From positions 481,369 through 531,802 of the forward strand of contig NW_005434623.1 in NCBI RefSeq assembly GCF_000315625.1: a DNA stretch of 50,434 nucleotides. Direction: 5' to 3'. Shown piece after piece: positions 1 to 50,434 of the stretch. Under the pieces are notes generated by a model. That model did not search any database, was not told the DNA's origin, and saw nothing but the letters and a program-made list of their open reading frames with translations. This stretch comes from Guillardia theta CCMP2712. Taxonomy: Eukaryota > Protista > Cryptophyta. Every line of letters begins with the position of its first letter. The stretch's first letter is position 1. A program made the position numbers and the translations under genes.

Positions 1-6
1 CGAGAC

Positions 7-139
<133 letters not shown>

Positions 140-211
140 GAGGAGGAGGAGATGCAGGGAACGAAGGCATACGCTATTCAGGAACAATTTAAGTGAGGAG
201 GGGTGGCTCTT

Positions 212-1967
<1,756 letters not shown>

Positions 1968-2608
1968 GCCGAGCGAAGGCGGCTCAGTCTCCCACCATGC
2001 GGGGCAGGAGGGACGAGAGGGGACTGGGCAGACGCAGGAGGATCAGCAAGGCGAAAGAGAAGAGCAGGAAGGGAGGGGGGGACGGTGGGGAAGCAGGAGG
2101 GGAAGAGGGGGGGGGGGAGAGCAGGAGGGAAGGAGGGGGGGAGAAGTAGCGGGGGAGGGCAGAAGGGATTCCAGGCCCTACCAGTAAAAGGGAACCCTAA
2201 AGCTGAACTCTGAGACGGGGAAATATTGGGGGATGGGGGGTGAAGGAGGAGGAGGAGGAGGAAGGAAGAGAGGGAAGGAGCATGATGAGGTAGAGAAAGC
2301 TCACAAGGTGAACCGTCAAACAAGTGAGGGATGAAAACAATCAGAAGTGAAGTGACAGACGTTACGAGGACGAGAGGTGGTGGAGACAACGCTTTGATCA
2401 TGACCACGTTGATGGACAAGAAAGGTTTGAGAAGGAGGAGGGAGATGACAACAATGGAAGATGAAGAGAGCAGGAAGATGGAGAAATGATGAGAGATTGT
2501 GCTCAACAAACTGAGTGACGAGTCTGCTAGGGGCTTGAAGTAAAAGCTTTAGTTACGAGAAACAGGGCTGTACATGTCGTGCCCTCCTTTTCTATCTGCT
2601 AGTCTCTT

Positions 2609-4952
2609 CTATCTGCTTTTCTTGCTCCGCTTGACGCCTGCTGGCGGACAGTAAGGGCAGAAGGGGCAGCAAGAAAAGCTTCTGCTTACCTTGCTTCTTC
2701 CACTTGGGCGTCTTCTGGCCCTGCTGCTTCTTGAGAGCTTTCCTTCCCTTCTGCTTGAAGTCTTGCTGCAGCTCCGAAAACTAGCAAGGGTCAGCCTCGC
2801 ACCTCCTCCCTCCTCCTCGTCTTCACCTTCCGCTTCAAGTACGGGTTGAGGCGCTCGTCGCTCAGAATCTCCTCCGCTAGATTGGGCCTGGCAGAGGTTG
2901 AGTTGCTCTTCGATGCCTGAAGACAGGAAGCGAGAAGATGGATGGGGGAGGGAGAGCAGCAGCACAAGCAGCGGCAGGACACCTTTGCTCTTTCCTCTTT
3001 AGCCTCGACGAGTAGAACTCAGCAGAGGTGCTCATCACGGTTCCAACCTGCAGCAACAAATCAAATCAAATCAAATCAAATCAAATCAAATCATGAATTC
3101 TCCTCTGGTGGCCTCTTCTTGCTTTCTCTCCTTGTTTTCTGACTTCCTTCTCTCTTGCTCTTCCTCTCGTCTCCACACCTGGAACAACTTGGGCGTGTTT
3201 TGAGGTTTTCTTTCTTCTTTGCGGTAGTGGCGCTTGGGGTCGATGGCATGCCTGGGGTGTTTGAGCTTAGAAGAGACAAGACGTCGATGGCATGCGCGAG
3301 CAGCAGTGCAAAGCAACAAACCTGTTGGCAATGAGCGCGATGGTATACTTGGCATCTCGATCAAGAGGAGAATTCTTCATGCCTGCAAGCAGCTCAACTT
3401 ATTCTCACTCTCACTCGCTTCCTCTCCTTCCGACACCTCAGACTCTCTCCTCCTTCCCTTTCCTCCACGCGCCCCTCTGTCTAGTTCATTCTCTCCTCTC
3501 TCACCGAACCAATCTTTTTCTCGCTTCGTCTCAGCGTCAGGTCTGTTTTTTTCTCGCATTCGCTCCTTCTCCACCTGCGGACTCATCAGCATCACTCCCT
3601 CTCATCAGCATCATTCTCTCTCAGCGTGGCTTACCGTCAACTTCTTGTCGATTCCTATCAGCTTGCTCTTGCTTGTCAATGTCTCCGCGAGGCTGCAGGA
3701 AGCGTGAGGTCGCCAGCCCTCGCAACGGCTGCTCTCACTCTTCGCCTCTCCTGCTGCTCACGTTCCCTCCCTGCAAACGCTGCATAAGGCCAGCAAGGCG
3801 CAAGGCAAGTCAGACCAGGTGGGTTGAGAGGCTCGTTGCCAGCTGTCGCTTCTTCTTCTTCTCCTTCACCCTCTCAGACTCTCATAGCAAGTGCTACAGC
3901 AGCACCTTGTCGCCTAACAGCCCCGCTAGATTCTTCTTGAGGAGAGACCCTAGAGTCTTCCTCTCTCCTCCTGCCTGCCTGTCTCCAGCCTTGATTGCTT
4001 TCTTGCTGAAGAGCGATAGCCCCGAAAAGATGTTCTACAGCAAGCAATCAGGCATCTAATCGTTTCATGGGCAACTGACCGAGTCCTCGAGCTTCGTGTC
4101 CTCCGCATCCTCCCCGCTCTTCTCTGCCTCCGATGACTCTGACTTGGTGTCTTCCTCGTGCTGTGAGGCTGCACTGCTCTCGACTTTGCTGGGAAGGACT
4201 CGAGGTGTTGTATGTATCTTCTCCTTCTCGATGCCTTCAGCATTCCTGCTACCTGCTGGTGTGTCGGCGTCTCTGTCTTGCTTTGCTTGCGATGCTGCAT
4301 CTGCCTCTGCCTCCTCCTCTCGCGCTTGCCCCTGCGTTTGCGCTTGTCTTGATTTCACCTGAAACTCAACAATGCGAGCAACTAGATCAGCTTTGAGCCC
4401 CGAAGATGTGATGCCAAGTGCGATGCAATCTTTCTTCAGCTCATCTTTCACTTTGGCTGAGAGCTCTTTCTGCAACCTCTTGGTGAATGCCTCATCATCA
4501 TCCTGCCTGTTTTGTCCCTCCCCTCCTTCAACGTCATTATTGGCTTCCTTGCCCTTAACCTTTCGCGCCTGATGAGCTCTAGACTGTTAAATTGATGTCA
4601 GAGGAGCAAGAATAGAATCTCTACGCTGCCTCTCCTCCATGCATCTATCTATCTATCTATCTATCTATTCATCCCTCCCCCTCCCCCTCTCCCTCTCCCT
4701 CTCCCTCTCCCTCTCCCTCACCATTTTACGAATTTGTCTTCACGTGCCCTCAGGATTGGCCCTCGTCCCCTCAAGATTGGCCCTCGTCCCCTCATCCACT
4801 GGTCCCCTCGTCCCCACCATTGCCCGCATCGACATGGCTGGGAAACGCGAGGACCTGGTAGGATGAAAGCGTCGGAAGAGGGGCGGCGACGATGGCGCAA
4901 GATGTTGGAGGAGAGCAGCAGGTGATTGTCGACATGTCAATGACCAGCTCAA
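2609..4952 (-). CDS. Multi-exon SAP-domain protein; start uncertain (could extend to ~5255)
   Basis: Exon at 4360-4580 encodes LSAKVKDELKKDCIALGITSSGLKADLVARIVEF, matching the SAP motif (ELK..L...GL..SG.KADLV.RL). Downstream exons splice to ...KKQAGVKRSKKSR* (TAG 2611-2609). Confidence 0.6.
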
Positions 4953-5409
4953 GCTGAGCTACCAGGTCTCTGGATTCCCTCCATGATCGAACGAGAAAGA
5001 TATGGACCATAGTGGGAGTCGGGGTCTTGTACCTTCTATTCAAGGTTCGGATCTTGCTGCTAACGGATCATGCACGTGTGATGACAGAGTCTCATGTTGC
5101 AGCTCAGTCGAAGTAGTGGGAGAAGTGAATTCGTGGGCAGGATCGTGCTTATTGGGACGATCATCCTTGTGTTCAAGTGAGTTGCGAGCTGGTCTCTGGT
5201 AACACTGATGTCTCTGCACCTGTCGCAGCTTGAGCAAGAAAACTTCGAGCGGCAAGGGTGGGGGGGGGATAAGCTATGGCTCAATCGGGACATCGAGACG
5301 AAGAAGCTATCGGCAGCGAATGAGGAGAGGGATACGAGAATTTTATTACAAGCTGTTTGGTTCAGTAGTTGAGGTGGACTGCTCTAGGACTGACTTCAAA
5401 CTTCGTGGA

Positions 5410-5903
5410 ATGAAACAAGGAAGGGAGAAGGGGAGAGAGAGAACAAGTGAGAGGGGGACGCGGGAAAGTGGGGGGAGAGACATCAAGAGCAGCAGTTCAG
5501 GTGGTTTCGTAAGTGACCGACGGCAAGCAGGGAAGCCCCTTGCCTCCTCGCTCATCCAGGAGATGCAGGACTCAGCCAAGAAGATTACGCAAGAGCTTCG
5601 AGACTCGTCGCCCGCTGCTAAACCATGGCTGGCTGCTACATCGAACCAACAAACGATCGAGTGTTTGGAAAGGAAGGAACAATTACTGGACGCCAAGATG
5701 GAAGACATGCGCAGACTGTTACGGATAGGTAAGGAGTGCGCAAGAGAAATAAGAGGGAAGAGGGCACAAGCGAGACTCTGTTCTGTTTCCTCTACTTCTT
5801 CCTAATCTGTTCATGCAGACGCGCAACAGATTGTCAGCTTCCGCGATGACTTCACAAGCAAGCGCGAGCAAGAAAGACAATCGTCATCTACGGACACTGC
5901 CTG
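5410..5903 (+). CDS. Small coiled-coil hypothetical protein; start uncertain
   Basis: Exon ...LIQEMQDSAKKITQELR...KMEDMRRLLRI, GT-AG intron ~5729-5818, last exon DAQQIVSFRDDFTSKREQERQSSSTDTA*. Confidence 0.45.
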
Positions 5904-6055
5904 ACATGACTGAGCATGTTGTGCTGCCGCTCATGATGTCACTCGACAACGTTGCAGTTGAAAGAGGTGCATGCAGTCAGGTGCTTGTTTGATTCGAATT
6001 AAAATTAGATGAGAAGGGAAGGAGAACTCTAAAAAGTCACCGCTGACCTCAAACC

Positions 6056-6499
6056 TCACTTTGCCTTCATCTTGCTGGCGTTGATAATCGACAAGATGAG
6101 CATCGTCAGGTAGACTACGAACCAGGCGGCATGGTAGAAGATGCCAAGCAAGATTGATTTCTTGATGCTTGACTTAAAATCCGCATGGAACACTCGAGAA
6201 GCATCCACTCGCCACTTGCCGGCCGTGTAGTTTGACAGCTGGTATGCGAGGTAGGGAACGTTGAGCAGCAGCAGCACCCACTGCCAGTCCAACATCAGCC
6301 ACAGCATGCTTGCCCCCAGCACCATGAGCTCCATCGGATAGATTCTGTTCATGTCTCGCGCAAAGTCAGTCGGGTTCAAGAAGTCGCCCTCGAGCTCGGC
6401 GACCTTGAGCTGCTTCCAGGACTGCAGCAAGATCTGACTCACGTTGCACACAAAGGTGATGAGCTTAGCCCACGCGTCCCAGGAGGAAAGAAACACCAT
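6056..6499 (-). CDS. Cornichon/Erv14-family ER cargo receptor, 147 aa
   Basis: ATG at 6499. ELEGDFLNPTDFARDMN..YPME..., WQWVLLLLNVPYLAYQ and VDASRVF match the cornichon consensus (DLE.DYINP.D...LN; W...LLN.P...Y; YD.T.IF). Three hydrophobic helices. Confidence 0.88.
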   Translation of the reverse strand: MVFLSSWDAWAKLITFVCNVSQILLQSWKQLKVAELEGDFLNPTDFARDMNRIYPMELMVLGASMLWLMLDWQWVLLLLNVPYLAYQLSNYTAGKWRVDASRVFHADFKSSIKKSILLGIFYHAAWFVVYLTMLILSIINASKMKAK

Positions 6500-6505
6500 G
6501 AGCTC

Positions 6506-6572
6506 AGACAAGGACAAGACCAGGACAAGACCAGGACAAGACCAGGACAAGACCAGGACAAGACCAGGACAA
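6506..6572 (+). repeat. 11-bp tandem repeat (CAGGACAAGAC)n just upstream of the cornichon ATG
   Basis: About 5-6 units seen directly. Confidence 0.9.
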
Positions 6573-6899
6573 GGCTCGGAGAAGGCTCGGGGAAGGCTCG
6601 GAGAAGGTGGGGCAGCAGGCAGGCAGGAGAAGGGATGTGCGTGCCAAAGGCCGACAATAGCCAAGGGTCCAACCCGCCTCAGAGTTTTTGAAGGATACCC
6701 ACAAGCAGACCCACAAGTGAATAATAGCAAGCAGTGAGTTATTCAAATTTACTGTCTTTGAGTTGAAAATAAGATCAGCAGTGAGGTGGGCTTGCTTTCA
6801 CGCTGAACATGTCCAATGCGCCTCGTGGTTGGGTGAGGGAAAGGGGCGAGGGGGAAGAGGAGGAGGGAGGGAGGTAAGAGAGCTGTACCAGGTGCGGGG

Positions 6900-7044
6900 G
6901 ATGGAGACGGTGATGACGATGAAGCCACAGAGAGGAGAAGCACGGCGATGAGACGGTGATGAAGATGAAGCCACAGAGAGGAGAAGCACGGCGATGAGAC
7001 GGTGATGAAGATGAAGCCACAGAGAGGAGAAGCACGGCGATGAG
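6900..7044 (+). repeat. 46-bp minisatellite, ~3 copies (GATGAGACGGTGATGAAGATGAAGCCACAGAGAGGAGAAGCACGGC)
   Basis: Three near-identical units between the divergent cornichon and Sel1 genes. Confidence 0.93.
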
Positions 7045-10000
7045 ATCGCTCACGCTCCCTTGCCTCCTGGTCGCACTCATTCTCGTGCTCCCTGTTGGAG
7101 CTCGGTGCTGCTCCTACAGTGAGATAGGGCAACTGCCTGCACCTGCTTGTCGATCCACGTGTGATGTCTCTCTCTTCCTTCGGCGTCTGCAAGTATCACG
7201 CATTCGAGTGGCAGAACTGCGCGGGGGTCAGGAAGTGAGTGGCGAGAAGAGGAGGCAGGTAGAGAGTAGACCCGTCAAGGACAGGAAGAGCCATGCTTCC
7301 GTCAAGAAACCTCTCAAGAACCTTCGATTGCAAGGTGACACATACCTGCACATCACTGCTTGCTGCATGAGGATGACATTGCCATGACAGCTCTGTTTCA
7401 CGCCGCACGCAATGGCAACGCAACAGCGCAGTATGAGCTGGGGATGCTTCAGATCCAGTGGCTGGAGAGGACCAGGCCTGAGAGTCGCTCCATCGTCTGT
7501 GCGAGAGCCGTCAAGTGGGTTCAACGAGCAGCGGAGGGAGGCTGCATGGCGGCAGAGGAGACCTTGGCTTTGTGGACACTAGAAGGAAGCCATGGAGTGC
7601 CGAAGAATCAACGTGCGAGCACCTCGTGCTGTCTTGCTTCTCTTACCCTGACTGTGAGCAGGGAAAGGATTTGAGCATATGCTCGCGTTGGCTCACAGGG
7701 GTTCCTTTCTCTGCATGCGGAGGGCTGGGTACTGCCTGGACGAGGTGATTCAAGTTCTTTCCTTCCCCGGGTGACCATGGCAGGGCGTCGGCGTCGATCG
7801 AAACCGAACGGAGGGCATCCGGTGGTACCGACGATCTGCCGAAGAGGGAGACGACCCCGCCGCCATGTACAACCTCGGCGTCTGCTACTACTATGGGCAT
7901 GGAGTCCCCAAGAACGTCTCACAGGCACTCCTGCTCGCTCTTAGCGCGTGTGACTGATGGAACAGGCGTGCGAATGGCTGAGAAAGGCAGCGCTGTGGGG
8001 CAGAGACGAGTGGGTGCAGGTGAAGGAGGGAGCGGGAGAGCTGAGAGAGAAGAAACTGAGAGTGAAGGAAGAAACTGAGAGAGAAGGAAGAAAGAAAGCG
8101 ATAGGGAGAATTGAGACAGCAAAAGACCAGCTGGTGCACGATAGCAACAATGACGAGGGCAAGGAGAAGGTGGCAAAGGAAGTAGCAACAGGAGCAGCAG
8201 AAGCAAGAGGAGGAGGTAGTAGTGGCGGTGGTGGTAACGGCAGATCAGGTGAACGAATACGCGAGTCAATTGAAGTCTCTTGGGTACGCGAAGGCTCAGT
8301 TCATGCTCGGCATATGCTACCTGAATGGAGTAAGTGACTTGTCAAGGGGGGGGAGGGAGTTTAAGAGCTCTAGGAGTGACTGAGAGGCAGGAAGGAGTTG
8401 AAGTGGACCACGAGACGGGAATTGAGCTGCTTTCATATGCGGGCGAGCAGAACCACACGGACTCGCTGCATCTGCTAGGAACGTGCTTCTATGAGGTGAG
8501 GGCGATGGAACAGCAGCGATAGCCTCCTCTTCTCTCTCCTGTTCCCTTCCTGATGGAGGAGCAAGGGCCTCGCTCTCGACGAACCCGACTACCTTCAAGC
8601 CTTCACGTGCTGGAGCAAGGCCGCGAGCCTCGGCTGGTTCCTGACACTCCATCCCCATGCTGAGCTGATGAGGATGCAGCCTCAAGTCCAAGCACAGGAT
8701 AGCTATGTGCTACAGCGAAGGCAAAGGAGTCAAGCAAAACGAAAGGAAATGTGCAGCTCTGCTACTAGAGAACGCAGGGTGCGGTTGGAATGAGTCGCTC
8801 AAGGTGAAGGCAGGAGGAGGAGGTGGTGGTGGTGGTGGTGAATGAGCTGATGCCCAGTAGCTTGCAGGCTTGTGCTACATCGAAGCCAAGGGTGTGAAGA
8901 GAGATGAAGAGAAAGGGCTAGACCTCTACATGCAAGCGACTGGAGTGAGCATGGCGCAGGTTTTGGACCTAGCAGAGAGTGACGGCGGTGACGTCGAGTG
9001 TGTGCAGGCTCAGTATGAGATTGGACGGAGGTTCCTCAAGGCAGAAGGATGGCTCAAGACGCCAAACGAAGAGCGAGCTGTGTCATGGCTGGCACGAGCA
9101 GCAGACGAGCAGCACCTGGAGGCCATGGTTCTTCTTGCTCCTCTCCTCATGGACGGTAGCAAGGGAGGTGCAGCGTTAGGCTTGAGGTGCTTCAAGTGCA
9201 GCTCCTCTCCTCACGCCCTCTGACGCTGAGGCAGGAACGTGTCTCGAGGAGTGAGCTTGATAGCTCATGCTGCTGAGAGCGGGCATGCAGGGGCTCAGCT
9301 GGCCTTGGGAGACTATTACCACAAGGGCTTCCATCGCTTCCACAAGGATCTCAACCTGGTGAATGTAGTCTTGTCTCAAAGTGTTTCGCTTCACCTTGCT
9401 CTACCTCGACCCACATCTCCTTGCTGTCCTCCTCCTCTCCAACATCTCACCTCACTTGTACTCCTCTCTCGCTCCCTCTCAAGCCTTCCTACTTTCTCAG
9501 CCTAGCTAAAGTCCAGCTGGCAGGCGACCACGTGGTGGTCGAGGGCAGCGAGTCAAGGGAACGAGGAGGCGAAAGTTGGTCTCGTTGCTGACAGTGCGGG
9601 AGCTGACGGGACGCAGACGAGGCTGGGGAAGCTCTATGCCCGCAAAGGCAACGTGAGTGGCGTTGACCAGACCATTCGGCTGGAAGAGGAGGAAGAGGAC
9701 GAGTACGTCAAGCTTGCCGCGGAGAACGGAGACCCCAAGGCAAGGAAGGAGAGTGACTTGACTCGCTGACGGGTCTTCACGACAGGCTCAGGTCGTGTTT
9801 GCTCGACGGCTACTTGGCAGCCAAGACATGCGAGAAAAGGGGGAGGCGGTGCTGCTGCTACAACGGGCAGCTCTGACAGGAGAAGCTGAAGCGATGTACG
9901 AGTACGGTCGCCTCCACCTCGATGGGAACCTGGTGAGGCCACAACAGATGCATGTTTGCCTATCGTTAACCATGAGGAAGATGCATAGGAGCGCGGAGAC

Positions 10001-10538
10001 AGCATACCGATGGTTGCGGGGAGCCGCTAAGAAAGGGAACACAGATGCGATGTTTGCAGTTTCTCGCATGCTGATGGAGGGGGAGGGGGTGGAGAAGCGA
10101 GAGAGGAGAGGACGTCAGGTATACGTGCAGCTCCTCCTCCCTCTACTCACTTCCTGCAGTGGCTCACAATGGCTGCTAAACGCGGCCATGCCCGCGCCAT
10201 GTTCAACCTCCACCTCCTCCTGCGTGGTGATGGCAGAGGCGACCCACAAGAACTTCGAGAGGTGCCTGAGAGAGGAAGAGGGGGGGGGGGGCAGGGATGG
10301 AAGGATCGGATGACTGACTATGAGACCACCACAGGCGAACGTCTGGCTCGAGCGAGCAGCGAGTGCTGGGCATCCCAAGGCACAGCTCTCTCTTGCTGTC
10401 AACTGGATGCAACAGGAGAACAACAGCACGGGGGGAACGCAAAGCGAGAGGATGCAGGACGCCATCAAGCTCCTTCAGAGCGCAGCAGCAAGCGGATATC
10501 AGCCTGCTCGAGCTCTTCTCATGCGAGCAAGACATTAA
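7040..10538 (+). CDS. Sel1-like repeat (SLR) protein with probable signal peptide, many exons
   Basis: N-terminus MRSLTLPCLLVALILVLPVGA. Repeated Sel1 motifs such as AARNGNATAQYELG, AAESGHAGAQLALGDYYHKG, AAENGDPKAQ, AAKKGNTDAMFAV, AASAGHPKAQLSLA. Stop TAA at 10536-10538. Confidence 0.85.
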
Positions 10539-10552
10539 CGTCATGGAACAGC

Positions 10553-11046
10553 ATCTACTTCTGCCATCCCTCCGTCAGCTCCCCCAGCATGCTTCTCTCC
10601 TCTCACCTTGTCTTTCAGCTCTGCCTCTCTAGCCGCCTGCCGCCGTATCGAGCACCTCTGCCCATCGACCCGGCAACGCCTGAGCAGCCGTCATCACCTC
10701 CAGCCCCTCGAGCTCAGACCCTCACCCGGAAGCCTCGCAGGGCTCGTGAGGAGGATACCTGAGATGTCTCAACTCTCATCCGCTCCTCCTCTCCCTCCGC
10801 CCCCTCACCGGCAGTTGGTGCTCGGGCTACCTGCTGCGGTGCATGGGGGCGGTTGCCTCTTGCTCATAGCAACGCGCCCATGAGGCACGACAGGAGGAGA
10901 CCGGACGGGGAGCCGAGCGGGAGAGAAACCTGAAGCCTTGAGAGATAGGAAGGGAGGAGTCAGTGGAACCATCAAAAGTGAGACTGGTTCACCAGTGTCA
11001 TCGCCAGGGTGAAGCATACAATCACCTTCACAATCAAGTTGTTCAT
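10553..11046 (-). CDS. Possible small multi-exon hypothetical protein
   Basis: GT-AG bounded segments can be joined to ...YPPHEPCEASGRCRVDGQRCSIRRQAAREAELKDKK*. No known domain. Confidence 0.25.
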
Positions 11047-11586
11047 GCTCGCCCTCGTTGTCTGCTGTATCACTCAGTGAAGCAACTCTGACCTGATCTC
11101 ACGTGTTTCCCTCCTCTTCCTCTCTGCCTTTGCAAACACACACAAGCCCTCCTTGCTCCCTTCCATCTTTCCTTGCTCAACCCTGCTGAGCTTCTATGCT
11201 CCTTGAATGTCCTTCATGTCGCCTAGTTGTTGGCTAGGGCACGGTGTTGCCCTGCAGCATATGGCCGGGAGCCTCCGAGCGCGCCCCGCGCACGGGCTCA
11301 GCGGCCGGGCGGGAGTCTCAGCAGCGGCCGACCGGTCCGGGCCCCGGCGGAGGCCCAGTACACGGCTTCCCGCGTGGGCTGGCAGTGCAGGGGCTGGGGT
11401 CAGTCACGTTGCAACCAGACCGCCGCCGGGACCCTCAACCGGGCCACCCAGCGCGAGTCGACAGTGCCAGTGCGGACCCCGGGCCGATAACAATGGGCCG
11501 GAGACCAGGTTTATCACTGAGGGGAATAAATCGGCCACCTCGACAAATGGCCGACAGGGCAGGAAGAAGAAGACCCGGCATACAAG

Positions 11587-12240
11587 TTGCCATCCGAGGG
11601 CCACCTGCTAGAGTTTGCGAGGTTCAAGCGGGAGCTTCCGCATAGTCGGGGAGGGGACGAGTTCACGCCCTCTGAGGGTCTACACCCCGCTGTTTACTAT
11701 ACGGCTATCGCTCGCTTCCTCGCTTGGTACTCTGACCAGCCCATGTCCCGGACCTTGCCCTCTCCTCATAGCCTGGACGTTCACTGCTCGAGATCTCTCC
11801 GTGCCCAGAAGCATCCTCTGGCGACCTTCTTCGTTGAGGCGCACGACTTCGTTCATAATGCTGGAGCGATCCTCTACCGTCGTGTCAAGGCTCCTGCACC
11901 GGCTGCAGATGGCGCGGCGATCCCACCTGCCCCGGCTGCTGTGCCTGATGACGCAGGACGCCCCCCGGCATCTGTGGTACACATCCCTGGTTTGCGCGCT
12001 CTCGTCGACTCGTCTCATGAGCACTTCATTCCTCCCCCTGCGCAGCGAAATGTGACCCCTCTTGTCATGCGCGTCTTCCCTCGCCATGTGCATGCTCGCG
12101 CTGCGCTGACCGATCAGCAGCGTGATATCCTCACCTTGCACAGCCGCAGGACACACTCGCTCAAGTCGCAGGATAGGGTCTTGCAGTCTACCATCTTCGC
12201 TCATTTTCCTGAGCGAGACCTGAGCCACTCTCCCCACCAC
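11587..12240 (+). pseudogene. Retrotransposon ORF fragment, probable post-RT thumb/linker region
   Basis: ELPHSRGGDEFTPSEGLHPAVYYTAIARF resembles the LP..GG.G.....AY motif that follows the RT domain in RLE-clade LINEs. Truncated at an ACCAC microhomology junction with the next copy. Confidence 0.55.
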
Positions 12241-12935
12241 TGACTCGGCTACCGCTGACTCGGAGGCTAGCGAGGAGGACTACCTCGAGCGGTACCGTGT
12301 TCCTGTGTCCAGCCTCCCTCCGTCCGCTGCCCCAGGCGGACCCCCGGGCAGCGCCGGCTCCTTGTCGGCGGCTGCCCTTTCTCCGTCCGCGGCCGCCCGC
12401 TTTGTGGCGGCAGCGGACGTCTCGACTGACAGTGGTCAGTCGGCTGCCTCCGGGTATCGCGTCTAAGGGATTTTCTTCCTCCTGCATGCTCCTGCTGCTT
12501 GTTGCTTGATTGCTTGACCCTTAGGCTGCTTGTCTGCGCGGCTTCGCGCTTGGGCTGGCGATGCCGCGTCTGGGTGCCAGCAGTGCTGGTTCTTTCCGGG
12601 CATGTGTTTTGTGTGTGTTTGTGCAGCTTCTCGCTGTGGACTGTGTGCCTGGAGGTTCAGCTTGTTCCTGCTTTGTTTTGCTTGAGGCACTTTTTACCCT
12701 CTGCCAGTAAAGCCTATACATCTGCGACGTTGGGTGCCTCCCCACCCGGGCAACGCCGGCTCCTTGTCGGCGGCTGCCCTTTCTCCGTCCGCGGCCGCCC
12801 GCTTTGTGGCGGCAGCGGACGTCTCGACTGACAGTGGTCAGTCGGCTGCCTCCGGGTATCGCGTCTAAGGGATGTTCTTCCTCCTGCATGCTCCTGCTGC
12901 TTGTTGCTTGATTGCTTGACCCTTAGGCTGCTTGT

Positions 12936-14402
12936 CTTCTCCATGGCATGCCGATCTGCCAGTGTCCGACGGAATGTGATGGATGTCAGCGCGAGCTCGA
13001 TCCCTCCGTTGCTGCACATCATCTCCAGACCTGCAAACGCCGATCCTCCAAGCTTCCCACGGCGCATGACAACCTTACTCGTACGATTCGGTCGATGCTG
13101 AACGAAGCTGGTCTTCAGAGTGTCATCGATACAGTGGGGGATCCTCGTTCTCGACGGCAGGTACCCTCCCATCCTCATGGCCGCAAGATGAAGGGCGATA
13201 TCCACATCCCTGGAATCCGCGATCGAGGGTCCGAGCAGTACGAGGGCTTGATGGCGGACGTGACGTTGGTCCACCCTTACATCGGTAGCTCTGCCGACCT
13301 GACCAAGTGGGGGGAGGTCAACCTCGACGCCCTCCATGCTGCAGCGTCTGAGAAGATTCGCAAACATCGCGCTGCATATGCCATGACTACTCCTCCTCGA
13401 GCGTTCATCCCTCTTGCCATCTCGACGGACGGTACCCTGCATCCTGACACCCTCCGCTTCATCTGGTATCTCGGTCCACCCTTACATTGGTAGCTCTGCC
13501 GACCTGACCAAGTAGACCAAGTGGGGGGAGGTCAACCTCGACGCCCTCCATGTTGCAGCGTCTGAGAAGATTCGCAAACATCGCGCAGCATATGCCATGA
13601 CTACTCCTCCTCGAGCGTTCATCCCTCTTGCCATCTCGACGGACGGTACCCTGCATCCTGACACCCTCCGCTTCATCTGGTATCTCGCGGACATCATTCC
13701 TCAGCGCTCGATGCCTCTTGAGGATGCGGCGTTTGGTCGGCACTTCGTGCCTGATGACGGCCCTGCTGCTGAGGTCTTGGCTCGCAAACGCTCCGCCACC
13801 TATCAGCGCCTCACCATGCAGCTTACGCTGGAGGCGCTCTTGTCTGGTGCGAGGCGCATGACGCCCTTGCGGGCGCAAGCACTTCTCGAGCCAGAGGACA
13901 GCTCCTCCTCGGACTTTGTCGAGTCGCCCGAGGGGAGTCTTCGCCGGAGGTCTCCGACTCCGATGGGGGAAACCCTTCGAGTGGCCCCGACGATCGGCGC
14001 GGAGCTGGCGAGGCGTCTCCGTCCCTCACTGTGACGTCGGGTGCCTCCGGAGAGCTCGACACCACTGGGGTGCTTGCTGCTGGTCCGAGCTCGCCTGCTT
14101 CCTCCCCGGCATCGGTCGGGTCACGCCAGTCCTTGGGCATTGCCGCGGCGTCGCCGCCGTCACGGGCGGCTACCACTGACTTGGCTACCGCTGACTCGGA
14201 GGCTAGCGAGGAGGACTACCTCGAGCGGTACCGTGTTCATGTGTCCAGCCTCCCTCCGTCCGCTGCCCCAGGCGGACACCCGGGCAGCGCCGGCTCCTTG
14301 TCGGCGGCTGCCCTTTCTCCGTCCGCGGCCGCCCGCTTTGTGGCGGCAGCGGACGTCTCGACTGACAGTGGTCAGTCGGCTGCCTCCGGGTATCGCGTCT
14401 AA
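12936..14402 (+). pseudogene. Retrotransposon C-terminal ORF: CCHC zinc knuckle + restriction-like endonuclease + long Ser/Ala/Pro tail, disrupted
   Basis: CQC..CDGC...HHLQTC (knuckle), AHDNL (RHD/RHN motif), KGDI...DVT...EKIRKH...FIPLAISTDG (PD-(D/E)xK-type RLE). Broken by a ~205-bp duplication and a frameshift near 13930. Stop ...GYRV* at 14400-14402. Confidence 0.85.
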
Positions 14403-17400
14403 GGGATGTTATTCCTCCTGCATGCTCCTGCTGCTTGTTGCTTGATTGCTTGACCTAAGGGCTGCTTGTGCTTGAGGCACTTTTTATCTGCTGCCAGTAA
14501 ATCCTATATTGCTTGTCTGCGCGGCTTCGCGCTTGGGCTGGCGATGCCGCGTCTGGGTGCCAGCAGTGCTGGTTCTTTTCGGGCTTGTGTTTTGTGTGTG
14601 TTTGTGCAGCTTCTCGCTGTGGACTGTGTACCTGCCGGTTCAGCTTGTTCCTGCTTTGTTTTGCTTGAGGCACTTTTTATCTTCTGCCAGTAAATCCTAT
14701 AAGGAGTCTCGCGGACATCATTGCTCAGCGCTCGATGCCTCTTGAGGATGCGGCGTTTGGTCGGCACTTCGTGCCTGATGACGGCCCTGCTGCTGAGGTC
14801 TTGGCTCGCAAACGCGCCGCCACCTATCAGCGCCTCACTATGCAGCTGACGCTGGAAGCGCTCTTGTCTGGTGCGAGGCGCATGACGCCCTTGCGGGCGC
14901 AAGCACTTCTCGAGCCAGAGGACAGCTCCTCCTCGGACTTTGTCGAGTCGCCCGCGGAGTCTTCGCCGGAGGTCTCCGACTCCGATGGGGGACACCCTTC
15001 GAGTGGCGCCGACGATCGGCGCGGAGCTGGCGAGGCGTCTCCGTCCCTCACTGTGACGTCGGGTGCCTCCGGAGAGCTCGACACCACTGGAAGATATAGG
15101 ATTTACTGGCAGAAGATAAAAAGTGCCTCAAGCAAAACAAAGCAGGAACAAGCTGAACCGGCAGGTACACAGTCCACAGCGAGAAGCTGCACAATCACAC
15201 ACAAAACACAAGCCCGAAAACAACCAGCACTGCTGGCACCCAGACGCGGCAGCGCCAGCCCAAGCGCTGGGTGCTTACTGCTGGTCCGAGCTCGCCTGCT
15301 TCCTCCCCGGCATCGGTCGGGTCACGCCGGTCCTTGGGCATTGCCGCGGCGTCGCCGCCGTCACGGGCGGCTCGGCTACCGCTGACTCGGAGGCTAGCGA
15401 GGAGGACACTACAGAGGATTTACTGGCAGAAGGTAAAAAGTGCCTCAAGCAAAGGACTACCTCGAGCGGTACCGTGTTCCTGTGTCCAGCCTCCCTCCGT
15501 CCGCTGCCCCAGGCGGACCCCCGGGCAACGCCGGCTCCTTGTCGGCGGCTGCCCTTTCTCCGTCCGCGGCCGCCCGCTTTGTGGCGGCAGCGGACGTCTC
15601 GACTGACAGTGGTCAGTCGGCTGCCTCCGGGTATCGCGTCTAAGGGATGTTCTTCCTCCTGCATGCTCCTGCTGCTTGTTGCTTGATTGCCTGACCCTTC
15701 GGCTGCTTGTCTGCGCGGCTTCGCGCTTGGGCTGGCGGTGCCGCGTCTGGGTGCCAGCAGTGCTGGTTCTTTTCGGGCTATGTGTTTTGTGTGTGTTTGT
15801 GTTTAGCTTGTCCTGCTTTGTTTTGCTTGAGGACTTTTTACCTTCTGCCTTTCCTGCTTTGTTTTGCTTGAGGCACTTTTTACCTTCTGCGAGTAAATCC
15901 TATACTGAGTAAATCCACTGGCGTGACCCGACCGATGCCGGGGAGGAAGCAGGCGAGCTCGGACCAGCAGCAAGCACCCCAGTGGTGTCGAGCTCTCCGG
16001 AGGCACCTGACGTCACAGTGAGGGACGGATATAGGATTTACTGGCAGAAGATAAAAAGTGCCTCAAGCAAAACAAAGCAGGAACAAGCTGAACCGGCAGG
16101 TACACAGTCCACAGCGAGAAGCTGCACAAACACACACAAAACACAAGCCCGAAAAGAACCAGCACTGCTGGCACCCAGACGCGGCATCGCCAGCCCACGG
16201 AGACGCCTCGCCAGCTCCGCGCCGATCGTCGGCGCCACTCGACGTGTTTCCCCCATCGGAGTCGGAGACCTCCGGCGAAGACTCCCCCTCGGGCGACTCG
16301 ACAAAGTCCGAGGAGGAGCTGTCCTCTGGCTTATGCCAGTAAATCCTCGCACCCGCTCGAGAAGTGCTTGCGCCCGCAAGGGCGTCATGCGCCTGGCACC
16401 AGACAAGAGCGCCTCCAGCGTCAGCTGCATAGGGAATATAGGATTTACTGGCAGAAGGTAAAAAGTGCCTCAAGCAAAACAAAGCAGGAACAAGCTAAAC
16501 CTCCAGGCACACAGTCCACAGCGAGAAGCTGCACAAACACACACAAAACACAAGCCCGAAAAGAACCAGCACTGCTGGCACCCAGACGCGGCATCGCCAG
16601 CCCAAGCGCGAAGCCGCGCAGACAAGCAGCCTAAGGGTCAGGCAATCAAGCAACAAGCAGCAGGAGCATGCAGGAGGAAGAAAATCCCTTAGACGCGATA
16701 CCCGGAGGCAGCCGACTGACCACTGTCAGTCGAGACGTCCGCTGCCGCCACAAAGCGGGCGGCCGCGGACGGAGAAAGGGCAGCCGCCGACAAGGAGCCG
16801 GCGCTGCCCGGGGGTCCGCCAGGGGCAGCGGACGGAGGGAGGCTGGACACTGGAACACGGTACCGCTCGAGCTTGGTAGTCCTCCTCGCGGCTAGCCTCC
16901 GAGTCAGCGGTAGCCAAGTCAGTGGTAGCCGCCCGTGACGGCGGCGACGCCGCGGCAATGCCCAAGGACCGGCGTGACCCGACCGATGCCGGGGAGGAAG
17001 CAGGCGAGCTCGGACCAGCAGCAAGCACCCCAGTGGTGTCGAGCTCTCCGGAGGCACCCGACGTCACAGTGAGGGACGGAGACGCCTCGCCAGCTCCGCG
17101 CCGATCGTCGGCGCCACTCGAAGGGTGTCCCCCATCGGAGTCGGAGACCTCCGGCGAAGACTCCTCGGGCGACTCGACAAAGTCCGAGGAGGAGCTGTCA
17201 ATAGGGGGGTATAGGATTTACTGGCAGGAGGTAAGCAAAACAAAGCAGGAACAAGCTGAACCGGCAGGCACACAGTCCACAGCGAGAAGCAGAAGCTGCA
17301 TAGTGAGGCGCTGATAGGTGGCGGCGCGTTTGCGAGCCAGGACCTCAGCAGCAGGGCCGTCATCAGGCACGAAGTGCCGACCAAACGCCGCATCCTCTTG

Positions 17401-18900
17401 CTTGAGGCACTTTTTAAATCCTATTCTCAAGAGGCATCGAGCGCTGAGCAATGATGTCCGCGAGATACCAGATGAAGCGGAGGGTGTCAGGATGCAGGGT
17501 ACCGTCCGGCGAGATGGCAAGAGGGATGAACGCTCGAGGAGGAGTACCAGCCCATGTCACGGACGGTACAATGGATTTACTGGCAGAAGGTAAAAAGTGC
17601 CTCAAGCAAAACAAGCAGGAACAAGCTAAACCTCCAGGCACACAGCACACAGCGAGAAGCTGCACAAACACTCAAGCAAAACAAAGCAGGAGTCGGAGAC
17701 CTCCGGCGAAGACTCCTCCTCGGGCGGGGTACTTTACCTTCTGCGATTAAAACTTAGACCTTTGGTACTGCTGCAGCGTCGTCGCCGTCGATCACCGATG
17801 GCCGGGCCCTGTTGGAAGCAAAACAAAGAAGGAAAAAGCTAAACCTGCCATGCACACAGCGCACAGCAAGAAGCTGCACAAAAATCAAGACCAAAAGTAC
17901 ACTGGCAGGCTGGCAACTGTCACAGCGGGGCCGCGCCGAGGCCGACCGTCTCAGGCTGGTGCTTCGAGGGTGCCCCGCCGGGATGCACACGGCGGTGGCA
18001 ACGCGGCGGGTCCCGGCGAGCCTCCGACCGTCGGTGACGGCCGGGCCAGACGACAAGAGAATTTTACTCGCGGCCGGATCATCGGATCAGGGTAAGGCCC
18101 TCGGAACCTGGGAGCCGCGACGGCGAGTGCGGCACTGCCAAGCTGAACCAGACCCGGGCTACACTGCCGCTGACTGAGCCCACGCGGGAAGCCACGGTAG
18201 ACAAGCCGCAGAGAGGGGCAAGCAACGAGCACCGGCGTCACTATATCGGCACACAGCGGCAGCCGGGCCCGGTGGCAGCCCGGCTGACTGACCGCCGCCG
18301 GGGGCCCTAGTACGTCCGCCGCAGCCGCTTGTCGGAGTCACCAGTCACTGTGGCACGGTGGGCCTGGCAGAGCCGGGTCGCGGACGGAGAAAGGGCAGCC
18401 GCCGACAAGGAGCCGGCGCTGCCCGGGGGTCCGCCTGGGACGACTGACGGTCGGACAGCGGTCAGTCGGATGCCTCCGCCGCCGCCGCCGGCCGGGGTCA
18501 GTATCGCGTCTAAGAGACTGTTTCATCATGTCTCGGAGGTCCCCATCATTGTGCTCCTGCTGCTTGTTAAACCTCCTACAGACTGTTGCTTGCGGCCCTC
18601 CCTGCTTGAGTCTGCGCGGCTTCGCGCGTAGGCTCAGCGGCTGGCGGTGCCGGGCGTCTCAGTCTGCGCGGCTGACAAGACTGCCGGAGCCTCGGAGGCT
18701 CATCATGAGTCCCCCGGACCCGGCATGCGGGCCTTCCGAGTTCGGCCCGGCCTCAGTTGAGTTAAAAATCAGGTCGATAGTAGGGGTCAGCGAGGGGAAA
18801 GGGGTGGGTGGGGTAGGTGAGGGTGTGGCGGCGGAGGTATGGGCCCGAGGAAGAGCGGGCGAGGGGATGGGGGAGGGGCCGGAGGAGCAGCGGGAACGCC

Positions 18901-18974
18901 GGGAGCAGGGGGAGCAGGGGGAGCAGGGGGAGCAGGGGGAGCAGGGGGAGCAGGAGCGGGAGCAGGGGGAGCAG
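18901..18974 (+). repeat. (GGGGAGCAG)n 9-bp repeat
   Basis: Seen directly. Confidence 0.9.
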
Positions 18975-19068
18975 GAAGGTACGAGATTTCACAGTGTCTC
19001 CGTTAGAGATTCTGACAGCATGGTAGTGTTCTCTCACCTGCGAAAGCGTCGAGACTAGACATACGTAC

Positions 19069-21178
19069 ATGGCAACAACCCCAGGTCCTCCCAGACTTTA
19101 CCGCATGTTCCATTAACTATGAGTGAGGATAGATCAGTTCTTTCATGAAACTGATGGGCTTTGACCCTCAACCGCTTGAGAATGATGGTGAGTTCCGTGT
19201 AGACACATGCTCTGAGGATGAGAGTCTTGCACCTACAGGCGTTCCCGCACGCTACTTGGCAGACTTGGATGAGGATGATTTCATGCTCTTGGGGCTCTCG
19301 CAGGTGACCGTGAGATTCGCCTAGCAGTAGTTGTGTTGCCGCTAGTTCTCATTGCCCGACATTACCCTTGTCTCGCGATGTTTGAAGGCGGCAAATATTC
19401 CTTCTGCTCGGCCACTTGAAGCAAGAATGCTCGTGACATCTCTTAAGAAGTAGCCGAGCTAGAGTGTACATCCCTCTCAACCTTGGACCCTCAACCTTTT
19501 CTCCTCATTTCATCCTGCCCCCCACTCACGATCCACCAGGAACAGGCACGACTTTTGGTGTCCGACGTACAATGTCTTATTACAGGTAGGATTGGAGGGT
19601 TCAAATCGTGATTGCGTTGATGCTGGTCCAGGCGTACCGGTGGAGTTAGAGCTTGCCGATGCTCCAACTTCAGCGGCCGGTGAGCAACGCGTTGGGACGA
19701 GGGGTTGTTAAAGACACCGAGGCAGGGTCGCTTCTGTTGAATCACCTGGAAAGGGGAAGCGAGCAAGTACTGTTACGACTGTTCCATTGTCTCTTGGTTG
19801 ACTTCCTCTGTAGGATCAAATCCTTGCCGCCAAGACTTTGCCGAAAATCTGTCCAAGAGGGGAGAAGCGAGTAGTGTCAGCACTGGCGTGCAAGGTGCAG
19901 GGCATTGAGGTGTGAGTTAGACGCAGCCCTGACAAGGTCTACGGGCAGCTAGAGGGCTGCTCACCGAAGCTCTTAGTCGTCGTGATTGAAGCTTTGAGAG
20001 AGCTGGCTCCCAAGGTCTCACGCTCCGAGCTCATCCCTGCTTGTGACTATGACCCAGGGCGATTCTGGGATGATCAACAGTCTGAGCAGATACCTTTTTG
20101 TCGATGATGCGAAGGTGAGAGGTGCTTGCTATCGATGGTGGGTCGCGAATTTGGGATGTCTCAGGTGCGACGAGCGACGATTATGGCACTGCAAGGTATC
20201 ATAGAACAAGACGAGAGGAACCTCAAGTTGGCAAACATGCTGCTTGCTCACCTCGAAGACTCCGACCCTTCGGTCCGTGCTGCTGCGGTCAGGATGCAAG
20301 CTTCTGCAGCAGAGAAGAGCTGACCTGTTGACCTGTGTGCAGACTGACGCTCTCGGAAATTTCAAGAAGAACGATGAAGACATCCTGTGGGGTATCCGTC
20401 ACAAGATCGACTTCGGTCCTCCTTTTGCTCGAGCTGCTGCAGTCCGTACCCTTTCTCGCCTTGTAAATCAGCTCTGGCTCGAGAGTCCGACGACTTGACA
20501 ATGACCTGAGGTACATGAAGGAGACCAGAACTCCTTGTCCATTGTCTTCCACGCACTTCAAGACCCCGAAGAGCAGGTGATGAAGGAGGTCACTGATGGT
20601 AACAGTCTCACTAACCCGCAGGTTCGGTCGTCTGCAGTCAAGGTGATCACCGACGCGAGCCTCAGCGCTCGTGACGACGTATATGGAGACACGGAGATGT
20701 GAGACGTGGAAGTGAGATGCTGTGACAGGGAGTACGCGAGAGATTCTTGAGCCTCACGCTGCAGTACATGCTGCATCCTCTCCCTGCTGTCCGACAGTCG
20801 GCTGTGCAGGTCGAGCGTGCCTATGACCCTTCGTCCCTTGACTTTCAACTGTCAGGTTGCAAGCAAAGTGTCGCTCAAAGGGAATCAGAGGATATGTGGT
20901 CAGATGCTCTTCATGCTGCAGGTGAGGGAGAGGGGAAGGAGAGGAAAGGTTGACGGGTTCACAGGATTCAGACTGGGGGGTGAGAAGAGAGGCAGCGCTT
21001 GCCTTGTCACTGCTGGGGGATCGCACGGACGACAAAGTGATGCAGGTACAGGAGACTCAGCTTTTCCTTGTGCTGATTCGCTGAAATCCCGCAGGGCTTG
21101 CAGGCGCTCCAGGGAGATTGCGAGCGCCATGTCAGAGAGGCAGCAAGAGAAGCTTCTACACGGCTGCAAGGAACTTGA
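19069..21178 (+). CDS. HEAT-repeat protein with possible N-terminal SAM-like segment, many exons
   Basis: HEAT motifs LAHLEDSDPSVRAAA, ALQDPEEQVRSSAV, LHPLPAVRQSAV, LQGDCERHVREAA. Early exon LADLDEDDFMLLGLS is SAM-like. Stop TGA at 21176-21178. Confidence 0.72.
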
Positions 21179-21444
21179 ACCCAGCATGCCACGCGAGGGA
21201 CAGCTAGGGATAAGTGGAGATAGGGGAGGATGGAGATGGAGAAGCAGGAGGGTTAGTCTCGTTTCACTTCAAGGTAACTTAAAATCTCTAGATCTGATGA
21301 GGTCTGTCACTTGCGAGAGATGTCAAGGACCACAGAGCAGCTGGACTGGAGCCCGGGAGAAGCAGGCAAACTGCACGTGCGAATCAGACTGCCGCCTCCA
21401 GCTCCGCCCCAAGATGGAGAGTGAGGCAGCAAGGAAGATGGCTG

Positions 21445-21948
21445 TTAATGGTCTCTGGGAAGCTCGTAGACAGCTGGGGGTTGGAAGAAAGCGAACCAGC
21501 CGTAGCCGGCGGTGAGGATGCTTAGGATCACGATCTTGAGAGCCCCGAAGAAATGCCCGGCCATCGTCCCGTCATCCTGAGCATGTGCCGCCACTACAGC
21601 GGCGAGGGATGCGGCGAAGCAGCCGAAGTAGCCTTGGATGAAAGCTCGCTTCACGTATCCGTCGTCCACCTTGGCCACCACCCACACCAGCCAAGCCTGC
21701 GTGCCAAGAAGAGCACCGTAGAGGCGGATCATGAAGTGGGCCACAGAGCCCTGGGAGTTGCTGGCGCCAGCGCCCGAGTGAACGCCGTCAGAGACAGAGC
21801 CGTCGGTAAAGAAGACGCCAAAGGCCTTGGGGAAGACGAAGGCGATGAGACCGGCGAAGGCAGAGACATAGACCTGGAAGAGGAAGAGACTGCGGAGCCT
21901 TCGCTTTTGTGAGAGAGCCTCAGGGAGAAAGGCTGATAGATCCGTCAT
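21445..21948 (-). CDS. 167-aa four-TM membrane protein, TP53I11/PIG11-like
   Basis: Intronless ORF with four hydrophobic segments. IRLYGALL resembles the IRLYGGALL motif of TP53I11 (recalled, not searched). Confidence 0.7.
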   Translation of the reverse strand: MTDLSAFLPEALSQKRRLRSLFLFQVYVSAFAGLIAFVFPKAFGVFFTDGSVSDGVHSGAGASNSQGSVAHFMIRLYGALLGTQAWLVWVVAKVDDGYVKRAFIQGYFGCFAASLAAVVAAHAQDDGTMAGHFFGALKIVILSILTAGYGWFAFFQPPAVYELPRDH

Positions 21949-22607
21949 GTCGCACTATCGGACTTCAGGGAGAATCTAAAAGGAACATGAGATGATAGAT
22001 ACAACTTTCAAGTATTGCATGATAGCATCGGTTGACCAAGTCTTTTCTCATGACCTACTGGATCTTTTGTCATGTCCGACCTACTACTAAACTTCTTCGC
22101 TTCATTGTTTAACCAAATCATCTGAATCACCATGATCCATTTCAACATGATTGTATTCTCTGAGGACCCAAATCTGTTCTATTCTGCTTCTTCACATTTC
22201 CTTTCTGATAGTAAAATACATCGTTACCTCTCATCACTTCATCTATGCTATCATCTCTCCTGTCATCCTCTAATCGCTTCATCTATGACATCTATTACTC
22301 CTTCTCTCCTCCTCTCTGTCTGCCATCCTTTCTATCCTGCTTTCCCACTTTCTACTACAGCACCCCTTGTCATGGCCGCCATGCTCGCGTGCCGGGTTCA
22401 AATGGAATGGAATGATTGGTATTTTTTTCATCAAATATTTGAAATGGTAATGGCAGTATTGAATCGAAAGAGAGAAAATTGGTGTATGGCATGAATCAGA
22501 CATTTCCAATTTGCAGTCTTTGAATATGAATGCCATTCGCATCAGTTCAATTTTCATAAGAGATTTCTGCCTGGGTCTTGAAATTTCAAAATATTATTAT
22601 ACTTTGA

Positions 22608-23600
22608 GGCCCGGCGTAAACTTTACTCAGTTACCGATCCGGGAGAGTCCGACAGAGGTGACCGTCTGACTCAGGGCCGGGCGCAGCCGCCGCGGCACCG
22701 GCCCGGCGCGGGCCGGGCGTGGCGATTGGCCGCAGTGGACCGTCCGATCCGACTCGGCACTCAGGCTGATGATCCGACTGAGTGCCCACTCTCAGGCTGT
22801 CACAGTGTCGGCCCCGGACCACGGTCACCACTAGCTCCCGGCGTCACCGTCACTGTGTGACTACACTCAGTGTCACGGTGATCGGACTCCCGACTCGTCC
22901 CGCCGGAGTCCCCGTCACCGCGTGACCGAGGCCCTCAGTAGGCTGACCGTACCGTAGTACGGGCTCAGCGCCCGGCCGGGCGGCCCTGCCGTGGCGTGAG
23001 CATCATGACGGTTCAATGGTTGGCACTGTGCCAGCACGGTGGCCAGTGCGGCACACGCTCAGCGGCACTGCATATCAGGCTGAGTAGCCTAGTAACCGGC
23101 GGCCGCCCCGTCACGAGTCAACGGTCCGGGTTGAACCCGGCCGGGGCCGCCGTCAGTAGACTCCGAACCGGGTTCAGCCGCCGGCCGGGCCCCGCCGGTG
23201 ACCGGTGCCGATCCGGCGCCCGGGGCCCGGGGCGTCAGATTGATCGGAGTGACGGTGTGACCGTCCGACCCCGGGCCCCGGGCCCCAGGCGGCGGCTGGG
23301 TTCCGTCCCGTACGGTACCGTCGCGGCCGGTCACTGAGTAGGCGCGGCCCGGCGCGGCCCGCCGGCGCCGGGCGCGCGGCTCCGACCGGCGTACGGTACT
23401 GACAGGGCCGTACCGTAGTGACAGGCTACCCGGGGCCGGGCTGCAGTGCGGCCCGGCCGGCCAGCGGCGGCCCGGCCGCAGGCCGGAGGCTGTCACGCCC
23501 GGCCCGGGCCGCGGCATTCAATGATGCGGCAGGCCCGGGCCCGCCGGCTGTGCGGCGGCGGTGAGTACAGATGACGTACGGTACGCGACGAGCCTCGCAG
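22608..23600. other. GC/CpG-rich island dense in short palindromes and hairpins, non-coding, with AT-richer flanks
   Basis: Sharp compositional shift. Hairpins such as CCGGGTTGAACCCGG (23126-23140) and TGGCACTGTGCCA (23021-23033). ORFs are only low-complexity R/G/P/A. Confidence 0.85.
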
Positions 23601-24520
23601 AGAGTTGGGGATCGAAATGTACTACAATACCTACACCCCACCCCACCCTATAGCTCAACTTGAATGCCTAGATGAGGGGTCCACTGGTCAATTGGGGACT
23701 GACACTGGCTCATAAAAATGATTATTACAAAATTTATTATTATTTTAATTTTGATGTAATCATTTGTCAGAAAAAGCACTACAAAAGGGTGGGTACTTGC
23801 GAGTGAAAGAAGGGGGTAGAGTTACCAAGAAGGACTATACTTGTACCCCCTTTTTGCAGACTTTATGCCATACGCTCACTGGGTGGGTACTCCTAGTCAT
23901 TCATTAAAGTATTATTGTTATACAATAAGTTGTAAACTTAAAACAAAAAAGGAACCGAATGTGGACATTGTGGAGGAGATGGATATGAAGTGCAAGGAGA
24001 AGAAGGAAAGATGTATGCAACAAGGAGCGAAAGATGCATGCTAAAAGATTTCATCCTCGTGACGAGCCATGAGAGAATCAATCAGCAACTCATTGATGTG
24101 CAAGGACTCATTCAATAATAAGAAAACTAGGGTGGACTGGTAGTTGGAGAACAAAAGAATTCAAAGATTTCAGAGGGTCAGCAGGGTAGCAGACATAAAG
24201 GAAGTTGCACGAGGTAGATAGTAGGCAAACTTGAGAAACCAATCGGAAAGCAAAATGGAAAAATAAGCAACATATACTAGCAGGTATGATTTGAGAACCG
24301 ACAAGAAATACATACACTCTCACTCTTACCTTGGTGCAAGGCAACAGGAGTTTGATTTCATCAAAGATAGACTGATGTGTGACCCGATTATGCTGTAAAG
24401 CTCACAGTAATGAAAAGATTATGACAAGGATGCGAGGAAAAAACGTAACGATGTGCAGAGGTTGAGGATGTGGTTTACAGGGACTGAAGGGTCTTGGCGG
24501 TAGCAGGCAAGCAGGACATT

Positions 24521-25475
24521 ATGCAGCGCGAGTCTTTGTCGAGGCTGGACATTCGAGAGTCTGTCAACACCCAGCAGAGTCTGCGTGAATGCTTGGAAAA
24601 TCTCAAGATAGACAACGTCTCAGAGTTGTCAAAGTTCAGGCAGGAGGAGATCCGTGAGCTGGACCTGCCGTCAGAAGCCAAACAGTCTCTGCTGTCATTG
24701 CATGCCCATTGCATGGACGAGAACACGACTCTCAAGGATCTGTTAGAAAGTCTTGAGCAGGAGGACTCACAAGGTCTATGCAGCTCTCCCAGTCCCCTCG
24801 TTCACTCTCACCTCAGATGCCAAGTTTCGCATTTTGCGCTCGCGAGAGTTGAGAAATGTTCAGCAGAGTCACACAATCAGGTGAGGAGTCAAAGACTTGT
24901 GTGTCTCGTGACATCTCCCCACCTTGTCCTACTCTCAGGCGTCTGTCGGACCTCTCGCTGTCAAGCAAGGAGCATGCTCTCCTCAGCGATCGGGGGCATC
25001 TCGGGTCAGCGTCCACGGCGTCGAAGAGTGAGCAGAAGGCTTGCTCGAAGTCTTGTGACTCTCCCGAAGCCTCTCAGCCCAGCGCGAGGACCTCGGGAAA
25101 GAGAAGTCGATCCCTCGTCGACCTCCCCGACTGGTTCCTCCAACCTCTTCTTCTGCTCTTGCGCCCTGAGACTTTCCGCAGGAGGCCAGGAGAATTCAAG
25201 AGGCCTTGTCCTCAGTTTAACTATCCTCATGAAATCAGCTGGACCACCTTGATCACCGAGGTGAAGCTTCATCTTCGCCCTCGTTCTCCTTCACTACACT
25301 TCTACTTCTTCACTCCCCCCTTCTCTTCCTCCTGCTTGAATTATCCATGCCTTCTCCCTGCCTCTACTCTCTCTAAGCATCTTTGGGGCTTGTCTAGACC
25401 ATCAAGGACGTCTACAAGGAATACTTCTGCAAGCGATCGTCCTCTAACAGCGCCCTCAACTCCTATAAGTGGTAA
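24521..25475 (+). CDS. Multi-exon hypothetical protein, possibly SAM-like N-terminus
   Basis: Exon MQRESLSRLDIRES...LENLKIDNVSELSKFRQEEIRELDLPSEAKQSLL..., GT-AG introns, last exon TIKDVYKEYFCKRSSSNSALNSYKW*. Confidence 0.55.
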
Positions 25476-25621
25476 CGTAGTCGCTCCTCCCTCCTCCAGT
25501 ATTTCGTCACCCCTCCTCCATCTTTCTCTTCTCCTCTTCTCCTCCCTCCGTCCATCCCCTTTTGCCCCTGCGTTCAGATGCCTGAAGCGACCCCGGTTGC
25601 TTGTGAGTACCGTTTTTTGTC

Positions 25622-30916
<5,295 letters not shown>

Positions 30917-31167
30917 TTGAAAGCAGGTGAACTTGTCTCATCCTTACTGTCCTGCTCTGCTCTGCTCTGCTCTGCTCTGCTCTGCTCTGCTCTGCTCTCT
31001 TCTTTCTTCTCCTTCCCTGCCTTTCCTTACTTGTTCCAACACCCTGACCCCGTTCATTTCTTCCTTCCTTCCGTTCATCGTTTCTTCCTCTCCTCTCCTA
31101 CCCCCGGTCTTCTCCTCTCTTCTTTGTTCTCTTTCCTTCTGTTCTTCTATCCTTCTCTTGTGTCGCC

Positions 31168-31220
<53 letters not shown>

Positions 31221-31331
31221 TCCTCCTCCTCCTCCTCCTCCTCCTCCAGTCTCATTTCCTTCTCGAGTCGCATCGTCCTGCTTTACTCATCATCATAGGG
31301 CAGTAAATTTCAGGCTAATACAGAAGTCGCT

Positions 31332-33462
31332 GTGGTCCCTTGGGCGGGTCTGATGCTCCTGTCAGGCCACGTCCCCGTCACAATTCTGACGGGCTTTCTC
31401 GGAGCGGGCAAGACGACGCTGCTGAATCACATCCTGACCGGAGCGCATGGCCTCAAGGTCGCGGTCATCGAGAACGAGTTCGGCGAGGTGATGGCGGCAG
31501 GAGATGTGAGAATGATCCCTTTCTCAGCTGAGGGAGGGACGGCAGGTCGGCATCGACGACAGCCTGGTGAAGCAGCGGTTTGAGACCCAGGAGGAGATCT
31601 TCGAGATGAACAACGGGTGTATCTGCTGCACTGTGAGGTAGACGGAGAGGGCGGGGAGAAGAGAGAAGGAGGAGTAAGATTTTGCTTCAGAGGTGACCTC
31701 ATACGGATCTTGAGCAAGATCTTGAAACGAAAGACCAGGCTCGACGCTATCTTGATCGAGACTACAGGTTTTTCTCCACCGTTCTGCTCTCCTCGTCCAC
31801 CTCTCTTCCTCCTCACCCTTCCCCCTCCTGGGGCTCTCCCTCTCTGACATCATCCGCCTCCAGGAGTGGCTGACCCAGCGCCCGTGATTCAAACTTTCTT
31901 CATGGATGAAAGTATCAGGGTGTGTGCTGCAATTCAAAATCCCTCCTTGTCCTCGTGCTCGCTCTCGCTCTTGTTACCATCCTCCTCCTCCTCCTCCTCC
32001 TCCTCCTCCTCCTCCTCCTCCTCCTCCTCCTCCTCCTCTTGTCTTCCTCGTCCCTCTTTCTGCTGTTCTCGCAGTTGGTCGGGTCTGATGTCATCGCAAG
32101 GCTCAAGCAAAAGTCGATGCTGTGCTGACAGTGGTGGACGCTAAGGTGACGCTTGTTGCTTGAGCGAGGAGGTGACAGGAAGCAGCACATCCTCCAGCAT
32201 CTCGACGAGGAGAAGCCGGAGGGGGTCGAGAACGAGTCGATCGAGCAGGTCGAGGGCTTGAGGGGAGGAGCGCGTAACCTTGTGCTCAGGTTGTCTTTGC
32301 TGACAAGATCCTCCTCAACAAGATCGACCTGGTTTCCGAAGAGCAGCTCCGAGAGGTGGAGGGTCGCTCCCTCCCCGCTGCCTCGCCTCCTCATCCTCCT
32401 CCAGGTCCAGCAGCGACTTCGTCAGCTCAATCGCATGTCCGAGATCATTCCCTGCCAGATGGCGCAAGTGGTATGCTCCTCCTCCCTTGTCGCTGCTGCT
32501 GCTGCTGCTGATCCCTTAGCTCCCTCCGCCTCCTCGTCGCTTACTGGCTCTCTCAGCCCGTCGACAAGATCCTGGGCATCGGAGCCTTTGACCTCGAGGT
32601 TCGATGCTGACGTGGCATGAGATGCTGACATGAGGGCAGCGCATCATGAAGATGGAGCCAGACTTCCTTAGTGACCATGTGCGCTACTGCTGCTCCTCTA
32701 TCCTCCTCCTCCTCCTCCTCCTCCTCCTCGTCCTCGTCCTCGTCCTCTACCCGTGCCGTCTCCTTGCTTGTCAGGCGATGCATCAGGCGCGTGTCTCACG
32801 TGCTGCAGGAGCACATGCACGACTCGGCTGTGACGAGCGTTGGGATCATGCGAGAGGTAACGGCCCGGTTCACGAGTGAGTGAGTGAGTGAGTGAGCGTG
32901 CAGGGGGAGCTCGACCTGGACAAGACCAACGGATGGATCAGGTGATGGCTAGGAGGAGGAGGAGAAAGAGGAGGAGGAGGAGCAGCAGCAACAGCGGCAG
33001 AAAAGAGAGAGGGAGGAGGGGTGTGAACTAGTGGCAGCTCGTTGCTGAAGGAGAAGGGACAAGACATCTATCGATCTAAAGGCGTTCTATCTATCAAGGT
33101 GAAGAACCCTCCTGCTTGCCCGAGCAGTTCGTCTAACGCCCTTGCAGGGTATGGACTCCAAGTTTGTGTTCCAGGTTCCCCTCTCCTCCTCTCCTCTCCC
33201 CTCCTCCCTCACTTCCCGTAGGGTGTGCATATGATGTTTCAAGGAGAACCACATTCGCCTTGGGGAAAGGATGAAGTTCGCGTGAGTGAAGGGAGGAGGG
33301 GAGGGGAGAGGAGGGGAGGGGAGGGGAGGGGAGAGGAGAGGAGAGGAGAGGAGAGGAGAGGAGGATCTGAGAGCGCAGCAGATGAACAAGCTCGTCTTCA
33401 TCGGCAAGAATCTTGATCGCCAGCAGCTCAACCAAAGCTTCGAAGCTTGTCTGATTAAGTGA
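31332..33462 (+). CDS. COG0523/CobW-family (ZNG1/CBWD-type) G3E GTPase metallochaperone, many exons; start uncertain
   Basis: [16 protein letters not shown] (Walker A), [24 protein letters not shown] (CxCC), IETTGVADP, NKIDL, CobW_C YRSKG...FQGVH...[11 protein letters not shown]. Stop TGA at 33460-33462. Confidence 0.93.
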
Positions 33463-34282
33463 AGTCTCTAGTCTCCGCCCACTGTCCTTCCATTGTCCTA
33501 CTTTTTCTATATTCAATCCAATTTCCTCAAGCTTGTGTCAAACCACATGACCACTACCCCCACTCTTTCCGTTCGACTACCTACCCAATCCAGCAAGTCC
33601 AGCCCTTAACCCTACCCCTCACATTTACTCCAATCCTTCTGGATGGACTAGGGGAGAATACAACCCCCCGATTTCTTGGACCCTCCTTATCGCAAATACC
33701 CACCCCTCTCACTTCTTCGTACGAAAGGGCATGAACTGATGGCAGAGCAGAGTTCTGCAAGGAACAGCAGAGGAGAGAGGAGACAAGAGGAGGAGAGAGA
33801 GAAGAGAGAAGAGAGAAGAGAGAAGGGAAGGGAAGAGAAGGAGGGGAGGGGAAGGGAAGAGAAGAGAGAAAGGGAGGAGAGAGAGTGGGATAGGAGGATG
33901 AATCGGAAGAACAAGATTCGCAGGAGAAGAGCATGAAGGGAAGAAAGAAAGATTTAAATAGGAGTAGAGTCAAGAGGAAAAGCGGAAAGGGAGAGGGTAA
34001 GGAGTAAACGGAGGTGAAAGAGGAAACGAGCGAAAGAAATGACCTCAGATATGAACGCAATATGCAAACCGAATGAGAGGGCGAGGAAGGACACGCGAAG
34101 AGGGCAGAGGGGCGAGGGGCAGAGAGGCAGAGAGGCAGGCATGACGACGACAATAGTGCGTGTGAGGGGATCAGGCTCAAGAGAGCTTCCAGGGTGATGA
34201 GAACGCACGGGCTGCTCTTTCTTGTCACCCGTGGCGACTATGCTGCCATGGTAGCAAAGACACTCCAGCATTGAAACTTGTG

Positions 34283-34325
34283 TACATGAGTGTTGATACA
34301 TGAGTGTTGATACATGAGTGTTGAT
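34283..34325 (+). repeat. 14-bp tandem repeat (TACATGAGTGTTGA)x3
   Basis: Seen directly, ~80 bp upstream of the LysM gene ATG. Confidence 0.92.
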
Positions 34326-34406
34326 GACTTCAAGTCTTCGCAGTGAGCAGGCAAACGTGATGAGCAATCAGTGAGGGCGACAAGGTTTGCGATCGAGTTG
34401 AGGAGG

Positions 34407-37197
34407 ATGAGAGGCTTCCTGCTGGGAGGTCTCTTCTCCCTCCTGATCGTTGAAGCGATCGGGTATGCTCGATTACTTACTTGTTCCTCGATGCTGATGT
34501 GTGTGCTTGCAGATTCGACAACACGCGAGCAGGAAAATATCTCGTCTTCAGAGAATCCTCGAGCTCCTTTATGAGCGTGAATTCTTCCTCTCTACATTCT
34601 TTTTCTTCTTTGACGGTGACTTTCCATCTGCTTTGGTTTGCGGCTCCTCGTTTGATCTTCTCCTCTTTCTCAGCTACAATCTTTCGTCCGCGTGGTTGAT
34701 TCGCGCTTCTCAAGCCCCTCCTCTTCCACTGGCACTGCATACATCCCCATCATGGGCAACATGAAGAACAGCACCAGTAAGGGTTACCAACTGTCGTACA
34801 GCTGGACGGGAGCGAGCGGCAGTAGCTCCTTCTGCCTCCAGGCGTTTCTGAGCGAAAGCGCGAGCTCGTCAAAGCTCGAGCAAGTTTGCACCAACATCAA
34901 TCAGGCGAAGTCAGACTGGTGGCTGCTGACTGGTCGCATAGAAGTGACCGGCGGCAGCACCGTCACCCTCTATCTGTACGCGAGAAGCAGCAGCGCATCG
35001 CAGTGGGCGATCGAGACCATGTCGAGCAGCGCAAGGTGAGATGTTTCACTTCCCCGATAGGACGAGTGTCTGACTGGATGTTCAGCTACTCTCGTCCCCT
35101 CGCCCTCGAGCCGTTTGCCCTCTTCCAGGTGGGCGCCGGCAGCGGGTCCAGCAAGATCTATGCGAACGTGGACCTTGACGAGATTCGGATCTACCGCGAT
35201 GTCGCGCTCAACACCCGAGACTTGTACGAGAGCTCCACGAGCTGTCCCGTCTCCTCGCAGGGTCTCTTGCTCAACGTATCTGACCTCGCGAGCATCTCCA
35301 GCTCTCCCCCTCTTCAGCTTCAGTCCTCCGGGGTCACTGCTGCCTCTGCTGTGCAGCTCGTGCCGCCTGCACATGGGCAGGACCCGATGAATCAGACGTA
35401 CCTCGACCGAGCGCCTGTCGCTGTTGCCAGGTCCTCAGGGGCCTTGACCGTCGACCGAGTCAATTATAGAGCCTTCACAGGGCTACCGTTGGACGCCTGG
35501 AGGCTTCAGACAGACCTCGGGATAATCGACGATGCGACCCCAGCAGCGATGGTGTTTGTGGATGCGAACACCAACGACAAGGTGATTCAGAAAGAGTTCC
35601 TGGTCTACAATCAGATGGCCATATCCGATGTCTCTGTTCAAACGTATCCCAACGACGCTGCGTTGGGATGCTTCGACAGCAACTGCATGGCTGTAACTTG
35701 GAATTTCTGCCTTGGCCCCTTTCTTCCCGGTCTCAACTTGTGCAACCGTACTGCTCCCAAGTTCTCATACCTCAGTAAGACTTGGAGCGTTCCGTCCGGC
35801 CGAGGATGGAAGATATCGATTGCCTACACCAACCAAGTCTGCTACCCTCCCCTCTCCGCCATCTTGAAGTACGAAAGCATGTACGTCTTCGAAGCTGCTC
35901 CGGAATGGGCCTGTGTTGGCGATCTGTTTCCTCTTAGCCAGGATCTGAAGGACTGCGCCATCCCGAACCGAGTCTTCAACCTCACGGTCGGAGAGACGGT
36001 CAACATCAACTTCTATGCTTTCGATCGCAACGTGGACGACCGAGTCAAGATCGACTATGCCGACTACAGTCAGCGGCCTGCCTCAGGTAGCCTCGTGCAC
36101 GCAGGCGCAAGCAGCTTTCAGCGATCGGGCTACACGTTATGGAACCAGACGTTCTCGTTCAAGGCGAGGGAGGTCGACCGAGGGCAGTCGTACAAGATCT
36201 GCATGCGAGCCACCTCCTACCCCTCTTCGGGCAGCCAGGCAGCGTACGAGGCCTACGTGGGCGACGCGATCGCCACGAGACCAGAGGGAACCTGCGGGCA
36301 GGGAGGAGCCTGCCTGCCTGCCTCGCTTGTGGACCGCTGCTTCTCCATCGGCATCTCTCCCAACATGGTTCTCTTCGGCTGCCCCTCCTCCAGCTCCGAC
36401 TGTGTCCCCCAGGACTACGAGGCTGGCGGGCGATATGCCGAAGGTGCTGTGATCCGCTTCCGGGCGACTGGAAGCAGCTGCGCAAGCCCGGTCTACCTCA
36501 ACGCTCGCTACCTCCTGCCATGCGCCGATTGCTCGCAGAGCCTTGTCAGCATAGTGGTGGACCCCTACACCCGGGCCCCGAGCAACTTCCGCATCACGAG
36601 GGTGGCAGACAAGTTTCAGATCGACTGGACGCCCTCCCTCCAAGACTTCGCCGCCTCCCTATGCCTTGTCGCTCAGTCCACCATCCCCATCAGCGCCTCT
36701 CGCCGCTGCTTCCAACTCCGCGTGCTCAAGTGCCGGCACTGCTTGCGAGATGGAGAGACGCTGCAGGATGTGGGGAAGCTCTACGGGACTGACTGGCTGC
36801 AGCTCTACATGTCAAACCCTCACCTCACAAACCCCGACGACATTCCGAGCGCCTATGCTGACCTCAGCATCGGGGTCACCTACCGGGTGCGACCTGGCGA
36901 CTACATCGACCGCCTAGCCGACAAGTTCCTCATGACTAGGAGCCGGTTGGAAGCGCTAAACCCCGAGCTCAAAGTCAACGACGTCCTCCAGCCGGTCAGT
37001 CTCCTCCCATCTTGCTCTTGCCGATCTCCTCCACCCTCCTCCACTCTTGCTCTCGCATTGATTCTTCCTTTCTGCTCTCTTGCTCTCTCTTCTGTCACTG
37101 TCTGATGGTCTTCTTCCTTCAGGAGCAGGAGATTTGCATCCTTCCCCCGGTGTGCGACATCGAGTGCTTGTTCGGTTCCCAGTGTAAAATTATTTGA
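34407..37197 (+). CDS. Secreted Cys-rich protein with N-terminal LamG/concanavalin-like domain and two C-terminal LysM domains
   Basis: Signal peptide MRGFLLGGLFSLLIVEAIG. LamG-type LDEIRIYRDVAL. LysM1 HCLRDGETLQDVGKLYGTDWLQLYMSNP; LysM2 YRVRPGDYIDRLADKF...LEALNPEL...LQP|EQEICILP. Confidence 0.85.
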
Positions 37198-37339
37198 CAT
37201 GGTTGCAATCGTCTCAACTATTATCTCAATTGTTATCTCGTAACATCTCCTCACACCAAATGGCTGTTTCTCAGCATCATCCCAGACCGTTACAGTCCTG
37301 AGCGTCAAGCGTCATCCTCCATCAACTTCTTATCCTCTC

Positions 37340-38081
37340 TCACCTCGCCAAGGCTGCATAAAGGCTTCGCACGTGCTGAAGCTCCTCCTCCTTCTCCTCC
37401 TCCTCCTCCGAGTTTTCCGTCGGGAGGGACCCGCGTATGTGCGATCTCAGCCCCTGTGCCTGCAACATCGAATAAGATGCATGAGAATAAAGCGCGTCTC
37501 CTCCTTTCGTCCTACCAAAGTTGGTGTAGATGCTGTCAGTGTCGCCCACGACTGCAGCAGCATCAGACTTGGGAGCGAATATCAACGGCAGCATCACCGC
37601 CGTTGTCGAAGGCTTGACGATTGAAGATGAAGCACTTGAACCCGTCGTTGTCGCACGCGAAGGGTCCGTTAGCTCCTCCTTCTGCTGCTAGTCCTGCAGC
37701 CTACTGGGGGTCAGCGCCAGGTGGAGGAGATGAGTGGTGGGAGGGGATCAGTACAATGATGGAAACAAAGTGAATGAGGAGGGTGATGCATGCGGATGAA
37801 GGGATTAAGCAAAAGTTCGACTGGATGTTTGGTGACACGTGTGATCGTCAAGTGAGCATATGAACAGCGCCCTACATCTGTTGCACGCATGTCATATCCA
37901 TGCTCAGCCCACGGGGCCCCGCCGGTCGGCATGCTACAGCAGGATCACAAGACGAAGAAGGGAAGGAAGAGAAATACCTGTCGTAGACCTCGTTCTTCTC
38001 TCCTGTCAGATTGAGACCCATCGTCTGCGCGGGTTCCATGGCGGAGTGGAGGTCGGTGATTTTAACGAGAAGTTCGAACAT
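37340..38081 (-). CDS. Multi-exon hypothetical protein
   Basis: First exon MFELLVKITDLHSAMEPAQTMGLNLTGEKNE; last exon ...VVGDTDSIYTNFGRTKGGDALYSH...LYAALAR*. Confidence 0.45.
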
Positions 38082-39007
38082 GATTGACCTTCCTGTCTTA
38101 TGATACACGAGGAACGAAAGTTCTTCTGATAGACACAACCTCTTTCCTCCTTCTCCTTCTCCTTCTCCTTCTCCTGCTCCTTCTTCTCCTTCTCCTACTC
38201 CTGCTCGGTCGCCCTGCTGAGTTTGTCCCTTCCCCGATCTATTCTTGATCCACCCACCCGTCATTTTTCAAGTACCACTACCCACCATATCAGCTCAATG
38301 TACCCCCTCTATTCTAATATCGATTCTGACCCCCACCCCTTTTCCTGACCAGCCTTCCCCACCCGCCTCAGGCGAGATGACTGAGATGTCCGGGGATGAG
38401 GGGTAAAGTTTCAAGAGTTGGGGCAGGGGTGGTGAAGGATAAGGGGTCATATAGTACGGGTACTTTGACTTGAAATATCCGCTCATTTATAGGGTGGGTT
38501 GTCATTGTGTCGGGGTTGTGAAGTGAGTGAAAAAGTTGGGTACAGGTCATGAAGCACCGAATCATGGAGAGGAAAAGAATGAGGCGTAGCGAGGGAGAGA
38601 GGAGAGGAGGAGGAGAGCGAGGGAAGAGACAGAGGGAGGAGAGAGGAAGGAGAGAGGGAGGAGAGAGAGGGAGACTGGATTGAGCTTGCCATGGCCTGCA
38701 AAGTAACAAATGAATGGAATGGTTCGAATGGTCCAAGTTCGAGTGGAGAGGAGAAGGAAAGAAATATTTAGTTTGACTTTCCCCGCAGCATGTTGGGGAT
38801 CCTACTGCGAGGATGAAAACAAGAAGCATGAGCGATCACATGAGTGTTATGCGGAAATGACAAAGACTGTAAGTGTGTAGATCCCTTCGGCCATTGTTGT
38901 AAGTTTGTGCTAGTACTCTCTGCCTCGCTCGCTCTTCTGACGTCCGCTGTCTCCTCTTCTGTCGCTCTCGGAGGCTCTCAACCGATATCAGCATGCTTTC
39001 TCCAATC

Positions 39008-39922
39008 ATGGCTGAGGAGGTCATCAACGCTCAGGCAAGCAACCAAGCGGCTGGTGTGGTCGGCCTGGTGAGGCTCTCCCTCCCTGACGCTGCTGCTGCT
39101 GATGTTGCTCAGGTACTTGCCTGCACGCTCTTCGCCAACTTGCTCCAGCGTTTCAACACTTCATACTGGTTCTCTTCGGACAGGTGCAAGCACCCTCCTC
39201 CCTGCTCCCTGCTCCCTGCTCCCTCCTTTCTCTCTGACTCCCTTCTTCTCGTCCCTCTAGCGTACTCGCCATCGTTATTGGCTTCATCGCGTCTGTGCCA
39301 CTCTGCACCATTTCGGGTTCGTCCACGAACACAACCCGACCAGGAAAGGTCAGAGCGAGGAGCGAGAGAGTGGGAGGGTGAGGAGGAAGAGGAGTGAGGG
39401 TATCAAGAGGTGGGAGAGTAGTTAGCGGGAGGAAGACACGAAAAGTCGAGACTAAAGACTTGACTTGCAGGACTTCGATACAGTCTTCTTCCTCTACCTC
39501 GTTCCTTCCATCCTCTACGGTGATCCTGATGAAGGGGAGGGAGAGGACGATGAAGAATGAGAAGGGAGGAAGGAGAGGTGGGAGGGGGTCTGCTCGCTTG
39601 CTGAAACGTTTCTCAGAGTCAGGATATTCTCTAAATCAGAAGGACTTTTTCCGTAACTTCACTGCCATCATTGTCAGCTCTTGTTTTCATCTCTCCCTCT
39701 CTCTTTCTTCTCACTTCTCTTGCAGCTCTATGCCGTCGTAGGCACCGTCATCTCCTCCATCGTCACCGGTCTTCCTCCTCTTTCCTCCTCCTCTCTCCTC
39801 CTCTCTCCTGCTTCTTCTTCTTTAACGATCTTACAGGCATGACGCTCTTTCAGCTTGCAAGCAAGGGGTCAGTGACGGGCATAAACGCGAGTAGCCCCAA
39901 GGAGGTAACGCCATGCGCTCCT

Positions 39923-39960
<38 letters not shown>

Positions 39961-41686
39961 TCTCCTGCTCCTGCTGCTCCTGCTCCTGCTCCTGCTGCTG
40001 CTCCTGCTGCTGCTCCTGCTCCTGCTCCTTCTCCTCTCCGTCTTTGAGTGAGTCAGACTACAGAGTCTCATGTTCGGTTCTCTTCTCTCCGCCACTGACC
40101 CCGTGGCAACTCTCGCGGTCCTCGGTCAACTTAATGGGGACCCACAGGTAGAGGGAGGGAGGCAGGGAGGGGGGGGGGTGTTGTGNNNNNNNNNNNNNNN
40201 NNNNNNNNNNNNNNNNNNNNNNNNNNNNNNNNNNNNNNNNNNNNNNNNNNNNNNNNNNNNNNNNNNNNNNNNNNNNNNNNNNNNNCATGACTGTCACTCC
40301 CAAATTCACGACGAGAAAACAGGGCAAAACTTTGGGTAAGACCAAATTAAAAAATGGAACAACAAACAAAACATAACTGGATTGCCCTTTTTTTTGGGGG
40401 GGGGGGGGGGGAGGGAGGTGGTTAGGGAGGGTTTTCTTTCTCCTTACTTGAGTTCAGCTCTACTCAATCATCTTCGGTGAGAGTGTTCTCAACGACGCTG
40501 TCGCCATTGTTCTCTTTCAGACCCTCGACAGCTTTCCGGTCAGCTCTCCTCCACTCTGTTCCCCTTTCCTACCTTCTTCTCCCTCTCCCTCTTCATCTCC
40601 CTCCCATCCTCCAACCCGTTACCATCGTCTCATCCATCTTGCAGGACGATTCTAAATTTCACGTCTCGGCCAAGTAGTTGCTCTCCCCATTTCTCCTCAC
40701 CCCTTCTCTTATCCCCGCCAGTCTTGGTGTCTCCTCCTCCTCTCCTTCTTCCTCCATCGTCCACTCCTCCTTTTACCATGTCACAGGGCAGCTTTCGGCG
40801 CTCTTGGTATGTTCCTGGGCATCAGCATCGGGTCTGTCCTGCTAGGCGCTGTGAGTCCCTGTTTCTTCCTAATCTCCACTTGCAACCATCTTATCCCCCC
40901 CCCTCCTTCCCCTCTTCTTTGTCCTCCCCTCGCCCTCCTCGTCCTACGTCTTCCTCTTCTTCGGCATCGTGCTCGTCATCGTCTCACCTCCAGCAGGTCT
41001 CGGGCTTGTGCGCTGGTTTCATCACCAAGTGGATGCTCGTCAAAGCTACTGCTCCCACTGAGGTCCCCGCCCCGCCCCTCCCCCTTCCTCCTTTCTCTCC
41101 TTCCTTCTCCCCTTCTCTTCTCCCTGCTCTTCTTCTCTGCTCTTCCTCTTCGCTCTTGGAACCTCCGACGACCCTCCTTTCCATCACCTCAAACCTGCTC
41201 CGTCAATGATCTTTCCTCATCCTCCTCCACCACCACCACCTCCTCCATCCCTTTAGCTTGGGGACGCAGGTGACGGTGATGCTCTCCATGGCTTATCTCT
41301 CCTTCATTGCCGCTGATTCTGTTGGTCTCTCCGGTCTCATGGCAGGTTCTCTCCCTCGCTCTCCCTCGCTCGCTCTCCTTCCCTCTCCCTCCCTCTCTCC
41401 TTCCCTCTCTCCCCCTCTCTCCCTCCCTCTCTCCCTCCCTCTCAATCTCCCTCTCTCCCCCTCTCTCTCTCCCTCTCTCCTTCCCTCTTAATCTCCCTCT
41501 CTCCCCCTCCCTCCCTCCCGCTTTCCTTTCCCTCTCGCTCTCCCTTGCTCTCACTCCCCTGCTCCTTCCGTCTTTCCTTGTCTCATCGTTTTCTGTCAGT
41601 TTTCTTCTCTGGTGTCGTCATGTCTCACTATGCCAAGTACAACATAAGGTGCCCTTCCTCCCCTCCTTCAACGTGTTCCTGGGATC

Positions 41687-41762
<76 letters not shown>

Positions 41763-43215
41763 GCCGCTGCTTCCTCTTACATTTTGCAGCGAGGACGGTC
41801 AGCACACGACTCATAACGTGACTCGGACGCTGGCGCACTTGTCGGAGATGCTGACATTCCTCTACTTCGGCTACACCATCCTCCCGCTCGTCAACGCTTC
41901 CTGCGCCAGGTCTTGCTGCCGCTTTTGAAGGCTTCAAGTGAAGGAAGGAGGGAGAGGTGGAGGAACGCGGACGCGGATGCAGAGATTTTGAGAGGAGAGG
42001 AGAGGAGGCGCGTTGAGGGGAATGCGTGGGAGAGGAAAAGAGGCGAAATGTGCGAGAACGAAGAGAGAGGGAGGGGGAGAGAAGGGAAGGAGAGGAGAGG
42101 AGAGGAGAGGAGAGGAGAGGAGAGGAGGAGAGGAACTGAGCAAGAGCCAGGGCGGAAAGGATGGAGGAAGTAGCTGTGATAGAGTGGAGTCTCTTCTTCT
42201 GGACCCTCTTCATGTGCTTCGTGTCGCGAGCCATCAACGTCGTTCCCCTTACCATCATCATCAACATCTTCCAGCGAAACGAGCGGAGGAAGAGGATCAG
42301 CTTCAAAAGGTCCTTCATTTCTCTCCTCCTAACCTCACCTGTCTTTTCCTCATGCTCTCTCCTACTTCAGCTCCTTCTGATTGCTGGTGCAGCATGCTCA
42401 TGATCTGGTTCAGTGGCCTGCGCGGGGCCATCGCGTTTGCTCTCTCGCTCACTTTTCAGGTCTGCAGAAGGAGGAAGAAGAGGAGGAAAGCGTGCCGGGT
42501 GTGGGTGTGCTAAAATGCGATGAGAATAGGGAAGGGGAGGCAGCGAGGAGGGAGGGGGAGAGGAAGGGAGGCAGGGGAGGCAGGGGAGGAAGGGGAGGAA
42601 GGGGAGGAAGGGGAGGCAGGGGAGGCAGGGAGGCAGGGAGGGAGAGGGAGAGGGAGCGAAGACGGGGAGGCAGGGTTAGAGGCAGGGAGGGAGGGAGGGA
42701 GGGAGGGAAGAAGAGAGGAAGGGAGGCAGACATGAGATGGGTTGTGAATATCTTAACGTCTCCTTCAGTCGCCTAACAGAAGGTTTCTCATCCCTTGCGT
42801 CATCCTCGTCGTTCTCTTCACAAACTTTTTCCTGGGCCAAGCAACAGCTCCTGTACGCTCTATCTCGTCTCCTCCTGCTGCTCCTGCTGCTCATGTTCTT
42901 TCTGTTCTTCATCCTGCACTTGCTCCTGCTTGTTCCTCTCGCTCATTCTGCTTCTCCTCGCAGCTCCTCAAGCTCCTTCGAATTCCTATTGGCATCACCC
43001 CCGACGACAACGAGGAAGAGCAGGAGGAGCCGAGGTGAGAAGGAGTCAAGGTGACTGTCGCTGAGCAAGGGAGCAGGACGGGGATAGACATACAAGACAT
43101 GTCTGCTCGCTTCCTTCCATCCCGCGGCCCAGTGCGAGTAGGGAGGATGCATGCGCTGTGGAGAAGAGTCGACGAGCTCTACCTGAAGCCTTATGTGGTG
43201 AGCACCAGCCAGACT

Positions 43216-43260
<45 letters not shown>

Positions 43261-44414
43261 TCCTCCTGTTCCTCATTCTTCCCGTTCTCTTTGTTCTTGC
43301 CCCATTCCCCCTCCTCCTCCCCGTCCTCCTCTCAATTCTCCACTTTTGCTTCTTCTTCCGCCTGCTCTTCTTCGTTGGCTGATTGTCTGGAAGGGGGGAG
43401 ATCGAGGCGAGGGCTCTACCGCAGACAGGCAGGACTGGAGGAGGGACTGGAGGGATCGATGCCTTCTTCCATGCACCTCCCTCATTCAGACTTGAGGTCA
43501 ACGTCCTCCTCCTGCTCCCCCTGCTCCCCCTGCTCCCCCTGCTTCTGCTCCTTCTTCTGCTCCTGCTCCTCCCCTCACTTGCTCGCAGCTCCTCGGACCT
43601 CGAACGAGAATCAGCAGCAGACAAGTCGCTGGGAGATCAGGAGCTGGTGCCAATGCCCAAGGAGGTGAGGACAGGGAGGGATGGGAGGGAGGGNNNNNNN
43701 NNNNNNNNNNNNNNNNNNNNNNNNNNNNNNNNNNNNNNNNNNNNNNNNNNNNNNNNNNNNNNNNNNNNNNNNNNNNNNNNNNNNNNNNNNNNNNNNNNNN
43801 NNNNNNNNNNNNNNNNNNNNNNNNNNNNNNNNNNNNNNNNNNNNNNNNNNNNNNNNNNNNNNNNNNNNNNNNNNNNNNNNNNNNNNNNNNNNNNNNNNNN
43901 NNNNNNNNNNNNNNNNNNNNNNNNNNNNNNNNNNNNNNNNNNNNNNNNNNNNNNNNNNNNNNNNNNNNNNNNNNNNNNNNNNNNNNNNNNNNNNNNNNNN
44001 NNNNNNNNNNNNNNNNNNNNNNNNNNNNNNNNNNNNNNNNNNNNNNNNNNNNNNNNNNNNNNNNNNNNNNNNNNNNNNNNNNNNNNNNNNNNNNNNNNNN
44101 NNNNNNNNNNNNNNNNNNNNNNNNNNNNNNNNNNNNNNNNNNNNNNNNNNNNNNNNNNNNNNNNNNNNNNNNNNNNNNNNNNNNNNNNNNNNNNNNNNNN
44201 NNNNNNNNNNNNNNNNNNNNNNNNNNNNNNNNNNNNNGTCCCTTCCCTTCTACATCTCTCCTCTTCCACCCTGTCCCCTGCGTCCCTCGCCTCCTCCCTC
44301 CCTCCCCTCCTCCCCTGCCTCCTCCCTTCCACTTTCTCCCCTCTCACTCTTGTACCAGATCGCTCGGTCGACGCTCTTCATGAGCCTCTCAATCCAGGAG
44401 CACATGGCCCTTGA
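39008..44414 (+). CDS. CPA1-family Na+/H+ exchanger (NHX/NHE-type), many exons, spans two gaps; 3' end approximate
   Basis: FFLYLVPSIL|YESGYSLNQKDFFRNF, FGSLLSATDPVATL, LYSIIFGESVLNDAVAIV, GLSGLMAVFFSGVVMSHY, WFSGLRGAIAFALS. Confidence 0.93.
40186..40285. other. Assembly gap (100 N)
   Basis: N run. Confidence 1.
41688..41761 (+). repeat. (CTG)n microsatellite in an NHX intron
   Basis: Seen directly. Confidence 0.95.
43694..44237. other. Assembly gap (544 N)
   Basis: N run. Confidence 1.
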
Positions 44415-44600
44415 GGAGAGGATGCATGCGCTGTGTCTCCTCTCCTCTCCTCCTCTCGGCCCCACTTGTGAGATAGTCTTCCCCTCCTCTCCTTCACATG
44501 CCCGACCATCTTCAACTTGCCACTTTACATGTATTATCACATCCTGTATGTACATGAATCGCACCCTTCCACCCTCCCCCTCCCCCTCTCCTTCTTGCGT

Positions 44601-45201
44601 TCAGTTGCTCTTCGCACGTTCGAAGCTGTTTTCCTCCGTCTGCCTCCTTTCCCTTGCCCTCTGTGCCTCTTTCTCCATCCGATGCACAGCAATCACAGCG
44701 TCTGCTCCCACATGGAATTTGCTTCTCATCACAGGCTTGGGAGGATGCAGATCTTTCATCGTCACCAGACCATCCAGCGCTCCTCCCGAGTGCGTCCGAC
44801 CAACAGGAACGGAAACGAAGGAGGGGCACAGCAGGACGCCTGTGGCTTCAGCCAGTAGCTTCTCTCCTTCCTCCTTGTTCCCCTCCTCCACAAGCAGCGA
44901 CCCCAGGCCGACTAGACAAGGAACCTGCAACACGCTATGAGTCTTTCTGAGAGAGGGAAGCAGAGGACAAGGTCATGGCAGCAGCACAAGCAACAACAGA
45001 AGAAGTATCTCCGAGCATGCAACATGAGAAGTGTCTTACATGCTTGCGGTTCCTCCTAATGCCTTCCCGCCAGCAGCTCTCTGCTTCTTCCAACTGTCCA
45101 GCCTTGTGAAGTTTCACTCCTTCGTTGTACAGAGCATCGATGCTCTTGGAGCTGATGGACAGAGTCCGTTCGATGGACCCTCTTCGTTCACTTGTCATCA
45201 T
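44601..45201 (-). CDS. Small TPR-containing protein, 2 exons
   Basis: ALYNEGVKLHKAGQLEEAESCWREGIRRNRKH|VPCLVGLGSLLVEEGNKEEGEKLLAEA forms two TPR-like helical pairs across a GT-AG intron. Confidence 0.7.
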
Positions 45202-45257
45202 TTTTCTCGCTTGCTGATATTATCAATTGCCTTTCTTGTTCGTCACAGTATCTTCTA

Positions 45258-45360
45258 TCTTGTCTTGTCTTGTCTTGTCTTGTCTTGTCTTGTCTTGTCT
45301 TGTCTTGTCTTGTCTTGTCTTGTCTTGTCTTGTCTTGTCTTGTCTTGTCTTGTCTTGTCT
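45258..45360 (+). repeat. (TCTTG)n microsatellite
   Basis: Perfect pentanucleotide run. Confidence 0.96.
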
Positions 45361-46258
45361 CCTGTTCTCTCTTCGTTGTTTTCCTCTCCTCGGATTTTCT
45401 TGCTGGTGTTTCCTCAACTCTCGGGCCGAGTTCTTGGGTTGTTGATTTTTTCCCCTCCTCCCTTGATGGTGGGTGGGGTGGTCTATCCTCCCCTCTATTT
45501 CCGCGTTTTTGTGAGGGTAATCTAGCGATATTTAAGACGACAGGGGGTAGGGGTCATTCACTTCCGTTTGATGAGGGGAGGAGGGTTGGATCGTGTGGGC
45601 GATGACATGGGGGTGGGTTCAGAAAGGGGGTAGTGGGTGCCAAGAATGAGAGTTGAGGTATCAAAAGTGGGGGTACATACCAGATATAAGGGGGGTCTTC
45701 ATTCTGTCAAGGGGATCAGATTTGTAGCTATGGTGGTACCCTGGTAAAGCTGATGGCCTTACACACAAGTTAAAACTCTGAATGATAGTGGGTGGGGTAC
45801 TGACAAGTACGGGTCATTTTAATAAGTATTTGAGGGGTCATAAGGGTACTTGGCGGGAGTAAAAGCTACTTGGGAAGGTGGGGATATTTTTAGTGGCCGC
45901 CACCTCCAGATGGGACCACCCCCTGGTTTTCCCTTGAACCCCCATCCTTCGCATCTCACCCCTATTTCTCCATGATATCACCCCTACTTATGACCACCAA
46001 TAGACATATTCCCTCTACCCCACCCTCCTTTTTAAGGCTAGTTTGTACTGTCGCGAGAAGTTTCATCTCCACCCCAGAATCTCCCCCCCCACCACCCACC
46101 CTCTCAACACTTCTTTACTCAACACTAGTTGTCATTTGGAGCTCTCATGGTGGCATGGCAGTAGGATCAGCTTCAGCAGCATCCAACATGAACCAACACG
46201 ATCCTCCCTCCTGCCTCCTGCCTCCTGCCTCCTCCTCCTCCTCCTGCTCCTCCTCCAC

Positions 46259-46311
<53 letters not shown>

Positions 46312-46948
46312 TCTCGTGATATGTCATCTTGGTATGTCCCTACTATCTCCTACCTGCTTTTCCTCTTTGCCATGATGTGATCTACGTCTGTGAATCATCG
46401 CAACGCCTTTCTGCTGCTTCTAGTTTCTCTCTCTGACGATGTCTCCTACTCGTGCTCGTGCTCTTGATCCCAATCTGTCATATTCTCCTGATCTACGTAT
46501 TTATCTTCAACTGCAAATGAGATTTGCCCTTGTAAGTGACAAAGGTTGCTCTGCAGTTGCTGTTTTGCTCGGTTGCATTCGATTGTTTGTGATATGCCGT
46601 GAAAGAAAGCGTCTCAATCTTTGCCTGATTGAAAGCATCGAGTTCTTCCGGAATTCTTAGAATTTGTAGCATGAAGTGAAAGAAATGACGTTTGAAGTTG
46701 ACAATGTTTGATGAAATTGTTTCATGAGAGTATTTGAAAATTTGACACCCTCCCAATGATGACAATAAAGCTCCTTGTCTTCGTGAGTAAGGATGAGACC
46801 TTGAGGTCGCTCAACTTCCTGGCTCGCAACGTTTTGAAGACTTCCAAGTTCAGCTGGCAGTCGAGCAATCAACTCATTGAGTTTGAGTGAGCAAGCAGAA
46901 GAATCCTTATGAAAACAATAACTCAGTTTATTCTCACAACATGTCTTC

Positions 46949-49900
46949 TCATGTACAAACACTCGCATCAGCCGACTGCTCGTCCATTGTCATTAAGAGT
47001 CGTTTTGCTTGGAGCTTGGACATGTTAAGGTCTTGCATCAGCTCATCGAGAGACATGGCTCTGATCTGACTTCCTGGTACTCGCTCTTGCCGCACAACCT
47101 CCCGAACCGACTCATCGATGTTGAGCATCTCCATCAGCTCCACAACTTCTTGCCATCCCATGTCGACGATATTCTTGTTGCCATCCTTGTCCTCCTCCTC
47201 CTCTTCCACCTCACCTTCCTCTGCGATCTTGTGCGCTTGTTTCATCGTCGTCCTCTCGAACTTGCGGAAGTCTTTCTCGTCGGAGGACTTCCATTTCAAG
47301 GATATGGCGTACTCCGCATCTGTGAAGCCAAACACGCCGATGTAGATGTATCCCACAACGAAGCCTTGATCGAAAGGATGCAGAATGATCTTGTCGTCTC
47401 CGAACTCTGACTTCTTCCAGACGTTCTTCTGCTTTGTAGGGAAGGGGCACTGATTGTTCCCGATGAACAGGTCAGGGTCTCCTTTCTTGGTCTTGAGCAG
47501 CACTGTGATCCTTCCCTTGGTGACCCTATGGCGAAACTTATAGTACCTGTAGTCTCCCTTGGCTACCGAGTCTAAGAACGGCTTCTGGTTCTCTAGCAAG
47601 CGAGCCTTTCGGTTGCGGTCGACAAAGTCTATCGGCAGGGAGTCCGTGTCAAGGTTCAGCACCTCCTTGACCACTTGACTCTCTTGCCCGTCGGCGCTCT
47701 TCTTGAACTTCCCGGTAGTCTGGAAGGACTCGACGAGCTCGTTGACGTACTCGCGCTCCTCCATCACCATCTGCTTCATCTTCAACCTCTCTGACACGAT
47801 CTGCTCTCTCTGCTTCATCATCTTGATCGAAGTCTCTTGAGCGCGCGCCAGCTTCTCCTCCACCAGTTGCCTCTGGAATCGACGAGTCAAGAGTGAAGGC
47901 AGGGCAGGAGCAAGTTAGACCTTGTAGAGGCTTGCTCGTTCAGCCATCTTCATCATCTTAATCTGGTGCTCTTGTTTGATGTTGTCAATCTCTGCCTTCA
48001 GTTGTAGTCGTTTGCGCACTTGCTCAACAGCCTGGAGCGAGAGTCAAAGGAGATGGTGAGCGACACTCCTGTGCAACCTCTTGGTGGAGGATTTCAGCCG
48101 TGTCATTCTTCTCGATCATCTTCGCTTTCTTGAGCTCGAACAATCTGTCTCGTTCTGCTTTCATGACGGAACTTCGTTGGTAGTGCTCGATCTGCGCCAA
48201 ACATGACAAAGACCTTCAATCAGCGTCCCAGTCTCGTTGCATCGTAGATACATCACCTCCTTGCGCTCTCGATTCTCCCTCAGCTTTCGTTTCTTCAGCT
48301 CGATCTGATTCACCCTGTTGCTGAATTTTGACACCTGGACAGGATGTTAGCAGGTAGACCTCGGGATGTAACCAGCACGAAAACAGCCCATCAAGCTCAC
48401 TCACTAGTTTCTCCTGCAGCTCGTCGACTTTGTCTTTCAGCTGGATCTGTTTTCGTATCGCTGTTTGCATTCTCCTCCTCTCTAACTGGTGCAGCTTTCT
48501 TGACTTGATTCTCGATCGCTCGCTCAGAGTCGTCGCCAAGTCCTCGCTGTAGGAGGCAATCCCTCGCGCATGTACGCGATGGGTGTTGGCGGAGGGCTCA
48601 GCAATGTAGTTCTGTCTCGCAGCAGCTCCGAAGGCCTTGAGCTCGGGGGGGCGCCGCTTGCTGTGCTTCCTTCGGTGATGAGGATGGCGTGAGCTTGCCG
48701 GTGACGGAGCCTCTCGGCCCTTAGCTTGTCCAGCAGGTTCAGTCGTGACTTCTCGTCGAACTCCATTCTCAGCTGGATGAGGAACATCGGGTCCAGCTTG
48801 TCCTTCCTCGGCGACGCCTTGCTATGGAGAGAGCTGTTCATGTCAAGATCGCGGTAGTATTCCAAGGGACGAGGAAGGATGTCTTCTTGTAAGACACCGA
48901 ATCGTTTCATCGCCAACACGGAGTGAGGGCTGTTGATGTTTCTCTCAGGATAGTCTTCGAAGTTCTCAAGAGAAATCTTCTCCCTTGTCAAGTTCACCTC
49001 CTGCGCTCTCGCCCCTGCACTCAAAGGACGCGAGGAGTTGTCGGCAGGAGCCTCGTGCTGCCTGTGTTCGTCCGTCCTCACCTCCTCCTTCCCGCTCGAC
49101 AAGGCGCTCTTCGACAGTACAGTCTCTGTCTTCGCCCCAGGCGAGCTCACGAAGCGGAGGCGAAGACTATAAGGGGAAGCTGTTGCGGTGCGGTCAAACC
49201 TGAGCGACTTGGCTAGAGGACTCTCCGTCACAGACTTAGCAGCTGAGGGAGGGCGAGGAGTGAAGAATCTTTGTTTGTTTTCGTCTGAGTATGGAGTTCG
49301 AGCGATCCTTGGAGTCTCGAGGGTGGACGAGCGGAGAGAACCGGTTCTCTTCTGACTGACGGTTGTGTTCTGAGACATCTGCTTCCTCTCCAAATCGGAT
49401 GAGTTCAACATGTATGGCATCTGACCGCGAGTCGACGACCAGCTCTCAGCCTGCATGCTGCGCGGCTGGTCATCTTTCGCCTCCGCTCTCTTGTGGCCGA
49501 AGAGATACTTGGTCTGCATCAGCTCGGATCGATTCATCCTGTCCGAGTCCAGGTACCTGTGTCGCTTCGTCTTCACCTTCATCAGCTCGGTTTGGGAGCG
49601 CTGCAAGAACTCGTTCAGCTGCTCGCACTCTCTCCTCAGCCTCCTCTCAGTCGGAGAGACGTACACCAGAGACTCCTGGCCATAGCTCGCTTCCTCCTCC
49701 TCGCCCTTGTTCCCTTGCTTGGAGTGCGCTGCTGCTCCGGAGGGATGAATCTCCTCGTCATTGCAGTCAAGCTCGACCACATCCAATCGCGACAAGTTAG
49801 GAACGACTTGCTTCTTCTTCATCAAGTTGTTTTCGGTTTGATTCTGCCTGTAGGGCGACTGGGGAATGATCAGCACTTGTCCTCGGTGAACTGGCATGGA

Positions 49901-50092
49901 CGCCGGCAGGGTGCTCAGCCACTCAGTCATCTGCATAGAAATGTGCTGCTCCTCCTCGGCTTCAGACGTCCTGTCGTCCTTGGCGCTTCCTATGCGCTGC
50001 AAGGGCATGCTTTGAGACAAGCCAGCTGCCGGGGCCGGGGAGACCGGGCTCTTGTCCTCCCCGTTGCCCTCTGAGTTCTCTTCGAAGCACAT
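46949..50092 (-). CDS. Large coiled-coil protein with a PPC-like beta domain and C-terminal SAM-like domain; may start further upstream
   Basis: Long exons at 48524-50092 and 46949-47890. NSPHSVLAMKRFGVLQEDILPR is a CCDC177/185-like motif (recalled). YRYYKF...GDPDLFI...YIGVFG is PPC-like. WQEVVELMEML...GSQIRAMSLDELMQDLNMSKLQAKRLL is SAM-like. Confidence 0.72.
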
Positions 50093-50434
50093 GGGGTGGA
50101 GTTGGACGATGCCGGAAGACAGCTGCTCTAGAGCTCCAAGACACTTATCTAAAGCTGCTCACGCCTTCTCTAGAGCTCCGAAACAGCCGCAATGAGCCGT
50201 CCGACGAAACCTCGACATTTCTCGCGTGCAATTGAACGTGTGGGCTCCCTCAAGCGGCTCCTGCCTACCTGCCTTCATGGACAACCCACGAGCCTGAGGA
50301 AAGTCTTGTCTGTCAGGTTCTTCACCCTCTCCTCCCTCTCTACATCCCTGCACCCTCACCCCTCCCTCCCCTCCTCTCTCCCATCTCTCTCTTCTCTCCT
50401 CCGGTTCTATTCTCTGGCTCTGGGTTTGGACCCC

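Follow-up and report, generated by a model that had tools for sequence, protein, structure and literature searches.

In Guillardia theta CCMP2712, a retrotransposon confines nearly all its insertions to its own earlier copies, which are heaped in one place (a nest) per scaffold. Most of these insertions are tiny pieces of the element's 3' end, and the nests are good candidates for centromeres. The evidence comprises the anatomy of the nests, the short host duplications (TSDs) flanking the inserts, 3' anchoring, junction features, the predicted fold of the endonuclease and the finding of at most one nest per scaffold. We put the probability at roughly 70% that the pattern reflects regional target-primed reverse transcription (TPRT) by an R2-like element, with most events aborting, probably at centromeric chromatin.

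The window, the whole stretch of 50,434 nucleotides analysed, was searched for the 17-nt element terminus with up to 3 mismatches. This returned 11 matches, distributed over both strands from 12701 to 17586, where shuffles gave a chance expectation of 0.06; a twelfth terminus (17398-17425), read directly from the sequence, is a variant with an internal deletion. The original prediction had counted at least 12 terminus copies; the 12 listed all lie within 12.7-17.6 kb, and its remark that the other ~43 kb held none was borne out, as terminus and element searches matched nothing there. No element parts were found in the rest of the window beyond 11245-18634. The nest contains no assembly gaps, the window's only N runs being at 40186-40285 and 43694-44237. 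We split the window into pieces against a natural element copy (the reference) and by direct reading of the sequence (Table 1). All six discrete inserts proposed earlier were confirmed: each splits a copy that would otherwise be continuous, and is flanked by the duplication claimed for it. Two more events were absent from that list: a 1.18-kb copy and a head-to-tail double insert, in which 10 extra bases link the two fragments and one TSD pair, AGCTGCAT, encloses both. The leftmost fragment, judged from other copies, forms one reading frame with the downstream endonuclease domain. Some copies are 100% identical, which argues for recent activity of the element.

Table 1. Features of the nest, in window coordinates.
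Feature	Position	Strand	Details
Leftmost copy fragment	11245-12233	+	Post-RT region to just before endonuclease domain; tblastn of P0111 and P0008, plus tiling
Small inverted RT fragment	11456-11581		Within leftmost copy fragment
483-bp 3'-terminal fragment	12236-12718	+	Ends in terminus variant ...AAAGCCTATA
Internal fragment of older host copy	12745-12937	+	Reference positions 1271-1463; cut off by next copy
1.5-kb 5'-truncated copy	12938-15905	+	Collinear pieces 12938-13469, 14711-15090, 15269-15407, 15453-15905; interrupted by three later inserts; CCHC and restriction-like endonuclease ORF at 12948-13493
1.18-kb 5'-truncated copy	13473-14701	+	In copy 12938-15905; TSD TCTCG; 5 extra bases (AGGAG) at 3' junction
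40-bp 3'-end insert	14470-14509	+	TSD TGCTTGT
3'-end insert, 173 element bases + 4 extra	15091-15267	-	TSD CTGG, if the host G-run had 3, not 4, G
40-bp 3'-end insert	15413-15452	-	TSD AGGAC(AC)TAC / AGGACTAC
Host copy, four pieces	15917-17546	-	15917-16029, 16197-16430, 17294-17397, 17426-17546; five inserts
167-bp 3'-end insert	16030-16196	-	TSD ACGGA; 100% identical to 14534-14701
23-bp insert	16332-16354	+	14 nt of terminus, 2 leading and 7 trailing extra bases; TSD GCT
Head-to-tail 3' fragment pair	16437-17290	-	763 bp (16437-17199) and 81 bp with internal deletion (17210-17290)
28-bp 3'-end insert	17398-17425	+	Internal 12-nt deletion; TSD CTC
118-bp 3'-terminal fragment, older variant	17570-17687	-	Terminus ...AAATCCATT; about 89% identity
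Right edge of nest	17689-18634	both	Short element fragments, several degenerate; 85-98% identity

The retrotransposon is of the non-LTR type and combines a reverse transcriptase (RT) with a C-terminal zinc knuckle and restriction-like endonuclease (RLE). Pfam RVT_1 was detected in the relatives P0008 (E 5e-8) and P0111, and the family RT profile matched R2 proteins best among PDB entries (E 1.4e-7), followed by L1 ORF2p. RT motif C reads ADN, not ADD. In the C-terminal domain, a C..C..H..C motif and residues D110, D130 and K162 show little or no variation among 30 relatives. An AF2 model of this domain reached a pLDDT of 83.5, and the top 7 Foldseek PDB matches of the modelled endonuclease were all R2 proteins (E 2.7e-5 to 3.8e-3). 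The endonuclease is thus of the RLE type, in agreement with the original prediction, with a predicted fold closest to R2 proteins. Pfam scans of the 1511-aa P0111 and other long relatives gave only RVT_1 and no AP endonuclease domain. One frame joins the post-RT region to the endonuclease domain; the RT part of the fetched genomic copies consists of N, and P0111 is a single product, in which inspection by eye found no obvious N-terminal zinc-finger or Myb motif. The element has no poly(A) tail. We rejected membership of the CRE clade (CRE1/2, SLACS, CZAR) by target, as insertions hit the element's own copies and not spliced-leader RNA genes, and membership of Zepp/ZeppL (L1 clade), as the element has an RLE domain instead of an AP endonuclease. 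Matches in the search for relatives were metagenomic proteins.

Across ~180 kb of nests we found 67 terminus-anchored inserts within copies, ranging from 9 bp to >2 kb (7-15 bp, 6; 16-30 bp, 13; 31-60 bp, 14; 61-120 bp, 10; 121-250 bp, 8; larger, 16). Length and TSD distributions had been suggested beforehand as checks: 33 of the 67 inserts measure at most 60 bp, a share of tiny inserts that is overestimated because 4-kb loci with N stretches under-detect long ones, and perfect TSDs, most often 6 bp long, flank 46. Ungapped tiling produced one or more spurious long 'events'. Inserts lie in the same orientation as the host copy in 30 cases and opposite in 37. When internal 40-mers served as mock termini they matched 0-4 of 64 short inserts, compared with 31 of 64 for the true terminus. 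At the 5' junctions 34 of 43 showed no filler, with a mean microhomology of 1.7 nt; the 3' junctions carry 0-17 extra nt. The combination of micro-inserts and TSDs was seen again at 35 independent loci. The signature first noticed in the window, 3'-anchored truncation plus TSDs, is therefore general, and integration by TPRT is its best reading.

No target motif was found at the insertion sites, where information content peaked at 0.37 bit per position, and sites were scattered over the whole readable element in both orientations. These observations favour regional over sequence-specific targeting, in line with the original prediction. Some weak sequence preference is suggested by the first three TSD bases, which favour C on the element strand (68 C versus 18 G), and by recurrent insertion sites, whose excess is marginal (10 pairs versus 5.4 expected, p about 0.05, under a null that ignores over-representation of 3' parts).

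Genome-wide, the terminus occurred 488 times, compared with once for a reversed control. Nests were present on about 95 scaffolds, none of which carried two among the matches listed. Some 240 different termini and 100 endonuclease-region matches listed were confined, on each contig, to one stretch no longer than 27 kb; none of the ~240 exact termini listed lay away from its contig's single site. Genome-wide mapping of 3' termini, proposed at the outset, thus revealed clustering and not an even spread of 3' fragments, and at most one nest per scaffold is the outcome that the centromere idea predicts. Nest-bearing contigs include 25 of the 26 largest, and about 40 of the 101 largest have no nest match among those listed. 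Nests lie 65-720 kb from telomere-type junctions. The count is one per scaffold; one per chromosome would hold if each scaffold ran from telomere to telomere.

In the mechanism we propose, the element ribonucleoprotein (RNP) would arrive at one region per chromosome, most likely centromeric chromatin, guided by the chromatin itself or by a tethering protein, and would show only a slight preference for sequence when nicking the DNA, with a stagger of about 3-8 bp between the two nicks. Primed by the nicked bottom strand, reverse transcription would begin at the extreme 3' terminus of the element RNA, in many cases preceded by a small number of untemplated bases. It would usually halt in the 3' UTR once 7-250 nt were copied, so that the short inserts may represent aborted events of the same machinery; 1-5 nt of microhomology would then join the short cDNA to the upstream DNA end, and a minority of events would extend to kilobases. 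Because the region already consists of copies, new events would fall in older ones in either orientation and give rise to the mosaic.

A different enzymology is conceivable, in which the nests are fragile and their spontaneous breaks are filled by element cDNA, or by RT priming from free 3' ends, with no part played by the element endonuclease. Extra 3'-junction bases and 5' microhomology are also typical of end-joining repair, and a perfect TSD is absent in a third of terminus-derived events, some of which only seem to lack one because host and reference copies have diverged, as with TCTCG at 13469/14702. However, endonuclease-independent L1 insertion usually proceeds without TSDs and with deletions, whereas the perfect TSDs found here, peaking at 6 bp, indicate a regular staggered cut, and the family retains intact D...D...K residues; we consider break patching unlikely. 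Slightly less probable still is that the endonuclease recognises a motif borne by the element, as R2 does in 28S rDNA. Most known RLE elements are site-specific, TSD starts are C-rich, and a few sites were struck independently more than once (reference positions 1007, 1053-1057 and 1375-1379). Yet insertions of both orientations cover the readable element, information content nowhere exceeds the low ceiling given above, the recurrent-site excess is marginal, and C-rich trinucleotides are ubiquitous in this 55% GC genome while no listed terminus lies outside nests.

The restriction to nests might instead arise after integration, if insertions occurred everywhere and survived only in gene-free nests. 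The genome is gene-dense and no other genes were seen in the nests, but inserts of 9-60 bp should have next to no effect on fitness in introns and intergenic DNA, where neither the listed exact termini nor the window's other 43 kb provide a single case, and selection alone would not yield at most one nest per scaffold. We regard this as improbable. The remotest of the alternatives seems to be an artefact of assembly, or recombination that turned a small number of ordinary copies into a mosaic. The scaffolds date from Sanger-era assembly, other nests contain 100-N gaps, and short-read Logan contigs from four public runs are too short to span repeats or this mosaic. Misassembly or unequal recombination nevertheless creates no short host duplications flanking a 3'-anchored piece, inserts of 9-180 bp fit with their flanks within one read of typical Sanger length, the present nest is gap-free, and the pattern is repeated at the independent loci described above.

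Regional TPRT at a candidate centromere would have consequences beyond this locus. We found no description of cryptophyte centromeres in the literature searched, and the nests offer about 95 concrete candidate loci, testable by a single CENH3 ChIP experiment. The hundreds of TSD-flanked micro-inserts constitute a natural record of TPRT starts and failures, relevant to gene insertion with R2-type enzymes, which is under current development. More tentatively, and with somewhat less than even odds, the nests could serve some 90 small Guillardia chromosomes as CENH3 centromeres, whose chromatin is read by an R2-like RNP without a DNA sequence code; the unusual, mostly aborting ADN RT would then have built and renewed cryptophyte centromere DNA largely from 9-250 nt TPRT scars. 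If true, a Zepp-type centromere would have arisen a second time, independently, through a different endonuclease class.

The Zepp and ZeppL elements are members of the L1 clade with an AP endonuclease and a poly(A) tail. Zepp of Chlorella and Coccomyxa and ZeppL of Chlamydomonas form nested 5'-truncated self-insertions, one cluster per chromosome, taken as the centromere (PMC3446292; PMC8226300), and a preprint reports an association of ZeppL with CENH3 (bioRxiv 10.1101/2025.03.28.645958). They are the closest analogue, sharing with the Guillardia element, whose count is per scaffold, the nested 5'-truncated self-insertions and a cluster that forms a local GC peak. In contrast, the Guillardia element has a C-terminal RLE, no AP endonuclease match and no poly(A), comes from another eukaryotic supergroup, and forms nests in which inserts of 9-250 bp predominate.

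With RLE elements (R2, R4, NeSL, CRE/SLACS, HERO, Genie) the Guillardia element shares the domain order of RT, CCHC knuckle and PD-(D/E)xK nuclease, the missing poly(A) tail and untemplated 3'-junction bases. R2 RT performs end-to-end template jumping, which the head-to-tail double inserts fit. Most RLE elements cut one defined sequence, such as 28S rDNA or spliced-leader genes, and are the textbook case of sequence-specific integration; the Guillardia element has no target motif and seems region-targeted, raising the question of what tethers it. It differs further in having ADN instead of ADD in RT motif C, and in the lack of an obvious N-terminal zinc-finger or Myb motif in P0111, judged by eye.

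DIRS-1 of Dictyostelium is likewise a self-piling retroelement at the centromere of every chromosome. Neither DIRS-1 nor G2/Jockey-3 of Drosophila is known to leave a dominant population of TSD-flanked micro-inserts. The latter also piles into itself at every chromosome's centromere (PMC6516634). Self-piling is shared with the Guillardia element, but the element classes are unrelated and the integration enzymes different. The Guillardia inserts also resemble 5'-truncated L1 structures (discussed in PMC2912911) in their 3'-end anchoring, variable 5' ends and microhomology joins; they differ in reaching down to 9 nt, peaking below 60 nt and being confined to one region per scaffold.

The original prediction described a retrotransposon writing short copies of its own 3′ end into its own copies within one region of the window. 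A pattern search for the element's 17-nt 3′ end, the terminus, returned 11 matches (≤3 mismatches) on both strands, all within 12701-17586, against a chance expectation of 0.06. Direct reading of the sequence added the twelfth predicted site, a shortened variant at 17398-17425. Self-comparison confined element-related sequence to about 11245-18634, an interval free of assembly gaps. Using the 3′ 1646 bp of a natural copy on another scaffold (locus L032) as coordinate reference rather than a consensus, we resolved this nest into collinear host copies broken up by 3′-complete fragments. The decomposition, together with reading of the sequence, showed all six inserts of the prediction and their flanking target duplications (TSDs) to be real. 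A further event of 2157 bp at the window's left edge was rejected as a spurious short ungapped match.

Host copies of the retrotransposon in the window and the inserts that interrupt them
Feature	Position	Strand	TSD	Remarks
Plus-strand host copy, 1.5 kb	12938-15905	+		Split by three inserts
1.18-kb copy within 12938-15905	13473-14701		TCTCG	Carries a 40-bp insert of its own
40-bp insert	within 13473-14701 (the 1.18-kb copy)		TGCTTGT
Inverted 173-bp fragment	within 12938-15905		CTGG
Inverted 40-bp fragment	within 12938-15905		8 bp	Two TSD copies differ by 2 nt
Minus-strand host copy	15917-17546	-		Four insert events, the third consisting of two fragments
167-bp fragment	within 15917-17546		ACGGA
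23-bp insert	within 15917-17546		GCT
Head-to-tail pair, 763 + 81 bp	within 15917-17546		AGCTGCAT	Single TSD pair
28-bp insert	within 15917-17546		CTC

At 15801-15849, directly preceding the terminus in the copy that ends at 15905, 41 bp of 3′ UTR sequence occur as a tandem duplication whose first unit breaks off at ...CTTCTGCC and lacks the terminus; slippage or a backward template switch could have produced it. Internal 3′ UTR deletions of 12 nt and ~17 nt occur in the inserts at 17398-17425 and 17210-17290, respectively, the former flanked by short repeated bases; these suggest intramolecular jumps during cDNA synthesis. Left of the nest, ORFs at 8870-10313 resemble Sel1-type repeats by eye, so that ordinary ORFs apparently lie within ~1 kb of the nest edge.

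Automatic decomposition of the window and 35 other loci (about 180 kb) yielded 100 insertions inside copies, 67 of them derived from the 3′ terminus. By size these comprised 6 events of 7-15 bp, 13 of 16-30 bp, 14 of 31-60 bp, 10 of 61-120 bp, 8 of 121-250 bp, 5 of 251-1000 bp and 11 of >1 kb. These figures exaggerate the dominance of tiny inserts, since long ones are under-sampled in short loci whose RT part is masked as N; the ungapped, unmasked window nevertheless shows that dominance as well. The smallest inserts measured 9 bp and held 7-9 nt of terminus between TSDs of 4-8 bp. The true terminus matched 31 of 64 short inserts, compared with 0-4 for twenty internal 40-mers serving as mock termini, and perfect TSDs of 1-14 bp (mode 6) accompanied 46 of the 67 terminus-derived events. 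The 3′-anchored truncation with TSDs noticed originally is thereby confirmed and generalised beyond the window.

Among the 43 clean events, 34 showed no filler at the 5′ junction, where microhomology averaged 1.7 nt. The 3′ junction carried 0-17 extra bases (median 3) between element and TSD. Of 149 termini, 45% had TATA as the tail following ...GTAAATCC; in the others the tail varied. No position near either nick rose above 0.37 bit, and fragments were inserted in both orientations relative to the host copy (37 opposite, 30 same). This supports targeting that is regional and not sequence-specific, as had been proposed. C predominated among the first three TSD bases when read on the element strand (68 C versus 18 G), and a hot-spot test found repeat use of the same site only marginally above chance.

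When the genome (87.1 Mb, 669 contigs) was searched with the terminus at ≤1 mismatch, 488 matches were obtained, compared with a single match for the reversed control. Five pooled searches provided at least ~240 different termini, at least 100 endonuclease-region sites and at least ~150 longer matches on at least ~95 contigs. Among the matches listed, those of each contig fitted one stretch of ≤27 kb (the widest on contig C1, 683.9-711.0 kb) and no contig had two, in agreement with the suggested clustering. Exactly one nest stretch was present on 25 of the 26 largest contigs, again among the matches listed; for the 101 largest, the number carrying one was at least 62. Random scatter at the same density, calculated from the listed places, would leave about 25 of these 101 with two or more nests. 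On the four largest contigs of known length the nest sat at 48-57% of the length. Telomere-type junctions were located at contig ends, and since roughly 65-720 kb separates them from the nests on those contigs, the nests are internal. The telomere-junction pattern never occurred at both ends of any one contig, and therefore no scaffold is demonstrably a complete chromosome. The contig of a 71%-identical relative (L052) stops before the terminus and is uninformative on nesting elsewhere. Overall, the proposed interpretation is supported, and the nests are candidate centromeres.

Homologues found from a family gene model were GUITHDRAFT_* proteins of Guillardia theta CCMP2712, and family proteins displayed a weak but significant RVT_1 domain. 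The window ORF at 12948-13493 corresponds to the C-terminal domain of the element, in which a C..C..H..C knuckle and D, D, K residues are invariant or nearly so across 30 aligned relatives. The top seven PDB fold matches of its AlphaFold model (pLDDT 83.5) were R2 retrotransposon proteins (E 2.7e-5 to 3.8e-3), and a profile search with the RT region ranked R2 first and L1 ORF2p second. R2 was reached only by these fold and profile searches: a Pfam scan of the window ORFs gave no match for the endonuclease ORF, phmmer of a full-length relative against PDB sequences gave none, and the clusters retrieved from the ESM Atlas were all unnamed. Look-ups of clusters holding distant relatives supplied neither names nor taxa. 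No AP endonuclease domain was found in the 1511-aa relative P0111. From the RT, the CCHC/D-D-K domain, the predicted R2 fold and the lack of an AP endonuclease we infer an RLE-type, R2-like non-LTR retrotransposon, an assignment at the level of the group, not the clade.

RT motif C reads (Y/F)(A/L)DN, not the usual ..DD, in eight of nine aligned family members, distant ones included (proteins P0008, P0110, P0111, P0072, P0128, P0142 and P0036; also L032:6300-7000 (+)), and aligns to AFADD of R2. Recent activity of the family is evident, so the RT with ADN presumably works; to connect this motif with the many aborted cDNAs would be guesswork. The metagenomic protein P0065 (1577 aa) combines an N-terminal ubiquitin C-terminal hydrolase (UCH) domain with a C-terminal domain distantly related to the endonuclease.

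An R2-like enzyme acting by target-primed reverse transcription would account for the nest features. After two staggered nicks, cDNA synthesis would be primed at the 3′ end of the RNA, untemplated bases being added; release would frequently be early, mostly inside the 3′ UTR of roughly 260 nt, and the cDNA would be joined through microhomology. Occasional end-to-end template jumps would produce the double insert. What limits events to a single region of each scaffold does not lie in the DNA sequence, and the simplest idea is that a tether to centromeric chromatin confines them.

Other accounts would have the fragments patch breaks, place the confinement in a hidden sequence code, attribute it to selection alone or regard the mosaic as misassembled. 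The evidence speaks against each, and we put their combined probability at about one quarter. Misassembly would not yield TSD-flanked inserts of 9-180 bp. Logan contigs within the repeat (60-550 bp) are too short to span the window's mosaic, and contain many further terminus-to-internal joints derived from other copies. Element depth was high relative to unique flank in four public runs, and raw RNA reads were few (61 at about 6% sampling).

In Coccomyxa each chromosome has strictly one nested Zepp cluster, which is regarded as its centromere (PMC3446292). ZeppL marks putative Chlamydomonas centromeres (PMC8226300), and a preprint reports its association with CENH3 (bioRxiv 10.1101/2025.03.28.645958). 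The Guillardia nests work alike, but their element has an RLE instead of an AP endonuclease and no poly(A) tail, which places them outside the Zepp/ZeppL group. Among RLE elements it is unusual because no target sequence was found. Local GC at the window nest peaks at 0.60-0.61 (10001-20000), versus 0.51-0.56 on both flanks, and a GC peak is likewise reported for the Coccomyxa clusters. A search of the available literature returned nothing on Guillardia or cryptophyte centromeres, nor on this element.

The contig ends themselves bear (CCCTAAA)n telomere repeats in 37 places, for example at L039 (C2:1-120) and L042 (C25:1-120). On their outer side these are capped by ~19-20-nt tandem repeats with units such as CTGCCTGAAATAACCGGCG, and in every case the junction between cap and telomere repeat faces the end of the contig. 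One telomere-type junction with 1 mismatch, at C71:410949-410977, lies ~1 kb from a nest match (C71:409987), and its direction is the reverse of what the far end of a contig should show. Either an interstitial telomere repeat adjoining the nest or an assembly join could account for it.
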